NCBI GenBank assembly: GCA_963662965.1 | Contig: OY759970.1 | Span: 3,072,524 to 3,136,523, forward strand | DNA length: 64,000 nucleotides | From: Vicinamibacterales bacterium | GTDB lineage: Bacteria; Acidobacteriota; Vicinamibacteria; Vicinamibacterales; UBA8438 | Direction of reading: 5' to 3' | In this document: in pieces, positions 1-64,000 of the stretch | Layout of the letters: each line of letters opens with the position of its first letter | Numbering within the stretch: position 1 is the first letter of the stretch | Notes under the pieces: generated by a model | The model's database searches: none | Told to the model about the DNA's origin: nothing | Seen by the model: only the letters and a program-made list of their open reading frames with translations | Made by a program: the position numbers and the translations under genes

Positions 1-271
1 CTGGGCCGATTCATTGCTCGTGCCAGGCATGATCAAGGGGCGGATGTATCGGCAGAAGCTCTCAGTCGATGGCCGCTCGGCGGCTGGCGATCCGGTCGAG
101 CTGTTTAGGACCGCCAATCGCTATCGCGACGTGGCCCTCAACCCCAACGGTAGAACGATCTACATTGCGACCGACAACGCCGGACGTACGACGGGCCGGA
201 CTGGCGAGATGACGCAGGAACTAGAGCATCCGGGGGCGATCATTCAGTTCACGTACAACGATCAGCCATGA
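1..271 (+). CDS. 3' end of a soluble PQQ-dependent sugar (glucose/sorbosone) dehydrogenase-like beta-propeller gene; 5' end lies outside the window
   Basis: ORF track 14..271, and the same frame is open back to base 2. The tail ...FRTANRYRDVALNPNGRTIYIATDNAGR... resembles the last blade of the sGDH family. TGA at 269-271. Confidence 0.5.
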   Translation, partial: WADSLLVPGMIKGRMYRQKLSVDGRSAAGDPVELFRTANRYRDVALNPNGRTIYIATDNAGRTTGRTGEMTQELEHPGAIIQFTYNDQP

Positions 272-365
272 GCCATGGCGATGGATACACCTCGCCCATC
301 CCGCCTTCGCCGATCTTGGCGGTGACGGCATAGTGGCTGAGTCGGGAGCCGACTGCGAGAGCCAT
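249..365 (-). pseudogene. N-terminal remnant of a Ser/Thr protein kinase
   Basis: Minus-strand ATG at 365. The translation MALAVGSRLSHYAVTAKIGEGGMGEVY is a kinase N-terminus with a glycine-rich loop. Similarity is then lost and the frame stops at 249-251, overlapping the 3' end of the preceding gene. Confidence 0.5.
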
Positions 366-751
366 AGGGTTGTTGCGGCTGAACTTGGGCTCATTCTATG
401 TGTAAGTGGTGAGTCACTCCACTGGCCTGCACAGAATGGCCTTCAGGATGCGTGCGTGCGCATTCTGCGGGGGTTCGGGCGCTGTAAAGGTGGTTAGCGG
501 CTTAGCGGCGTCGGGCTCACTATCGAGCGGGAGAATGCGTTTGCACGCTTGCTAATGAATCAGCTGATTGCCACGTGTGGGTGACAGCCATCGGCGGAAA
601 GGATGAGAAACGGCAGCGCATCGGACTTCCCGTGAGGCTACCCGTCACGGCTTCAACCACTCAGGAACACTCTGCGGGATACAATGGGCGCCGCATGGTC
701 GAGCTTCAGAAGCTCGACCATGCCCTGCGGAGAACGGAGAAGTCATTAATC

Positions 752-1699
752 ATGCACGCAACACAGATCCATTCAGCGAGTCGGCAAATCGTCGTCGTAG
801 CTCTCAGTGCCGTTGTCTTGGTGGCCCCATCTACTGCCCAGGAGTTTGCGACCGGCGAGCCCATCGGCGCGCTCAGCGAGGCAGGAGCGTGGCGACCGAT
901 GTCGGACAACGTCACGGTCTACGGCAGCTTTCATTTTTCTGAGAGTTGCACGTTCGATCCCAACAAGAACCTGATCCTGGCCATGAATGCCGGCAACCGC
1001 GGAGACACCGGCGAAGATGATGGCTACGTCTCCCTCATCAACCCCGATGGAAGCGTACACACGCCCAAGTGGATCGGCGCCACGCGGGACGGACTGGAAC
1101 TCCATGATCCCTTGGGCAGTGCCATCAGCAGCGGCGTGCTCTACACCGTTGATTCGGGTCACGTCCGTCAATTCGATCTGCAAAGCGGTCGCCCCCTGCG
1201 GTCCGTTCCCGTACCGGGCTCGACGCTCTTGAATGGCATCGCCGTGGCCGACGATGGCACCGTATACGCTTCCAACACGCGGCCCGTTGGACAGATCTGG
1301 AAGGTCACGGCCGACGGTGAGGCGTCACTGTTTGCAGACGGCGCGCCGCTCCAGGCCCCCAACGGCGTCGCGATCGACCAGGAGGGCAACGTGGTGGTGG
1401 TCAACGTCGGTGACAACGCCGTCATCACCTACGACCGAAGCGGAGAGGTCATTCAGACAGAGCACAGCGTCGAAGGCGGGAATGATGGCGTCGTGGTCAC
1501 CGCCGACGGGACGAAATACGTGAGCAGCGTACGCTACGGTAGCGTGTCGCGTATCCGTCCTGGCCAAGACGCAGAGATCGTCGCGTCGGGTATCCCAAGC
1601 GCGGCGTCCATGTGCTACGACTCGACTCAGAACCAACTGGTCATTCCACTGAACAGCAACTACGCGCTCGCGTTTGTCAGGCTCAACAGTCAGGATTAG
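752..1699 (+). CDS. secreted SMP-30/gluconolactonase/LRE-like or NHL-type beta-propeller protein
   Basis: ORF track 575..1699. I moved the start to ATG 752 (GGAGAA about 11 nt upstream), which gives the signal-like peptide MHATQIHSASRQIVVVALSAVVLVAPSTAQE. Blade motifs NGIAVADDGTVYASN and NGVAIDQEGNVVVVN repeat. Confidence 0.65.
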   Translation: MHATQIHSASRQIVVVALSAVVLVAPSTAQEFATGEPIGALSEAGAWRPMSDNVTVYGSFHFSESCTFDPNKNLILAMNAGNRGDTGEDDGYVSLINPDGSVHTPKWIGATRDGLELHDPLGSAISSGVLYTVDSGHVRQFDLQSGRPLRSVPVPGSTLLNGIAVADDGTVYASNTRPVGQIWKVTADGEASLFADGAPLQAPNGVAIDQEGNVVVVNVGDNAVITYDRSGEVIQTEHSVEGGNDGVVVTADGTKYVSSVRYGSVSRIRPGQDAEIVASGIPSAASMCYDSTQNQLVIPLNSNYALAFVRLNSQD

Positions 1700-1851
1700 A
1701 CTGCCGACTTGGCCTCAACCACCAGCCCATTCAGCGCGACCTGCCGGTTCAGCTTCGTATCGGTGGCCTGATAGGCCTGCCCCATGCCGCCCTCGCCGAT
1801 GAGGGCGGTGACATCGTAGTGTCCGAGGCGGGAACCGACGGTTAAGGCCAT
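1696..1851 (-). pseudogene. second N-terminal remnant of a Ser/Thr protein kinase (51 codons)
   Basis: Minus-strand ATG at 1851. The translation is MALTVGSRLGHYDVTALIGEGGMGQAYQATDTKLNRQVAL..., with TAA at 1696-1698. It is paralogous to the 249..365 fragment and overlaps the stop of the 752..1699 gene. Confidence 0.55.
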
Positions 1852-1900
1852 AGCTGGTGGAGTGGTATACGGCGTAAGGTGCGTTTAATCGGTCGACCCC

Positions 1901-2971
1901 TCATGCGGCCTCTCGATTGTAGAAACTGAGTAATCCTCCGAGGCGTACCCGCCGCCGAACGTCGGCGTCCGGCCTTCGCGGAGGTGGTGGTCGTTGCAGG
2001 AGCTGGTTGTCGAGTCCCTGGTGGTTTCTCTCGCGATGGTAGTGTTCTATGTACTCGTAGACGAGACGACGCAGATGCCCCTCGCCGAGCGGGACCACGC
2101 GTGTGAGACACTCCTCTTTGATCGACCTGACGAACCGCTCGGCATAGGCGTTGAGATTGGGACTCTTCGGCGGCAGCCGAATCGGCTGAACACCGGCGCT
2201 CTCCAGGATCTCGCCAAAGACCCGCGTAGAGAGGGGATCGCGGTCGTGAATCAGAGGGCGCGCCCTGCGCAAACAGCCATCGACCGGGTCGGTCAAATTG
2301 CGGGCCTGCTGCTCCATCCACGCGCCGCCCGGCTGCGGGTGGATCCCGGCGATGGTCACGTGGCGGGATCTCAGCTCGATCACGAAGAAGACGAGGTACC
2401 GCCTGAGCCCCGCCAGCGTCAACACCTCGACGGTGAACAGATCGCAGGCCGCCAGGCCCTCCCAGTGCGCCTGCAGGAACGTCTTCCAGGGCATGTGCCG
2501 GCTCCGCTCGGGCGCCGGGTCGACTCCGTGGTCGTGCAGGATCCGCTTCACCGTGGTCCGGGCGATAGTGTGGCCGAGGTTTGAGAGCGCGCCGCGGATC
2601 CGCGTGTAGCCCCACCGCGGATTGTCGACCGCCATCCTGACCACGAGCTCGGCGACGTCTTGTCGGGTCATTGGTCGACCTCGACGTCGGCGGGCGCTGC
2701 CATCGTATTTCTTGGCGATCAGTCTCCGGTACCAACGCAGGATCGTATCCGGGGTGACGATGCCCGCGACCTGCGTCAAGACCCGCCGGCCGAGTTTGTG
2801 ACCGCGCACAGCGAGTCGACGACGCTGGGCGTCCGTCAGGCGAAGCGGCCGAGGGCCCAGGTGTTCTCGGAGGACCCGATTCTCCTCCCGGAGATAGTCG
2901 ATCAGATCGTCTTGGTGACGGTTCACCCAGCCAGCGAACGTGAGGACGAGGAACTGCAGCGCAGGCGGCAT
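1901..2971 (-). CDS. DDE transposase with rve (integrase core) domain, IS481/IS3-superfamily type
   Basis: ORF track 356 aa. An HTH-like N-terminus is followed by ...LIHDRDPL... and ...[22 protein letters not shown]...[12 protein letters not shown] weak candidate terminal repeat lies near 1870 and 3049 (about 12/17), so the element ends are not resolved. Confidence 0.85.
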
Positions 2972-3165
2972 AGCCTGAGACTACTTGGGAGACTCGACCA
3001 GCACCGACCTAGCCTCGGCCGCTTTTTCGGGGCAAAACCCCATACGCCGGCCCGCGCTCGATCGCTCCTGGATGATCCTTAGGCCAGCAAGAGGCTATCT
3101 GAGAACTGTCCCACTAGAAAAGGCCAGAGACGGAGGTGTGTCGTAGGTAGGTTGAAACGCCGCAG

Positions 3166-3906
3166 TCAGAACCGAATACCTGCGCCGAATCGGACCTCGA
3201 AGAGTCGAACCTGTGCGCGGAGGAACCATCGGGAACCAATCGAGCGATCGACTCCCACCCCAACCTGCGGCAAGATTCCAAAGCGTATGTTGGCAGGCTC
3301 ATCCGCGCACGGCCGTGCACCCGTGAAATCGACACGGAATCGTTGCATGGGAACCGGTGGCGTCTCAATAACGGGATGGCCCTCGGCACGGCAGGCACGA
3401 TTGGCGCGGTGCGCCAATCGTATTCCAAGAAGTAGGTGCGGGGTCCAGCGCGGATTCTTGGACAAGCGCCAGTACGCCGTCACTCCACCAACTTGTTCCA
3501 CCTGGGTACCCCCAAGGGCTCGCTCTACGACGATTTCCTGTCCTCCTAGGTGCTCGTAGGAGTCTGTAAACTCACCCCACCGCTGCACGTTGCGCACATA
3601 GTCAACCTGCAGGCGGAACCTTCCCGACCCTACAGTCACCCATCCGCCAAGAGGCGTGCAACAAGACGACTCGTCAAAGAAGGCCCCGAACAGAGGTGAG
3701 ATGCTGACACCGATATCGAATTTCCACCTCGGCGTGTTCTCAGCCTCAGCTGACGTGGGCGCGGTAACGTCGGCGTTCGCGCGTGGCGGCTGGGTTGTTT
3801 CCGAGACCGCGTCGCTGGATGATTGCGCAAGAACCACCGGTGACACGGTCAGCAATGCGAGACCGACGACGAGAGTTACGGCGCGTTTGTGAGAGGCCCA
3901 CGTCAG
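3166..3906 (-). CDS. putative outer-membrane beta-barrel protein (start codon unresolved)
   Basis: This is the C-terminal ~245 aa of ORF 3166..4359. It has a signal-like ...HKRAVTLVVGLALLTVSPVVLAQS, an alternating beta-strand pattern and a terminal ...FGAGIRF. There is no in-frame ATG/GTG/TTG between 3945 and 3900, only CTG at 3906. Confidence 0.45.
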   Translation of the reverse strand: MTWASHKRAVTLVVGLALLTVSPVVLAQSSSDAVSETTQPPRANADVTAPTSAEAENTPRWKFDIGVSISPLFGAFFDESSCCTPLGGWVTVGSGRFRLQVDYVRNVQRWGEFTDSYEHLGGQEIVVERALGGTQVEQVGGVTAYWRLSKNPRWTPHLLLGIRLAHRANRACRAEGHPVIETPPVPMQRFRVDFTGARPCADEPANIRFGILPQVGVGVDRSIGSRWFLRAQVRLFEVRFGAGIRF

Positions 3907-3944
3907 CTGAGTAAATATACAGTCACCACCGATCTTCTTGCTTT

Positions 3945-4388
3945 CTAGAAGCCTTGTCGGCTTATTCCACCAGTTGAAAGGCGAGGAATGGAAGGTTCCG
4001 AAGGGCTGAGGATCAGGACGCCCTTCGGCGTGAAGTAGTTCAACTCCGGCCAGGCGAGCTTGATCTTCTTGAGCTCGCGTAAGCAGTCCGTCCGGAAGGC
4101 GTCCACGGTTCGCTTGTCGCTGGCCCTTGACGGGTCCGCCCCGAACTGGCGGTAGAGGCACGCCCAGGAGAGCCGCAGCGGGCGATTCAGCGTGAAGGTC
4201 CGGTAGGTGAGCCACAGATAGAAATCGAGGCCCAGCGGAGAGCGCTTCATGGCCTTGAGGATGTTCATGTCGAGCGGCACCGGATGGCGGATGATCTCGT
4301 TGAAGAAGTCCTGGCCTAACTCGATGGTGCTCTCCCACAGTACCGGCTCGTCGGGACATCTGGGATTCCAGACAAGGTGGGTCTTCCG
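3945..4388 (-). pseudogene. C-terminal remnant of a plasmid RepA-type replication initiator, cut by IS6
   Basis: ORF 3945..4412. ...FFNEIIRHPVPLDMNILKAMKRSPLGLDFYLWLTYRTF... is the conserved C-terminal block of RepA/RPA-family initiators as I recall it. The first 8 codons of the ORF are IS6 inverted-repeat sequence. Confidence 0.6.
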
Positions 4389-5195
4389 GGCATTGTCAGG
4401 TTGAGAGTGCAAGTGGCACAGTGGACGGATGAGCAGCCAGACACCGAGCTATCGCGGCTACCGATTCCCGCCTGAGATCATCAGCCACGCGGTCTGGCTG
4501 TATCACCGGTTTTCTCTCAGCTTTCGCGATGCGGAGGATCTCCTGGCGCAACGGGGGATCACGGTCACCTACGAGACCATCCGACAATGGTGTCTGACCT
4601 TTGGTCCGACGTATGCGCGCACGCTCCGGCGCCACCGTGGCCGTCTGGGGGACACCTGGTATCTGGACGAAGTCTTCGCCACGATTCAAGGACAACGCCG
4701 ATATCTCTGGCGGGCCATCGACCAGGACGGCGACCTCCTCGACATCCTTGTCCAGTCTCGACGCAATCGCCGGGCGGCCATACGATTCTTCCGCAAGGTG
4801 TTGAAGGGACAGGGCCGGTTGCCCACCCGCGTGATCACGGACAGGCTGCGGAGCTACGCGGCGGCGCACCGCACGGTGATGCCGTCCGTCCCACATAGCA
4901 CGCGGCAGTACGAGAACAACCGAGCCGAGGTCTCGCATCAGCCGACGCGACAACGCGAGCGGCAGATGCGGGGGTTCAAGTCCACGGCACAGGCGCAGCG
5001 ATTTCTCTCGGTGCACGGACTCGTGCAGAATCTCTTTCGCACCGGCCGTCATCTGATGCGAGCCGTCCACCATCGCCTGTTACGCGAACGTGCCTTCGGG
5101 GTCTGGCGTGAGGCGACGTGTGTCTAGATCGAGAGTCCGAGTCGCGATCTCATCGGAGGCGAAGCCTGTCCGTGCGATGTTAACCTGACAAAGCC
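4389..5195 (+). mobile_element. IS6-family insertion sequence, copy 1 (807 bp)
   Basis: Terminal repeats are GGCATTGTCAGGTT (4389-4402) and AACCTGACAAAGCC (5182-5195). The GGCAxTGT start matches IS26-type ends. It holds a single DDE transposase, and no 8-bp target duplication is visible. Confidence 0.85.
4429..5127 (+). CDS. IS6-family DDE transposase
   Basis: ORF track 232 aa. Motifs: ...YRFPPEIISHAVWLYHRF.LSFRD.EDLLA.RGI.V.YETIRQW...WYLDEVF..I.G...YLWRAIDQDG..LDILVQ.RR...AA.RFF...NNRAE.SHQPTR.RER.MRGFKS. Confidence 0.95.
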   Translation: MSSQTPSYRGYRFPPEIISHAVWLYHRFSLSFRDAEDLLAQRGITVTYETIRQWCLTFGPTYARTLRRHRGRLGDTWYLDEVFATIQGQRRYLWRAIDQDGDLLDILVQSRRNRRAAIRFFRKVLKGQGRLPTRVITDRLRSYAAAHRTVMPSVPHSTRQYENNRAEVSHQPTRQRERQMRGFKSTAQAQRFLSVHGLVQNLFRTGRHLMRAVHHRLLRERAFGVWREATCV

Positions 5196-5643
5196 GTGGA
5201 AGCGGTTCCTCCGCCTCCTCGCGCGATACCCTCTCCCGCGAATGACGGCCATCCACTCGGCCGCGCGCGCGTAGCGAAGCCATCCGTCGAGGAGCCGGAT
5301 GCGGAAGAACCCGCACGTCCGGATCTGTGGGGGGCTGGGGTCGGCAACGACCCTGGTCTACCCGACCATTGAGTGCGCCGGCCCTCACCGCCGACTGTCC
5401 TTCCGGTTTCTGGTGGTGCGGCGCGCGATCGGAGAGCGTCAACGTGCCCACGAGACCGGATCGACCTCGTGTCCATGAAACCAGTACATCAACCGGACCA
5501 CGGCACACGCAGGACAACCGCGGCAGGTGAACCACGACGATCCACGAAACCAGAACCACATCGATTCTCGGAACATGTGTGCGTCGCGTCATTGTCCTTG
5601 CGCCCGCCGTAGGCGTGATGGTCGGGACGGCCGACCTTGATGC

Positions 5644-6267
5644 CTAATGCACAGTGGTCCACGCGCCCCGCGTCGGCTGCAGCGGTGTGTTCGCCAGCCA
5701 CTTCGCCCGCAGAACCTCCAGTGCCTTCTTTTCCGGAAATATCACGCGGTCCCAGGAGAGCGCTGCGTGGCACGGAGTCGCGGCAAGGCGGTCTTCCACG
5801 ATCCGCAGGGTGGTTTCCCCCCACTGCCCAGGCTCAAGGTGGTACGGAACAGCCTTCGCGAAGTCGACCATGATGCCGAGCACGGACCGATCGACCGTCG
5901 GACCGACCGCCACCGAGGCCATTGCCAGAGTCTCGGCGGCGATCGTCCGATCGTCGAGCCCGCAACGTCTCAATCTTGCCTCGACGAGCGCAGCGAGTCG
6001 GGCTGGGAGGCCCCGCACATTCTGTGCCGGAATCAGCATCGGCAGCAGCGAAGTAGAACTCACCAAGAGGAGAAGCGGCTGCCGATCCACCACAACTCGA
6101 TTGACGTACCAATCGCCGAGCGCCGTATCGGAGCTGGTCGGGATGACCTCCGTTGCCGGCAGCAACGAGTTCAGCTTTCGTGTCGGCCGAAGTATGACCA
6201 TGTCCCAGTCTAGCTGTGGTACCTCCGACATTGCCTCCATGGTCATCTTGAAGCATTGCAACCGCAA
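5644..6267 (-). CDS. hypothetical protein (conserved-looking, function unknown)
   Basis: ORF track 207 aa. The true start may be the internal MVILRPTRKLNSLL... The motif ...ALGDWYVNRVVVDRQPLLLLVSSTSLLPMLIP... recalls a widespread uncharacterised bacterial family (a memory-level match only). Confidence 0.5.
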   Translation of the reverse strand: MRLQCFKMTMEAMSEVPQLDWDMVILRPTRKLNSLLPATEVIPTSSDTALGDWYVNRVVVDRQPLLLLVSSTSLLPMLIPAQNVRGLPARLAALVEARLRRCGLDDRTIAAETLAMASVAVGPTVDRSVLGIMVDFAKAVPYHLEPGQWGETTLRIVEDRLAATPCHAALSWDRVIFPEKKALEVLRAKWLANTPLQPTRGAWTTVH

Positions 6268-6400
6268 TCAGTGGAAACACGATTGTGAAGCCACGTGACC
6301 CGAATTGCGGCGGGCGGCACTGCACCGCCGACGTTTCTGCGGACACCTCGCCCGTCTTATACCCTCTCTTCGCCCAAGTCTTCACCAGCAGGTCCCGCCG

Positions 6401-6667
6401 TCAGCCGGTCGGCACCGGCAAGGCCCAGATCCGCTGGAGCATCGACCCGAACAGGCGGCGGGTCAGGTGGCTTTCGGCCAGCAGGAGCCAGTAGTAGCAG
6501 GCATGTTTCACTAGCCGCTCACCCGTCTTGACGAGGCGCTGCTGGAGGCTGGTCAGCGACCACGTGTCGATCCGCGTCGGGAGCACCAGTCGTCGCCAGA
6601 GGTTGCCTAAGGTGTACGCGAGCACGCTCAGCTGCAAGCGGACCTCGTTCGCCGGAACCGGTGGCAC
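6401..6667 (-). pseudogene. C-terminal fragment of an IS1380-family transposase
   Basis: ORF track 88 aa. ...NEVRLQLSVLAYTLGNLWRRLVLP..IDTWSLTSLQQRLVKTGERLVKHACYYWLLLAESHLTRRLF... is the conserved IS1380 C-terminus. No catalytic region lies upstream. Confidence 0.7.
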
Positions 6668-6912
6668 GACGTTCGTGAACCGTGGAGAAATAGTGGAGAC
6701 GGCGGGAACCGAAATCTAAGTGATTGAAAACACGTAGCTTATTGGTAGAGGCGGCTGGAGTCGATCCGCCCAGAAGTCCATATTGCCTAATACTTTAGGA
6801 AAACCGAAACGCCAGATTCGCGAGAAACGCTCAAAAGCCGAGGTCCAGGTACAAAACAGGTACAGTGAATCCGCCGCCGTCAGCACACCCGCCGCGCACC
6901 AGCCGACGTGGT

Positions 6913-7245
6913 TCAACCGAGCGTCAGCAAGGTCTCGACGGCGGCCTTCAGTCGCGGCAGTTCGTGTTCGACCGTTGTCCACACCAGCCCGAGATCCACG
7001 CCGAAGTAGTTGTGCGTCAGACGATCGCGCATGCCGGCGATCTGCTTCCACGGAATCTCCGGGGCGCGGCTCCTGGTGCCGTCCGACAGCTGCTTGACCG
7101 CTTCGCCGATGATCTCGAGTTTTCGAATGACTGCGTCCTGCCGCATCCGGTCGCCGATGAACGTTGCGCGGTCGACGGACGCGTAGGTCTGGATGTCGGA
7201 AATGGCGTCTCGGATGTGCCCCAAGTAGACGGACTCGTCCTTCAC
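6913..7245 (-). CDS. hepT: HepT-type (DUF86, HEPN) toxin of an MNT/HepT pair
   Basis: This is the last 110 codons of ORF 6913..7557, starting at GTG 7245. The Rx4H motif RDRLTHNY is present. It overlaps the upstream MNT gene by 4 nt. Confidence 0.85.
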   Translation of the reverse strand: MKDESVYLGHIRDAISDIQTYASVDRATFIGDRMRQDAVIRKLEIIGEAVKQLSDGTRSRAPEIPWKQIAGMRDRLTHNYFGVDLGLVWTTVEHELPRLKAAVETLLTLG

Positions 7246-7520
7246 AGCGGTCGGGCTTCCGTCAGGATTCGATCGCGAAGGGCCGGATGCACGCTCGCGT
7301 CGGTGAGGACCTCGATCTTTCGATGGAGCAAGGCTTCGAGGTCCTGACCAAGACCGATGAGATCGAGCAACGAACGTCCAGCCTCCATGTCGACAAGGAA
7401 GTCGACGTCGCTGCTCTCGTGGTTCTCGCCGCGTGCGACCGAACCAAACAGGCGGACGTTCCGGGCGCCGTGACCGGCCGCAATTCGAAGGATCTCTTGC
7501 CGTTGGCTCTGCAGGTCCAT
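7242..7520 (-). CDS. mntA: MNT-type minimal nucleotidyltransferase antitoxin
   Basis: ORF track 92 aa. It carries GSVARGE...SDVDFLVD (the GSx10-DxD nucleotidyltransferase signature). Its stop overlaps the hepT start. Confidence 0.9.
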   Translation of the reverse strand: MDLQSQRQEILRIAAGHGARNVRLFGSVARGENHESSDVDFLVDMEAGRSLLDLIGLGQDLEALLHRKIEVLTDASVHPALRDRILTEARPL

Positions 7521-7655
7521 GTTGTGCCGACGTCATTCTATCGTGAGTGAGAGACACCGCGGGTGATTGGTCTTCTCGGCCGCCCAGTCCCGGAATGACG
7601 ACCGGAAGCCGCGCGGGACGGCCGCGATCTTCTGCTCCGTGAACACCCTCGGCAG

Positions 7656-8447
7656 GGCATTGTCAGGTTAACTCTCCGCCCGGCACAATGCCGGGATGAA
7701 CACTCTCCGGCCCCGCTACCATCGGCATCGCTTTCCGCCCGACATCATCAGCCATGCCGTCTGGCTCTACCACAGATACTGCATGAGCTTCCGGGATGTG
7801 GAGGATTTGCTGGCCGAACGAGGAATCATCGTGTCCTACGAAACCGTTCGCCAGTGGTGCGGGAAGTTCGGCCCCGACTACGCTCGGCAGTTGAAGCGAC
7901 GACAGGGTCGACTCGGAGATACGTGGTTCCTGGACGAAGTCTTCGTGACGATCAACGGTCAGCGCCAGTATCTCTGGCGCGCGGTGGATCAAGACGGTGA
8001 CCTGATCGACATCCTCGTACAACCCCGTCGGGACGGGCGTGCAGCGCGGAGATTCTTTCGCCGACTGTTGAAGAGTCAGCGACAGGAACCCGTGCGGCTC
8101 GTGACCGACAAGCTGGGCAGCTACCGTGTCGCCCATCGGGACCTCATGCCGCTGGTCACCCATGACACGAGGCGATACGCGAACAATCGCGCCGAAGTCT
8201 CGCATCAACCCACGCGACAACGCGAACGTCAGATGCGAGGCTTCACGTCATCCGACCACGCGCAGCGGTTCTTGCACGTCCACGGTGTCATTCAGAATCT
8301 CTTTCGCGTGGGTCGACACCTACTCAGGGCGGCTCATCATCGGCTGTTGCGAGCACGGTCGTTCACCGTGTGGGCCCAGGTGACGGCAGCCTGATCCTGG
8401 GATCAACTCGCCTCATTCTGGCCCGGACTCGTTAAGTTGACAGTGCC
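7656..8447 (+). mobile_element. IS6-family insertion sequence, copy 2 (792 bp), diverged from copy 1
   Basis: Terminal repeats are GGCATTGTCAGGTTAAC (7656-7672) and GTTAAGTTGACAGTGCC (8431-8447), matching 14/17. It is in the same orientation as copy 1, and no target duplication is visible. Confidence 0.85.
7696..8394 (+). CDS. IS6-family DDE transposase
   Basis: ORF track 232 aa. It is colinear with the 4429..5127 protein but carries substitutions throughout (by eye roughly 60-70 percent identical). Confidence 0.95.
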   Translation: MNTLRPRYHRHRFPPDIISHAVWLYHRYCMSFRDVEDLLAERGIIVSYETVRQWCGKFGPDYARQLKRRQGRLGDTWFLDEVFVTINGQRQYLWRAVDQDGDLIDILVQPRRDGRAARRFFRRLLKSQRQEPVRLVTDKLGSYRVAHRDLMPLVTHDTRRYANNRAEVSHQPTRQRERQMRGFTSSDHAQRFLHVHGVIQNLFRVGRHLLRAAHHRLLRARSFTVWAQVTAA

Positions 8448-9163
8448 CGATCCCGCGCGGGCGACCGCGGGCCGTGGCCAGATATGTTCGCCGTCTTGGC
8501 CGGTGGGATTATGACTGTCGCACCCCGCGCCGTCGCCGTTTCGTAGACGGCGACCGTGTCATAGGCGGCGTCAGCGGTGACGCGCACGAGAGGGCCATCG
8601 ACCGCGTTGAGCAGATCGAGGGCGGTGGTTGCATCATCACCCGTCGCCTCGGTCAGTGTGTGAACGAGGATCACGCCTGACTGATCGACGCCAAGGTGGA
8701 GCTTCCGCCAGCCACGTCTGCCGCGGCCTCCGTGTGTCGCGGCCGCCCACTCACCTGCCCCGACGATGGACAGACCCGTGCTGTCGAGCACGAGATGGAT
8801 TCCCTCGCCGGGCGGCACCGGTCGCAGACGGCGCGTCAGATGCTGACTGCGCCGGGAGAGCGTCGTATAGTCGGGGACGGAGAGGTCTAGGCGCATCATC
8901 CTGAACAGGGCGTGCAGGAATCCTTCGGCCTGGCGTAGCGGAAGATGGTAGAGGAGTCGCAGGGCCATGGCGGTTTCGATGGCAAGATCCGAGTACCGCC
9001 GCTGCCCACCCCGCCGGCCGCTCCGGCGGGGCGTCCAGGCAGCGATCGCTTCCGAGGACAACCACACCATCACATCGCCGCGGCGAACGAGGGCCTGGTT
9101 GTAGGCCGGCCAATTTGCAACGCGGTACTTCGTCTTATACGTGGGATGAACCTTCGACTGCAT
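8448..9163 (-). pseudogene. IS5-family transposase, 3'-truncated by IS6 copy 2
   Basis: ORF 8432..9205. From M at 9163, MQSKVHPTYKTKYRVANWPAYNQALVRRGDV... is the IS5/IS903-type N-terminus. The frame ends ...GPRSPARDR, and the last codons and the stop are the IS6 right repeat. The C-terminal part is absent. Confidence 0.8.
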
Positions 9164-9229
9164 CCCTGCAGTGTGGCTCCTGCGGAGACGAGAAGGGCGG
9201 GCCAAACCGCCCCACCCGCAGAAGGTCTT

Positions 9230-10039
9230 TCATGCAACAACGCCGCGCTGCACCACGGCGGCGCGGCCGAACACCGCAGTCACCGCCGCCCCCAGCGCCT
9301 TCGACCCATCGAGCATCACCAGCACACTCCGATCGGTGTGCAGCCCACGGCTCTGGAGGTTGGCCAGCAGGCTCTGACAGACGGTCGCGTTCTCCGTCGA
9401 GCCTTCCCAGAGCCCGAGGGCGTGCTTCGTGCCGTCGGCGCCGACCCCCAAGGCGACGACCAGAGAGTGCTCGCCGATGTGGACACCGTCGAGGACGAGG
9501 CCGACCAGATCCAGGTTATCGAGGGGCGTCGCCTGCCACGCGGCCAGTTGCGCGGCGGTCTTGGCGACAAACCGGCGGCTGACGGCGCTCTTACTCACGC
9601 TACGGCTGGGGACGTCGGCCGGGAGCGGCTCCAGACTCCGAGCATAGCCCCGGGTGCTGACACCGACCAACAGCTGCTCGACAGTGCGGCGCCGCAGGGG
9701 ATCGGTCTGGGCCATCGTCTGGAAAGTCGGCAGCGGTACTTCCTGGCGGGCCGCGCGGACCCGGGGACGCCGGATTGCCACCTTGCGCCCGCCGAGGACG
9801 ACCTCACTGGCCACCGTCCCGGCCCGGGCCGCCGTACGGTCGGCCTGGTGCGCGTACCGCGGGCCACAGATCGCGGTCCGATCGTCCTCGAGCATGGCGT
9901 CCAAGACCTGTAACCCTGACCGCACCGCGAGTTCGAACAGCTCCGCCTCGGTATCGATCAGCAGCTCGACGAGGGGCAGCCGACGCGGGGGCGGAGATTC
10001 AACACCAGCGGCGGGACGGACTGTGCGAGACTTCTTCAT
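9230..10039 (-). pseudogene. IS256-family (mutator-type) transposase, 3'-truncated at the IS5 fragment
   Basis: ORF 9230..10096, with ATG at 10039 and AAGGAG 5 nt upstream. ...LVLDGVHIGEHSLVVALGVGADGTKHALGLWEGSTENATV...VLVMLDGSKAL... matches IS256 transposases. It stops at ...AAVVQR, before the conserved QRC.vHK block. Confidence 0.8.
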
Positions 10040-10323
10040 GGCGGCTCCTTTGCTGTGAGGCGTGTCGCCTCGGGTTGCCCACCACTCGTGTATCACGAGC
10101 AGTGAGGAGCCGCCGCGTCAATTTTTAACAGTCAGTGGGACATCCCCCGTTCCGTAGAACCGGTATCGATGCACTCCACGCCACCGTTGTGGTTTGTCCG
10201 ATCCGGAATGAGGAGATGAGCACGCCACCGAGAATGCTAAATTATTGTATATAAATTAATTGCAGGCATAGAGTAACGGAAGCCGTGTCACCGATCTCCA
10301 TTTGAGACGCTCAAAGTCGCGGC

Positions 10324-10749
10324 ATGATCAAACGCCCACGATTTCAACTCTGGTGCTGGGAGTCGATCCACCGTCGCCATGGTGCGCTCTACCTCGACCG
10401 CTTGCGGGTCGTGTCGTGCCCGTGGTTCGGTCTCTATCTTCACTGGTTTCGGACCAGCGACGACGACTGTTTGCACGATCATCCCTGGCCCTTCTTGACG
10501 ATCATCCTGCGCGGCGGCTACTGGGAAGGCACGCCGGGGCCAGGCCGCGGCCGAGCCACCGTCTCTCGTTGGCATGGGCCTGGCTCCGTGCGCGTTCGGC
10601 CGGCTCGCTGGCTCCACCGTATCGCAATCGACCCGGCCCACAAACCCGTGACGCTCGTGCTCCGAGGGCGTGTCGGTCGGGTCTGGGGATTCGAGACCAG
10701 GGACGGGTGGATCCCCTGGCGCGCCTACGCGCAGCGGCCTCCACCCTGA
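10324..10749 (+). CDS. hypothetical protein with HDHPW motif (phage-associated type)
   Basis: ORF track 141 aa. ...LHDHPWPFLTIILRGGYWE... recalls small prophage-borne proteins. An AT-rich patch at 10230-10270 precedes it. Confidence 0.45.
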   Translation: MIKRPRFQLWCWESIHRRHGALYLDRLRVVSCPWFGLYLHWFRTSDDDCLHDHPWPFLTIILRGGYWEGTPGPGRGRATVSRWHGPGSVRVRPARWLHRIAIDPAHKPVTLVLRGRVGRVWGFETRDGWIPWRAYAQRPPP

Positions 10750-11038
10750 CCCGGCGGGCAAGATCGCGCCCTCGGCCGTCGCGGGGTGTCGCACCTGATC
10801 GAGCCTGGCAAGTCGAACGAGTGCGCCTACGCGGGTGATTCTGCACGCCCACGGCGGCTGGGTGAGCGAGGACGCTGCTGATTACGATCCCTCAGCGCGT
10901 CCAGGCTCAGTGGATAAAGATATCGAGAGCTCCCGATTCTGGAAGCCGCCCAGGGCCAACCCATGGACCGCGACGGCGTGCAGGCACAGACCGTGATGAA
11001 GCTCTACCCATCAGTATCCCGATGGCCCGGTCACGGCC

Positions 11039-11833
11039 ATGCGGCGCCGGGCGGCCGAGTTGGGCTGGCCCGTCTACGAGTGGTGCTATCGGGAAACGCT
11101 CGCACCCCACGGGTGGCTGACCGAGGACCAGGTCGTGCGGAAGCAGGCTGAGCTGTCTCGCACGATGTGGGCCGTCGAGTACGAACTCCAGGAACCCAGT
11201 GCCGAAGGACGCGCCATCGACCCGCCCGCCGTGGAGCGGATGTTCGACGCCACGCTCGGGACACACATCCCCGCGGGCGATCTCGAACACACCTGGCGCG
11301 GCCAGCCGGGTCCCCCCGCCGAGCGGGCCTGTCCTGATCCGGCCGGGGCGTGGTACTGCATCGGCGTCGACTGGGCCCAGAAGCGCCACTACACCGTCGC
11401 CATCGTCGTGCGCTGCGATACCACGCCGCTCCAGGTCGTCGCCGTCTACCGCATCCAACGGCGACCGTGGCCGGAAATGACCGAGCGAGTCGGCGCGCTG
11501 CTGGATGAGTTTCCGGGACCCGCGGTGCACGATGCCACCGGTGCCGGGTCGGCCATCGGGGAATTCCCGGCGCTCGAAGCGCACCGTCAGCTCCAGGGCG
11601 TCACCATGGTCGGCCGTGACCGGGTCGACCTCTTCCGCAACTACATCGCGGCGATCGAGCGGCACGAGATCGTCTGTCCTCGGATCGACGTGTTCTATAC
11701 CGAGCACCTGTACTGCGGGGAAGACGATCTGTTCGGGAGCGGGCATCCCCCCGATACGGTCGTCGCCATGGCGTTGGCCTATCACGCCTTCAAGACGGGC
11801 CGGCGGCCCGGCGACTACGGCGTCACGATCTGA
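11039..11833 (+). pseudogene. phage terminase large subunit, C-terminal nuclease domain only
   Basis: ORF track 264 aa. ...YCIGVDWAQKRHYTVAIVV...AVHDATGAGSAIGEF...GHPPDTVVAMALA... is the RNase H-like terminase nuclease pattern. An in-frame TGA lies at 10997-10999, and no ATPase domain lies upstream. Confidence 0.55.
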
Positions 11834-11963
11834 CGGTGGGGCGGGAGCACCGGCCGAACTCGCGCGCCGTACATGTGCACTCAGCCGCCGCTCGTGGCTC
11901 CCCACACATCGCCGTCCCGTCGCCTCCGCACATTCCCCTTGCCTGTCGCGCCCACCAGAGCGA

Positions 11964-13043
11964 ATGTGGACGAACGCCGTCTGCCCGCGGCTGCCACCAA
12001 GGAGGGACCCAGCCCATGACCCCGCACGAAACCGGCTCGACCGCCACCCCCCTGACGCACGCGCGGCGGCGCCGCTCACGCGCACGTTCGGCCCCCAGGG
12101 ACCGACCCTGGGAGATCTCAGCGACGCCTACCTCCAGGACTATCAGGTCCGGCAGTTCCGATCCCAGAGCACCGCTCGCGGCCGGACCGCCCATCTCGCC
12201 GCCTTCTTCGGTCGCGCCGCGCGGGCCGCCACGTTGACCACCTACCAGATCCGCCAGTACCAACTGACCCGGCGCGCCGCCGGGGCCGCCACCGGCACGA
12301 TCAACCGGGAGACCTCGGCGCTCCACCGCATGTGCACGCTCGCCGTCCACTGGGGCTGGCTCGACACCGTGCCCGGCTTCCCCGACCGCCTCCGCGAGAA
12401 TCCCCCCCGCCAGGGCTTCTTCGAGCACCCCGAATACCTCGCCGTCCGCGTCCGCCTGCCCGCTCCGTGGCAGGACATCCTCGATCTGGCTTACTACTCC
12501 GGCTGGCGCAAGCAGGAGATCCTCGGCCTCACCTGGGAGGAGATTGACATGGCCGGTGGCGTCATCCGGCTCTCGCCGGCGCGCTCGAAGACGCTGGTGG
12601 GGCGGATTCTTCCCATCTCGCAGCCCATCGCCGAGGCCCTGGCGCGACGGCGAGCCCGCCGTGACCCCGACAGCCTGCTCGTCTTCCACCGCGACGGCAT
12701 CCCCGTCCGCCGCTGGCGCACGGCGTGGCGCACCGCCTGCCAGTCGGCCGGGGTGCCGACCCGCTTCCTCCACGATTGCCGGCGCACCGCCGCGCGCAAC
12801 CTGATCCGCGCGAATGTCCCCGAGCGGGTCGCCATGCTCCTGACCGGGCACAAGAGCCGCGCCATCTTCGACCGCTACAACATTATTCACGAGCAGGAAC
12901 TACTCGACGCCGGGGACCAACTCGTCGAGTATCTCGCGCAACAGGCGCAGGCGGTACCAGCCCGCCAGCGGCCCCACCCGACCGGACCCGCCGCCCCGCG
13001 CACCGCATCACCCCTCCGCCTCGTACGACGCGGCACCGCGTAA
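11964..13043 (+). CDS. tyrosine recombinase / phage integrase (start uncertain, possibly frameshifted near the 5' end)
   Basis: This is the C-terminal ~360 aa of ORF 11505..13043. Motifs: ...LAYYSGWRKQEILGLTWEEID..., ...FLHDCRRTAARNL..., ...LLTGHKSRAIFDRYN (R..HxxR..Y signature). The only in-frame ATG is at 11964 and has no SD. A strong AAGGAGG-N10-ATG at 12016 is in another frame. Confidence 0.8.
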   Translation: MWTNAVCPRLPPRRDPAHDPARNRLDRHPPDARAAAPLTRTFGPQGPTLGDLSDAYLQDYQVRQFRSQSTARGRTAHLAAFFGRAARAATLTTYQIRQYQLTRRAAGAATGTINRETSALHRMCTLAVHWGWLDTVPGFPDRLRENPPRQGFFEHPEYLAVRVRLPAPWQDILDLAYYSGWRKQEILGLTWEEIDMAGGVIRLSPARSKTLVGRILPISQPIAEALARRRARRDPDSLLVFHRDGIPVRRWRTAWRTACQSAGVPTRFLHDCRRTAARNLIRANVPERVAMLLTGHKSRAIFDRYNIIHEQELLDAGDQLVEYLAQQAQAVPARQRPHPTGPAAPRTASPLRLVRRGTA

Positions 13044-13303
13044 GGGCAGCGGGGGGCGGCGGGGGCCGGACACCGCCCGCCTGTTCGCCGCGGCTCGCGC
13101 ACAGGCCAAACAGGTACGAACCGGCCAGCGATCGTGGCACACGCGGTGACGGGGCGGGCCGACGCGGCCGAACACAGGCACGTGCCAGGCACCGCCAGCG
13201 GCATCGCGCTCAACAGCGGGGCGACACGCGATCACAGGCTCTCTCGACACCCGTGGCTGGCGCCTCTATGATGGCGCCGTTGCCGACCACCGCGCATGTG
13301 CAC

Positions 13304-13819
13304 ATGACCGCGAAGAAAACCCTCTATTTGGCGAACCCCTATGGCTTCTCCGCGCAACAGCGTGGCGGACCGCTCCACGAGCTTGTGAGGGCGCTGGAGT
13401 CGATGGGGGCCGACGTGTGGGAGCCGTTCGCCCGCAACAACCAGATCGACCGGGCGAGTGCGGGCTGGGCGTATCGGATCGGGCAGGCCGATCTCCGGGA
13501 CGTTCGCGAGGCCGATGGACTGTTCGCGGTGGTCAACGGCTGTCCGCCGGATGAGGGCGTCATGGTGGAGCTGGGCCTAGGGATCGCGTGGGAGAAGCCG
13601 GTGTTCCTGTTCCGAGACGATTTTCGCCGGTGCACCGACAGCGAAATGTACCCGCTCAACTTGATGTTGTTCACTGGCCTGCCGGCCGCTGGCTGGGAGG
13701 CCGCGTGGTACGGATCGATCGAGGAGATCGCTGATCCCGCCAAGGCGCTCGCACGTTGGTTGCGGCATGACAGGCCGCCCGGCGCGGCGTCGGTCGAGGC
13801 GGACCCGATAGAAGTATGA
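13304..13819 (+). CDS. nucleoside 2-deoxyribosyltransferase-like protein
   Basis: This is the last 172 codons of ORF 12725..13819, from ATG 13304. MTAKKTLYLANPYGFS..., ...ADGLFAVVNGCPPDEGVMVELGLGIAWEKPVFLF... and ...NLML match the NDT/Rcl-type fold signature (YLAxP, DxGTxxExG). Confidence 0.7.
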   Translation: MTAKKTLYLANPYGFSAQQRGGPLHELVRALESMGADVWEPFARNNQIDRASAGWAYRIGQADLRDVREADGLFAVVNGCPPDEGVMVELGLGIAWEKPVFLFRDDFRRCTDSEMYPLNLMLFTGLPAAGWEAAWYGSIEEIADPAKALARWLRHDRPPGAASVEADPIEV

Positions 13820-13979
13820 GCGTGCTCAGCGCCGGGCTGCAGTCGGTCGGGCTATGCGTCTCGCGGCGTTTACCAAGGCGCGCCCCGCCGACGCGGCGCA
13901 AGAGAAGCTGGCCTCTCACGACTGGGTTGCCCGGTTACCATCGCCAGCCGCCTCGCGATCATCCGAGTTGCACACGGCC

Positions 13980-16900
13980 ATGGCCCTGGAACTGACGTAC
14001 GCGTCTGACACGGCCCTGCTCCTCGACGACTTGGTCGACTCGCTGGGTCGGCCGGGGAGTGCTGCCGGCGTGGTGGTACCCGTGCTGATGCCGTCGCTGC
14101 CCCTAGTGGATCGCACGAAAGCCGCGCTGGCCCGGCGTCACGGGGTGGCCATGGGGGTGGCGTTTCTTCTGCCTAGCTCGTTCATCGAACACATGGCCCA
14201 GTTGGTCGGGTTAGACCCGCTCCATCCCTCCTGGCGCCCGCAGGGCTTGGCGTGGCGATTGGTACCGTTGCTGGCGGCCATGGTCGAGGAAGGCGATACT
14301 CCTCGCCTGGGGCCAGCGTGCGTGGACACCCGGGCACGGCACGCGCTAGCCCGCGACGTGGCCGATCGCTTCGACCAGTATCTGTATTTTCGACCGGAGA
14401 TGATTGCCGCCTGGGACCGGGGCGAAGCCTGGGACGCTCTGCCCGAGTCTGCTCAGGGCGATGAGGCCTGGCAGCGGGACCTGTGGCGGCGTCTCTCCGC
14501 CGGGTTGGCCGACCACCCCCATCCGGCTGTGCGCCTGCGCGATCTCGAGACGCGCATCCACGCGGGCCAGGGTGACGTGCCGACGTCACTGGAGGTCCTG
14601 GCCAGCGGGCCTCTGCCCCCGACTCTACTACCGCTGTTACGCGCGCTGGCGACCAGAACCAGGGTCTGCCTGCGCGCCCTGCTCCCGTCGACTGAATACC
14701 TCGGCGACCTTCGCGCCGGTCGCACGCAGATGCGGGCCGGGCAGGCTGTGGACCTTGCCTGGGAAGGGCACCCCCTGCTGTCCCATCTGGGCAAGCAAGC
14801 CGTCGACAGCTTTCGCAGTTTCGAGGAGGCACTGGTCACCGAAGGCCAGGAGTACGACGTCATCGCGCTCCCCGAGCCCCGGTCGGACAGACTCCTCGCC
14901 CGTCTGCAGGCAGACATTCGCGCGGCGCGGCAGCCGGGTGCCGCCACGACCGCCCCGCCGGTCACGGCGGATCGTTCGGTGCGTGTGCATCGCTGCCACG
15001 GGGCCCGACGCGAGGTGGAAGTGCTGCGAGATGAATTATTGGACGCGTTCGAGAGCCTCCCAGATTTGCGGGCGAGCGAGGTCTTGATTCTCGCCCCCCA
15101 GCTGGACCTCTACGGACCGCTCGCCGAGGCGATCTTACGGGACGGTGACCCCTCGTTGCCGCTGCGGCTCGCGGAGCGGCGGATCGATCGCAGCGAGCCC
15201 TTGGTGCGCGGGATGCACACGCTGCTGCGCGTGGCCGCCGGCCGCGTGCCCCTGAGCGAGGGATTGGCGTTGCTGGCACTCCCTGCCGTCGCCGCCCGCG
15301 TCGAATCGCTGGGCATTGACCCGGCCACGCTCGCCGATCGCGTGCGTGCCTCGGGGATTACGTGGGGGCTCAACGCGGCCCATCGTCGGGCGATGGACGC
15401 CGGCGACCAGGGCACGGGGACGTGGCGCGAAGGGCTGGACCGATTACTGGCGGGCGTGTGGCTGGGTGACGCGGACACCGCGTCGGACGGGCACCAGCGC
15501 CCGGCCCTGCCCGTGTCGGGCGACCTGGGTGCCGACCCAGCTACGCTGAGTGCGTCACTGGACTGGCTGGACGGCTTGGTGTGCCTGCTGGACGATTGGC
15601 AGCGTGAAGCCAGTCCCGGCCAGTGGGCCGACCGCCTGGACCTGGTGCTGGACCAGGTATTGGCTGCCGGCGATGGTCGGTTCGACTCGACCGCGGCCGT
15701 GGATCTGGTCGGGCAACTTCGCGCCGCCGAAACGGACCATGCGTGCGAGGTCGACATGGATGCCGCCGCCGTGGCCGACTGGTTGGACCAGGTGGCTCAG
15801 GAGGAGGTGCGCGCGGTCTCCCGGGTCGGCGGGAACATGGCCATGGGCGGCTTCAAGCCGATGCGCGCTATTCCCTGCCGCGTGCTGGCGATAATGGGCT
15901 TGCACGATGCCGCCTTTCCGCGCCGGGCCAGGGCGCCCGCCTGGGATCTGCTGGCCGCGGCGCCGCGCCGCGGCGATCGGGATCCGGTGCGTGAAGACCG
16001 GCAGCTGTTTCTCGACGCGCTCTTGGCGGCCGGCGACCGCGTGATCGTAACGGCCACGGCCCGCAATATCCGCAGCAATAAGGACGAACCGCTCTCGGCC
16101 TGCGTCGATGAATTCCTGCGGGTGGCCGCGGCCACCGTCTCCGATCGTGTCGACATCCGGGAGACCACGTACCGGGACCTGATCGAAGACCACCCGCTGC
16201 AACCATTCAACGCGGCCTGCTTTACCGGCCCGCGCGCCTCGTTCGACACTGGCCACCTTGAGATTGCCCGCTCGTGCCAGCAGCAGCAGGAAGAGGCCGC
16301 ACCGTTTCAGGTCGGCGTGTTCGAGCTGCCCGAAGCGGTCCAGTCGGCCGACCTCGAGTTGCACGAGATGATCCGGATCCTCAAAGATCCCTGGTCGGCT
16401 TGGCTGGGGTCTCTAGGAGTCGAGATCCCTCAGGCCGGGGACGATCCGTTCGCCCTGGACCGGGAGCCGGTGGCCGCCCCAGCGGCCCTGGACCGGTGGC
16501 AACTGCAGACGACGGTCATTGATGCCGTACTCGAAGGACGGACCTCGTTTCTGGAAGAACGCCTGGCGGCCAACCGGTTGCTGCCGTATGGGATCCTGGG
16601 CGCCGCGATGGGCAGACGGGCGGTGCAGGAAGCCGAGTCCCTGGCCCGCCACGCTCTGCACGAGGCGGGTGGCCGGCTGCAGCCCCAGCGCTTGGTGTAC
16701 CGAGACGGGTGCCCGCCGGTGGCCGGCAACATTGCCGTCACCCCTGACCGCCGGCTGCACGTGCTGGTCAGGCCCACAGATCTGAAGGCCGCCGCCCATC
16801 ATCGTCTCGATGTGTGGGTCCGTGCGACCTTTGCCGCCGCCTGCGGCATGCGAGGCGACACCGTGGTGGTGTCGAGAGAGGGGGAGCGCACGAGGGTGGA

Positions 16901-17264
16901 CCGCCGGCCGGCCCTGGCCCCAGATCAGGCGCGCGCCGCGCTCGACCATCTGCTGCACCTGTGCGCACACGCACGGCGGTATCCGTTGCCATTCGGGCCG
17001 AAGACGAGCTTTGCGGTGTTCGCCGCTGGTCAACGTGGCGTCAACGAAACCGACAAAGCTATGAAGGCCTGGCACCAGCAACCCCAGGGCCCGCCGGGTG
17101 AAGGCGACAGTGCCTCTGCGCGGCTGACGTGGCGCGATCGGGACCCCTTCGCGGAGGAGATCTTCGACGAGTGGCGACGCGTGGCCGCAGCCGTCTTCGG
17201 CCCGGTGGAGGCCTGGTTTGCGACCACAGCGACCCCGTCGCGGCACGAGGCAGACGGTGGCTAG
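13980..17264 (+). CDS. recC: exodeoxyribonuclease V gamma subunit RecC
   Basis: ORF 13854..17264. ATG 13980 gives MALELTYASDTALLLDDLVDSL..., which is RecC-like (compare E. coli MLRVYHSNRLDVLEAL). It is ~1095 aa with no Walker A, and its stop overlaps the recB start. Confidence 0.85.
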   Translation: MALELTYASDTALLLDDLVDSLGRPGSAAGVVVPVLMPSLPLVDRTKAALARRHGVAMGVAFLLPSSFIEHMAQLVGLDPLHPSWRPQGLAWRLVPLLAAMVEEGDTPRLGPACVDTRARHALARDVADRFDQYLYFRPEMIAAWDRGEAWDALPESAQGDEAWQRDLWRRLSAGLADHPHPAVRLRDLETRIHAGQGDVPTSLEVLASGPLPPTLLPLLRALATRTRVCLRALLPSTEYLGDLRAGRTQMRAGQAVDLAWEGHPLLSHLGKQAVDSFRSFEEALVTEGQEYDVIALPEPRSDRLLARLQADIRAARQPGAATTAPPVTADRSVRVHRCHGARREVEVLRDELLDAFESLPDLRASEVLILAPQLDLYGPLAEAILRDGDPSLPLRLAERRIDRSEPLVRGMHTLLRVAAGRVPLSEGLALLALPAVAARVESLGIDPATLADRVRASGITWGLNAAHRRAMDAGDQGTGTWREGLDRLLAGVWLGDADTASDGHQRPALPVSGDLGADPATLSASLDWLDGLVCLLDDWQREASPGQWADRLDLVLDQVLAAGDGRFDSTAAVDLVGQLRAAETDHACEVDMDAAAVADWLDQVAQEEVRAVSRVGGNMAMGGFKPMRAIPCRVLAIMGLHDAAFPRRARAPAWDLLAAAPRRGDRDPVREDRQLFLDALLAAGDRVIVTATARNIRSNKDEPLSACVDEFLRVAAATVSDRVDIRETTYRDLIEDHPLQPFNAACFTGPRASFDTGHLEIARSCQQQQEEAAPFQVGVFELPEAVQSADLELHEMIRILKDPWSAWLGSLGVEIPQAGDDPFALDREPVAAPAALDRWQLQTTVIDAVLEGRTSFLEERLAANRLLPYGILGAAMGRRAVQEAESLARHALHEAGGRLQPQRLVYRDGCPPVAGNIAVTPDRRLHVLVRPTDLKAAAHHRLDVWVRATFAAACGMRGDTVVVSREGERTRVDRRPALAPDQARAALDHLLHLCAHARRYPLPFGPKTSFAVFAAGQRGVNETDKAMKAWHQQPQGPPGEGDSASARLTWRDRDPFAEEIFDEWRRVAAAVFGPVEAWFATTATPSRHEADGG

Positions 17265-20200
17265 TTTCGACCTGCGTACGACCGACGTGCCCACCGGCCT
17301 GTCAGTTATTGAAGCTAGCGCGGGCACCGGGAAAACCTGGACCATCTCGCATCTGGTCCCTCGCCTGCTGGTGGACGGGGTGGTCAGCGGCATCGGCGAC
17401 CTGTTACTGGTCACGTTTACCGAGGACGCAGCCCGCGAACTGGGCGAGCAGACCCGCCGTCAGTTGGCAACCCTGGTCGGGCATGCCGATGCAGGCACCC
17501 AGCCCGCCGAGCACCAGCAGGGCATTCTTCTGCTGCTAGACCGCCTTGAGGCTCTCCCCGACCCTGAGCGCCACACGGCCGTACTGCGGCTGCGGCTGGC
17601 ACTGGATGAAAGCGACCAGCTCGCGGTCTCGACCATTCATGCCTTCTGCAAGCAAGTGCTCGGAGCCGAGGGGTTCTTATGCGGGATGCCTGCCGGGTTC
17701 GAGGTCCTACCGGACCCCGGCGAGGCGCAGTCGGATGCCGTCAAAGATACGTGGCGCACCGATCTCGGCGCCGATTCGTTGCTAGCCGCGGTGGCCGCCT
17801 GCGGGACGTGGTCAGTCGAGGACGATCTGAAGGCTTGGCGCTCGTTGACCCGCCGGCCATCCACCCGCATGGAGCCGGAGCCACTCTCGCTGCAGGACGC
17901 ACAAGACGGGGTGGCGAAGGCGCTCGAAGCCCTGCAGGCGACCCGCGCCGACATTCACCGACTGCAGGAGATCGCCGGCCGGGACGCAGTGAGCCTCAAT
18001 AGGTCGGCGCAGAATCCTGGCGAAGATTCGATCGCGCAGCTGGACACCTGGCACGCGACGCTTGAGACCCTGGACCCACAGCAGCCCCCGGCTGATATTT
18101 TTCAGGTCTCCACGCGACTCGCGGGTGCGACATCCTGGTTTGGCCGGAGAGGCACGGTGAGCAGGGCTGCCTCGGACGAGGCAGGCGCATTGCCGATTGT
18201 GGCCGCTGCCGTGGCGGTGGAGGCCAGCCTCGGCGCGACCGGGTGGGCTTGGTTGGCGCACCTGAACCAGGCCGCTGGGCACCGATACACGCACAGTCTG
18301 CGCCGTAGTAACACCGTCACCTACGACGGCTTGATTCAGGACCTGCATCGCGCGCTATGCGCGGGGCCCAACCGCGCGGTTCTCGCCCAGCGGCTGTCGG
18401 ACAAGTGGACGGTGGGCCTGATTGACGAGAGTCAGGACACCGACCAGCAACAACTGGACATTTTCAGGGCCATCTTCGACCGCGGAACTGGAGCGGGGCG
18501 GCTCATCCTGGTGGGCGACCCGAAGCAGGCCATTTACAGTTTTCGCGGCGGAGACCTCTCTGCGTACCTCTCGGCCCGCCCGACGAATGACGCGCGCGTC
18601 AGCAGTCTGGCCACGACCTATCGGTCGGCCCCTGGCTTGGTGACAGCGCTCAATACCCTGTTCGGACGCCCCCGCGCTTTCGGCAGCCCCGACCTGACCT
18701 ATCCAGCGGCGACCGCGGCTCACCAGGACGAAGACCTGCCCTTGCCGGAGGACGGGCACGGACGGCTGGTCGCCTGGGTGGTCCCCGACGCCGACACCGA
18801 GGACTGGGCTCGTGCCCAGCCGCGTCGGTTGCGCGCGGCCGCGTGCACCGCCACGGCTATCGTGGATCTACTTGGCCGAACGATGGGAACCGACGCGACA
18901 CGGGTCAATCCATCACACGTGGCCGTGCTGACCCGCACCAACATCGAGGCCGGGCTGGTCCACGAGGCGTTGCGGGCCCGACGCGTGCCGAGCGTGGTTC
19001 GCGACGACGGGGACGTCATGCAGAGCGACACGGCCTCCGACCTCGCGGCCGTTCTAAAGGCGATCCTGTCGCCCACCCACCCCGGGTGGCGACGCGCCGC
19101 GATGGCGACCCGTCTGTTCGGCTACGACTCGGCCATGCTAGCCACGCTCACCACGGCGGACGCCGATGCATGGCTGGCCAATTTCATGACATGGAACGAC
19201 CTCTGGCATCGCCAAGGGATTGCCGCGGTGATGGCTCGTCTGGAAGCAGATTCCCGTGCCACCCTGCGACTGGCCCGCGCGCCTGCGGGCGCACGGCACC
19301 TGACCGACTTGCGGCATCTGGTCGAACTGTTGCAAGCCCGTGAAGCCGAGGGCCAGCATGCGCCCGTCAAGCTCCTGCAGTGGTTCGAGGGCGAGCGGAT
19401 GTCGGACGGCAGCGCAGCGGATGAACGCCTGCATCGGTTGGAAGAAGACGGCGACGCCGTCCAGATCGTCACGGTACACCGGGCCAAGGGGCTGGAATTC
19501 GACTTTGTGTTTTGCCCCTACTTGTGGTCAGTGCGGCCGGATGCCCGTGTCACCGACCGTCTGCTCGTCCGCCGCAACCACGGCTGGGTGCTGGCCGACG
19601 GCACACAACGGGACAATCGCGCGGAACACCGCGCCTATACGGCCGAGCGTCTCCGGGAAGACGTCCGGCTGGCCTACGTGGCGCTGACCCGCGCCCGTCG
19701 CCGCGTGACGCTGCTCGCCGGGCCCCTGGGCTACACGAGGAAATCGCCTCTGCCCCCAACGTCGCTTGATTGGCTGCTCCGCACCGACGACCAAGTCGAC
19801 AGCCTGGAAGACTGGTACCGGGACGTGACCGATCGGAAGAAGGATGTCGCCACCTGCGAACATGGCGACACCCTGCGCCGGTTCCACGCGGCGTGCCCAC
19901 GCGTGATGACCGTGTCTGCCCCGCCCTCGCCCACCGAGACGGTCTGGACCGACCGTGGACATGACGAGACGTCCCTGCACGCGCGTCCCGCCCCCGTGCT
20001 CGATCTCCATGCCTGGCACTTGACCAGCTTCTCGCAACTGGCCCATGGGCGGCATGACGAGCGGGAACGCCGCGACGTCGTGGTGGAACCCGAGGACGCC
20101 GGCGCCATCGGCGCAGTCGCCGACGCCAAGGACGCCGCCGTGCCCTTGGCCACCTTCGCTCGCGGAACCCACGCCGGCAATTGCTTGCACGAGCTGCTGG

Positions 20201-20874
20201 AGCAATGGGACTTCCACGAAGACACGGCGGTGCTGGTCGACCGGGGCTTACGACGACACCGGCTCTATTCCGCCCAGGCTGTGGATGCGGTGCGGCACAC
20301 ACTCGCCGCGCTGAAGACCACGCGCCTCGACGGCCTGGATGCGCGCCTCGACACGGCCGCCTCGAACAAGACTCTGTCTGAATGGGAGTTTCTGCTGCCG
20401 CTGGGGCGGGCCGGCATCACCGGGCAAGCCCTGTCGGACCTCTTCGCCCGTCACGCCCGTACCGCCGATGAACGCCACTACGCCCAGGACTTGGCTGGCC
20501 TGCCAAGCCAAGAGATGTCAGGCATGCTCACCGGATACATCGACCGCTTGGTGCTGGCCGATGGCCGCTGGGGCGTCGTGGACTGGAAGAGTAATTTCCT
20601 GGGACCGCGTGTCGCCGACTATCGCCAGCGGGCCCTGTGGCGCTGCGCGGCGGAACAACACTATCTATTGCAGGTGCATCTCTATCTGGTGGCGTTACGC
20701 CGCTACTTGCGGCTCTACGACTCCGGTGGGGCGGCCGTGTCGGGCAGCCTGCTGTTCGTACGTGGTGTGCTCCCGGGAACGAGTCAGGGGGTGCTCGAGG
20801 TCACCCCGCCCGAACCGTTGCTGCAGGAACTCGACCGGTTGTTTCTGAGCCCTGGCCGCGGAGGGCTGACATGA
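17257..20874 (+). CDS. recB: exodeoxyribonuclease V beta subunit RecB (UvrD-type helicase plus PD-(D/E)xK nuclease)
   Basis: ORF 17218..20874, with GTG 17257 overlapping the recC stop by 8 nt (ATG 17218 is an alternative). Motifs: EASAGTGKTWTI, LIDESQDTD, VGDPKQAIYSFRGGD, and the C-terminal GYIDRLV...VVDWKSN nuclease motif. Confidence 0.9.
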   Translation: MASFDLRTTDVPTGLSVIEASAGTGKTWTISHLVPRLLVDGVVSGIGDLLLVTFTEDAARELGEQTRRQLATLVGHADAGTQPAEHQQGILLLLDRLEALPDPERHTAVLRLRLALDESDQLAVSTIHAFCKQVLGAEGFLCGMPAGFEVLPDPGEAQSDAVKDTWRTDLGADSLLAAVAACGTWSVEDDLKAWRSLTRRPSTRMEPEPLSLQDAQDGVAKALEALQATRADIHRLQEIAGRDAVSLNRSAQNPGEDSIAQLDTWHATLETLDPQQPPADIFQVSTRLAGATSWFGRRGTVSRAASDEAGALPIVAAAVAVEASLGATGWAWLAHLNQAAGHRYTHSLRRSNTVTYDGLIQDLHRALCAGPNRAVLAQRLSDKWTVGLIDESQDTDQQQLDIFRAIFDRGTGAGRLILVGDPKQAIYSFRGGDLSAYLSARPTNDARVSSLATTYRSAPGLVTALNTLFGRPRAFGSPDLTYPAATAAHQDEDLPLPEDGHGRLVAWVVPDADTEDWARAQPRRLRAAACTATAIVDLLGRTMGTDATRVNPSHVAVLTRTNIEAGLVHEALRARRVPSVVRDDGDVMQSDTASDLAAVLKAILSPTHPGWRRAAMATRLFGYDSAMLATLTTADADAWLANFMTWNDLWHRQGIAAVMARLEADSRATLRLARAPAGARHLTDLRHLVELLQAREAEGQHAPVKLLQWFEGERMSDGSAADERLHRLEEDGDAVQIVTVHRAKGLEFDFVFCPYLWSVRPDARVTDRLLVRRNHGWVLADGTQRDNRAEHRAYTAERLREDVRLAYVALTRARRRVTLLAGPLGYTRKSPLPPTSLDWLLRTDDQVDSLEDWYRDVTDRKKDVATCEHGDTLRRFHAACPRVMTVSAPPSPTETVWTDRGHDETSLHARPAPVLDLHAWHLTSFSQLAHGRHDERERRDVVVEPEDAGAIGAVADAKDAAVPLATFARGTHAGNCLHELLEQWDFHEDTAVLVDRGLRRHRLYSAQAVDAVRHTLAALKTTRLDGLDARLDTAASNKTLSEWEFLLPLGRAGITGQALSDLFARHARTADERHYAQDLAGLPSQEMSGMLTGYIDRLVLADGRWGVVDWKSNFLGPRVADYRQRALWRCAAEQHYLLQVHLYLVALRRYLRLYDSGGAAVSGSLLFVRGVLPGTSQGVLEVTPPEPLLQELDRLFLSPGRGGLT

Positions 20875-22529
20875 GCCGGGCTGCCATCCAACTGTTGACG
20901 CGCCGATGGGGCTTGCCCGACGCCGCCACACCAGTACTCAGTCGCTTCTTCAGCGCGTGGGCCGCCGGTCACACCTCGCTCGAGCTGAGCGACGCAGAAG
21001 CCGAACTGCTGGCATCCAGCCCCGCCGTCACCCATGGCAGGGACGGTGCCCGTCCAACTCCGCTGGTTGTACGCGGCACGCGGCTGCAGTCCTGGCGCCT
21101 GGATCAGGCCGAGACCAGGGTGGCCACTAGACTGCGAGCGCTGGCCCATGAGGATGTTGCCGTCAGCCGCACGCCCGCCGAGCCTGCGGCCCCAGAGGCG
21201 GCTGACGATCTCGCGCAGCTCTTTCCTGACCCACAATCCGCCCAGCGGCGCGCGGCGGGGCTGGGCCTCCGACGGGCGCTCACGCTGGTGACCGGCGGTC
21301 CCGGGACGGGCAAGACCACCACGGCGGCGCGCCTGCTGGCCCTCCTGGCGAACCGCCACCCGGGACTCCGCGTCGCGCTGGCGGCACCCACCGGGAAGGC
21401 TGCCGCGCGGCTGGGCGAGGCCATCGGCCAGACCGCCCAGACGCTCGACGGACTGCTGGCACCTGTTCGTCTCCCACTGGAGCGCGCTGCCGGCCAGGCG
21501 CGCACGCTGCACCGACTCCTGGGCTGGAATCCGCGCACCGACCGCTGCCGGTTCCATGCCGGCAACCCCTTACCTGCTGACGTGGTGGTCGTTGACGAAG
21601 CGTCGATGCTGGATCTAGCCCTGTGGGACCGGCTGCTGTCTGCCATGGGGCGCGGCACCCGCCTTGTCGTGCTCGGCGACCATCGCCAATTGGAGAGCGT
21701 GCAGCCGGGTCGCGTGCTAGCTGACATGATTATCGCGGCCGATGGTGGGGCCCTGCACAGGTGCCACGTCGAACTGGACCATAACTACCGGTTCGAGTCG
21801 CACCCGGGGATCAGCCGCCTCGCGGCGGCCATTCGCCAGTACGACGACGAGGCGGCGGTGGAGACGCTGACCAGCACCGTGTATCGAGAGGAACTGGCCC
21901 ACTACGCGTCCGAACAGATAGACGACGCCCTGGGCCGCGTCTGGCCGCAGATCATGGAGGTGGTCCGGGCACCGGAGCCGGCACCGGCCTTGGCCGCGCT
22001 GGCGCGCGTGCGTATCCTGTGCGCGCTGCGGCGGGGCCACTATGGCGTCGCAGGCATCAATGCCCGGGTCGAGGCGAGGCTGCGCCGCGAGGGACGACCT
22101 GCCGGCGAATGGACCCATGGTCGCCCCGTGCTGGTGACGGCCAACGACCCACACAGCGGACTTTTCAACGGCGACGTCGGCGTGCTGCTGGACAGAAAAG
22201 ATGAGCGCGGAGTCATGGCGTGGTTTCCCAGCCCCCAGGAACCCCGGAGTGTGCCGCTGGCGGCACTACCAAGCCATGACACGGCCTGGGCGATGACGGT
22301 GCATCGCTCGCAGGGCAGCGAATTCGAGTCGGTGCTGCTGGTGCTGCCCCCCCAGGCGCACGAACTCGCCGGACCCGAGCTACTGTACACCGGCGTGACT
22401 CGAGCACGCTCGAAGATGCTGATCGCGGCTGACGAGGCGGCCCTGCGCGCGGCCTGCCAGCAGCGCCCGCCACGCCGCACGGGACTGCTCGAAAAACTCA
22501 GCACGAAAAACGACCGCCCAGCCATATGA
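20871..22529 (+). CDS. recD: exodeoxyribonuclease V alpha subunit RecD
   Basis: ORF 20637..22529, with ATG 20871 in an ATGA overlap with the recB stop. Motifs: VTGGPGTGKTTT, VVVDEASMLD, MTVHRSQGSEFE. Confidence 0.9.
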   Translation: MSRAAIQLLTRRWGLPDAATPVLSRFFSAWAAGHTSLELSDAEAELLASSPAVTHGRDGARPTPLVVRGTRLQSWRLDQAETRVATRLRALAHEDVAVSRTPAEPAAPEAADDLAQLFPDPQSAQRRAAGLGLRRALTLVTGGPGTGKTTTAARLLALLANRHPGLRVALAAPTGKAAARLGEAIGQTAQTLDGLLAPVRLPLERAAGQARTLHRLLGWNPRTDRCRFHAGNPLPADVVVVDEASMLDLALWDRLLSAMGRGTRLVVLGDHRQLESVQPGRVLADMIIAADGGALHRCHVELDHNYRFESHPGISRLAAAIRQYDDEAAVETLTSTVYREELAHYASEQIDDALGRVWPQIMEVVRAPEPAPALAALARVRILCALRRGHYGVAGINARVEARLRREGRPAGEWTHGRPVLVTANDPHSGLFNGDVGVLLDRKDERGVMAWFPSPQEPRSVPLAALPSHDTAWAMTVHRSQGSEFESVLLVLPPQAHELAGPELLYTGVTRARSKMLIAADEAALRAACQQRPPRRTGLLEKLSTKNDRPAI

Positions 22530-22705
22530 TCGCCTTACGGTCACGGCGGCTTTGCGCCACGGCGCGAGGCACGCAGTCAATGTTCGCCATGCGGCGATTA
22601 ACCCAGCCTGAACCACCCCGGGGTTAGACTCCTTCCGACTCTGGTTTCGCATCAATGGGGAGCAAGCGGTGGGAGATCAGTCACTGAACGAGGGTAGAGT
22701 CCGAC

Positions 22706-22887
22706 ATGGAAGTAGCGATGGTAGCGGTGGTCCTGGCCAAGGATGTGTTCCAGGTCGCTCTGGCGACGAGCCGAGGACGGAGGCTGGCACACCAGCGGCT
22801 GACGGGCCGGCCGTTCGATCTGTTCGTCGACCGGCTCACGGCGGGCGGCATGAAAGCCAACTGGGTCACACGATCGAGCTTAGGGTT
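22706..22887 (+). pseudogene. decayed N-terminal fragment of an IS110-family transposase
   Basis: ORF 22706..22900. ...VVLAKDVFQVALATSRGRRLAHQRL... resembles the IS110 N-terminus (IDLAK.VFQV). The frame ends where the ISAzo13-like left repeat begins (22888). Confidence 0.45.
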
Positions 22888-23020
22888 CGCGCAGAAATAA
22901 CTCCAGTGTTGTTGGCGGAATTCTAGCTGACGGGTTTCCACCGAGTTGAGTCCGCCGGCCCTCTCGACCCTGAAATTGCAGCCTGTAGCACCGATGGCCA
23001 CCCGCGGCGAGGTAGCAAGG

Positions 23021-23062
23021 TAATGATAGAGTATCTCCTTTGCAGGTGTTACTCTATCATTA
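23021..23062 (+). promoter_or_regulatory. 13-bp perfect inverted repeat (16-nt spacer) whose right arm ends on the first base of the transposase ATG
   Basis: TAATGATAGAGTA (23021-23033) and TACTCTATCATTA (23050-23062) are exact reverse complements. The ATG is at 23062-23064. Confidence 0.6.
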
Positions 23063-23847
23063 TGCGAACCGAACACTATCGCGCGCGGGACCTCACCACG
23101 TTGTTGCGGAAGCAGAAGATCGCCACGATGACCGAGCTGAAAGACGTCCTGGGGAGCGCAGCGGACATCACGATCTTCCGGAAGCTGGCGGAGCTGTCCT
23201 ATCAGACCAGCTACTCCCACCGCGGGCGATATTACACGTTGGCCGATATCCCCCAGTACGATGCGTGGGGCCTGTGGTCGTATCGCTCGGTGTGGTTTTC
23301 GCGGCGCGGGACATTGCTGGCCACCGCGGAAGCGCTGGTCCAGGAGGCCGACGCCGGATTTTTCGTGGCCGAGCTCGAGGGGGTCCTCAACGTGGAGGTG
23401 AAGGGGGCGTTGCTGAGGCTGGTCCGTCAGCAGAAGCTGGCGCGTGCGTCCTTCGCCGGGCGCTATCTGTACTGTTCCCCCGATACCGCCACGAGGGACG
23501 CTCAGCTCACCGCGCGCCGGGTCCGTGACGCGGCGACCCCACTCGGGGGGCGGCTGCCGCACGTCGATGTCCTCCCCGATGAGCTCAAGGCATCGATTGT
23601 GCTGTTTTTCAGCCTGCTCGATGAGCAACAGCGACGCCTGTACGCCGGCCTGGAGTCGCTCAAGATGGGCCACGGAGGCGACCAGGCGATCGCCGACCTG
23701 CTGGGGCTGGACGCGGGGACCGTGGCCCGCGGGCGGCACCACCTCCTGGACCGCGATGTGACTGTCGAGCGTGTCCGCCGGGCTGGCGCCGGACGCCGAC
23801 CGGTGGAAAAAAAACGCCAGCGGTCATCGCGCGCATCGACGAGCTGA
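23062..23847 (+). CDS. ISAzo13-like transposase, N-terminal part (frame 1)
   Basis: ORF 23023..23847 with the start at MRTEHY (23062). It ends ...GRRPVEKKRQRSSRASTS just after an A8 tract (23807-23814). Confidence 0.8.
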   Translation: MRTEHYRARDLTTLLRKQKIATMTELKDVLGSAADITIFRKLAELSYQTSYSHRGRYYTLADIPQYDAWGLWSYRSVWFSRRGTLLATAEALVQEADAGFFVAELEGVLNVEVKGALLRLVRQQKLARASFAGRYLYCSPDTATRDAQLTARRVRDAATPLGGRLPHVDVLPDELKASIVLFFSLLDEQQRRLYAGLESLKMGHGGDQAIADLLGLDAGTVARGRHHLLDRDVTVERVRRAGAGRRPVEKKRQRSSRASTS

Positions 23848-24761
23848 TGACGCACGAGACGGCGGGCGACCCCATGTCCGGGTTGAAATGGACCCGAAGG
23901 ACCACCGAGAAGATCGCCGCCGAGCTGCAGTCGCTTGGCATCAGCGTGGGCCCACGCACCGTGGCCAGGCTGCTCACGCAGTTGGGGTTCTCCTTGCGCG
24001 TCAATCAGAAGAAACGCTCCACTGGCTCGCCGGCACGGCGGAATGAGCAATTCGAGCAAATCGCCTCGCTTCGGGAGCGTTTCGTCACTGACGCGGCGCC
24101 GATCATCAGCGTGGATACCAAGAAGAAAGAACTGGTTGGCCACTTCAAGAACGCGGGCGTCGCCTGGAATCGTGCGCCCGTGGTTGTCAACGACCACGAC
24201 TTCCGGTCCGAGGCCGAGGGGATCGCGATTCCCTACGGCATCTATGACCTGCAGGCCAATCGCGGCACGATGTTCGTCGGCACGACCTACGACACCCCGT
24301 CGTTCGCCGTGGACGCCATCGAGCAGTGGTGGCGCACCGAAGGCGCGACGCGCTACCCCGGGTCCCGCGAACTGGCGATCCTCGCCGATGGCGGAGGAAG
24401 CAACGGCGCCAGATGCCGCGCTTGGAAGTTCGGGCTCCAGCGCAGCCTCTGCGACCGACATGGCCTGTCGATCACCGTCGCTCACTACCCGCCGGGAGCC
24501 TCGAAGTGGAACCCGATCGAGCATCGACTGTTCAGCGAGGTGAGCAAGAACTGGGCTGGCAAGCCGCTCGACAGCTATGACACGATTCTCAACTACCTCC
24601 GAACGACGCGCACCTCAACCGGACTCCGCGTTCGTGCTCACCTGGTTCGCCGATCCTATGTGAAGGGCATCAAGATCGCGGCGGCAGACATGAACACGCT
24701 GGCTCTGGAGGAGCTCGAACCCCTGCCCGCCTGGAACTACACGCTCCAACCCCGCTGTTGA
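23847..24761 (+). CDS. ISAzo13-like transposase, DDE catalytic part (-1 frame relative to the N-terminal part)
   Basis: ORF track 304 aa. ...GDPMSGLKWT...ISVDTKKKELVG.F.N.G..W...DHDF...IPYGIYD...ILADGGGSN...WK..LQ...ITV.HYPPG.SKWNPIEHRLF matches the Rhodopirellula/ISAzo13 transposase pattern. The homologous reading actually starts at the A8 tract (..EKKTPAVIARIDELMTHETAGDP). Confidence 0.85.
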   Translation: MTHETAGDPMSGLKWTRRTTEKIAAELQSLGISVGPRTVARLLTQLGFSLRVNQKKRSTGSPARRNEQFEQIASLRERFVTDAAPIISVDTKKKELVGHFKNAGVAWNRAPVVVNDHDFRSEAEGIAIPYGIYDLQANRGTMFVGTTYDTPSFAVDAIEQWWRTEGATRYPGSRELAILADGGGSNGARCRAWKFGLQRSLCDRHGLSITVAHYPPGASKWNPIEHRLFSEVSKNWAGKPLDSYDTILNYLRTTRTSTGLRVRAHLVRRSYVKGIKIAAADMNTLALEELEPLPAWNYTLQPRC

Positions 24762-25968
24762 AAATGGGGAGTTATTCCTGCGCGGACACTTACTGCCAGC
24801 CGAACCGTTTCAGAGATGCGGCCACCGCCGCGACCGCGCTCGTCGGCCGTCCCGTGTTCCTCACGGGCTGGCCGGGGACACCCGGCCGGCCATCACTGCC
24901 GCCTGAGACGTAACGGAAAGCCCGTGTCACCCGGAGGGCCGTAGCGCAAGCGTAGGAGCCGCGTCGCGGCTTGACGTGGGCTGTGGGCTGTGAGTGCAGG
25001 CTATCCGGGCTTGTAGCACGGCGTGCAGCGTCGTGAGTGCGCCTCTGCCGCAGATCAGCTCCGCGCCGACGGCTCGCCCGCTGGACCCGCGCCCGCCCAT
25101 GCCCGTGGGTGCCAACCCTGGACCTCGCGCGGATGATCGTCCACCCGAGGGGGATCCTCAGCCCCGACGGGCGCGGCGATCGCGCGCTGGTGACACGATG
25201 ACCAGCAGCTCGGCCCAATTATGTAGAGGATGTGTCGGCGGTCCGCGACTCACTGCGGCGCACCGGAAGCATTTAGGCCGCTCGTCACGGCCTGCGCGGA
25301 TCGCTTTGAGTGGCAGGGGGCGCCGCGAACTGAGGATTGAGCGCCGGGATAGTGCAGTTTTCAGGTCAGGCGGTCGGCCGGTTTACCGGAAGGCCGGCCG
25401 TCTGACCCCCCCTCCTCTGTCGAGGTCGGGGTCGTCGGAAGGTCGCACCACCGGTTTTATTGGTCGAATCGCGTGTTGATGCAACGGTTGGCCCCACCTA
25501 CTTTGTCGCCTTGCGTATCGCTTTGGCCGCCGCCGCCGGCACGACGATCCAACCGCGCTTGCCGTCCCGGTCCACGGCCTCTGTGTCCAGAATCACGACG
25601 CCCGCCGCGTCCGCCGACTTGTGCCAGGCGTCATCTATCCCGCCCGGCCTATGCGTCGATTCCGGCCCGAAGGCGATCCGCCGCCTGTCGCGTGCCGAGA
25701 GGAGCAGCGGACAGCCACCGCCCGGGCCGAGCGGGACGGAAGGATGGGGACCGGCCGGACCGCGTGGAGGGTCTCATTGAGAGTTTTCTTCAAAGCCGCG
25801 CGCGCAGCCAGGACATCGGCCTGTAGTTCTCACGCCGATCGCGCATCGCCGGGAGCCATGCTCGCCCATTTCGAGACGCTGAGCACGACGGCGACAATCA
25901 GCCAACTGGAACTGCTCACGCGGCGCCGACGTGTCACGCCGCGGGCGCCCAGGACCTATCATCCGCAT

Positions 25969-27972
25969 ATGAGTAACGGCGACCTGCACTGGATCGCGAC
26001 CTACATCTGGGGGATCGCCGACGACGTCCTCCGAGACCTCTACGTCCGCGGCAAGTACCGGGACGTCATCCTGCCGATGACGGTGCTGCGCCGGCTGGAC
26101 GCGGTGCTGGTGGACAGCAAGCCGAACGTGCTCGAGATGAAGGCGGTGCTCGACCAGACCGGCGTCGTCGCGCAGGACGCGGCCCTCCGGCAGGCGGCGG
26201 GTCAGGCCTTCTACAACACCTCGAAGTTCACCCTGCGCGACCTCCGGGCCCGCGCGAGCCGGCAGCAGCTCAGGGCCGACTTCGAGGCCTACCTCGACGG
26301 CTTCTCGCCCAACGTACAGGACATTCTCGAGAACTTCGAGTTCCGTAACCAGATCCCGCGGCTCTCGAAGGCCGACGCCCTGGGTACGCTCATTGAGAAG
26401 ATTACCTCGCCGGACGTCAACCTCAGCCCAGCCCCGGTAAAGCACGCTGACGACTCGGTCCGGTATCCCGGCCTCGACAACCACGGGATGGGCTCAATCT
26501 TCGAGGAGTTGGTCCGCCGCTTCAACGAGGAGAACAACGAGGAGGCGGGCGAGCACTGGACGCCGCGCGACGCCGTGCGGCTGATGGCGACGCTCGTCTT
26601 CCTGCCCGTCGCCGACGAGCTCAAGTCTGGCACCTACCTGCTCTACGACGGTGCCTGCGGCACCGGCGGGATGCTCACCGTCGCCGAGGAGACGCTGGGC
26701 CAGCTTGCGGCCGAGCGCGGCCAGGACGTTTCCACGCACTTGTTCGGCCAGGAGATCAACGCCGAGACCTACGCCATCTGCACGGCCGACCTGCTGCTGA
26801 AGGGCGAGGGCGAGGCGGCCGACAACATCGTCGGCGGCCCGGAGCACTCCACCCTCGCCAACGACGCCTTCCCGTCCCGCGAGTTCGACTTCATGCTCTC
26901 CAACCCGCCCTACGGCAAGAGCTGGAAGACCGACCTGGAGCGCATGGGCGGTAAGAAGGCTATGCGCGACCCGCGCTTCGTCATCGAGCACGCCGGCGAT
27001 CCCGAGTACTCCCTGGTCACCCGCTCCAGCGACGGTCAGATGCTCTTCCTCGCCAACAAGCTCTCGAAGATGAAGCAGGACACGCCGCTCGGCAGCCGCA
27101 TCGCCGAGGTGCACAACGGCAGCTCGCTGTTCACCGGCGACGCCGGCCAGGGCGAGAGCAACATCCGCCGCTGGATCATCGAGAACGACTGGCTGGAGGC
27201 GATCGTCGCCCTCCCACTCAATATGTTCTACAACACCGGCATCGCCACCTACATTTGGGTGCTTACCAACCGCAAGCCCGAGCACCGCAAGGGCAGGGTG
27301 CAGTTGATCGACGCCACGAAGTGGTACCGGCCGCTCCGCAAGAACCTCGGCAAGAAGAACTGCGAACTGGGCGAGGACGACATCGCCTGCATCTGCGACA
27401 CCTTCCTCGCCTTCGAAGAGACCGAGCAGAGCAAGATTTTAGACAACGCCGCGTTCGGCTACTGGAAGGTAACCGTCGACCGGCCGCTACGCATCGCAGG
27501 TGCCGACCCGAACCGCGCCTACAAGGCGGCGGAGATCAAGGCGCTGAAGGAGAACGGCAAACGCAGCGAGGATGCGCCACCGGTCCTCCGGAAGATCCAC
27601 AAGCGCGGCACGGAGGCCGACCCGCTGCGCGGCCTGTTCGCGGCCAACGTCAACGGCCGGCCGGCTGTCGTGGAGTACGAGCCGGATACCGACCTGCGCG
27701 ACACCGAGGAGATCCCGCTGCAGGAAGACGGCGGCATCGAGGCGTTCCTGCGGCGCGAGGTCCTGCCGTACGCGGCCGACGCCTGGTACCAGGCGGATAG
27801 TGTGAAGGTCGGCTACGAGATCAGCTTCACGCGCTACTTCTACACGCCGAAGCCGATGCGGACGCTGGCAGAGATTCGGGCGGATATTCTGGAGCTGGAG
27901 CTGGAGCAGGAGACGGAGGGGCTGCTGGCCGAGATCCTCGGCGGCGACGAACAGCGGGAGACGACTGCATGA
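25969..27972 (+). CDS. hsdM: Type I restriction-modification system, DNA methyltransferase subunit M
   Basis: ORF 25621..27972, with the start at ATG 25969 (MSNGDLHWIATYIWG...). Motif I is YDGACGTGGML and motif IV is SNPPYGKSW. It has a long C-terminal extension. Confidence 0.93.
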   Translation: MSNGDLHWIATYIWGIADDVLRDLYVRGKYRDVILPMTVLRRLDAVLVDSKPNVLEMKAVLDQTGVVAQDAALRQAAGQAFYNTSKFTLRDLRARASRQQLRADFEAYLDGFSPNVQDILENFEFRNQIPRLSKADALGTLIEKITSPDVNLSPAPVKHADDSVRYPGLDNHGMGSIFEELVRRFNEENNEEAGEHWTPRDAVRLMATLVFLPVADELKSGTYLLYDGACGTGGMLTVAEETLGQLAAERGQDVSTHLFGQEINAETYAICTADLLLKGEGEAADNIVGGPEHSTLANDAFPSREFDFMLSNPPYGKSWKTDLERMGGKKAMRDPRFVIEHAGDPEYSLVTRSSDGQMLFLANKLSKMKQDTPLGSRIAEVHNGSSLFTGDAGQGESNIRRWIIENDWLEAIVALPLNMFYNTGIATYIWVLTNRKPEHRKGRVQLIDATKWYRPLRKNLGKKNCELGEDDIACICDTFLAFEETEQSKILDNAAFGYWKVTVDRPLRIAGADPNRAYKAAEIKALKENGKRSEDAPPVLRKIHKRGTEADPLRGLFAANVNGRPAVVEYEPDTDLRDTEEIPLQEDGGIEAFLRREVLPYAADAWYQADSVKVGYEISFTRYFYTPKPMRTLAEIRADILELELEQETEGLLAEILGGDEQRETTA

Positions 27973-28181
27973 CTGAGATCATCTTCGAAATCACCGAAGA
28001 CGAAATGGACGGCGGGTACTCGGCAAACGCCCTCGGGTACGGCATTCACACCCAGGGTGAGTCTGTCGAGGAGATCCGCAGCAACGTCAAGGAGGCCGTC
28101 GACTGCTACTTCGACGACACCATGCCGCGACCGAAGTTGATCCGGTTGCACTTCGTGCGGGACGAGGTTCTCGTGGCATGA
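27969..28181 (+). CDS. hicB: HicB-like antitoxin (small, no DNA-binding extension)
   Basis: ORF track 70 aa. MTEIIFEITEDEMDGGYSANALGYGIHTQGESVEEIRSNVKEAVDCYF... is the UPF0150/HicB-type fold signature. It has ATGA overlaps with hsdM upstream and hicA downstream. Confidence 0.7.
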   Translation: MTEIIFEITEDEMDGGYSANALGYGIHTQGESVEEIRSNVKEAVDCYFDDTMPRPKLIRLHFVRDEVLVA

Positions 28182-28420
28182 AGTTGCCCCGCAACGTGAG
28201 CGGCGCGACGCTGCAAGCGGCGCTTCGACGCCTGGGGTACGACACCGTGCGACAGCGAGGCTCCCACGTGCGGATCACGACGCAGATCAACGGTGAACAT
28301 CATGAGGTGATCCCGCTGCACACTCCGATCAGGACGAAGACGCTGTCGAGCATCCTGAAGAGCGTTGCCAGGCACCACGAAATAACCGTCGAAGAGCTTC
28401 TCCGTGAACTCGACCTGTGA
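28178..28420 (+). CDS. hicA: HicA-family mRNA interferase toxin
   Basis: ORF track 80 aa. ...LRRLGYDTVRQRGSHVRIT... carries the YcfA/HicA GSH motif. Confidence 0.8.
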   Translation: MKLPRNVSGATLQAALRRLGYDTVRQRGSHVRITTQINGEHHEVIPLHTPIRTKTLSSILKSVARHHEITVEELLRELDL

Positions 28421-28436
28421 ACTCGGGGAGCGAGCG

Positions 28437-29477
28437 ATGAAGGACGCGCCGAAGGTCTATCTCGCCAGGGCTGGTCGACATGGCGACGACGAGGATTACG
28501 CGCTTGAGCACAACCTCGCCGTGATCGGCTTCCTGGAGGTGCCGTCTCTGGCAGGCGCACAAGACTACGACGCGATGGTCCAGCTCGTGCAAGACGCGTG
28601 GCCCGATGGGCAGCCTCGCGCCCTCGGGAACTTTGCCAGACAACTGTGGGCCTTCGCGGGTGCGATGCAGGAGGGCGACCTCGTCGTCTTGCCACGCAAG
28701 ATCACGGCGCAGATCGCTATTGGCCGGGTCACGGGGCCGTATCGATACGCCGAGGTGAACACGACCTGGCGGCACACACGGCCCGTGGAGTGGATGCGGC
28801 CGGACATCCCCCGCGCCACGTTCGAACAGGACCTACTCTATTCGTTCGGCGCGTTCATGACGGTCTGCAACATCTCCCGGAATGATGCCGCCCGGCGTGT
28901 CGCAGCGGTCCTCGAAGGCAAGCCTGATCCTGGCCTCTCTGTCCCCACAAAGGCGCCGGTGCCGACGGATATCGAAACCCCAGAGGTACCAGACCTGACG
29001 CAGCTGGCGCACGACCAAATTGTGGCGCGGATCCAGTCACGGTTTACCGGGCATGCCCTGGCGCGGCTGGTGGCTGCGGTGCTGCAAGCCGACGGGTGGG
29101 AGACGAAGATCTCGCCGCCAGGGGCTGACGGGGGCGTAGACATTCTCGCGGGACGTGGCTCACTGGGGTTGGACGCGCCACGTCTCTGCGTGCAGGTCAA
29201 GTCGCAGAACAGTCCTTCCGACGTCACGGTGTACCGCACCTTGCAGGGGACGATGCAGACGTTCAAGGCGGAGCAGGGGTTGCTCGTCTGTTGGGGCGGG
29301 GTGAACAAAGTGGTTCTGGCAGAGTCGAGGCAGGGCCACTTCATGGTGCGTCTGTGGGACAGCCGTGACCTTATGAGAGCCATCTACCGAACTTACGAAC
29401 GCCTCCCGGCGGAGATCCAGGCGGAATTACCCCTGAAGCAAGTGTGGATACTTGTCGCCGAGGAGTCTTCGGAATGA
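28437..29477 (+). CDS. Mrr-like (type IV-type) restriction endonuclease with an N-terminal ~150-aa domain of unknown specificity
   Basis: ORF 28404..29477, with ATG 28437 after GGGGAG. The C-terminal Mrr_cat-like PD-(D/E)xK is ...GADGGVDILAGRG...LCVQVKSQ. The N-terminal domain shows ...GDLVVLPRKITAQIAIGRVTGPYRY...HTRPVEWM... Confidence 0.8.
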   Translation: MKDAPKVYLARAGRHGDDEDYALEHNLAVIGFLEVPSLAGAQDYDAMVQLVQDAWPDGQPRALGNFARQLWAFAGAMQEGDLVVLPRKITAQIAIGRVTGPYRYAEVNTTWRHTRPVEWMRPDIPRATFEQDLLYSFGAFMTVCNISRNDAARRVAAVLEGKPDPGLSVPTKAPVPTDIETPEVPDLTQLAHDQIVARIQSRFTGHALARLVAAVLQADGWETKISPPGADGGVDILAGRGSLGLDAPRLCVQVKSQNSPSDVTVYRTLQGTMQTFKAEQGLLVCWGGVNKVVLAESRQGHFMVRLWDSRDLMRAIYRTYERLPAEIQAELPLKQVWILVAEESSE

Positions 29478-30916
29478 GCGCCAACCTCAAGCCCTATCCC
29501 GCGATGAAGGACTCCGGGGTGCCGTGGCTGGGGGAGGTGCCGACGTATTGGGAGGTGGTGAGGTTGCGCAACTCCGAAATGCGGGTTAGCAACGTCGACA
29601 AGCACGCGAAGGACGATGAACAGCCGGTTCGCCTCTGCAACTATGTCGATGTCTACAAGAATGATCGCATCAGGTCCGGGATGGCTTTCATGCGTGCGAC
29701 TGCGACTACGGACGAGATCGAACGGTTCCGGCTGCAATCCGGCGATGTGCTGATCACAAAGGACTCTGAGGCATGGAACGATATTGGTGTTCCAGCACTT
29801 GTTGAGGATACCCAAGACGACACCGTCAGCGGCTACCACTTGGCGTTGCTTCGCCCATTCCCTGAGCGCGTCGATGGTGGGTATCTATTTCGCGCACTAC
29901 AGAGCCCAGCCGTCGCGTATCAGTTCCATGTCGAGGCGAACGGTGTCACGAGGTATGGGCTCTCACACAGCGCTATTAGGTCGGTGTGGCTGCCCCTCCC
30001 TCCCCTCTCCGAACAAGCCGCCATCGTCCGCTTCCTCGACCACGCCGACCGGCGCATCCGGCGCTACCTCCGCGCCCAGCAGCAGCTGGTTATGCTGCTG
30101 GAGGAGCAGAAGCAGGCCATCATCCACCAGGCCATCACGGGACAGATCGACGTCCGCACCGGCCGGCCCTTTCCTGCCTACAAGCCCTCTGGCGTGGAAT
30201 GGTTGGGGGAGGTGCCGGAGCGTTGGCAGGTGTGCAGAAGCAAACGGATGTTCAGGCCACGAAGGGAACTTGCTCGACCTAACGACATTCAGCTCTCAGC
30301 TACTCAAGCCTACGGTGTGATATCGCAGCGGCGCTACGAGGAGAGGGTTGGGAGAAAGGTGGTCAGGATTCTACGCCACCTTGAGAAGCGACGCCATGTG
30401 GAAGTTGATGACTTCGTAATGAGCATGCGAAGTTTTCAAGGGGGATTGGAAAGGGCATGGGAAAGTGGATGCATCCGGTCATCGTACATTGTCCTGAGGC
30501 CTGCGACGAAGCTGGTCGTGGGGTACTTCGGTCACCTGTTCAAGTCAGCTGGCTATATCAATGCCCTACGGTCAACTGCGAATTTCATTCGTGATGGGCA
30601 AGACCTCAATTTCGAAAACTACTGTCGCGTTGACCTTCCACTTCCAGCGATAGAAGAACAGCAGCGTATCGCACAGTTTCTTGAGCAGGCCACGACGGCA
30701 ATCCGCCTAGCGGTGGAGCGATACCGCGGGCAAGTTGATCTCATCCGCGAATACCGCACCCGCCTGATCGCCGACGTGGTCACCGGGAAGCTCGACGTGC
30801 GGGCGGCGGCGGCACGACTCCCGGATGAGGTCGAGGAACTGGAGCCGCTCGACGAGGCGGATGCCTTGATCGACGGCGAGGACGAGCCCACCGACGCCCT
30901 CGCCACCGCCCCCTAG
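29474..30916 (+). CDS. hsdS: Type I restriction-modification system, specificity subunit S (two target-recognition domains)
   Basis: ORF 29444..30916, with ATG 29474 in an ATGA overlap with the Mrr-like gene. Conserved spacer helices are LPPLSEQAAIVRFLD...LLEEQKQAIIHQAITG and LPAIEEQQRIAQFLE...REYRTRLIADVVTGKLDV. Confidence 0.9.
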   Translation: MSANLKPYPAMKDSGVPWLGEVPTYWEVVRLRNSEMRVSNVDKHAKDDEQPVRLCNYVDVYKNDRIRSGMAFMRATATTDEIERFRLQSGDVLITKDSEAWNDIGVPALVEDTQDDTVSGYHLALLRPFPERVDGGYLFRALQSPAVAYQFHVEANGVTRYGLSHSAIRSVWLPLPPLSEQAAIVRFLDHADRRIRRYLRAQQQLVMLLEEQKQAIIHQAITGQIDVRTGRPFPAYKPSGVEWLGEVPERWQVCRSKRMFRPRRELARPNDIQLSATQAYGVISQRRYEERVGRKVVRILRHLEKRRHVEVDDFVMSMRSFQGGLERAWESGCIRSSYIVLRPATKLVVGYFGHLFKSAGYINALRSTANFIRDGQDLNFENYCRVDLPLPAIEEQQRIAQFLEQATTAIRLAVERYRGQVDLIREYRTRLIADVVTGKLDVRAAAARLPDEVEELEPLDEADALIDGEDEPTDALATAP

Positions 30917-30927
30917 GAGGCTGCGGT

Positions 30928-33927
30928 GTGACGACCGACACCAGCGAACGTGGCCTCGAACGCCTGATCTGCACGGCGCTGACCGGCCATCCCTGCGATC
31001 CGCCGCAAGAGCGCAGGGCAGCGGAGGCCCGCCCCGGCTACGGCCGCGCGGGCTGGAGCGGCGGCAATCCCCACGACTACGACCGCGAGTTCTGCGTCGA
31101 TCGGGTCCAGCTCGCGGCATTCCTGAAGTCCACCCAGCCGGACGCCGCCGAATCGCTGGCGCTCGACGAGGACGGGCAGGCGCGGCGCAAGTTCCTCGCC
31201 CGGCTGCAGGGGGAGATCGCCAAGCGCGGCACCATCGACGTGCTGCGCCACGGCGTCAGACACGGCGCGCACGACCTGGACCTGTTCTACGGCACGCCGT
31301 CACCCGGGAACGTGCAGGCGCAGCAGCGCTTCGCGCAGAACCGCTTCACCGTCGTCCGGCAGCTCCGCTACAGCCGCGACGAGACGCAGCGAGCGCTCGA
31401 CATCGGGCTCTTCATCAACGGCCTGCCGGTCTTCACGTTCGAGCTGAAGAACAGCCTCACCAAGCAGACCGTTAACGATGCGGTGTGGCAGTACCAGAAG
31501 GACCGCAACCCCCGCGAGAAGCTGTTCGAGTTCGGCCGCTGCGTGGCCCACTTCGCGGTGGACGAGAGCGACGTGCGCTTCTGCACCCACCTCAAGGGGA
31601 AGGCGTCCTGGTTCCTGCCGTTCAACCGGGGCTGGAACGACGGCGCCGGCAATCCGCCCAATCCGAGCGGCATCAAGACCGACTACCTGTGGCGAGACGT
31701 GCTCACTCGCGAGAGCCTGACCGACATCCTGGAGAACTACGCCCAGGTGGTGGAGGCGAAGGACGAGAAGACCGGCAAGAAAAAGCGGACGCAGATTTGG
31801 CCGCGCTACCAACAGCTCGACGTGGTGCGCCGGCTGCTGGCCGACGCCGCGACGCGCGGGGCGGGGCGGCGCTACCTGATCCAGCACTCGGCGGGCAGCG
31901 GGAAGAGCAACTCCATCGCCTGGCTGGCCCACCAACTGATCGGACTCGCGAAGGACGACGCTTCGACATTCGACTCGATCATCGTGGTCACCGACCGGCG
32001 CATCCTCGACCGGCAGATCCGCGACACCATCAAGCAGTACGCCCAGGTCGGCGCGACGGTGGGGCACGCGGAGCGCGCCGGAGACCTGCGTCGGTTCATC
32101 GAGGCCGGCAAGAAGATCATCATCTCGACGGTTCAGAAGTTCCCCTTCATCCTCGACGAGATCGGCAACGAGCAGCGCGGCCAGCGCTTTGCCATCATCA
32201 TCGACGAGGCCCACTCCAGCCAAGGTGGGCGCACCTCGGCGTCCATTTCGGCCGCGCTGGGGACAGCCGGTGAAGAGGCCGAGGAGGAGACCACCGAGGA
32301 TCACATCAACCGCCTGATGGAGTCGCGCAGGCTGCTCCCGAACGCCAGCTACTTCGCGTTCACCGCCACCCCGAAGAACAAGACGCTGGAGATCTTCGGC
32401 GAGCCGGACCCGCAGCCAGGCGGCGCGGTCAGGCACCACGCCTTCCACAGCTACACCATGAAGCAGGCAATCCAGGAGGGGTTCATCCTGGACGTGCTGG
32501 CGCACTACACCCCGGTGGCCAGCTACTACCGGCTTGCCAAGACGGTGGAGGACGACCCGGAGTTCGACGTCAAGAAGGCGCAGAAGAAGCTCCGTCGCTA
32601 CGTCGAGGGCCACGACCACGCGATCCGCCTCAAGGCCGAGATCATGGTCGACCACTTCCACGAGCAGGTCATCGCGAAGAACAAGATCGGCGGCGAGGCG
32701 CGGGCGATGGTGGTCACCAACGGCATCGAGCGCGCCCTCCAGTACTTCCATGCCATCCGCGACTACCTGCAGGAGCGAAAGAGCCAGTACCAGGCAATCG
32801 TGGCCTTCTCCGGCGAGCCCGAGTTCGGCGGCGAGAAGGTGACCGAGACGTCGCTGAACGGCTTTCCGTCCGGCCAGATCGCCGACAAGATCCAGCAGGA
32901 TCCATACCGCTTCCTGATCTGCGCCGACAAGTTCCAGACCGGCTACGACGAGCCGCTACTGCACACAATGTACGTGGACAAGACGCTGTCCGGCATCAAG
33001 GCGGTGCAGACCCTGTCGCGCCTCAACCGGGCGCATCCGAAGAAGCACGATGTCTTCGTGCTCGACTTCCTCAACGACGCCGACACCATCCGCGACGCCT
33101 TCACCGACTACTACCGCGCGACGATCCTGGCCGGCGAGACCGACCCCGACAAGCTCCACGACCTGCAGACGGACCTGGATGCCGCCCAGGTCTACTCACC
33201 CGAGCAGATCGACGACTTCGTCGAGCGCTACCTCGACGGGGCCGAGCGCGACCAACTGGATCCGATCCTCGACGCCTGCGTGGCGGTCTATCGGAACGAC
33301 CTGGACGAGGACGGGCAGGTGGACTTCAAGGGCAAGGCGAAGGCCTTCGTCCGGACCTACGGCTTCCTGTCGTGCGTCCTGCCGTACACCTACGCCCCGT
33401 GGGAGAAGCGCTCCATCTTCCTGAACTTCCTCATCTCGAAGCTGCCGGCGCCCGAGGAGGAGGACCTCTCCAAGGGCATCCTCGACGCCATCGACATGGA
33501 CAGCTATCGGGTCGAGAAGCGCGCGGTGCAGCAGATCCTGCTGCCCGACGAGAATGCCGAGATCACACCCGTGCCACCGAGCGGCGGCGGCCACGTGCCA
33601 GAGCCGGAGCTGGAGCGGCTCTCGAGCATCTTGAGAGAGTTCAACGACCTGTTCGGTGCCATCGCGTGGCAGGACACCGACCGTGTGAAGGAGATGATCA
33701 CGGAGACCATTCCCTTTCGAGTCGCCCAGGACGCTGCGTTCAAGAACGCTCGCCAGAACTCCGATCAGGACAATGCTCGCATTGAGCACGGTAAGGTGCT
33801 CACTCGTGTCATGACGGCGCTAATCAAGGATGATGCCGAGCTGTTCAAGCAATTCATGGACAACGACAGCTTCAAGCGTTGGATGACTGAGACCGTATTC
33901 ACCTTGGCCTGTAAGCAGGCCAGTTGA
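30928..33927 (+). CDS. hsdR: Type I restriction enzyme, R subunit (SF2 helicase-nuclease)
   Basis: ORF track 999 aa. GTG 30928 lies 8 nt after AGGAGG. Walker A is HSAGSGKSNS and the DEAH box is IIIDEAHSSQ. It is followed by a 12-4-12 palindrome. Confidence 0.93.
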   Translation: MTTDTSERGLERLICTALTGHPCDPPQERRAAEARPGYGRAGWSGGNPHDYDREFCVDRVQLAAFLKSTQPDAAESLALDEDGQARRKFLARLQGEIAKRGTIDVLRHGVRHGAHDLDLFYGTPSPGNVQAQQRFAQNRFTVVRQLRYSRDETQRALDIGLFINGLPVFTFELKNSLTKQTVNDAVWQYQKDRNPREKLFEFGRCVAHFAVDESDVRFCTHLKGKASWFLPFNRGWNDGAGNPPNPSGIKTDYLWRDVLTRESLTDILENYAQVVEAKDEKTGKKKRTQIWPRYQQLDVVRRLLADAATRGAGRRYLIQHSAGSGKSNSIAWLAHQLIGLAKDDASTFDSIIVVTDRRILDRQIRDTIKQYAQVGATVGHAERAGDLRRFIEAGKKIIISTVQKFPFILDEIGNEQRGQRFAIIIDEAHSSQGGRTSASISAALGTAGEEAEEETTEDHINRLMESRRLLPNASYFAFTATPKNKTLEIFGEPDPQPGGAVRHHAFHSYTMKQAIQEGFILDVLAHYTPVASYYRLAKTVEDDPEFDVKKAQKKLRRYVEGHDHAIRLKAEIMVDHFHEQVIAKNKIGGEARAMVVTNGIERALQYFHAIRDYLQERKSQYQAIVAFSGEPEFGGEKVTETSLNGFPSGQIADKIQQDPYRFLICADKFQTGYDEPLLHTMYVDKTLSGIKAVQTLSRLNRAHPKKHDVFVLDFLNDADTIRDAFTDYYRATILAGETDPDKLHDLQTDLDAAQVYSPEQIDDFVERYLDGAERDQLDPILDACVAVYRNDLDEDGQVDFKGKAKAFVRTYGFLSCVLPYTYAPWEKRSIFLNFLISKLPAPEEEDLSKGILDAIDMDSYRVEKRAVQQILLPDENAEITPVPPSGGGHVPEPELERLSSILREFNDLFGAIAWQDTDRVKEMITETIPFRVAQDAAFKNARQNSDQDNARIEHGKVLTRVMTALIKDDAELFKQFMDNDSFKRWMTETVFTLACKQAS

Positions 33928-34007
33928 CGGGCTGGCTGTGAGGAACGGACCGATGGCCGCAGTCTGGCCGACCGGGTGCGACACCGCCCATTGGGAGGGC
34001 GACCCAC

Positions 34008-34082
34008 GCGTAGCACGTCGCGCTGCAGGTCCTGCGACCGGGAGCCGTCCGCTTTTGAGACGCGGGCGTAGTCGATCAGCAT
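34008..34082 (-). pseudogene. N-terminal 25-codon remnant of a serine recombinase (resolvase/invertase)
   Basis: The minus-strand translation MLIDYARVSKADGSRSQDLQRDVLR matches the resolvase catalytic N-terminus (YARVS...Q...Q). Similarity ends abruptly near 34005. Confidence 0.5.
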
Positions 34083-34109
34083 GTGTCGCAAACGGTCGTT
34101 TGCGACACA
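34082..34109. repeat. perfect 12-4-12 palindrome TGTGTCGCAAAC-GGTC-GTTTGCGACACA
   Basis: Read directly: the arms are exact reverse complements. It lies between the convergent hsdR and M48 genes and abuts the ATG of the resolvase remnant. Confidence 0.85.
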
Positions 34110-34144
34110 GTAATCCGTTCCTGACGTCGGAGAAGCTCAGACAA

Positions 34145-35719
34145 CTAGCGGGCCACGGTGCCGATCCGTTCCCAACGGTCGACATTGCGCAAGTCGAGCT
34201 CTACCGACTCAATCGGCCCTTCGATCAGCCCACGCGCATCGTCGTTGCCGAACACGGCTGAGACTTCATCGCTCGGAAAGATCTTTTCTGCGGTTCGCTC
34301 ACGCAGTTGAATCCGTTGCCCCGCGACTCGAACGTTGATCGTGTTGACGTCGTCCTCTTCGCTCAGCTCTGGAGTGGTCGAGAGCGTCGCGATGACGTCT
34401 AACTCGTTCTGGAACAGCCGCTGCACATCGAAACGGAGGGTGGCGACCAGTTCGCCGTTGTCCGTCACACCCTGGAATACGTTCTCCTCAAGAAACGACG
34501 CCGTGGTGGTCGCACCGGCCCTGGCGAGGCGCTCCTCGATATGGGGATGCGTCGCGAACAGCCCGCCGCCCCCGTCGCCAAACGGGTCATGGGCGTCGCG
34601 GGCGAACTTGAGTTTGCGGAGCGAATTCAGCAGCGGCCGGTCGCCGACATCCGTCTCGGTAAGGTAGAAGCTTGCGAACAGGTCCGCTTCGCGTTCACGG
34701 TCTCGCCCGTGACCCGCCATGAACAGGTTGGCGGTAAAGGAGGTCATGATGGCGACGATGTCGTCAACGTTGTTGTCGGTGCCTCTGGCGAAGAGGCCCA
34801 CAATCCCGGCAATGGTCGATGCCCGTTGCGCGTTTCGCCAGATGCGGTAACTGTGCCGGCTCTCCACGTGGGCAATCTCGTGGGCGAGGATCGCCGCCAC
34901 TTCGTTGTCGCTCTCAAGCGATTGCAGCAGGCCCCGAGTCATGAAGATGTACCCGGTCGGCACCGCGAACGCATTAACGTCGTCCGAGTCGACAACCTGG
35001 AACCGGTACCGGTAGCCCTTGAGCGGAACCGGCCAGCTGTCGAGAACCCGTTCCCCGACACCCTCCAGGTACTCCTGCAACTCCGTGTCGACGAGGGGAG
35101 AGTAGGTTGACTGTACCTGTTGTAGTGACATCATCGCGAGTGACCGCTCGGTCTCGTAGTCCGAGACATCGGGCGTCGGGACAAAACAGACACCGCAAGG
35201 GGTGTAACCGCTGGCGAGGGCATCGGGTTCGGTCGCAAACGGCTGTCGGTCAGCCATCTCCGGTAGGTGATTAGCCCCGCGGATGTGGAGCGTCTGGCTC
35301 TGCCGGTTTCCGATGTACCGCTGGAAATCAGCCTCGGCCGTCGTCACCTCGAACACCTCGTCGAGCCAGCGCTCAAAGTCCTGCGCCGACGGCGCCGGGC
35401 CGTAGACGTCCACACGGCCACGGCCGAGACGGGCACTCTGCAGCTCGAGTTCGATGTGGTCGTCTTCCGGGTCCGCGTCGGTAATTCGCACCGTCTCGCT
35501 TTCGCGCAGTGGGAAAAGGCGGTCCCCCCGGTGGAGCACGAAGACGCGATCGTCTTCTGCGTCGAGGTAGACCTTTCGGCGACCCTCGAAGGTGGGCCGG
35601 AGGACCAACTCACGACCTTCGAGCGCGTCTTCAAGATCGTTCCATCGCTGTGCGGCCGCTGGCGACGGCAGGAGCAATCCGGGCAGCGAACACAAAAGAG
35701 CGAACCGCAGAATCAACAT
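34145..35719 (-). CDS. secreted M48-family zinc metallopeptidase
   Basis: ORF 34145..35824, with ATG 35719 after GGAGGA. The signal peptide is MLILRFALLCSLPGLLLPSPAAAQ. The HExxH motif is in ILAHEIAHVESRH. Confidence 0.85.
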   Translation of the reverse strand: MLILRFALLCSLPGLLLPSPAAAQRWNDLEDALEGRELVLRPTFEGRRKVYLDAEDDRVFVLHRGDRLFPLRESETVRITDADPEDDHIELELQSARLGRGRVDVYGPAPSAQDFERWLDEVFEVTTAEADFQRYIGNRQSQTLHIRGANHLPEMADRQPFATEPDALASGYTPCGVCFVPTPDVSDYETERSLAMMSLQQVQSTYSPLVDTELQEYLEGVGERVLDSWPVPLKGYRYRFQVVDSDDVNAFAVPTGYIFMTRGLLQSLESDNEVAAILAHEIAHVESRHSYRIWRNAQRASTIAGIVGLFARGTDNNVDDIVAIMTSFTANLFMAGHGRDREREADLFASFYLTETDVGDRPLLNSLRKLKFARDAHDPFGDGGGGLFATHPHIEERLARAGATTTASFLEENVFQGVTDNGELVATLRFDVQRLFQNELDVIATLSTTPELSEEDDVNTINVRVAGQRIQLRERTAEKIFPSDEVSAVFGNDDARGLIEGPIESVELDLRNVDRWERIGTVAR

Positions 35720-35985
35720 GGCATGTCCTCCAAGACTGGCCGAAGCTACCCCCAGCGCGCCAGCGGCATCGTTGGGGCGATTGTGAGCGTTAAGCCTGTC
35801 AGATCGGTCGTCGTACGCCCCCATACCCTACCCCCGCACCTCGCTGATCAGCCACTCGTCCACCGATACAGCTGCCGCGCGCCGCCACCCAGCAGGCCCA
35901 CTCCGAGCAGCAACTAGAGGTGGACCCCAAAATTCGGACAGGTTGCTAAGGTGGATTCCGACCTCAGAATGGAGAGATCGGAATC

Positions 35986-36267
35986 ATGCAGAAACGGAAA
36001 AAATACCCCGCTGAGCTGAAGGCCCGCGTGGCACTGCAGGCGCTTCGCGGCGAGCAGACGATGGCGGAGCTGTCGTCGCGCTACAAGATCCACCCGAACC
36101 TGATCGCGAACTGGAAGAAGAAAGCCCAGGAGGCGCTTGTGGACGTCTTCTCGGACCACCAGCAGCGCCGAGAGGCGTCTCGCGATGCGGAGATTCAGGA
36201 GCTGCGAGCGACGGTCGGCGAGCTCGTCATCGAGAAGGATTTTTTGTCCAAGGCCTTCGGCCGTTGA
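35986..36267 (+). CDS. IS3-family transposase OrfA (HTH)
   Basis: ORF track 93 aa. [47 protein letters not shown]... Confidence 0.9.
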
Positions 36268-37151
36268 GTCACGGTCGAAGGCGAATGCTGATCGACTCGA
36301 ACCACTCCGAACTGAGCATCTCGCGACAGTGTGGCTTGGTGTCGATCTCGCGCTCGACGTTCTACGACGATGGTCTCGGGGAGAGTGAGTTGACTCTCGA
36401 GCTCATGCGCCGGATCGACGAGCAATTTCTGGAAACCCCGTTCTACGGATCGCGGCAGAGGGCGCGTTGGCTGCGCCGGGAGGGCTTCGCCGTCAGTCGG
36501 AAGCGGGTGCGTCGTCTGATGCGAAAGATGGGCCTCCAGGCGCTGTACCAGCGCCCGAGCACGTCGGTTCCGCACCCGGAGCACCGGGTCTACCCCTATT
36601 TGCTGCGCGACCGAGCGGTCGAACGTGCGAACGAGGCCTGGTGCGCCGACGTGACGTACATTCCGCTGCACCGCGGCTTCCTGTACCTGGTCGCGATCCA
36701 GGATTGGGCCAGCCGGAAGGTGCTGTCGTGGCGCTTGTCCAACACGATGGATGCCTCGTTCTGTGTGGAGGCCCTCGCGGAAGCCCTCGCGCAGTACGGA
36801 CCGCCAGCGATCTTCAACACCGACCAAGGCAGCCAGTTCACCAGCCTGGAGTTCACTCAGACGCTCAAAGACGCAGGCGTGCAGATCTCGATGGACGGCA
36901 AGGGCCGCTGGATGGACAACGTCTTCATCGAGCGGCTGTGGCGCTCGCTCAAGTACGAGTGCGTCTACCTGCACGACTTCGAGGTTGGCTCCGAGGCGCG
37001 GGCCAGCATCGGCCGGTGGATCGACTTCTACAATGCCGAGCGACCGCACTCGTCGCTCGATGATCGCACGCCTGATGAGGCGTACTCGGATTTGGGAGGT
37101 GCGCCGACCTCGTCGCTGCGCTCCTCGTCAGCGCAGTCGGAAGCGGCTTAG
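36264..37151 (+). CDS. IS3-family transposase OrfB (rve DDE domain), -1 frame relative to OrfA
   Basis: ORF track 295 aa. ...WCADVTYIP...[12 protein letters not shown]...[23 protein letters not shown]...[10 protein letters not shown]. Confidence 0.9.
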
Positions 37152-37211
37152 AAACATGAACCTGGAATCCACCTTAACTTGGCCGCTGAGCTGTCCAAAG
37201 GATGGGGTCCA

Positions 37212-37643
37212 CCTCTGTTTCTCTCCGGAACTGCTGGGGTCTTGGCCGTCCGGGTGTGCGACGTGAAGCGTAGGGACGGGACGGTCTACCTGATATGCGA
37301 TGGCGGACGTACCAATCACGCGCTGGTCTCAGAGTGGGAGGAACCGCATCCGATAGAGATCCTACCCCCGCGTGGGGGGGAGACGATCCTGACAACCGTC
37401 TGTGGTCCGACGTGCATGGCCTTCGATCGACTAGGGCGGTTCAACCTACCAGCGGCAAATGTTGGCGATGTGATTGTCTGGAAAAACGCCGGCTCTTACC
37501 ATCTTCCGTGGGAGACGCGGTTCTCGCACGGACGCTGCGCTGTCGTCTGGTGCGACGAGCACTGGTGCGCCACCGTAGCTCGGCATCGCGAGTCACCGCA
37601 GGAGTGGTGGTCAGAGTGGTGCGTTCCGGCGGCCGGGACATGA
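37212..37643 (+). pseudogene. C-terminal fragment of a type III PLP-dependent decarboxylase (Orn/DAP/Arg decarboxylase family)
   Basis: Part of ORF 37179..37643. ...AGVLAVRVCDVKRRDGTVYLICDGG.NH...TTVCGPTCMAFDRLGRFNLP.ANVGDVIVWKNAGSYH... matches the C-terminal beta-domain. It begins exactly at the IS3 right end, and no matching upstream part lies left of the IS. Confidence 0.6.
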
Positions 37644-37837
37644 GACGCATCGCGCCAAACTGGTTGTCGAGGCTTAAGCGGGCATGGAGGCCGGCGGGCA
37701 AGACCCTGCTTGCCTCCTCTACCTTTGTTGGTGTGATTCTAGGCATTGTGTCACGCTTCGTCGGCGTCCTCCCACCCGTGTTGATTCCCGTCGCAATTGT
37801 GGGATGTGGGCCTGATCCGATTCGGTGGACGGTTTAG
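37640..37837 (+). CDS. small hypothetical membrane protein
   Basis: ATG 37640 is in an ATGA overlap with the preceding stop. It has 65 codons with the hydrophobic segment ...LLASSTFVGVILGIVSRFVGVLPPVLIPVAIVG. There is no family recognition. Confidence 0.3.
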   Translation: MRRIAPNWLSRLKRAWRPAGKTLLASSTFVGVILGIVSRFVGVLPPVLIPVAIVGCGPDPIRWTV

Positions 37838-37985
37838 CTACGCTGGTTGACTCTCCGTTCTCTATCATCCTTTCACGAAAACAATAATGGGTGTGGGCGC
37901 TGTGGGAAACCGCGTTCTCTGCGGTTTTCCAAGTCCCTGGTGGGCGCGCGTTCTTCGCGTCCACAGGGACGGCAGCGTCCATGCC

Positions 37986-38879
37986 CTACGCCGCTGCGCA
38001 CCGCTCAAAGGCGGCCGGGCTGATCTGGCCGAGTGTTGAATGGCGGCGCCGCTGGTTATAAAACACCTCGATGTAATCGAACAACTCCATCTTCGCCTCA
38101 CCGTTGCTCTCGAAGTGCTCGCGGAGCTCGCTCTTGACCGTCGAGAAGAAGCTCTCCATCACGGCGTTGTCGTAGCAATTGCCTCGGCGGCTCATGCTGC
38201 ACGTAATACCGTGCGTGTCGAGCACGTCTTGATAGTCCTCGCTCGCATAGGTGCAGCCCTGATCGGAGTGGTGCACTAGGCCGGCGTCGGGGCAGCGGCG
38301 CTTCAGCGCCATCTGGAGCGCCTTGATGGTCACCTGGCGGTCGTTGCTCGCACTGACGGCCCACCCCACGATGAACCGCGAGAACAGATCCAGGATCGCC
38401 GCCAGATAGAGCTTGCCGCTGCCGCCGATGACGAACTCCGTCGTGTCGCCGACCCACCGTTGATTCGGCGCGGCCGCCGTGAAGTCGCGATCGAGCAGAT
38501 TGGCTGCGACCGGCTGATCGTGATCGCTCATCGTCGTCACCTTGTAGCGCTTGCGGAGCCGCGCCTGCAGGCCCGATTCCTGCATCAAGCGCACGACCCG
38601 TTTGCGGCTGACATGCTCATGTTGCTCGAGGAGATCCTCGTGGACGCGCGGACTCCCGTAGCGCTGTTTGCTCTCGGCGAAGGACGCCCGCACCAGCACT
38701 CTCAGTCGACGGTCGTCGCGCGCATGCGTCGATTCCGGGCGCGCGCGCGACGCATAGAAGCCGCTGGGCGAGACGTGCAACGTCCGACAAAGTCTCGTGA
38801 TCGGGAACTCGGCCTTCTCCGCCGCAATCCAGGCAAACGTCACGCCTGGTGTTTGGCGAAGAAGGCCGCGGCTTTTTTT
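37986..38879 (-). CDS. IS3-family transposase OrfB (rve DDE domain), reached by -1 slip on A AAA AAA
   Basis: ORF 37986..39002. ...QRWVGDTTEF...LVHHSDQGCTYAS...MSRRGNCYDNAVMESFFSTVKSE...YNQRRRHSTLG. The reading after the A7 run gives KKSRGLLRQTPGVTFAWIAAEKAEF. Confidence 0.9.
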   Translation of the reverse strand, partial: KKSRGLLRQTPGVTFAWIAAEKAEFPITRLCRTLHVSPSGFYASRARPESTHARDDRRLRVLVRASFAESKQRYGSPRVHEDLLEQHEHVSRKRVVRLMQESGLQARLRKRYKVTTMSDHDQPVAANLLDRDFTAAAPNQRWVGDTTEFVIGGSGKLYLAAILDLFSRFIVGWAVSASNDRQVTIKALQMALKRRCPDAGLVHHSDQGCTYASEDYQDVLDTHGITCSMSRRGNCYDNAVMESFFSTVKSELREHFESNGEAKMELFDYIEVFYNQRRRHSTLGQISPAAFERCAAA

Positions 38880-39157
38880 AGGATGTCGCGCTCCATCCGT
38901 AGCTCGCGATTCTCCTTGCGCAGCCGCGCTAGCTCCGTGCGCTCTTCGGTCGTCAGGCCGGTCTTGCCCTGGCTCCGATCCGCCCGCGCCTGCCGCACCC
39001 AATTGCCCAGCGCCGACGGCGTCAGATCGAGCTCGCGGGCCACGGCCCCGATCGTCTTCCCCTCATCCAACACCAGCCGGACCGCGCCGACCATGAACTC
39101 CTCAGAGAACTGTCGTCGCGCTCGTCTCCCTGCCTGCTTTGATCCCATTCTGGCCAT
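38840..39157 (-). CDS. IS3-family transposase OrfA
   Basis: ORF 38840..39184, with the probable start at ATG 39157 after AAGGTGGA. ...FSEEFMVGAVRLVLDEGKTIGAVARELDLTPSALGNWVRQA...LRKENRELRMERDILKKAAAFFA. Confidence 0.9.
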   Translation of the reverse strand: MARMGSKQAGRRARRQFSEEFMVGAVRLVLDEGKTIGAVARELDLTPSALGNWVRQARADRSQGKTGLTTEERTELARLRKENRELRMERDILKKAAAFFAKHQA

Positions 39158-39202
39158 CGTATCCACCTTTCGGACGATGTCCACGAAACCGGATCAAGCC
39201 CA

Positions 39203-39905
39203 ATGTGTAGTACCAGCGCTTGGAGTCTTGGCCTGGAACAGCCGATCCCACCACTTACCAGACGTTGTTTCCGACAGCGATAACCCCGACGGTTCGTACG
39301 CGCTGAGATACTGCCCAGCTGCGGATCTCAAAGAGGCCAATTCATGGACACGGCTGCACTACGGCCACGAGTACGTCAGCGATGAGGTCGCTGAATCCTG
39401 GCGCCGGAAGGCGCCCAAGTCCTTCGTTGGCCTCTTTGACTCCGGCGGTCGCCTTTGCGCTGCATTTGGTGTCATCGCCGTTGAGTCCTCCTTTATGAAG
39501 CAGTTCATCAAGGGCCGCCTCAAGGACAACATCCTGACACCAGACGACATTCGTGATGATGATGAGGCCAGGAAGAGCCCAGATCTTTACATCAGCGGCG
39601 TAGTTGTCCGAGATCCAGATTCATACGCCGGCAGCAAGCGCGCCTGCACCATGTTTTGGGGAATGGCAAAGTTCATCGAACACCGTTACGGAGTAAAGCG
39701 CAGACGCGCCCTGTATGCCTTGGCAGTGTCATCGCCGAGCAAGAGTTGGCTGCGCAGAGCTGGATTCGCTCGACACAATGGGCCCGACGATCGGCTCGAC
39801 CACCTCGAACTCTACTCTCTGGAACTGACGAGACAGCAGCTCGATTCGATCTTCTATGAGATCGGTGACTATTCAGGCCTTTGTAAGATGGAGCTTGATC
39901 GGTAA
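39203..39905 (+). CDS. hypothetical protein, possibly GNAT-like, apparently 5'-truncated by IS3 copy B
   Basis: This is the 3' part of ORF 38460..39905 and has lower GC than its surroundings. ...LYISGVVVRDPDSYAGSKRACTMFWGMAKFIEHRYGVKRRRALYALAVSSPSKSWLRRAGF... is weakly acetyltransferase-like. The only upstream in-frame ATG (39177) lies inside the IS. Confidence 0.4.
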
Positions 39906-40031
39906 GAAGTGTCCACCAGGGCTCAGCTCAAGCCGGTTTCCGGTCCACGGGCGCGTGGGGTGCCGCGCTGCTCTGTGGACCGTTGCCGCTTGGGTGTAGG
40001 GCGTCAACTTCAGGACCTTCGTCGAAGGCAG

Positions 40032-41421
40032 CTGAGATATTGTCAAAAGTTGTGGATGGGGTTAGCTCAGGCGGCTTCCTTTCTGATGCCATCGACGAAG
40101 GGCACGCCATTGATGACCTCGACGATCAACTGAGCCCCGTTCAATGTTCTCCATTGTTTCTGCGCGGCCAGCGCCAGCTTGAAGACCATCGTTAAGCAGG
40201 CCAGCCGACTGCCCGCGCCCTTCGTCTTCTTCGTGCGTAACCGCACGGTGGCGAACGTCGACTCGATCGGATTCGTGGTGCGGATGTGCATCCAGTGCTC
40301 GGCCGGAAACGTGTAGACGGTGAGCAGGACGCCTCGGTCCTTGGCGAGACAGGTGGTCGCGGCCGGGAACTTCGCAGTAAACGTCGTCACGAAGAGGTCG
40401 AATGCCTGCTCGGCCGACTTCTGCGTCTCCGCCATCCAGATGTCGTGGAGCATGGCTTTCGCCTTGGCCTGCACGCCCTTGGGGAGTTTGTTCAGGACGT
40501 TGGCCGTCTTGTGGACCCAACACCGCTGTTCGCGGGTCTTCGGGAACACCTTCCGCACCGCGCCCCAGAAGCCGAGACCGCCGTCGCCGATGGCCAGATC
40601 GGGATCGATCGTGAGCCCGCGGTCCCGGACATCCAGTAGCAGCTCGCGCCACGACTGCTCGCTCTCGCGATAGCCGTCCGTGATCGCGATCAACTCCTTC
40701 GTCCCCTCCCGGGTTGCGCCGATCAGCACCAAAATACATTGCCGTTTGTTGTCCGTGTCCTCGAGCCGGACGTTGAAGTAGACGCCGTCGGCCCAGACGT
40801 AGACATCGCGCCGCCCCGCCAAGGCGCGCTTGGACCACCCGTGATATTCCTGCTCCCAGACGGTCTTCAGCCGCGTCATCGTGGTCGCAGACAGACCCTG
40901 CGCGTCGGCGCCTAGCAGCGCCTGCAACGCCTCACCGAAGTCCCCGGTGCTGAGGCCCTTGAGAGAGAGCCACGGAGACAGCGCCTCCACGCTGGGTGTC
41001 TTCCGCAGGTACGGCGGCAAGATCGCCGACCGGAACGTCTCCCGTTCGTCGTCCGGCCGGCGGTCCCGAACCCGCGGCTGCTGCACGGTCACGTCCCCGA
41101 GCGGGGTTTGCAGCGCCCGTTTGGGCAGGTGGCCGTTGCGGACCACACCGCGCCGACCGGCCGCGTCAACCGTCTTCGCCCGAGCCGCAACATACTCGTC
41201 GACCTCGGCCTCGATCGCCGTGGCCAACAGCTGCCGCGCCCCGGTCCGCAGTACCTCGGTAAGGACGTCTCGGGCCGATTGTCGTGGGAACTCGACCAGC
41301 GTTTCGGTAGGCTTCGTCATGGTGGCGTACCTCCTTGCCCTCGGGTGAGTGGGTGCTGTAGCAACACCCAGGGTACGCCGCCTGTTTAAACCCGCATACA
41401 CAACTTCCGGTTATATCTCAG
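40032..41421 (-). mobile_element. IS256-family insertion sequence (about 1390 bp), intact
   Basis: The imperfect ~40-bp terminal repeats start CTGAGATAT (40032) and end ATATCTCAG (41421), with shared AAGTTGTG.ATG.GGGTT blocks. It holds a single mutator-type transposase. Confidence 0.8.
40067..41320 (-). CDS. IS256-family (mutator-type) transposase
   Basis: ORF 40067..41401, with ATG 41320 after AGGAGG. ...VYVWADGVYFNVR...LVLIGATREGTKEL...AIGDGGLGFWGA...QRCWVHKTANVLNKLP...RTTNPIESTFATVRLR. Confidence 0.95.
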   Translation of the reverse strand: MTKPTETLVEFPRQSARDVLTEVLRTGARQLLATAIEAEVDEYVAARAKTVDAAGRRGVVRNGHLPKRALQTPLGDVTVQQPRVRDRRPDDERETFRSAILPPYLRKTPSVEALSPWLSLKGLSTGDFGEALQALLGADAQGLSATTMTRLKTVWEQEYHGWSKRALAGRRDVYVWADGVYFNVRLEDTDNKRQCILVLIGATREGTKELIAITDGYRESEQSWRELLLDVRDRGLTIDPDLAIGDGGLGFWGAVRKVFPKTREQRCWVHKTANVLNKLPKGVQAKAKAMLHDIWMAETQKSAEQAFDLFVTTFTAKFPAATTCLAKDRGVLLTVYTFPAEHWMHIRTTNPIESTFATVRLRTKKTKGAGSRLACLTMVFKLALAAQKQWRTLNGAQLIVEVINGVPFVDGIRKEAA

Positions 41422-41538
41422 GCAGCTTGCATTGAAGCAATTGGGAAGAGCAGTCTAACCAACACAATGCAGCGGACCGGCCTGCGCCAGCCGCTGATTG
41501 CTGCACACTAGACAACTTGGGCGACTCGGAGATAGACA

Positions 41539-42345
41539 ATGAATCACGAAGCAACAGAGATTTTCACGAAAGTGTTGCTGAGCCTGACGTCTAGGTCGTC
41601 AGAAATTCACACATTCCGAAGACTCGTGCAGATCGGTCTGCCGCACGCCTCCGATGCGATGGCAGGCAGCAACTTTGAGTGGGCGCGCCAGATCTTGACG
41701 GAACCTCACTACGAAGGCTGGTTCACGGACAAAGCCCGCTTCATGAAAGAGGTTGGCGGGGCGGATGATCTGGCTGCGAAAATGACGGCCCAGGAGATCT
41801 CGTTACTCAACATATCGGTGGACGCCGCCTCGCTTGTGTTCATGCATTCTGCCCTGGACGCATCCGTTCAGGATCTGTGCCTCGTCTGCTCACTTGCTGC
41901 TCCCAATGACTGGGAGCCGTTTATCGTTGAACAAAAGGTTTCGCTCTCGGACGTCAAAGCTGCTGATTTCGAGACTCTTTTTAATCAGCGACTATCGCAG
42001 CATGTAGAAGCACTGGAGCGAAACTCGCTGGTCAAGAGGGTCGACCGCCTCTTTCAGGTTTGCAAGCCATCCGGCGATTACTCCAGGCCAGGCTATTCGT
42101 ACGATCGAGATCGCCTTGAAAAGATAGACCAAGATCGACAAGCCGTCATCCACGGCGACGGTGTGGTTCTGAGGCATGTTGACACGGTCCTCAAGTTCCT
42201 TTTTGAGACTGGCCTGTTTCTGTTCGGCATGGTCAATCATCGCTACGGCGTGAGGTTCGACCCTCAGTTGGTTAGGGAGAGCCACGGATGGGCGAAGTTG
42301 TCCAAGCTCCTGCAGCCGACAAGCAGTGCGCCCAAGACGAACTGA
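41539..42345 (+). CDS. hypothetical protein with a C-terminal Rx4H (HEPN-type) motif
   Basis: ORF track 268 aa, with GGAGAT upstream of the ATG. GC is visibly lower than in neighbours. The motif DRQAVIHG (R200..H205, nt 42136-42153) sits in a predicted helical region. No other family signature was recognised. Confidence 0.6.
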   Translation: MNHEATEIFTKVLLSLTSRSSEIHTFRRLVQIGLPHASDAMAGSNFEWARQILTEPHYEGWFTDKARFMKEVGGADDLAAKMTAQEISLLNISVDAASLVFMHSALDASVQDLCLVCSLAAPNDWEPFIVEQKVSLSDVKAADFETLFNQRLSQHVEALERNSLVKRVDRLFQVCKPSGDYSRPGYSYDRDRLEKIDQDRQAVIHGDGVVLRHVDTVLKFLFETGLFLFGMVNHRYGVRFDPQLVRESHGWAKLSKLLQPTSSAPKTN

Positions 42346-42546
42346 TTCGAATAAATAATCATGAGCGCCGCTCGCGGCTGAACGACAACCGTCGGTTCGG
42401 CCATCAATGAGCCGTTAACCGTCGGTTGCCCGGCCGACGGCCCTTTGCTGTGGCGGAGACAGTTGATCCCGGCCACCACGCGGTCAACCGCCGCCTGCTT
42501 AAGCCTGTCTGACGGCCCGCCGGACGATGGGGTTGACAACGCTGTG

Positions 42547-42570
42547 CTGGGGGCAACTCTGGGGGCAACT
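42547..42570. repeat. tandem direct repeat 2 x CTGGGGGCAACT
   Basis: Read directly. An AT-rich patch follows at 42590-42625, at the junction between the accessory and core parts. Confidence 0.8.
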
Positions 42571-42673
42571 GCGGCTAACAGAGAATGGAATCTATTTATA
42601 ATAAGCTATTTACGGCTATGATGTGGTTGACCGTACCGCTACCAACGCTTACGCCTTCTTCGATAGAGCTCCG

Positions 42674-44338
42674 TCAGTCTTCGTCTTCGTCTTCGTCAAG
42701 GCCGAAGGTGTACAAGACGTTGCCGGCCGCGATGCTCACATACTGCTCGCCATCCACGGCGTAGGTCATCGGCCCGGCGCGCACCTGCGCGCCGACCGCG
42801 ATGTGCCAGAGCTCCTGGCCGCTGACGGCGTCGAGCGCGTAGACGTAGCCGTCGATGCTGCCGCCGAAGACGAGGTCGCCCGCCGTCGTGAGCAATCCCG
42901 CCCACGTCTGCGGCTGGACTCGATATTCCCAGCGCCGATCACCGGTCCGCGGATCGATCGCCCGCACCGCGCTGGTGTACTCCTCGACCGGGAGCACTCG
43001 CGTCTGGCCGCCGCCGATGTATCGGTCCCCTTCGACGTAGTCCTCGTCGCGGATGAAGAACTCAGCCGCGCCATCGTAGGCCATCACATAGAAGAGCCCG
43101 GTCCGCGGGCTGTAGGCGGGCGACATCCAATTCGTGCCACCTGTCGCCGGCGGTGATACCAGCGTTCCTTCCAGGCTCGGAAACATGCCGGGTGCTCGGA
43201 TCGGCCGACCGTTTTCATCGAGCCCTTGGGCCCAGGTCTGGAGCGCGAACGGCTTGCCGACCAGGAATTCACCGGTGACGCGGTCGAGTGTGTAATAGAA
43301 ACCGTTGCGGTTCGCCCACATCATCACCTTGCGCCGCTCGCCCTCGACGTCGAGGTCGGCCAGGATCGGAACCTGGATGGCGTCCCAGTCATGCACGTCG
43401 TGCGGCGTGAACTGGAAGTACCACGCGAGCTCGCCCGTGTCGCCGTCGAGCGCCAGCGCAGAATCGGCATACAGGTTGTCCCCCTCCCGCACGTCGCCGT
43501 TGTAGTCGGGCCCCGGGTTGCCGGTGCCCCAATAGACGAGGTCGAGGTCGGGATCATACGAGCCGGTGATCCACGTCGGCGAGCCGCCGGTCCGCCACGA
43601 ATCGCCGGCCCAGCTCTGGTTGTCCGGGTGGTCCGGCCCCGGGATGGTCCAGGCGCGCCATTCCCGTTCGCCGGAGTCCGCGTTGTAGGAGTCGAGAAAG
43701 CCCCGGATGCCAAACTCCCCGCCGGCGATGCCGGTGACCACCTGGTCCTTGACGATGAGCGGCGCCGCGGTCTTGCTGTAGCCGGCGGTATGGTCCGCGA
43801 CCTCTCGATTCCATCGGAGGTTGCCGGTCCGCGCGTCGATCGCCACCAGATGTGCGTCGAGCGTGCTCATGTAGAGCGTCTCGTCCAAGATTGCGACACC
43901 CCGGTTGTTGCGGCCGCAACAGATCCTGAGGTCATCGGGCAGCTCGTGGTCGTAGCGCCAGTACTGCCGTCCGGTCGCCGCGTCGAGCGCCACAACGTTG
44001 CTCGGTGCCTCGGTGACGAACATCACGCCGTCCACCACCAGCGGGGTCGTTTCGGCGCGGTCGAGCGCCGGCAACTGATACGCCCACTTCAGCTCGAGCT
44101 CGCCTACGTTGCGGTTGTGGATCTGGTCGAGCCGGCTGTACCGCTGGCTGTCGAAGGTCCCCGAGTACATGAGCCAGTTGTGCGGTTCGTCGGCGGCGTT
44201 CACCAGACGTTCCCAAGTCACGGCCGAGAACAGGGGAGCAACGTCCCCCGCCTCGGATGATGACGAGGGCTCCTGGCCAGCCACCGGCAGAACGGTTACG
44301 AACAGTGTGGCGACCATTGCAAGCCGCTTCATGATCAA
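42674..44338 (-). CDS. PQQ-dependent alcohol (methanol/ethanol family) dehydrogenase, periplasmic
   Basis: ORF track 554 aa. It has a signal peptide MIMKRLAMVATLFVTVLPVAG and the vicinal cysteines RICCG. W-rich propeller repeats are present. The active-site block is TPHDVHDWDA. Confidence 0.88.
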   Translation of the reverse strand: MIMKRLAMVATLFVTVLPVAGQEPSSSSEAGDVAPLFSAVTWERLVNAADEPHNWLMYSGTFDSQRYSRLDQIHNRNVGELELKWAYQLPALDRAETTPLVVDGVMFVTEAPSNVVALDAATGRQYWRYDHELPDDLRICCGRNNRGVAILDETLYMSTLDAHLVAIDARTGNLRWNREVADHTAGYSKTAAPLIVKDQVVTGIAGGEFGIRGFLDSYNADSGEREWRAWTIPGPDHPDNQSWAGDSWRTGGSPTWITGSYDPDLDLVYWGTGNPGPDYNGDVREGDNLYADSALALDGDTGELAWYFQFTPHDVHDWDAIQVPILADLDVEGERRKVMMWANRNGFYYTLDRVTGEFLVGKPFALQTWAQGLDENGRPIRAPGMFPSLEGTLVSPPATGGTNWMSPAYSPRTGLFYVMAYDGAAEFFIRDEDYVEGDRYIGGGQTRVLPVEEYTSAVRAIDPRTGDRRWEYRVQPQTWAGLLTTAGDLVFGGSIDGYVYALDAVSGQELWHIAVGAQVRAGPMTYAVDGEQYVSIAAGNVLYTFGLDEDEDED

Positions 44339-44377
44339 CTCTCCTTCCGATCTCCCGCGCCTAACCTTAGGCGGGTC

Positions 44378-44827
44378 CTACTCGGATCCTGCAATCCACT
44401 CCGCCCAACCGTTCGGCGTCTCGTAGACCCGCACGCGCGTCAATTGCACGCCTCGTGGTTTGACGGCGTCATCGGCGTCGATGGTCGCTTGCAGCTTCGT
44501 GCCGAGCCAGCCGGCGATGTTTTCGACCGTCGTGTTGAAGTCGACGACGTGGTGCCGGTTCTGCTCGGCGCGCAGAAAGTCGAGCAGGCGCGTGTCTCTC
44601 TCATACACCAAGAACGCGTGGTCGATGTGCTCGTCGATCCAGCCCTTGGCGAGCCGCTTAATATCGTCGAAGTCGAGCACCATGCCGAACTCATCGAGGG
44701 TCGGGGCGACGAACGAGAGCTCGGCGACGTACCGGTGCCCGTGCGCATGCCGGCACTTCGACGTGTACCCGTCACCGAGACGGTGTCCCATGTCCCATTC
44801 GATCCGTTGCGTGACGATGACTGACAC
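44378..44827 (-). CDS. 6-carboxytetrahydropterin synthase / PTPS-family protein (QueD-like, canonical Cys-His motif)
   Basis: ORF track 149 aa. ...WDMGHRL...SKCRHAHGHRY... carries the Cx3HGH zinc/catalytic signature. Confidence 0.78.
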   Translation of the reverse strand: MSVIVTQRIEWDMGHRLGDGYTSKCRHAHGHRYVAELSFVAPTLDEFGMVLDFDDIKRLAKGWIDEHIDHAFLVYERDTRLLDFLRAEQNRHHVVDFNTTVENIAGWLGTKLQATIDADDAVKPRGVQLTRVRVYETPNGWAEWIAGSE

Positions 44828-44839
44828 TCGCGGTGTCCC

Positions 44840-45250
44840 TCAGCCGGCCGGTCGCTGGTAGCTGGCACGGCAGCCTGGTTCCTCCTCGACCTCGACGTGC
44901 ACCAGTGTCGCCGTCTGCGGCAGCGCGCTCGCGATGGTGTCGTAGAGCACGCGCGCCACATTCTCCACGCTCGGGCTCAGCGCCTCGTCATCGTCGTCCT
45001 CAGAGAACGGAGGCACGGCGTTCAGGTTTTGACCACACCACTCGGCGACGGCCCGGTCGAACCAGGCATGCATATCCGCGAAGTCGACGAGGCATCCGGA
45101 CTGGTCGAGGGTGTCTCCGGCGAGCGTGATCCACACGCGCCACTCGTGCTCGTGCAACGGCTCGGTCCCGCCGCGATAGTGGCGGAGGCCGTGGCTGGCG
45201 ACAAACGTCCGTTCGATGGTGACTTCGTAGATGGGCGCGCCTCTCGACAT
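44840..45250 (-). CDS. second PTPS/QueD-family paralog lacking the catalytic Cys motif
   Basis: ORF 44840..45298, with the start at ATG 45250 (MSRGAPIYEVTIERTFVASHGL...EPLHEHEWRV...). The histidine triad pattern is kept, but there is no Cx3HGH. Confidence 0.7.
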   Translation of the reverse strand: MSRGAPIYEVTIERTFVASHGLRHYRGGTEPLHEHEWRVWITLAGDTLDQSGCLVDFADMHAWFDRAVAEWCGQNLNAVPPFSEDDDDEALSPSVENVARVLYDTIASALPQTATLVHVEVEEEPGCRASYQRPAG

Positions 45251-45304
45251 CCCCGCGACGCGGGACTGTAGGCGCCATCGTACAGGAGGGGCGCGCACAG
45301 CGCG

Positions 45305-45778
45305 CTACTCGGTCCAGACGAGTAGTCGCGCCACGCCGGGTTCATGGTGGTCCAAGACGAGCTCCGGTCCATGGTGGTCGCGGTCATCGACGGTAAGCTC
45401 GAGCCGGTCGAAGCGCTCCTGCTCGTTGAGGTTGATATCGATGTCGTCGCCGTAGCGCAGGAGCCAGAAGGGGAGGCGCACGCTGATGACTCGATCATCT
45501 TCGTCGTCCCACGCGAGCACGTGGAGGTCTTGAGGTTGTGTCGGCGATGCGGCGGCCCGGCGGTTCCACGACTATTCGCGACCGTCGAGCGTGCGTAACG
45601 CCGGCTGATTTCCGAGGAATGAGCGTGCCTTCTCGAAACGCTCCGCCGCCGTCGTGTCCGAGGCGTCTTCGAAGTCGAAGTGGCTGACGAAGAAGTAAAC
45701 GCCGCCGGCGACGAGCGTCGCCAGCCCGACAAAGACCAGCGCGACGACACCGATCGTGACGCCGACCCAAGTTTTCAT
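45305..45778 (-). pseudogene. membrane-anchored hypothetical protein interrupted by an in-frame TAG
   Basis: ORFs 45572..46033 (from ATG 45778: MKTWVGVTIGVVALVFVGLATLVAGGVYFF...) and 45305..45520 are in the same frame. They are separated by a single TAG at 45572-45574. Confidence 0.5.
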
Positions 45779-45858
45779 AGCGCGCCCTTGCGTCCCTTTC
45801 GAACGGACAGACGGAAAAGCGTGGGGCGAGGTTCCGAAGCCGTCTCGTCCGAGCTCTA

Positions 45859-47067
45859 CTACCTGCCGGTATACGAATGGTCGAGGAAGCGCTCCGCCGC
45901 GCGTTCGCACCGCCGGTCCCTGGCGTCGTCGCAGAGGTTCCGGCTCTGATCGCAATGTGCGCGGGCGCGGCTGCGGTCGTCTTCGAGGTCGGCGATCTTC
46001 CCCAGCTCGAGCTGAGCACGACCGGCGACCCACAGCGGGACCGGGCCGGTGAACGCGCGGGCCAGGTCGATGCGCGCGCCGTCGACCAGGCCGACCGCCG
46101 CGCGCGCCGTGCCCCGCTTGAGATGCCAGACGGCGTCCTCGCCGGGCATCCGTGTTCGGTCGTCGCCTTGCAGCCTCGAGAAACCGTGCGACAGTGTCAG
46201 CTTGGCCATCGCCGGTCGCTCATCGCGGAGCCAGGTCGACACCGTTTCGAGCCAGACCAGTCGATTTCGTGGGTAGGTCCGCCTCAACTGGCTGAGGACA
46301 CGCTGCGCGCGCGCGTATTCACGCTCGCGATTCAGCAGGAGGACCAGGGCGAACTGCGCTTCGACTTGGTCTCCCCGGGATAGGCGGCGGCGGCGGTCAC
46401 CATGTCGATCGCCGCTTCTTTCCCGCCGTCGAATCCGACGAGATACGCCATCATCCGGAACGCGCGCGGCAGAATCGAGACGACGTAGCGGTAGATGCCG
46501 ATCAGCAGCTTCGCATCATCACGGCTCGGGTCGAGCTCGAGCACCCGCTCGTGCGCCTCGTAGGCTCGCTTCGCGTCCCGCAGCGCGCGGAGTGGCTCCC
46601 CGCCAATGGACGCCCGATACGACGCCGCGAGTCTGACGGCGACGCCAAGCTCGTAATGCGCGTCCGCATCATCCGGCACCTTCTCGACCGCGGCCTCCGA
46701 GAGCTCGATCGCCCGCTCCACATGCTCCTCGAACATCCGATTCAGTGCGTCCGGCGGCTTTTCGACCTTGCCCGAGGGTCGACTGACCGATCCGGAGCGG
46801 TAGTTGTCGACCAGGACGGCGCCGCGCAGGAACAGAATGCGGAACCAGATCGTCGCCGCCACCGACCGATAACGCCGCCGGATCGTTGGGGCCCGCTTCG
46901 ATCGCCCGCGTGAACGTATCGATCGCCGCCTCGTGGTCGAGGTTGTACGCTAGCTCGAACCCCTCCATCAGCAGGGGATCGGGCTCGGCGGCGACGGCCG
47001 TCCCGCCGAGGACGAGACACGACAGGAGGACCGCCGGCGCCAAAGGCTGGCCGCAAGGCGTGCACAT
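45859..47067 (-). pseudogene. secreted TPR-like repeat protein split into three frames (two frameshifts)
   Basis: Piece 1 runs from ATG 47067 (signal-like MCTPCGQPLAPAVLLSCLVLGGTAVAA...AIDTFTRAIEAGPNDPAA). Piece 2 is 46332..46862 and piece 3 is 45859..46287, whose frame is open upstream as ...EAQFALVLLLNREREYARAQRVLSQLRR. The pieces read as one continuous protein if one base is added or removed near 46862-46885 and near 46335-46365. Confidence 0.55.
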
Positions 47068-47209
47068 CGAATATCTATGATACTTGGGCCGTGCCGTGGA
47101 CCGCTGGTGACGGCTAAGCCGCGCACGTGCGCGCCTCGCGGGCCCGGCGCGGGGCATGGGGCCCCCGCGATTGCCCGCGTGGGGTTCGGGGCGAAGCCCA
47201 GTCTGAGTA

Positions 47210-48220
47210 ATGATTCGACGCATCAAGACTATCGACGCGCATGTCGCCGGCGAGCCGTTGCGGCTCATTGTCGACGGGTTTCCGCCCCCCCGCGGCGCGA
47301 CGATGCTCGACAAGCGCGCGTGGGTGCGCAAACGGCGCGACAAGATCCGTCGGGCGCTGATGCGCGAGCCGCGCGGCCACGGCGACATGTACGGCGCGGT
47401 GCTCACCGAGCCGGTCGGCCCCGACTCGCACGCCGGGGTGCTCTTCATGCACAACGAGGGGTACAGCACGATGTGCGGCCACGGTGTTATCGCGGTGGTG
47501 ACGATTGCGCTCGAGCACCACCTCCTCGATGTCTCGGATGCGTCGGGAGGGACAGACGAGATCGTTCTCGATGCCCCAGCCGGCACCGTGCGCGCTCGTG
47601 CCACGGTAAGTGAAGCCGGCAAGGTCGACTGCGTGTCGTTCACGAATGTGCCGTCGTATGTGCTGCACGCGGCGCTCCCGATATCGATTGACGGTCGCAC
47701 CGTGCCGGTCGACGTCGCCTTCGGCGGCGCCTTTTATGCCATCGTCGATGCCGAGGCCGTGGGTGTGCCGCTCGGCGTCGAGTCAGCCGAGCGACTCCGC
47801 GCGCTCGGCACGACGATTCGCAGAGCGGTTGAGAAGGCGACCGCTGTCGTCCATCCGACCGAGTCGGGCTTGACCGGTATCTATGGCACGGTCTTCACCG
47901 GCGTACCGACGCGTGAGGGCGCCGACCTGCGGAGCGTGACGGTCTTTGCCGACGCGCAGATCGACCGGTCGCCGTGCGGTACGGGAACCGCGGCGCTGAT
48001 GGCGGTGCTCGACGCCATGGGGGTGCTGGGGGATGACGGCCGCTTCGTGCACGAGAGTCTGATCGGGACGACCTTCTCGGGCATCGTGGAGACCCGCACC
48101 ACCGCCGGGGATCTGCCGGCGATCGTGCCCCGGATCGAAGGGTCGGCCTGGATCACCGGCACCCACGAGTTCGTCGTCGACGATGACGACCCGCTGCACG
48201 ACGGGTTTCTCCTCCGGTAA
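47210..48220 (+). CDS. proline racemase family enzyme (Cys/Cys type: proline racemase or 4-hydroxyproline 2-epimerase)
   Basis: ORF track 336 aa. MIRRIKTIDAHVAGEPLRL..., first catalytic STMCGHG, second catalytic DRSPCGTGT. Confidence 0.85.
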   Translation: MIRRIKTIDAHVAGEPLRLIVDGFPPPRGATMLDKRAWVRKRRDKIRRALMREPRGHGDMYGAVLTEPVGPDSHAGVLFMHNEGYSTMCGHGVIAVVTIALEHHLLDVSDASGGTDEIVLDAPAGTVRARATVSEAGKVDCVSFTNVPSYVLHAALPISIDGRTVPVDVAFGGAFYAIVDAEAVGVPLGVESAERLRALGTTIRRAVEKATAVVHPTESGLTGIYGTVFTGVPTREGADLRSVTVFADAQIDRSPCGTGTAALMAVLDAMGVLGDDGRFVHESLIGTTFSGIVETRTTAGDLPAIVPRIEGSAWITGTHEFVVDDDDPLHDGFLLR

Positions 48221-48234
48221 ACTGAAGCACCAAC

Positions 48235-50751
48235 GTGCATCAACGCCTCCGCACCCTCGACCAGTTGTCGATCGGCGAACGCGCCGTCGTGCATCGCGTC
48301 GACTGCGAGCGACGGATCGGCTGCCGTCTCATGGAAATGGGCCTGTTGCCGGGGACGCCGATCGAGATGGTGCGGCGTGCCCCGCTTGGCGACCCGCTCA
48401 AGATCCGACTCCGTGGCTACCTGCTGTCGATGCGACGGACCGAGGCCGCCGGTGTGTCGCTGGCGCCTGGTGGCGAGGCCCCGGTCGCGGCGGCAACCCC
48501 GGCGTACGGCAACGGCACTTCGCGGTTCGAGTGCCATTCGTCGCGCGACGCGGAGTCGTCGCCGGCGCTGCCGCGGGTCATGGTGGCCGGGAACGCCAAT
48601 GCCGGCAAGACGACCATCTTCAATGCGCTGACCGGGGCGCGCGCGCAGGTCGGCAACTATCCGGGGGTTACCGTCACCCGTTCGTCACGTGTCATCGGCT
48701 TGCCGAACCAGACGCGGGCCGAGGTGGTTGATCTTCCCGGCACCTATAGCCTGAGCACCCACTCGCCCGACGAGCAGGTGGCGGTGGACGAGGTGCTCGG
48801 TCGGCGCCACACCCCGCCGGATGTCGTCGTCGTCGTCGTCGATGCCAGTACGCTCGAGCGCGGTCTCTATTTGGTACTCCAGATCGTCGAAACCGGCGTT
48901 CCGGTCGTCGTCGCGCTCAACATGGTGGACGAAGCAGAGGCTGCCGGGTTCAAGGTGGACGCCGACAAGCTCGGGGCGTGGCTCGGGGTCACGGTCGTAC
49001 CGACGGTGGCGTCGGCTGGGACCGGCCTCGACGCACTCCGAGCCGCGATCGCGGACACGCTCAGGCTGGCGCCGCGGGGCGAGGTGGCGTGGTCGGGTTT
49101 CCCGACGCCGGTGGAGCAGGCGGTTTCGGAGGTCGAGCGGGCATTTGCCACCACCGACTACGTGCACACGCCGGCGGCGCGCCGCGCGTGGGCGGTCTGG
49201 TCGCTCCTCTCGCACGACACCGACGACGAGGGGGGCGAGGGCTTGCCGTCGCCGGTGCAGCGGGCGGTCGAGTCGGCCCGTCAGCGCGCGCGAGACGCCG
49301 ACGTCAGCCTCGACCACGACGTGATCTCGGCGCGCTACCGGTGGATCGAGCACGTGACGGCCGACGTGCGCGAAACGGTCAGAGACGTCGGGCGCTCGTG
49401 GACCGATCGCATCGACGGCGTCCTGACCGATCGCGTCTACGGCACCGTGGCGTTCGCGATCGTGATGTGGCTGCTTTTCGAGGCGCTCTTCAGCTGGTCG
49501 GAGCCGCTCATCGCCACGATCGAGAATCTGACCGCCGGGGTCCAGGCCGGCGTGACGGCCGTCTTGCCGGTCGGCCCGCTTCAAGACCTGATGGTGAAGG
49601 GGGTCATCGCTGGAGTCGGCAATGTCGTCGTCTTTGTTCCGCAGATCGCGATGCTGTTTCTCTTCATCGCGTTCCTTGAGGACCTCGGGTATCTCGCCCG
49701 CGTCGCGTTCGTCATCGATCGCCTCATGGGACGGGTCGGCCTCCACGGGAAGGCGTTTGTGCCGATGCTATCCGGCTTCGCCTGCGCGATTCCGGCGGTG
49801 ATGGCGACCCGGTCGATCGAGAGCCGTCGCGATCGCCTGATCACGATGCTCACCCTACCGATGGTGTCGTGCAGCGCGCGGCTGCCGGTCTACGCGCTGG
49901 TGACGGCGGTCGTGTTTGCGGGCGATGCGCGCATCTTTGGCCTGTTCAGCGCCGGCGCCGTGGTGCTGTTCGCGATGTATACGCTCTCGGTCATCGCCAC
50001 CCTGGGCGCGGCGGCGGTGCTGCGCCGGACGGTGCTCCGCGGCCCACGGTTCCCGCTCGTGCTCGAGCTGCCGCCGTATCGCATGCCGGTCTGGCGCAAT
50101 GTGCTGCTCGTGACCTGGCGGCGGGTCCGCAAGTTCCTGGTCGACGCCGGCACCATCATCCTGACGATGACGATCATCCTGTGGGTCCTGCTGTCGTATC
50201 CGCAGAGCCCGGAGATCACGGTGCGCTACGACGCGGTCCGCGCCGATACGGTGGCGACGCTCACCGATCCGGCGGCTCAGGCCGACGCGCTTGGGCTGCT
50301 GAACGGGCAGGAGGCGGGGGAACGGCTTCGCTACAGCATCGCCGGTCGCCTGGGTCAGGCGCTCGAGCCGGCCATCGAGCCGCTCGGTTTCGACTGGCGG
50401 ATCGGCGTCGGCATTCTCGGCGCCTTCGCCGCGCGCGAGGTGTTCGTGTCGACGCTTGGCATCGTGTTCGGCATTGCCGAGGCTGATGAGGAAAGCCCGT
50501 CTTTACGGGCCTCATTGCAGGCGGCGGTCCGGGAAGACGGCAGCCCGCTGATGACGCCGCTGACCGGTATTTCGCTGATGGTCTTTTTCGTGTTGGCGTG
50601 TCAGTGTATGAGTACGATTGGAATCGTTCGGCGGGAGTCGGGCAGCTGGGGGTGGCCGATCTTCATGTTCGGCTACATGTCGGTGCTGGCCTACGGCGCA
50701 TCGCTCATCGTGTACCAGGTGGGATCGATATTCGGGTGGGGCGTCTCATGA
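48235..50751 (+). CDS. feoB: FeoA-FeoB fusion, ferrous iron transporter
   Basis: ORF track 838 aa starting at GTG. The N-terminal FeoA-like SH3 domain is ...LSIGERAVVHRV...GLLPGTPIEMVRRAPLGDPL. The G-domain follows (GNANAGKTTIFNALTG...NYPGVTV), then the polytopic membrane domain. Confidence 0.9.
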   Translation: MHQRLRTLDQLSIGERAVVHRVDCERRIGCRLMEMGLLPGTPIEMVRRAPLGDPLKIRLRGYLLSMRRTEAAGVSLAPGGEAPVAAATPAYGNGTSRFECHSSRDAESSPALPRVMVAGNANAGKTTIFNALTGARAQVGNYPGVTVTRSSRVIGLPNQTRAEVVDLPGTYSLSTHSPDEQVAVDEVLGRRHTPPDVVVVVVDASTLERGLYLVLQIVETGVPVVVALNMVDEAEAAGFKVDADKLGAWLGVTVVPTVASAGTGLDALRAAIADTLRLAPRGEVAWSGFPTPVEQAVSEVERAFATTDYVHTPAARRAWAVWSLLSHDTDDEGGEGLPSPVQRAVESARQRARDADVSLDHDVISARYRWIEHVTADVRETVRDVGRSWTDRIDGVLTDRVYGTVAFAIVMWLLFEALFSWSEPLIATIENLTAGVQAGVTAVLPVGPLQDLMVKGVIAGVGNVVVFVPQIAMLFLFIAFLEDLGYLARVAFVIDRLMGRVGLHGKAFVPMLSGFACAIPAVMATRSIESRRDRLITMLTLPMVSCSARLPVYALVTAVVFAGDARIFGLFSAGAVVLFAMYTLSVIATLGAAAVLRRTVLRGPRFPLVLELPPYRMPVWRNVLLVTWRRVRKFLVDAGTIILTMTIILWVLLSYPQSPEITVRYDAVRADTVATLTDPAAQADALGLLNGQEAGERLRYSIAGRLGQALEPAIEPLGFDWRIGVGILGAFAAREVFVSTLGIVFGIAEADEESPSLRASLQAAVREDGSPLMTPLTGISLMVFFVLACQCMSTIGIVRRESGSWGWPIFMFGYMSVLAYGASLIVYQVGSIFGWGVS

Positions 50752-50927
50752 GCTGGCAGGAGCCGATTGTCGCGGTGATCGTCGGATGGGCGGTCGTCTC
50801 GCTCTACCGACACCTGCGCGGCATGCTCGTGGTCCCCAAATCGGACAGCGGCGCGTCGTGCCACGGATGTGACGACTGCGCTGACGCCGAGACCGAGTCT
50901 TCCACCATCACGCACACTCCGCGATAA
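50748..50927 (+). CDS. FeoB-associated Cys-rich small membrane protein
   Basis: ATG 50748 is in an ATGA overlap with the feoB stop. It has 59 codons with one TM helix (IVAVIVGWAVVSLY) followed by CHGCDDC. Confidence 0.6.
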   Translation: MSWQEPIVAVIVGWAVVSLYRHLRGMLVVPKSDSGASCHGCDDCADAETESSTITHTPR

Positions 50928-50994
50928 CGCGCGTCGCTATTTCCGCAGGTTCCTGCGCCTGCGTATCCGCCGGAACCGGGCGCACGCACGCGTG

Positions 50995-52647
50995 CTACCA
51001 GCCGATCGCCAAACCGTCCTTGCGCGAGTCTGAGCCACCGAGCAGGACCCCGCGCGTGCGATCGATCTGTACGCCCTGAAATCCGCCGAAGCCGCCGCGC
51101 TCGGCTTCGTCAGAAAGATCGTGGCCGCGCGCTACCAGCGCGTCACGCACGTCACGGCCGATCCCGCTCTCGAGCGCCACCGCGGAGCCGGTCCAACGGG
51201 CGCGTGCCGCGTCCCCCGCCTCCTGGAGCGTCATGCCGAAGGCGAACAGATTGGCGAGCAGCTGCGCGTGTCCTTGCGCCTGCATGTCGCCACCCATGAC
51301 GCCGAACCCGAGCACCGGGGAGCCGTCTTCGAGGACGAGCGCCGGAATCAAGGTATGGAACGGGCGTTTGCCCGCGGCCAGGCAGTTCGGATGATGCGGG
51401 TCGAGGGAGAAGAGGCTGGCGCGATTCTGGAAGACGATACCGGTCTCTCGGCTGACGACGCCAGAGCCGAACGCGCCGAAGAGCGACTGAATCAACGACA
51501 CGACGGTACCGCCATCGTCGGCGGCTGCAAGATAGACGGTATCGCCGCTCCCGGGGCCAGGCGCCGCGGTTGTCCCCCGTTCGCGCCAGGCTCGGTAGCG
51601 TCTCGCCGCGCGGTCGGGATCGATCTCGTCGCGCCGCGTCGCCGCGTAGCCCGCGGAGCTCAAGTGCTCGGTGATGTCCGGCGGCACCGCCGCGGCGTCG
51701 GCGAGGTGGGCGGCACGGTCGGCAAAGGCGATCCGGATAGCTTCGATGAGCCGGTGCAGATAGGCGGGCGAGTTGTGGCCAAGCCGTTCGAGATCGTCGC
51801 CGTCGATCAGGTTGAGGATTTCGATGGCCGTCAAGCCCTGGGTGTTCGGTGGCAGCTCGAGCACCGCGCGGCCGCGGAACGTCGTCCGGATCGGTTCGAC
51901 CCAGTCCGATCGATGCGCCGCCAGGTCGTCGCCGTGCAACCAGCCGCCGCGCCGCTCGAACTCTGCCGCGGTCCGTTGCGCGATGTCTCCGCGATAGAAC
52001 GCCGTGGCGCCGTTCGCGGCAATCTGCTCGAGGGTGTTGGCGAGGGCGACGTTGCGAAAGACGTCACCGGCGTGCGGCGCACGTCCGTGCGGCAGGAAGA
52101 GCGCCGTGGCGTCAGGCTCGGCCGCCAGCAGCGGCTCGACCGTCTGCCATTGGTGGGCGACGATCTCAGACACGGCGAAGCCGTGTCTTGCGTAATAGAT
52201 CGCCGGGTCGAGCGCGCGTTGCAGCGTGAGGGTGCCGTGACGGTCGAGTAGCTGCGCCCACCCATCGACCGCACCCGGAACGCTGACCGACAGCGGTCCC
52301 GTCGCCGGCATGGCCGCGGTGGTGCCGACCGCGTCGCGGAGCCGGTCGAGGGACGCGGCCGCGGGCGCCCGGCCGCTCGCGTTCAGCGCATGAATCGACT
52401 CGGTTCGGCCGTCATGGAGCAAGGCGAAGAGGTCGCCGCCGATGCCAGTCATCGTCGGTTCGACGACCGAGAGGGTAGCCGCGGCGGTGACGGCGGCATC
52501 GACGGCGTTGCCGCCCTCCATCAGGACGCGGAGTCCCGCGGCAGACGCCAGCGGCTGACTCGTGGCGATGACGCCCCGCTGCGCCATGACCGTCGACCGC
52601 GTCGCCCGGCGGTTCGCAAGCGGACGGTCGCCGGGCCGCCACGTCAT
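50995..52647 (-). CDS. ggt: gamma-glutamyltransferase
   Basis: ORF 50995..52767, with ATG 52647 in an ATGA overlap with the upstream gene. ...PTMTGIGGDLFAL... is present, and the autoprocessing/nucleophile region is GDTVYLAAADDGG... Confidence 0.88.
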   Translation of the reverse strand: MTWRPGDRPLANRRATRSTVMAQRGVIATSQPLASAAGLRVLMEGGNAVDAAVTAAATLSVVEPTMTGIGGDLFALLHDGRTESIHALNASGRAPAAASLDRLRDAVGTTAAMPATGPLSVSVPGAVDGWAQLLDRHGTLTLQRALDPAIYYARHGFAVSEIVAHQWQTVEPLLAAEPDATALFLPHGRAPHAGDVFRNVALANTLEQIAANGATAFYRGDIAQRTAAEFERRGGWLHGDDLAAHRSDWVEPIRTTFRGRAVLELPPNTQGLTAIEILNLIDGDDLERLGHNSPAYLHRLIEAIRIAFADRAAHLADAAAVPPDITEHLSSAGYAATRRDEIDPDRAARRYRAWRERGTTAAPGPGSGDTVYLAAADDGGTVVSLIQSLFGAFGSGVVSRETGIVFQNRASLFSLDPHHPNCLAAGKRPFHTLIPALVLEDGSPVLGFGVMGGDMQAQGHAQLLANLFAFGMTLQEAGDAARARWTGSAVALESGIGRDVRDALVARGHDLSDEAERGGFGGFQGVQIDRTRGVLLGGSDSRKDGLAIGW

Positions 52648-53228
52648 GGGGTTGGCGAGAGGTCGGCGGCCGCGGTCTCGAACGCGTCGAGCTGGCGGCG
52701 ATGAGCGGCCAGGATCGGATGATCCCACCGCGCCGACAGCGTGTCGTGAACGGTCCGCTGGTACCACCGCATCTCATCGAGTCCAGCCGTAAACACGCTA
52801 ATGAAGCGTGGACCGTGCGCTTCGATGCCGGCGACCATATTCGATAGATTGTGGATCTTGTCGGCCGAGGCGATGGCCAGCGATCCGGTACGTGGGGTGG
52901 CGCGGAGCTGGTCGATGTAGATGGTCTTGCGCTCCCGCCACGGCGCGCGTTTGGGCGGCTCGGTGACATCTTGCACCATCTGGAGCACAGGCTCACCGAA
53001 GCGCGACGCGATGAGGTCCGGGGCCAGGTCGGTATCTTCGAGCGTGTCGTGCAACAGCGCGGCGACGACGGTGTCCTCGTCGAAGCCGTGGTCGAACGCA
53101 ATCAGCGCCACGGCGGTGACGTGGGAGGCCTCGAAGCCGCGGCCGGCTTTGCGGCGGTGCAGGCCGTGCGCCTCGAGCATCGTCGTGATCGCGAGCTCGA
53201 CGCGATTCGAATACAACGCCGACATCAC
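52644..53228 (-). CDS. HD-domain phosphohydrolase, RelA/SpoT-hydrolase-like (small alarmone hydrolase type)
   Basis: ORF track 194 aa. ...HVTAVALIA...AALLHDTLEDT... matches the HD motif context of (p)ppGpp hydrolase domains. Confidence 0.65.
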   Translation of the reverse strand: MMSALYSNRVELAITTMLEAHGLHRRKAGRGFEASHVTAVALIAFDHGFDEDTVVAALLHDTLEDTDLAPDLIASRFGEPVLQMVQDVTEPPKRAPWRERKTIYIDQLRATPRTGSLAIASADKIHNLSNMVAGIEAHGPRFISVFTAGLDEMRWYQRTVHDTLSARWDHPILAAHRRQLDAFETAAADLSPTP

Positions 53229-53233
53229 CGCCG

Positions 53234-54172
53234 CTATCGGCCGGCCTGCGCCTGGCTGTCGGTCGTCGCATCGAGTGGGGCGACATAGCTCCGCCGCGCG
53301 CGCGCCTCCATGCCGCGTTGCTTAATGCGGACTTCGAGGTCGTGTAGCTTGCCGTCGCGCTCCGTCGGGGTAAAGCCGAGGACGTACTGGCTGTGAAGCT
53401 CCTGAGCGACACGGGTGAACGTCGGCCCGAGATCCGCCGCCTCGGTCAGCTCGAAGAACCCGCCGCCCGTCTCCTCGGCGAATTTCCTCAGGTTGCGGTC
53501 GGGGCGCGTCTGGACGTATCGGGCGCCGTTGAAGTAGTTGCTCTCGAAGCCGATCGAGTAAATCATCACCTCGCCGGCGATCGCCTGGTTGAGCACGTCG
53601 CCGGAGCCGGCGTCGCTATTCGTGTCGTCACCGTCGGTGAAGAGGAGGACGACCCGTCGTCCGGGAATCTCGGCCAGCGCGCTCAGCGATGCGGCCGCGG
53701 CGTCGTAGACCCGGGTCGCGTTACCGAAGTCGAGGTTGGGCAGCCACGAGATGAGCTGATCCCGATCGCCGGTGAACTCAGCCGGCTCGATTTCGATCTT
53801 GTCGTTGAACGCCCCGACGCGGCCGCGATCGTCGGGCAGCATCCGAAGGAGAAACTGCTCGGCGCCGGCCATGAGTCGGCCGCGGTTGAGGTCCATGCTG
53901 GCGCTGGTGTCGAGCATGACGACGACGGTGATCGGGCGAACGGAGTTCTCGAAGACGACGAGCTCTTGCAGCACTTCGTCGTCGTAAACCTCGAAGTCTT
54001 CTCGCGTGAGGTTCGGTACGAGTCGACCGTCGTCATCGGTCACCGTCACGAATAGGTCGACCAGCTCGGTGCCGCTTCGGAACAGCGGCTGCTGCCGGGC
54101 CGTCAGGATGACGCCGGTGGTCACGAGGATCACCGCGGTGAGGATGGCGGGGACGACATGTCGGGCTCGCAT
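53234..54172 (-). CDS. VWA domain protein with N-terminal VWFA-related (acidobacterial-type) region
   Basis: ORF track 312 aa with a TM anchor. ...LVDLFVTVTDDDGRLVPNLTREDFEVYDDEVLQELVVFE... is followed by the MIDAS-like VVMLDTSASM. Confidence 0.78.
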   Translation of the reverse strand: MRARHVVPAILTAVILVTTGVILTARQQPLFRSGTELVDLFVTVTDDDGRLVPNLTREDFEVYDDEVLQELVVFENSVRPITVVVMLDTSASMDLNRGRLMAGAEQFLLRMLPDDRGRVGAFNDKIEIEPAEFTGDRDQLISWLPNLDFGNATRVYDAAAASLSALAEIPGRRVVLLFTDGDDTNSDAGSGDVLNQAIAGEVMIYSIGFESNYFNGARYVQTRPDRNLRKFAEETGGGFFELTEAADLGPTFTRVAQELHSQYVLGFTPTERDGKLHDLEVRIKQRGMEARARRSYVAPLDATTDSQAQAGR

Positions 54173-54264
54173 ACCCCGAGCTTACTGCTGTCGGTTCCCG
54201 ACGGCAATCACGCGAAACCCCGGTTGCCATGACGGCGTCCTATAATCACATCACAGGAGGAACG

Positions 54265-54699
54265 ATGGTCAAGAACACCGTACTCGTGCTCGCGCCCGCC
54301 CTGGCCCTGGTCGCCCTGGCGGCTCCCGTATCGGCCGCCGTGGCCGACGGTCTCGCCCAGCCGTATCTTCACATCCAGCTCGCGCTGACCAACGACTCGA
54401 TGGACGGCGTGACCGATGCCGCCCGGATGATCGCCGCTGAGGCGGTGAAGATGGGGGATGCCGCAAAGTCGATCGGCACCGCCGCCACCTCGGTTGCCGG
54501 TGCCCAAGACATCCAAACGGCGCGGGCGGCTTTCGGTCCGTTGAGCGATGCCCTGATCGCGTATGGCGAGGAGGTTGGGTTCGGCGACCTCAAGGTGGCG
54601 TATTGCCCGATGGCGCGCAAGTCGTGGGTGCAGCAGAACGGCGAGATCCTCAACCCGTTCTACGGGTCGATGATGCTCAACTGCGGCGAGTTCCAATAG
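54265..54699 (+). CDS. secreted DUF3347-like metal-associated protein
   Basis: ORF 54229..54699, with ATG 54265 after GGAGGA. It has a signal peptide MVKNTVLVLAPALALVALAAPVSA and a C-terminal ...YCPMA...W.Q....I.NPFYG..ML.CGE pattern. Confidence 0.55.
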   Translation: MVKNTVLVLAPALALVALAAPVSAAVADGLAQPYLHIQLALTNDSMDGVTDAARMIAAEAVKMGDAAKSIGTAATSVAGAQDIQTARAAFGPLSDALIAYGEEVGFGDLKVAYCPMARKSWVQQNGEILNPFYGSMMLNCGEFQ

Positions 54700-54935
54700 C
54701 AGGCGGACGGTCGATGTGGCTCCGACGTGTTGGTCGTGTCGTGGCGGCGGTGTCGCTTACCGTCGCGTACGGGTGTAGCGGCGCCGGTAGCGGAGAGCAT
54801 CCGACGGATGACGCCGCTTTCGAAGATCCATCCCGTGTCGGCGACGAAGACGAAGTAGTGCCCGACGTCGACCTGGTCTCGGAGCTTGTGAATCCGCGAG
54901 TAGTCGGAGACGGAGACGGTAAACGGCAACTCCAT
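54660..54935 (-). CDS. small hypothetical protein downstream of the MerR-like gene
   Basis: ORF track 91 aa. Third-position GC is much higher on this strand than for the overlapping plus-strand ORF 54603..55205. Its start is 4 nt after the MerR-like stop. Confidence 0.4.
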   Translation of the reverse strand: MELPFTVSVSDYSRIHKLRDQVDVGHYFVFVADTGWIFESGVIRRMLSATGAATPVRDGKRHRRHDTTNTSEPHRPSACYWNSPQLSIIDP

Positions 54936-54938
54936 GGG

Positions 54939-55490
54939 TTATGCTCTTTCGTTCTGCGTCAGTGTCCGCGCGAGCGATGCCAGCGCCTCGACGAGCTCCT
55001 GCCGTCGGGTCGAGTCCTGGAGGAGGTCCTCCGGGATGTGCAGGGTCGCCCCGTGCACCAGGTGCACGCGACGTGTGTTCTCCACCCGGAGAGCAGGTGG
55101 CGAAAGCGCCTCTACCTTGACGGTCGCCGGTGCGCGCTCCGGACCGAGCGCCGACAGCACCTCGTCGTCGCTCGCCTCACGCAGCACCGCGGCAATCTTG
55201 GCTAGGGTGTAGTGCTCGGTCTGCAACCTCTTGATCAGCAACAGCCGGATCAAATGGCTGCCCGAGTAACGCGCCCGTCCGCCCTCATAGCTCACCGGAC
55301 TCGGTAGCAGGCGCTGGGACGTGTAGTACCGGATCGTCCGTACATCCGGTCTCTCAGTGACCTTGTACCGAGTCTGTCTTGGCGCAAGAACGGCCAACGA
55401 CTTGTCAGCCGCCTCTATCAGCTCCTCGATCGTGAAGTCGTCACGCTCGAGATTCTCGGGAAGGCTCCCCCGGACTGTCGGATGATCCAC
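54939..55490 (-). CDS. MerR-family-like HTH regulator
   Basis: ORF track 183 aa. ...DVRTIRYYTSQRLLPSP...ARYSGSHLIRLLLIKRLQ...YTLAKIAAVL... follows the MerR HTH pattern with an N-terminal insertion. Confidence 0.6.
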   Translation of the reverse strand: MDHPTVRGSLPENLERDDFTIEELIEAADKSLAVLAPRQTRYKVTERPDVRTIRYYTSQRLLPSPVSYEGGRARYSGSHLIRLLLIKRLQTEHYTLAKIAAVLREASDDEVLSALGPERAPATVKVEALSPPALRVENTRRVHLVHGATLHIPEDLLQDSTRRQELVEALASLARTLTQNERA

Positions 55491-55573
55491 TGTTGCTAAT
55501 CCTAGTATTAACAGTAAATACTATCAATTCTCTTTTGAGCCAGAGAAGGCGATTCTTGACGAATGAAATCTAT

Positions 55574-55593
55574 ACATATAGATATACATATGT
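55574..55593. promoter_or_regulatory. AT-rich imperfect palindrome ACATATAGATATACATATGT in the divergent MerR-like / ArsR-MTase intergenic region (candidate operator)
   Basis: Read directly: 16/20 self-complementary. It sits in the only AT-rich stretch of this region. TTGACG at 55556-55561 is a possible -35. Its function is not demonstrated. Confidence 0.3.
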
Positions 55594-56547
55594 GATTCAG
55601 GTGACCGGCCTGTTCAAGCTGCTCGGCGACGATGCCAGACTCCGGCTGCTGCGGCTGCTCCGAAGGGAGCGGCTCAATGTCTCGGAGCTGACCACGATCC
55701 TCGGGATTGCCCAATCGGGCGTGTCGCGCCATCTCGGGCTGCTCCGCGAGGCGCGCCTTGTGGCCGAGGAGCGTGCCGGCGGATATAGCTACTATCACGC
55801 CGAGCCGCTCGACGGCGCCGAGCGTTCCGTCTGGGCCTTCCTGAACGAGACGCTCGACGCGGCCCAGGATGACGACGACGAGGTCATTCGCGGCGACGAC
55901 GCGCGGTTGGCCGAGGTGCTGCGGCAGCGCAGCGAGCGCCGGGACGCGCACGGCATCGCGCCCGGCGAGGCGGCGCGTCAGCTCGTGCCAGGACGCAGCT
56001 GGGCCGCGTGGTCGCGTGCGCTCGGTCTGCTCCTGCCGTCTCTTCGGGTCGCCGACCTCGGATGTGGCGATGGTCACCTGACGCTCGAGCTTGCCGCCTG
56101 GGCGAGTGCGGTCGTGGCGGTCGACCGCTCGGCGGAGGTGCTGGAGGCGGCACGTCGCCTGGCGCGCCGGCGGGGTGCCGCGAACATCGAGTGGCACCAA
56201 GGCGAGATCGATGCGCTGCCGCTCGAGGACGCCAGTGTCGACGTTGCGCTCTTGTCGCAGGCGCTGCATCATGCGCGTGAGCCGGGTGCGGCACTCGGTG
56301 AAGCCGCGCGCGTGGTCGTCCCCGGCGGACGGGTGCTCGTGCTCGACCTGGCGCGCCATGACGAGTCCTGGGTGCGCGAGCAGCTGGGCGATCGCTGGAA
56401 CGGATTCGCGCGCGAGGAGCTGGCCGACTTGTTGGGGGAGGCCGGCTTGACGGAGGTGACGGTGCGGAGCGGCCTCGACGCCGCGCCGTTTGCGGTGTTG
56501 ATCGGGGCAGGAGTCAAGGCGGGAGGGAAGGCCGGGGTGACGGATAG

Positions 56548-56551
<4 letters not shown>
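55592..56551 (+). CDS. ArsR/SmtB-family HTH fused to a class I SAM-dependent methyltransferase
   Basis: ORF 55493..56551, with GTG 55592 or 55601 as the likely start. ...[48 protein letters not shown]... is followed by [16 protein letters not shown] (motif I). Its stop overlaps the metH ATG. Confidence 0.8.
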
Positions 56552-60246
<3,695 letters not shown>

Positions 60247-60252
60247 GTCCTC

Positions 60253-62273
60253 ATGCGCGACCTTTCCGTTCTGCGCGACCTGGCCATCATCGCCGGCCTG
60301 GCGATCCCGGTGGTCGCGTTGGCGCATCGCCTGCGTCTCCCGCCGCTCGTCGGATTTCTTCTCGTTGGCGTCTTCATCGGTCCGTCGGGTGTTGCGCTGA
60401 TCCCGGACCCGGCCGCGGTCTCCGAACTCGCGGAGATCGGTGTGGTGCTCCTGCTGTTCGCCATCGGCCTCGAGCTGTCGCTGACCGACGTCCTGAGGTG
60501 GGGGCGGTCGGTCGTCGTCGCCGGAGGCGCGCAGATGGCGGGCATGCTGACGCTCGGTCTCTTGGCGGGCCTCGCGTTCGGGTTACCCCTCGGGCGAGCG
60601 CTCTTCTACGGCGCCCTGGCGGCGATGTCGTCAACGGCGGTCGTGACGAAGGCGTACGCCGATCGGGGCGAGCTCGATACGCCGCACGGTCGCGAAGTGG
60701 TGTCGATCCTGCTGTTTCAGGATCTGTGCATTGTCCCCATCATGCTGCTGCTGCCGTTGCTCGGTGGCGAGAGCGACCAGGGCGCCGAGGAGCTCTGGTC
60801 GCGGATGGTCGTCAGCCTCGTCGTGATGGTGGCCCTCGTCGTCGGCGGGCGCTTGGTGGTGCGCTGGACGCTCGATCGGATCGTCGGTCTGCGCGACAGC
60901 GAGCTCTTCACGCTGTGCGTCGGTTTCTTCGCCATCGCGACGGCCCTGGTGAGCGCCGCCGCCTGATTCTCGTTGGCGATTGGCGCCTTTCTGGCCGGCT
61001 TGATCATTTCGGAGTCGGAGTACGGGCAGCAGGCGCTCTCCGACGTTCTCCCGTTCCGGGCGCTGTTTAGCGGTGTGTTCTTCACCTCGATCGGAATGCT
61101 GCTCGACCTGCCGCTGGCGATGAGCCAGCCGCTGGTGGTGATCAAGAGCGTGGTGGCATCGGGCGCAGTCGGCCTGCGAGGTCGCGGACTCGAAACGAGC
61201 CTGACGAGTGGCCTCAGCCTGGCCCAGATCGGCGAATTCTCGTTTGTCCTGGCGGCGGCCGGACTTCCCCTGGGACTGTTTCGCGGCAATGACTATCAGT
61301 CGTTTCTGACCGTCGCCGCGCTGTCGCTGATGGTGGCGCCGTTTCTCCTCGAGTCGGCCCACACGTTGGCCGAGGCGATCGGGTCGCGGCTCCGAGGGAC
61401 GGCATGGCGTGATCACGACGCCGCCGCGGAGCGCTGCGGCGCCTCTGATCTTGCCGTGGCCGTCGGTGACCAGCGCGACCACGCCGTCGTCATTGGCTAC
61501 GGGGTGGCCGGGCGGTATCTCGCGCGGATGCTGCAGGCCGCCAGCATCCAGTAGTTGGTGATCGATCAAAACGCCGAGCTCGTGCGTCAGGCGCGCACCG
61601 ACGGTCTCCCGGCGGTCTACGGCGACGGCACCCGACACGCGATGCTCGAGCGGGTGGCGTGCACTTGCGCGCCATCGACGATCTGATGCGGCTCGGCGCT
61701 ACTGAGGTGGTCGTGGAGGAGTTCGAGGCGTCACTCGAAATGTTCGCACGGGCGCTGGAGAGCTACGAGATCCCGGCGAGCCGGATCGCCCACGAGCTCG
61801 ACGCGATCCGCCACGAGCACTACGGGTTACTGCGGGGCACGGCGATGCCCGACCTGACCCTCGACACACTGAAGCATCTCGGTATCCACGAGGCCCTGGA
61901 GTTGGTCGAGGTCGAAGCCAGGTCGCGGGCGAGCGGGGAGAACGCACGCACCCTCGACCTGCGTCGCGAGACCGGCGCCATCCAGGTGGCGGTCTCGCGC
62001 GACGGCGTGCCGATCTATCGCCGCGATCAATCGTTCCGTTACGAGGATGGCGACACCGCGGTGCTGGTCGGCGACCGCGAGGCGCTCGACCGCGCTGGCG
62101 AGCTGTTTCGGGGGGAGGGTAGGGGCGCGCGCACGGCGCGCCCCCGCCGGCGCGGAGTGGGGCGAAGGGGCCTCCGTGAGTGCCGGCGGCGGGGTTCGGG
62201 GCTGCCGGCCCCGTCTAGGATTGGTCCCGGCGTTCTTCCCACTCTTCGAGCGTCTTCGGCCAATCGCTCTTGA
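60253..62273 (+). pseudogene. Kef-type (CPA2) K+/H+ antiporter with RCK (TrkA-N/TrkA-C) domains, disrupted
   Basis: Three ORFs (60253..60966, 60973..61554, 61659..62273) read as one CPA2 protein. In-frame TGA lies at 60964-60966 (..VSAAA*FSLAIGAFLAGL..) and in-frame TAG at 61552-61554 (..AASIQ*LVIDQNAEL..). The frame changes near 61640-61660. The Rossmann motif is VVIGYGVAG. Confidence 0.75.
62122..62144. terminator. GC-rich hairpin GGGGCGCGC-GCACG-GCGCGCCCC between the convergent kef-like and fpg-like genes
   Basis: Read directly: 9-bp perfect stem and 5-nt loop, with no U tract. A second 6-bp hairpin lies near 62196-62212. Confidence 0.4.
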
Positions 62274-63117
62274 GCAGACGCGACATCGCCCGGTCGGCGA
62301 GGAGCTTGCCGCCGGTCTGACACGACGCGCAGTAGTTCGCCTCGTTGCTCGCGTAGACGATTCGCTGCACCGGCGACCCGCAAGCGGGGCAGGGCTGGTC
62401 GTATCGCCCATGCACCGCCATCTCAGGGCGAAACGCGGTGACTTTCTCCGGGAACCGGTCGCCGGTTTGGCGTCGGAGTCGCTCGGTCCACTCGCGGAGG
62501 GTCGTTTGGGAGGCGGCGTGAAGTCGCGCGATCTCCGCCTCGGTGAGGCGGCGGGTGAGCTTGACCGGCGAGAGCCCGGCGGCGTGCAGGATCTCGTCGG
62601 AGTAGGCATTTCCGATCCCGGAGAAGAGCCTCGGGTCGGTGAGCGATCGCTTCAACGTATGGTTCTCGGACGTCAGCACCCGGGCAAACGCGCCGATGTC
62701 GGCGCTGAGCGCCTCGAGACCGCCGCGGTCGTGCTCGGCGAGGGCGGCCTGTCCGGCCACGACGTGCAGCGCCGCCCGCTTTCTTGAGCCCGCTTCGGTC
62801 AGCAACAGGGTCCCGTTCGGGAAATCGAACGCCGCGACACCGAGCTTTGTCGGGACCGCCGTGCCGCGGTCCCGCCAGCGAAGACGGCCGGCAATCATCA
62901 GGTGCAGGACCAGGAAGTAGTCGTCGGCCAGACCGATCACGATGCGCTTGCCGAGCCGCGCAACCGTGCGTACCGAACGCCCCTCGGCGGCGTCGAGCGG
63001 TGGCGTCACCGACCGGAGCACGAACGGACGCAGCAGGCGCACCGCCTCGAGTTACTGTTCGATGATCCGCGGTAACAGACAGCTGACGTACAGCTCGACG
63101 TCAGGGAGTTCGGGCAC
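62215..63117 (-). pseudogene. Fpg/Nei-family DNA glycosylase with a premature in-frame TAA at codon 22
   Basis: GTG 63117 gives (M)PELPDVELYVSCLLPRIIEQ, then TAA (63052-63054), then in the same frame LEAVRLLRPFVLRS... (ORF 62215..63042). It has H2TH and the C-terminal zinc finger CPACG...CASCQ. Confidence 0.75.
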
Positions 63118-63128
63118 AGCCCCAGTGT

Positions 63129-63740
63129 ATGATCGCCCCCGACCGCATGGAGTACCACATCCGTCAGTACGGCCTGCAACAGGGTGCGCTCGAGATCGAG
63201 TACATCGAAGAGTACTTCGGCGAGTTCCAACGGAAGAAGACCGCCAACGAGGTGATCGGTCGGCTCGACAATCGCGACCACCAGATCGTGATGGCCGAGG
63301 CGCCGTTGCCGGATGATCCAGGGACCGTCGCACCCGTGGCCTACAAGGTCTCGCATGAGCTGCGCCGCGAGGAGACCGACCCGAAGCTGGCCGACCTCGT
63401 CGAACGGTTGACGCCAACGGTGGAGTTCCGCGACCGGAAAGTGCTCTACAGCTGGATTGGCGGCACGCGGCGCGACTGGCGCGGCCAGGGCTTCTTTCGG
63501 GCGCTGACCGAAGAGCAAGAGGCGTGGGCCCACGACAACGGGTTCGACGAGATCCTCGTCAAAACCAAGAACCGTCTCTACAACATGCGCGGCACGCTCG
63601 ACACCCTCGAGTTCAACGTGATCAAGTTCGAGCCGAACGACCAAGACAACTGCGAGTCGAAGGTCTACCTCAGCAAGAGGCTCGGGCTCGAAGTGCTCGA
63701 CCGCCATCGCAGCAAGCGTTCGGTCGTTCGCTCGACGTAG
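63129..63740 (+). CDS. GNAT-family N-acetyltransferase-like protein
   Basis: ORF track 203 aa. ...YSWIGGTRRDWRGQGFFRALTEEQEAWAHDNGF... is a Q/RxxGxG/A-type acetyl-CoA loop. Confidence 0.6.
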   Translation: MIAPDRMEYHIRQYGLQQGALEIEYIEEYFGEFQRKKTANEVIGRLDNRDHQIVMAEAPLPDDPGTVAPVAYKVSHELRREETDPKLADLVERLTPTVEFRDRKVLYSWIGGTRRDWRGQGFFRALTEEQEAWAHDNGFDEILVKTKNRLYNMRGTLDTLEFNVIKFEPNDQDNCESKVYLSKRLGLEVLDRHRSKRSVVRST

Positions 63741-63808
63741 GCGCGGATGCTCGTCCGCTCCGTGCTTGGCCGTCACCGCAGGGTCGTCGCGGCGCGGTAG
63801 AGTGGCCC

Positions 63809-64000
63809 GTGCCGGTCACCCGCATTCACGCGATCGACGACCCCCTCGTCGCAGACTTCCGGGTCGTTTCCGACCCGGAGCTGATGCGCACCCGGGGGCT
63901 CTTCGTCGCCGAAGGTCAGCTGGCGGTGGCACGTCTGCTGGCGTCACGATTCCGCGTGCGGGCGTTGCTGCTGACCGACAGCGCCTACGACCGGCTCGAA
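63809..64000 (+). CDS. 5' part of a TrmH/SpoU-family RNA methyltransferase-like gene (runs off the window)
   Basis: It is not in the ORF track because it has no stop. GTG 63809 gives VPVTRIHAIDDPLVADFRVVSDPELMRTRGLFVAEGQLAVARLL..., the typical N-terminal region of SpoU-type methylases. Confidence 0.5.
   Translation, partial: MPVTRIHAIDDPLVADFRVVSDPELMRTRGLFVAEGQLAVARLLASRFRVRALLLTDSAYDRLE

Follow-up and report, generated by a model that had tools for sequence, protein, structure and literature searches.

Organisation of the Type I cluster

Within the window (the whole stretch of 64,000 nucleotides from a Vicinamibacterales bacterium that was analysed) lie six intact genes on the + strand, in the order hsdM, a 70-aa HicB-like gene, hicA, a gene for a nuclease with DUF8426 and Mrr_cat domains (here mrr), hsdS and hsdR (Table 1). 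These identities and their order, first proposed from the DNA letters alone (hereafter the original prediction), were confirmed by ORF coordinates and domain matches, with the HicB-like partner remaining below threshold. The junctions were also exactly as described: three 4-nt ATGA overlaps (27969-27972, 28178-28181 and 29474-29477), a 16-nt gap between hicA and mrr that contains GGGGAG, and an 11-nt gap between hsdS and hsdR, with AGGAGG at 30915-20 overlapping the hsdS stop codon. The original prediction had raised the possibility of a separate promoter and terminator for the inserted block; no sigma-70-like promoter or terminator-like site was found on the + strand inside the cluster, a scan that says little for this organism (65% G+C genome) because the consensus sequences were E. 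coli-type. Rfam gave no match in the operon or adjoining it. In conclusion, the gene packing is operon-like, and co-transcription of the six genes is plausible.

Table 1. Positions of the cluster genes and associated features in the window
Feature	Position	Strand	Basis
hsdM, Type I N6-adenine methyltransferase subunit, 667 aa	25969..27972	+	Pfam, PADLOC
HicB-like small protein, probable antitoxin, 70 aa	27969..28181	+	Sub-threshold matches, synteny with hicA
hicA, predicted HicA-family mRNA-interferase toxin, 80 aa, RGSH motif	28178..28420	+	Pfam, PHROG
Spacer with GGGGAG	28421..28436	+	16 nt; alignment of window, L001 and L002
mrr, PDC-S02-family nuclease, 346 aa	28437..29477	+	PADLOC, Pfam, AlphaFold, Foldseek
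hsdS, specificity subunit, 480 aa	29474..30916	+	Pfam, PADLOC
hsdR, restriction/translocase subunit, 999 aa, GTG start	30928..33927	+	Pfam
DNA common to the window and its closest intact relative (L128)	25791..34110		blastn; homology confined to this span

The hsd genes are complete. HsdM matched the Pfam families HsdM_N (1.3e-19) and N6_Mtase (2.2e-48) and the PADLOC model MTase_I (1.3e-235); its translation shows NPPYG, and hence the NPPY motif, as well as DGACGTGG, and its start codon is backed by homologues. HsdS matched Methylase_S (Pfam, 9.3e-11) and Specificity_I (PADLOC, 1e-92 over aa 5-443), consistent with the two target-recognition domains of a Type I specificity subunit. It is strongly variable, with 25-61% identity to its relatives. 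HsdR contains HSDR_N, ResIII, SWI2_SNF2 and T1R_D3-like domains (Pfam), i.e. an N-terminal PD-(D/E)xK nuclease and an SF2 motor; its match to TIGR00348 (1.8e-59) was under that model's curated cut-off, and its closest solved relative is EcoR124I HsdR (2e-13). Judged by sequence, hsdM, hsdS and hsdR together encode an intact Type I enzyme.

A HicA toxin gene with a minimal HicB-like partner

The assignment of the 80-aa product to HicA was upheld by Pfam HicA_toxin (PF07927; 6.5e-9, 36.2 bits against a cut-off of 27) and by a PHROG 'toxin' match (1.1e-5). The proposed HicB identity of the 70-aa product fared less evenly. Genomic context agrees with it, since members of this family have hicA directly 3′ in at least 58 of 80 metagenome loci, but homology to HicB was below threshold in every library tried: HicB_lk (0.067) and UPF0150 (0.14) in Pfam, and HicB-like in PHROG (0.03). 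An hhalign comparison with a bona fide HicB_lk protein gave 45% probability, and the PDB sequence search returned TTHA1756 at an E value of 1, which is not significant; PDB sequence searches with the HicB-like protein, the HicB profile or HicA gave no significant match. NCBIfam holds no model for the three inserted genes, and PADLOC none for HicA or HicB. The 70-aa protein consists of the beta-beta-beta-alpha-beta core only, and from this length and what is known of the family we take it to lack a DNA-binding domain of its own. Most hicBA pairs of the present family are free-standing, with only 2 of the 80 metagenome loci embedded. A literature search for hicA inside hsd loci turned up unrelated genome surveys only.

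A predicted modification-dependent nuclease

The mrr product comprises DUF8426 (PF28530, aa 1-160), a linker and an Mrr_cat PD-(D/E)xK domain (aa 187-330; 1.7e-18). Over its full length it belongs to the PADLOC family PDLC04815 (PDC-S02; 2.1e-132, aa 7-343 against model positions 3-345 of 346). Across 103 diverse family sequences, the catalytic motif D231...Q253-x-K255 is invariant at D231 and nearly so at Q253 and K255. An AlphaFold model built with this 103-sequence alignment reached a pLDDT of 93.6 (single-sequence run, 37). With this model as the query, the best PDB matches in Foldseek were MspJI (3e-7) and AspBHI (1e-6), in alignments that span 322-396 columns, compared with ∼150 columns for matches to the nuclease domain alone; TM-scores were low (0.30-0.34) and refer to whole-chain comparison only. 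Against viral structures, Foldseek matched the nuclease domain and nothing beyond.

DUF8426 also forms the N terminus of an AAA_5 McrB homologue that is encoded next to McrC (hhalign 99.7% probability, E 9e-26). Sequence comparison of the N-domain with SRA, EVE and YTH showed no significant match, with one of the 103 family members matching EVE at an E value of 0.022, and PDB sequence searches with the whole nuclease or the N-domain profile returned nothing significant. Since MspJI and AspBHI lead the structural matches and DUF8426 also heads an McrB-type ATPase beside McrC, we predict that the protein is a modification-dependent, Type IV-like endonuclease, in agreement with the suggestion made in the original prediction. 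On the same model and context, DUF8426 has the structure and the genomic setting expected of a domain that reads DNA modifications. This uncharacterised domain, for which a literature search gave no result, is present in thousands of proteins, fused to an Mrr nuclease or an McrB motor; if confirmed as a reader, it would supply a new domain with which modified DNA can be detected. In the one published assay of the family, a PDC-S02 representative failed to protect E. coli B from T7, T5 or T4 (bioRxiv 10.1101/2024.09.26.614923), a set of phages that includes T4, a carrier of glucosyl-hmC.

The inserted genes are separable and their combination appears recombinant

To place the inserted genes in context, related loci (L numbers) were compared. 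The six-gene layout is intact in L001 and L128 and degraded in L121 and L023. The block is thus not absent from all related hsd loci, as the original prediction had allowed it might be. Given its presence there, and with no promoter- or terminator-like site identified for the block itself, it does not appear to be a trivial one-off insertion. Conservation of the complete gene order, which had also been put forward for checking, was found only within this narrow clade.

Each insert has a wider distribution without the other. The arrangement M-Mrr-S-R with tight junctions was seen in 14 of 22 loci with full-length Mrr, from Acidobacteriota, Latescibacterota, Verrucomicrobiales, Planctomycetes, Syntrophales and Acidimicrobiia, and M-hicBA-S-R without Mrr is found in the close relatives L032, L034 and L122. 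More distant members of the nuclease family (∼40% identity) occupy other positions in other Type I operons (Salipiger and Methylomonas plasmids). Further copies lie outside this Type I lineage: with no R-M genes nearby (L008), divergent from a different Type I system (L015) or after an unrelated hsdR (L016). We conclude that hicBA and mrr are independent, separable modules, each of which occurs without the other and outside Type I loci.

Selection of loci by HsdM alone (n = 8) changed two earlier impressions. A HicB/HicA-type pair followed hsdM in six loci and a relic of a pair in one, while Mrr was present in two. The idea that M-Mrr-S-R is the fixed four-gene core of the lineage was therefore dropped, as that impression arose because loci had been selected by Mrr, and the view of hicBA as a rare, very recent insertion was softened.

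Traces of how the two modules came together are visible in the 3′ part of hsdM. In its C-terminal ∼130 aa, HsdM differs in sequence type from relatives that have Mrr but no hicBA; L002 HsdM, for example, is 92% identical to the window HsdM in its N-terminal part and 71% in its C-terminal part. Where relatives lack hicBA, the homologous counterpart of the hicA/mrr spacer is formed by the final bases of hsdM, which immediately precede the Mrr start. Between its hicA and mrr genes, L001 retains ∼125 nt from the 3′ end of an hsdM of the L002 type, and this relic of an older hsdM tail indicates that two common layouts recombined to give the six-gene one. These alignments partly establish that the recombinant, limited to a narrow clade, arose within the 3′ part of hsdM, and to a similar extent that its parents were of the M-hicBA and M-Mrr-S-R types. 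Therefore, the integrated multi-layer defence and addiction module envisaged in the original prediction was not borne out: the inserts are independent and the six-gene set, as a putative narrow-clade recombinant, is no conserved machine.

The cluster is likely to be a mobile unit

Homology between the window and L128 is confined to a single span (Table 1), the right end of which coincides with a 13-bp perfect palindrome at 34082-34109, and this span is likely a mobile unit. Relatives of the cluster sit in ICE-like surroundings, and IS and ICE elements are plentiful around the loci. Together, the limited homology with L128 and the ICE-like settings support the earlier suggestion that the operon is mobile cargo. 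The flanks as first described held up in part. The IS on the left was confirmed as an ISAzo13 transposase, the adjacent 1.2 kb described as non-coding contains a 52-aa ArdC-like relic, and the 'resolvase remnant' on the right amounts to a motif-level resemblance over ∼27 aa, with no Pfam match.

Gene junctions as probable docking sites for self-contained modules

Taken together, these results make it probable that this single, operon-like Type I R-M cluster belongs to a horizontally mobile lineage in which self-contained modules for defence or addiction dock at the gene junctions. The M/S junction holds two separable passengers. One is the PDC-S02 nuclease, a single polypeptide with a reader-like DUF8426 and an Mrr-type PD-(D/E)xK domain, which most likely acts autonomously and depends on DNA modification. 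By cutting DNA with a foreign base modification it would cover phages that escape the Type I enzyme, and since it must tolerate m6A placed by many HsdS specificities, its target is probably other than the cognate Type I mark. Such a division of labour is the one described for TgvAB in the Vibrio cholerae Type I operon, and the hsd-mrr-mcrBC neighbourhood of E. coli K-12 is in keeping with it. The other passenger, hicB-hicA, probably relies on read-through from the hsd promoter, given an antitoxin without a DNA-binding domain; its likely effect would be to stabilise the island or to cause abortive infection. The locus illustrates, in a clean and intact form, how Type I operons carry other defence and addiction modules, and it offers a case in which the assembly of a composite by probable recombination within hsdM can be traced. 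Nesting in Type I loci has already been documented, and the locus reveals no new principle of immunity.

Could the inserts have no defence role at all? Under this alternative, junction insertions are tolerated and travel with the island, hicBA is a mere addiction cassette and Mrr a mere neighbour. Junctions across the lineage hold varied genes: passengers between hsdS and hsdR include DarTG, VapBC, HEPN/MNT or DUF433/DUF5615, RHH/PIN and SLFN-AlbA_2 occur across related loci, and a REP-associated transposase and many unrelated toxin–antitoxin pairs are found at the same junctions. Degraded copies are frequent (L121, L023, L022, L020 and L123), and the IS- and ICE-rich surroundings and the negative phage assay of PDC-S02 agree with simple hitch-hiking. 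However, purifying selection acts on all genes of the cluster, with dN/dS of 0.07-0.46 for hicB, hicA and mrr and similar values for hsdM and hsdR, and catalytic motifs are kept across the 103 diverse Mrr family members. The nuclease also has a domain architecture in common with proven Type IV enzymes and a McrBC system, and embedded genes put to the test have more than once turned out to be defence systems (Payne et al.; TgvAB). On balance, we consider an absence of any defence role unlikely.

Another reading makes the nesting itself functional. As with PrrC, which provides the precedent, the nuclease and/or HicA would be held inactive by the intact Type I complex and freed by a phage anti-restriction protein (Ocr, ArdA or Stp-like). 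If true, the locus would be an integrated, layered system as envisaged in the original prediction, PrrC-like and built on a new reader domain, with restraint by HsdMSR or its translation. The stop/start overlaps suggest stoichiometric co-expression, Mrr is recurrently nested in Type I operons (at differing junctions, 24-97% identity), and the presumed lack of a DNA-binding domain in the HicB-like protein would fit; so would the negative assay of PDC-S02 expressed alone, as expected if a Type I partner or trigger is needed. Against this, intact Mrr copies exist without an adjoining operon of this lineage and hicBA is mostly free-standing, such that neither effector is essentially confined to Type I operons. 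Furthermore, near-identical Mrr proteins (64-92% identity) are combined with very different HsdS proteins (25-61%), and the six-gene layout appears to be a recent recombinant. Such guarding of the Type I complex is quite improbable on this evidence. It is very improbable that DUF8426-Mrr is an accessory subunit of the Type I enzyme, working with HsdR as an extra nuclease or DNA-end processor, because, although its gene sits in the M/S interval, with 4-nt overlaps, across many phyla, and Mrr, HsdM and HsdR identities fall together across loci, complete hsdM/hsdS/hsdR sets without Mrr exist in the same lineage (e.g. L122, L124, L125 and L126, HsdM 88-90% identical), HsdR retains its own HSDR_N nuclease domain and Mrr is found away from Type I loci.

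The docking of self-contained modules therefore remains our preferred reading, with the reservation that the persistent 4-nt overlaps and frequent M/S position could mean that it underrates functional coupling between passengers and host operon.

Comparison with known systems

The small pair resembles type II HicAB systems in having a HicA domain above the Pfam threshold and a small upstream partner that overlaps it by 4 nt, and an antitoxin-first 'HicBA' order is known in other systems. It differs in that the partner is a 70-aa minimal HicB/UPF0150-like protein lacking the usual RHH or HTH DNA-binding domain and scoring sub-threshold in every library. PrrC, the anticodon nuclease of the EcoprrI hsd operon and the original prediction's own comparison, is likewise an effector carried as a passenger inside a Type I operon. 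However, PrrC is an ABC-ATPase/RNase silenced by the R-M complex, and the protein families are unrelated to those described here.

The nuclease shares the Mrr_cat domain and a genomic link to a Type I system with the E. coli K-12 immigration control region (hsdRMS-mrr-mcrBC), and the L015 relative has the same divergent arrangement as hsd and mrr in K-12. E. coli Mrr carries a winged-helix Mrr_N domain, not DUF8426, and is encoded by an un-nested neighbour gene, in contrast to the nested gene of this cluster. MspJI and AspBHI, the best whole-chain structural matches, join a beta-barrel reader at the N terminus to a PD-(D/E)xK nuclease at the C terminus, a two-domain plan that the present protein, with its putative reader, appears to share. 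Unlike these, the present nuclease has no detectable SRA-type sequence similarity, and its catalytic domain belongs to Mrr_cat and has a D...QxK motif; the TM-scores are low.

Passengers in Type I loci had been assumed to be rare in the original prediction, a premise outdated by a catalogue that lists 17,432 non-redundant genes lying inside BREX, DISARM and Type I loci and from which the PDC families derive (Payne et al. 2024, bioRxiv 10.1101/2024.01.29.577857). PDC-S02 is one such PADLOC candidate, nominated by 'guilt-by-embedding', and the nuclease gene lies on the same strand inside a Type I operon as in the founding members. It differs from what is published for this candidate family, with its single negative test, in sharing the M/S interval with a hicBA pair. 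Predicted Type IV enzymes with EVE and nuclease domains have also been reported near Type I loci (PMC7641849). In TgvAB, a GmrSD-like Type IV system is embedded in the Type I R-M operon of Vibrio cholerae VPI-2, and the two were proposed to be complementary, one targeting unmodified and the other modified DNA (PMC11411939). The present locus is alike in nesting a modification-dependent nuclease, here a predicted one, in a Type I operon, and differs in encoding a single DUF8426 and Mrr_cat polypeptide in place of the two-protein GmrSD family (DUF262/DUF1524).

An intact Type I operon with two passenger modules

The original prediction of six same-strand genes in the order hsdM, hicB, hicA, mrr, hsdS and hsdR was borne out by the open reading frames on the forward strand, with Pfam supporting most identities. 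The three ATGA stop/start overlaps and the gaps of 16 nt (with GGGGAG) and 11 nt were likewise confirmed, and AGGAGG overlaps the hsdS stop codon. Catalytic motifs are readable in every enzyme, and the locus comprises an intact set of Type I enzyme genes plus two intact passenger modules with operon-like packing. A scan of the cluster with an E. coli-type consensus, which means little in a genome of 65% G+C, found no promoter-like or terminator-like sites on the forward strand. Since dN/dS was below 0.5 for hicB, hicA, mrr, hsdM and hsdR, all these genes are being maintained.

Features of the operon and its flanks
Feature	Position	Strand	Evidence
ISAzo13-family transposase with abutting 274-aa ORF	23023-24761	+	DDE_Tnp_ISAZ013, 1.9e-109 (transposase)
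52-aa relic of ArdC-like gene	25048-25203	+	79% identical to middle of ArdC-like protein of related locus L002
hsdM	25969-27972	+	Pfam HsdM_N, N6_Mtase
70-aa ORF, HicB-like	27969-28181	+	weak library matches, synteny with hicA
80-aa ORF, hicA	28178-28420	+	Pfam HicA_toxin, 36.2 bits (cut-off 27)
346-aa ORF, nuclease (mrr)	28437-29477	+	Pfam Mrr_cat at aa 202-315
hsdS	29474-30916	+	Pfam Methylase_S
hsdR	30928-33927	+	GTG start; Pfam HSDR_N, ResIII, SWI2_SNF2, T1R_D3-like
perfect 13-bp palindrome TGTGTCGCAAACG/CGTTTGCGACACA	34082-34109		at exact right end of homology to related locus L128

Of the predicted HicB/HicA pair, HicA stood, scoring above the Pfam cut-off, and HicB drew weak matches: Pfam HicB_lk_antitox (E 0.067) and UPF0150 (E 0.14), PHROG HicB-like (0.03), the UPF0150-like PDB entry TTHA1756 (E 1) and a bona fide HicB-like protein (hhalign probability 45%). 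These HicB-type matches all fall on one region (∼residues 8–50). The assignment is backed by the position of hicA directly after a gene of this 70-aa family in at least 58 of 80 metagenome loci, and we accept the protein as the HicA partner. It has 1,758 relatives, misnamed ‘2-oxoisovalerate dehydrogenase’ in some databases, and at 70 aa it is too short to include the DNA-binding domain that classical HicB proteins have.

Mrr and hicBA are separable passengers

Among related loci found via the nuclease (L001–L026), 14 of the 22 full-length copies lie in M-Mrr-S-R operons (M, S and R denoting the hsd genes) with overlapping junctions, in Acidobacteriota, Latescibacterota, Verrucomicrobiales, Planctomycetes, Syntrophales and Acidimicrobiia. 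Identity to the window's proteins at nuclease-found loci was 72–94% for HsdM, 71–96% for HsdR and 64–92% for Mrr, and only about 25–60% for HsdS. Distant Mrr members (∼40% identity) occupy other positions of other Type I operons; a Salipiger plasmid reads M-S-Mrr-x-x-R and a Methylomonas plasmid Mrr-R-x-S. Other copies are not part of any operon of this lineage: L008 with no R-M system nearby, L016 downstream of an unrelated hsdR, L020 truncated and adjoining a Type III system, and L015 divergently oriented to another Type I system in an arrangement resembling the hsd-mrr neighbourhood of E. coli K-12. The Marinacidobacterales genome OZ240210 (L005, L024, L025) carries one intact M-Mrr-S-R operon and two truncated Mrr fragments beside hsdS or hsdR, which points to repeated turnover of such operons within one genome. 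At L007 (8909–9768), copies of a REP-associated tyrosine transposase (Y1_Tnp) and a degraded hicB-like ORF lie in the M|Mrr junction.

Loci found via HicB (L033–L112) hold mostly free-standing hicB-hicA pairs; Type I-embedded hicBA was seen in only 2 of these 80, near-identical to each other and without Mrr. A further Type I locus (L032) reads M-hicB-hicA-S-DarT-DarG-R. Among eight loci picked by HsdM alone (88–96% identity), the window's layout occurs twice, intact in L128 with the same spacings and near-identical gene sizes, and degraded in L121. The others carry M-hicBA-S-DUF433-DUF5615-R (one), a second type of HicB/HicA pair after hsdM (three), a hicB relic (one) or an empty junction (one). 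Passengers at the S|R junction in this lineage are DarTG, HEPN/MNT, RHH/PIN, DUF433/DUF5615, SLFN-AlbA_2, DUF1828, or an M78 peptidase with DUF4411. Given this variety of layouts and passengers, the Type I lineage is a modular carrier, with Mrr and hicBA as two separable, recurrent passengers. Of the conceivable forms of cross-talk between the layers of the operon, a PrrC-like guard (an effector silenced by the intact Type I complex) is improbable and is weakened by both passengers occurring independently of this lineage.

The prediction of a nested multi-layer locus was accurate in anatomy and overstated in novelty: Type I operons commonly house nested defence genes, which have already been catalogued, the nuclease belongs to an already named candidate family, and toxin–antitoxin pairs are routine occupants of this lineage's junctions. 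The six-gene combination itself is seen only in a narrow clade made up of the window, L001, L128 and the degraded L121 and L023.

Two close relatives (L123, 7297–8004; L125, 7249–8004) carry a LexA_DNA_bind plus Peptidase_S24 gene, absent from the window, that overlaps the hsdM start by 4 nt and may be an SOS-type regulator of this lineage. At L122 (599–17209), an hsdM-hicBA-hsdS-DUF433-DUF5615-hsdR operon, accompanied by an integrase and repressor-like genes, has BrxC fragments and a BREX-type methylase flanking it on either side, as if an island had entered a BREX locus.

Flanks and a probable recombinant origin

‘Mobile cargo’ is a fair description of the operon: a block at 25791–34110 is common to the window and L128, an IS (confirmed as ISAzo13) and the ArdC-like relic lie at the left, and relatives occupy an ICE-like setting. 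The L001 and L002 operons lie amid coupling-protein fragments and a full ArdC-like gene, the L002 anti-restriction protein combining ArdcN with a zincin peptidase. The left flank, previously read as 1.2 kb of non-coding DNA, is instead decayed conjugative-element DNA holding the relic. Abutting the transposase upstream is a 274-aa ORF without a Pfam match that may be its frameshifted N-terminal part. On the right, the proposed resolvase remnant amounts to a ∼27-aa ‘MLIDYARVS...’ start without HMM support; the palindrome lies just upstream of this start on the minus strand, and at 34012–34110 the 57–95 nt around it recur elsewhere in L121 and L128. An Rfam match (RF00029, 5290–5366, + strand, 46.8 bits, E 4.6e-6) points to a group II intron in another part of the window.

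In L001, hicA and mrr are 156 nt apart, and ∼125 nt of this spacer align to the hsdM 3′ end of L002, an operon without hicBA that shares a genome with L001. Only the last ∼17 nt of this old hsdM tail, including the mrr ribosome-binding site, are left in the window, L023 and L128. L002 HsdM and the window's HsdM share 92% identity over residues 1–500 and 71% over residues 540–667, and the HsdM tails of L122, L123 and L125 are of the window's type (88–91%). The simplest reading of these alignments is a recombinant layout formed in three steps: an M-Mrr-S-R operon would have recombined inside hsdM with a donor of a different hsdM 3′ end plus hicBA, the displaced tail would have stayed behind as a scar, and the scar would have been deleted afterwards.

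DUF8426 as a candidate reader domain

The nuclease is a full-length match to the phage-defence candidate family PDC-S02 (PADLOC model PDLC04815, 2.1e-132). Payne et al. (bioRxiv 10.1101/2024.01.29.577857) defined PDC families as genes nested within BREX, DISARM or Type I loci, and one PDC-S02 representative in E. coli B did not block T7, T5 or T4 (bioRxiv 10.1101/2024.09.26.614923). The Mrr-type catalytic domain predicted for the window's nuclease held up; the N-terminal ∼150 aa, earlier left unnamed, are now Pfam PF28530 (DUF8426), a domain for which a literature search found no paper. The nuclease has more than 4,100 close relatives, and its family has 3,465 representatives at 50% clustering, nearly all of the same ∼345-aa architecture.

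An AlphaFold model built with a 103-sequence alignment was confident (pLDDT 93.6) and has two domains: a mixed beta/alpha domain (residues 1–160) followed by a flexible linker, and an Mrr-type nuclease domain (residues 187–330), in which D231 is invariant and Q253-x-K255 nearly invariant in that alignment. The best PDB structural matches were MspJI (E 3e-7) and AspBHI (1.2e-6) over 322–396 columns; nuclease-only matches (EcoT38I, AF1548, RPB5) covered ∼150 columns at E ∼4e-4. Whole-chain TM-scores were low (0.30–0.34). Both MspJI and AspBHI act in a modification-dependent way and place a reader domain ahead of a PD-(D/E)xK nuclease. Sequence comparison of the window's nuclease N-domain with SRA, EVE and YTH domains gave no significant match.

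On a Rhodococcus pyridinivorans plasmid (L117, NZ_CP086070, 4884–8217), a McrB-type AAA_5 ATPase has DUF8426 as its N-terminal module (hhalign probability 99.7%, E 9e-26), and a McrC-family gene follows it. In McrBC systems, the N-terminal McrB position is the DNA-modification sensor. DUF8426 is thus common to two different restriction architectures, and such swapping, with the domain joined here to an Mrr nuclease and there to a McrB motor, is the behaviour expected of a reader module; this context independently supports the reader prediction. The predicted reader role, with the reconstructed recombinant origin, is a modest new contribution.

Proposed mechanism and known systems

We predict that the nuclease works autonomously as a Type IV-like enzyme and that its DUF8426 domain would read a modified base. 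Because many HsdS specificities accompany this one nuclease, we infer that it ignores the Type I m6A mark. The hicBA pair would rely on operon transcription, and may stabilise the island or abort infection. The nuclease itself would complement the Type I enzyme. EVE-nuclease fusions in the neighbourhood of Type I loci have been argued to do the same (PMC7641849), and in V. cholerae the modification-dependent TgvAB has been demonstrated to complement a Type I enzyme (PMC11411939).
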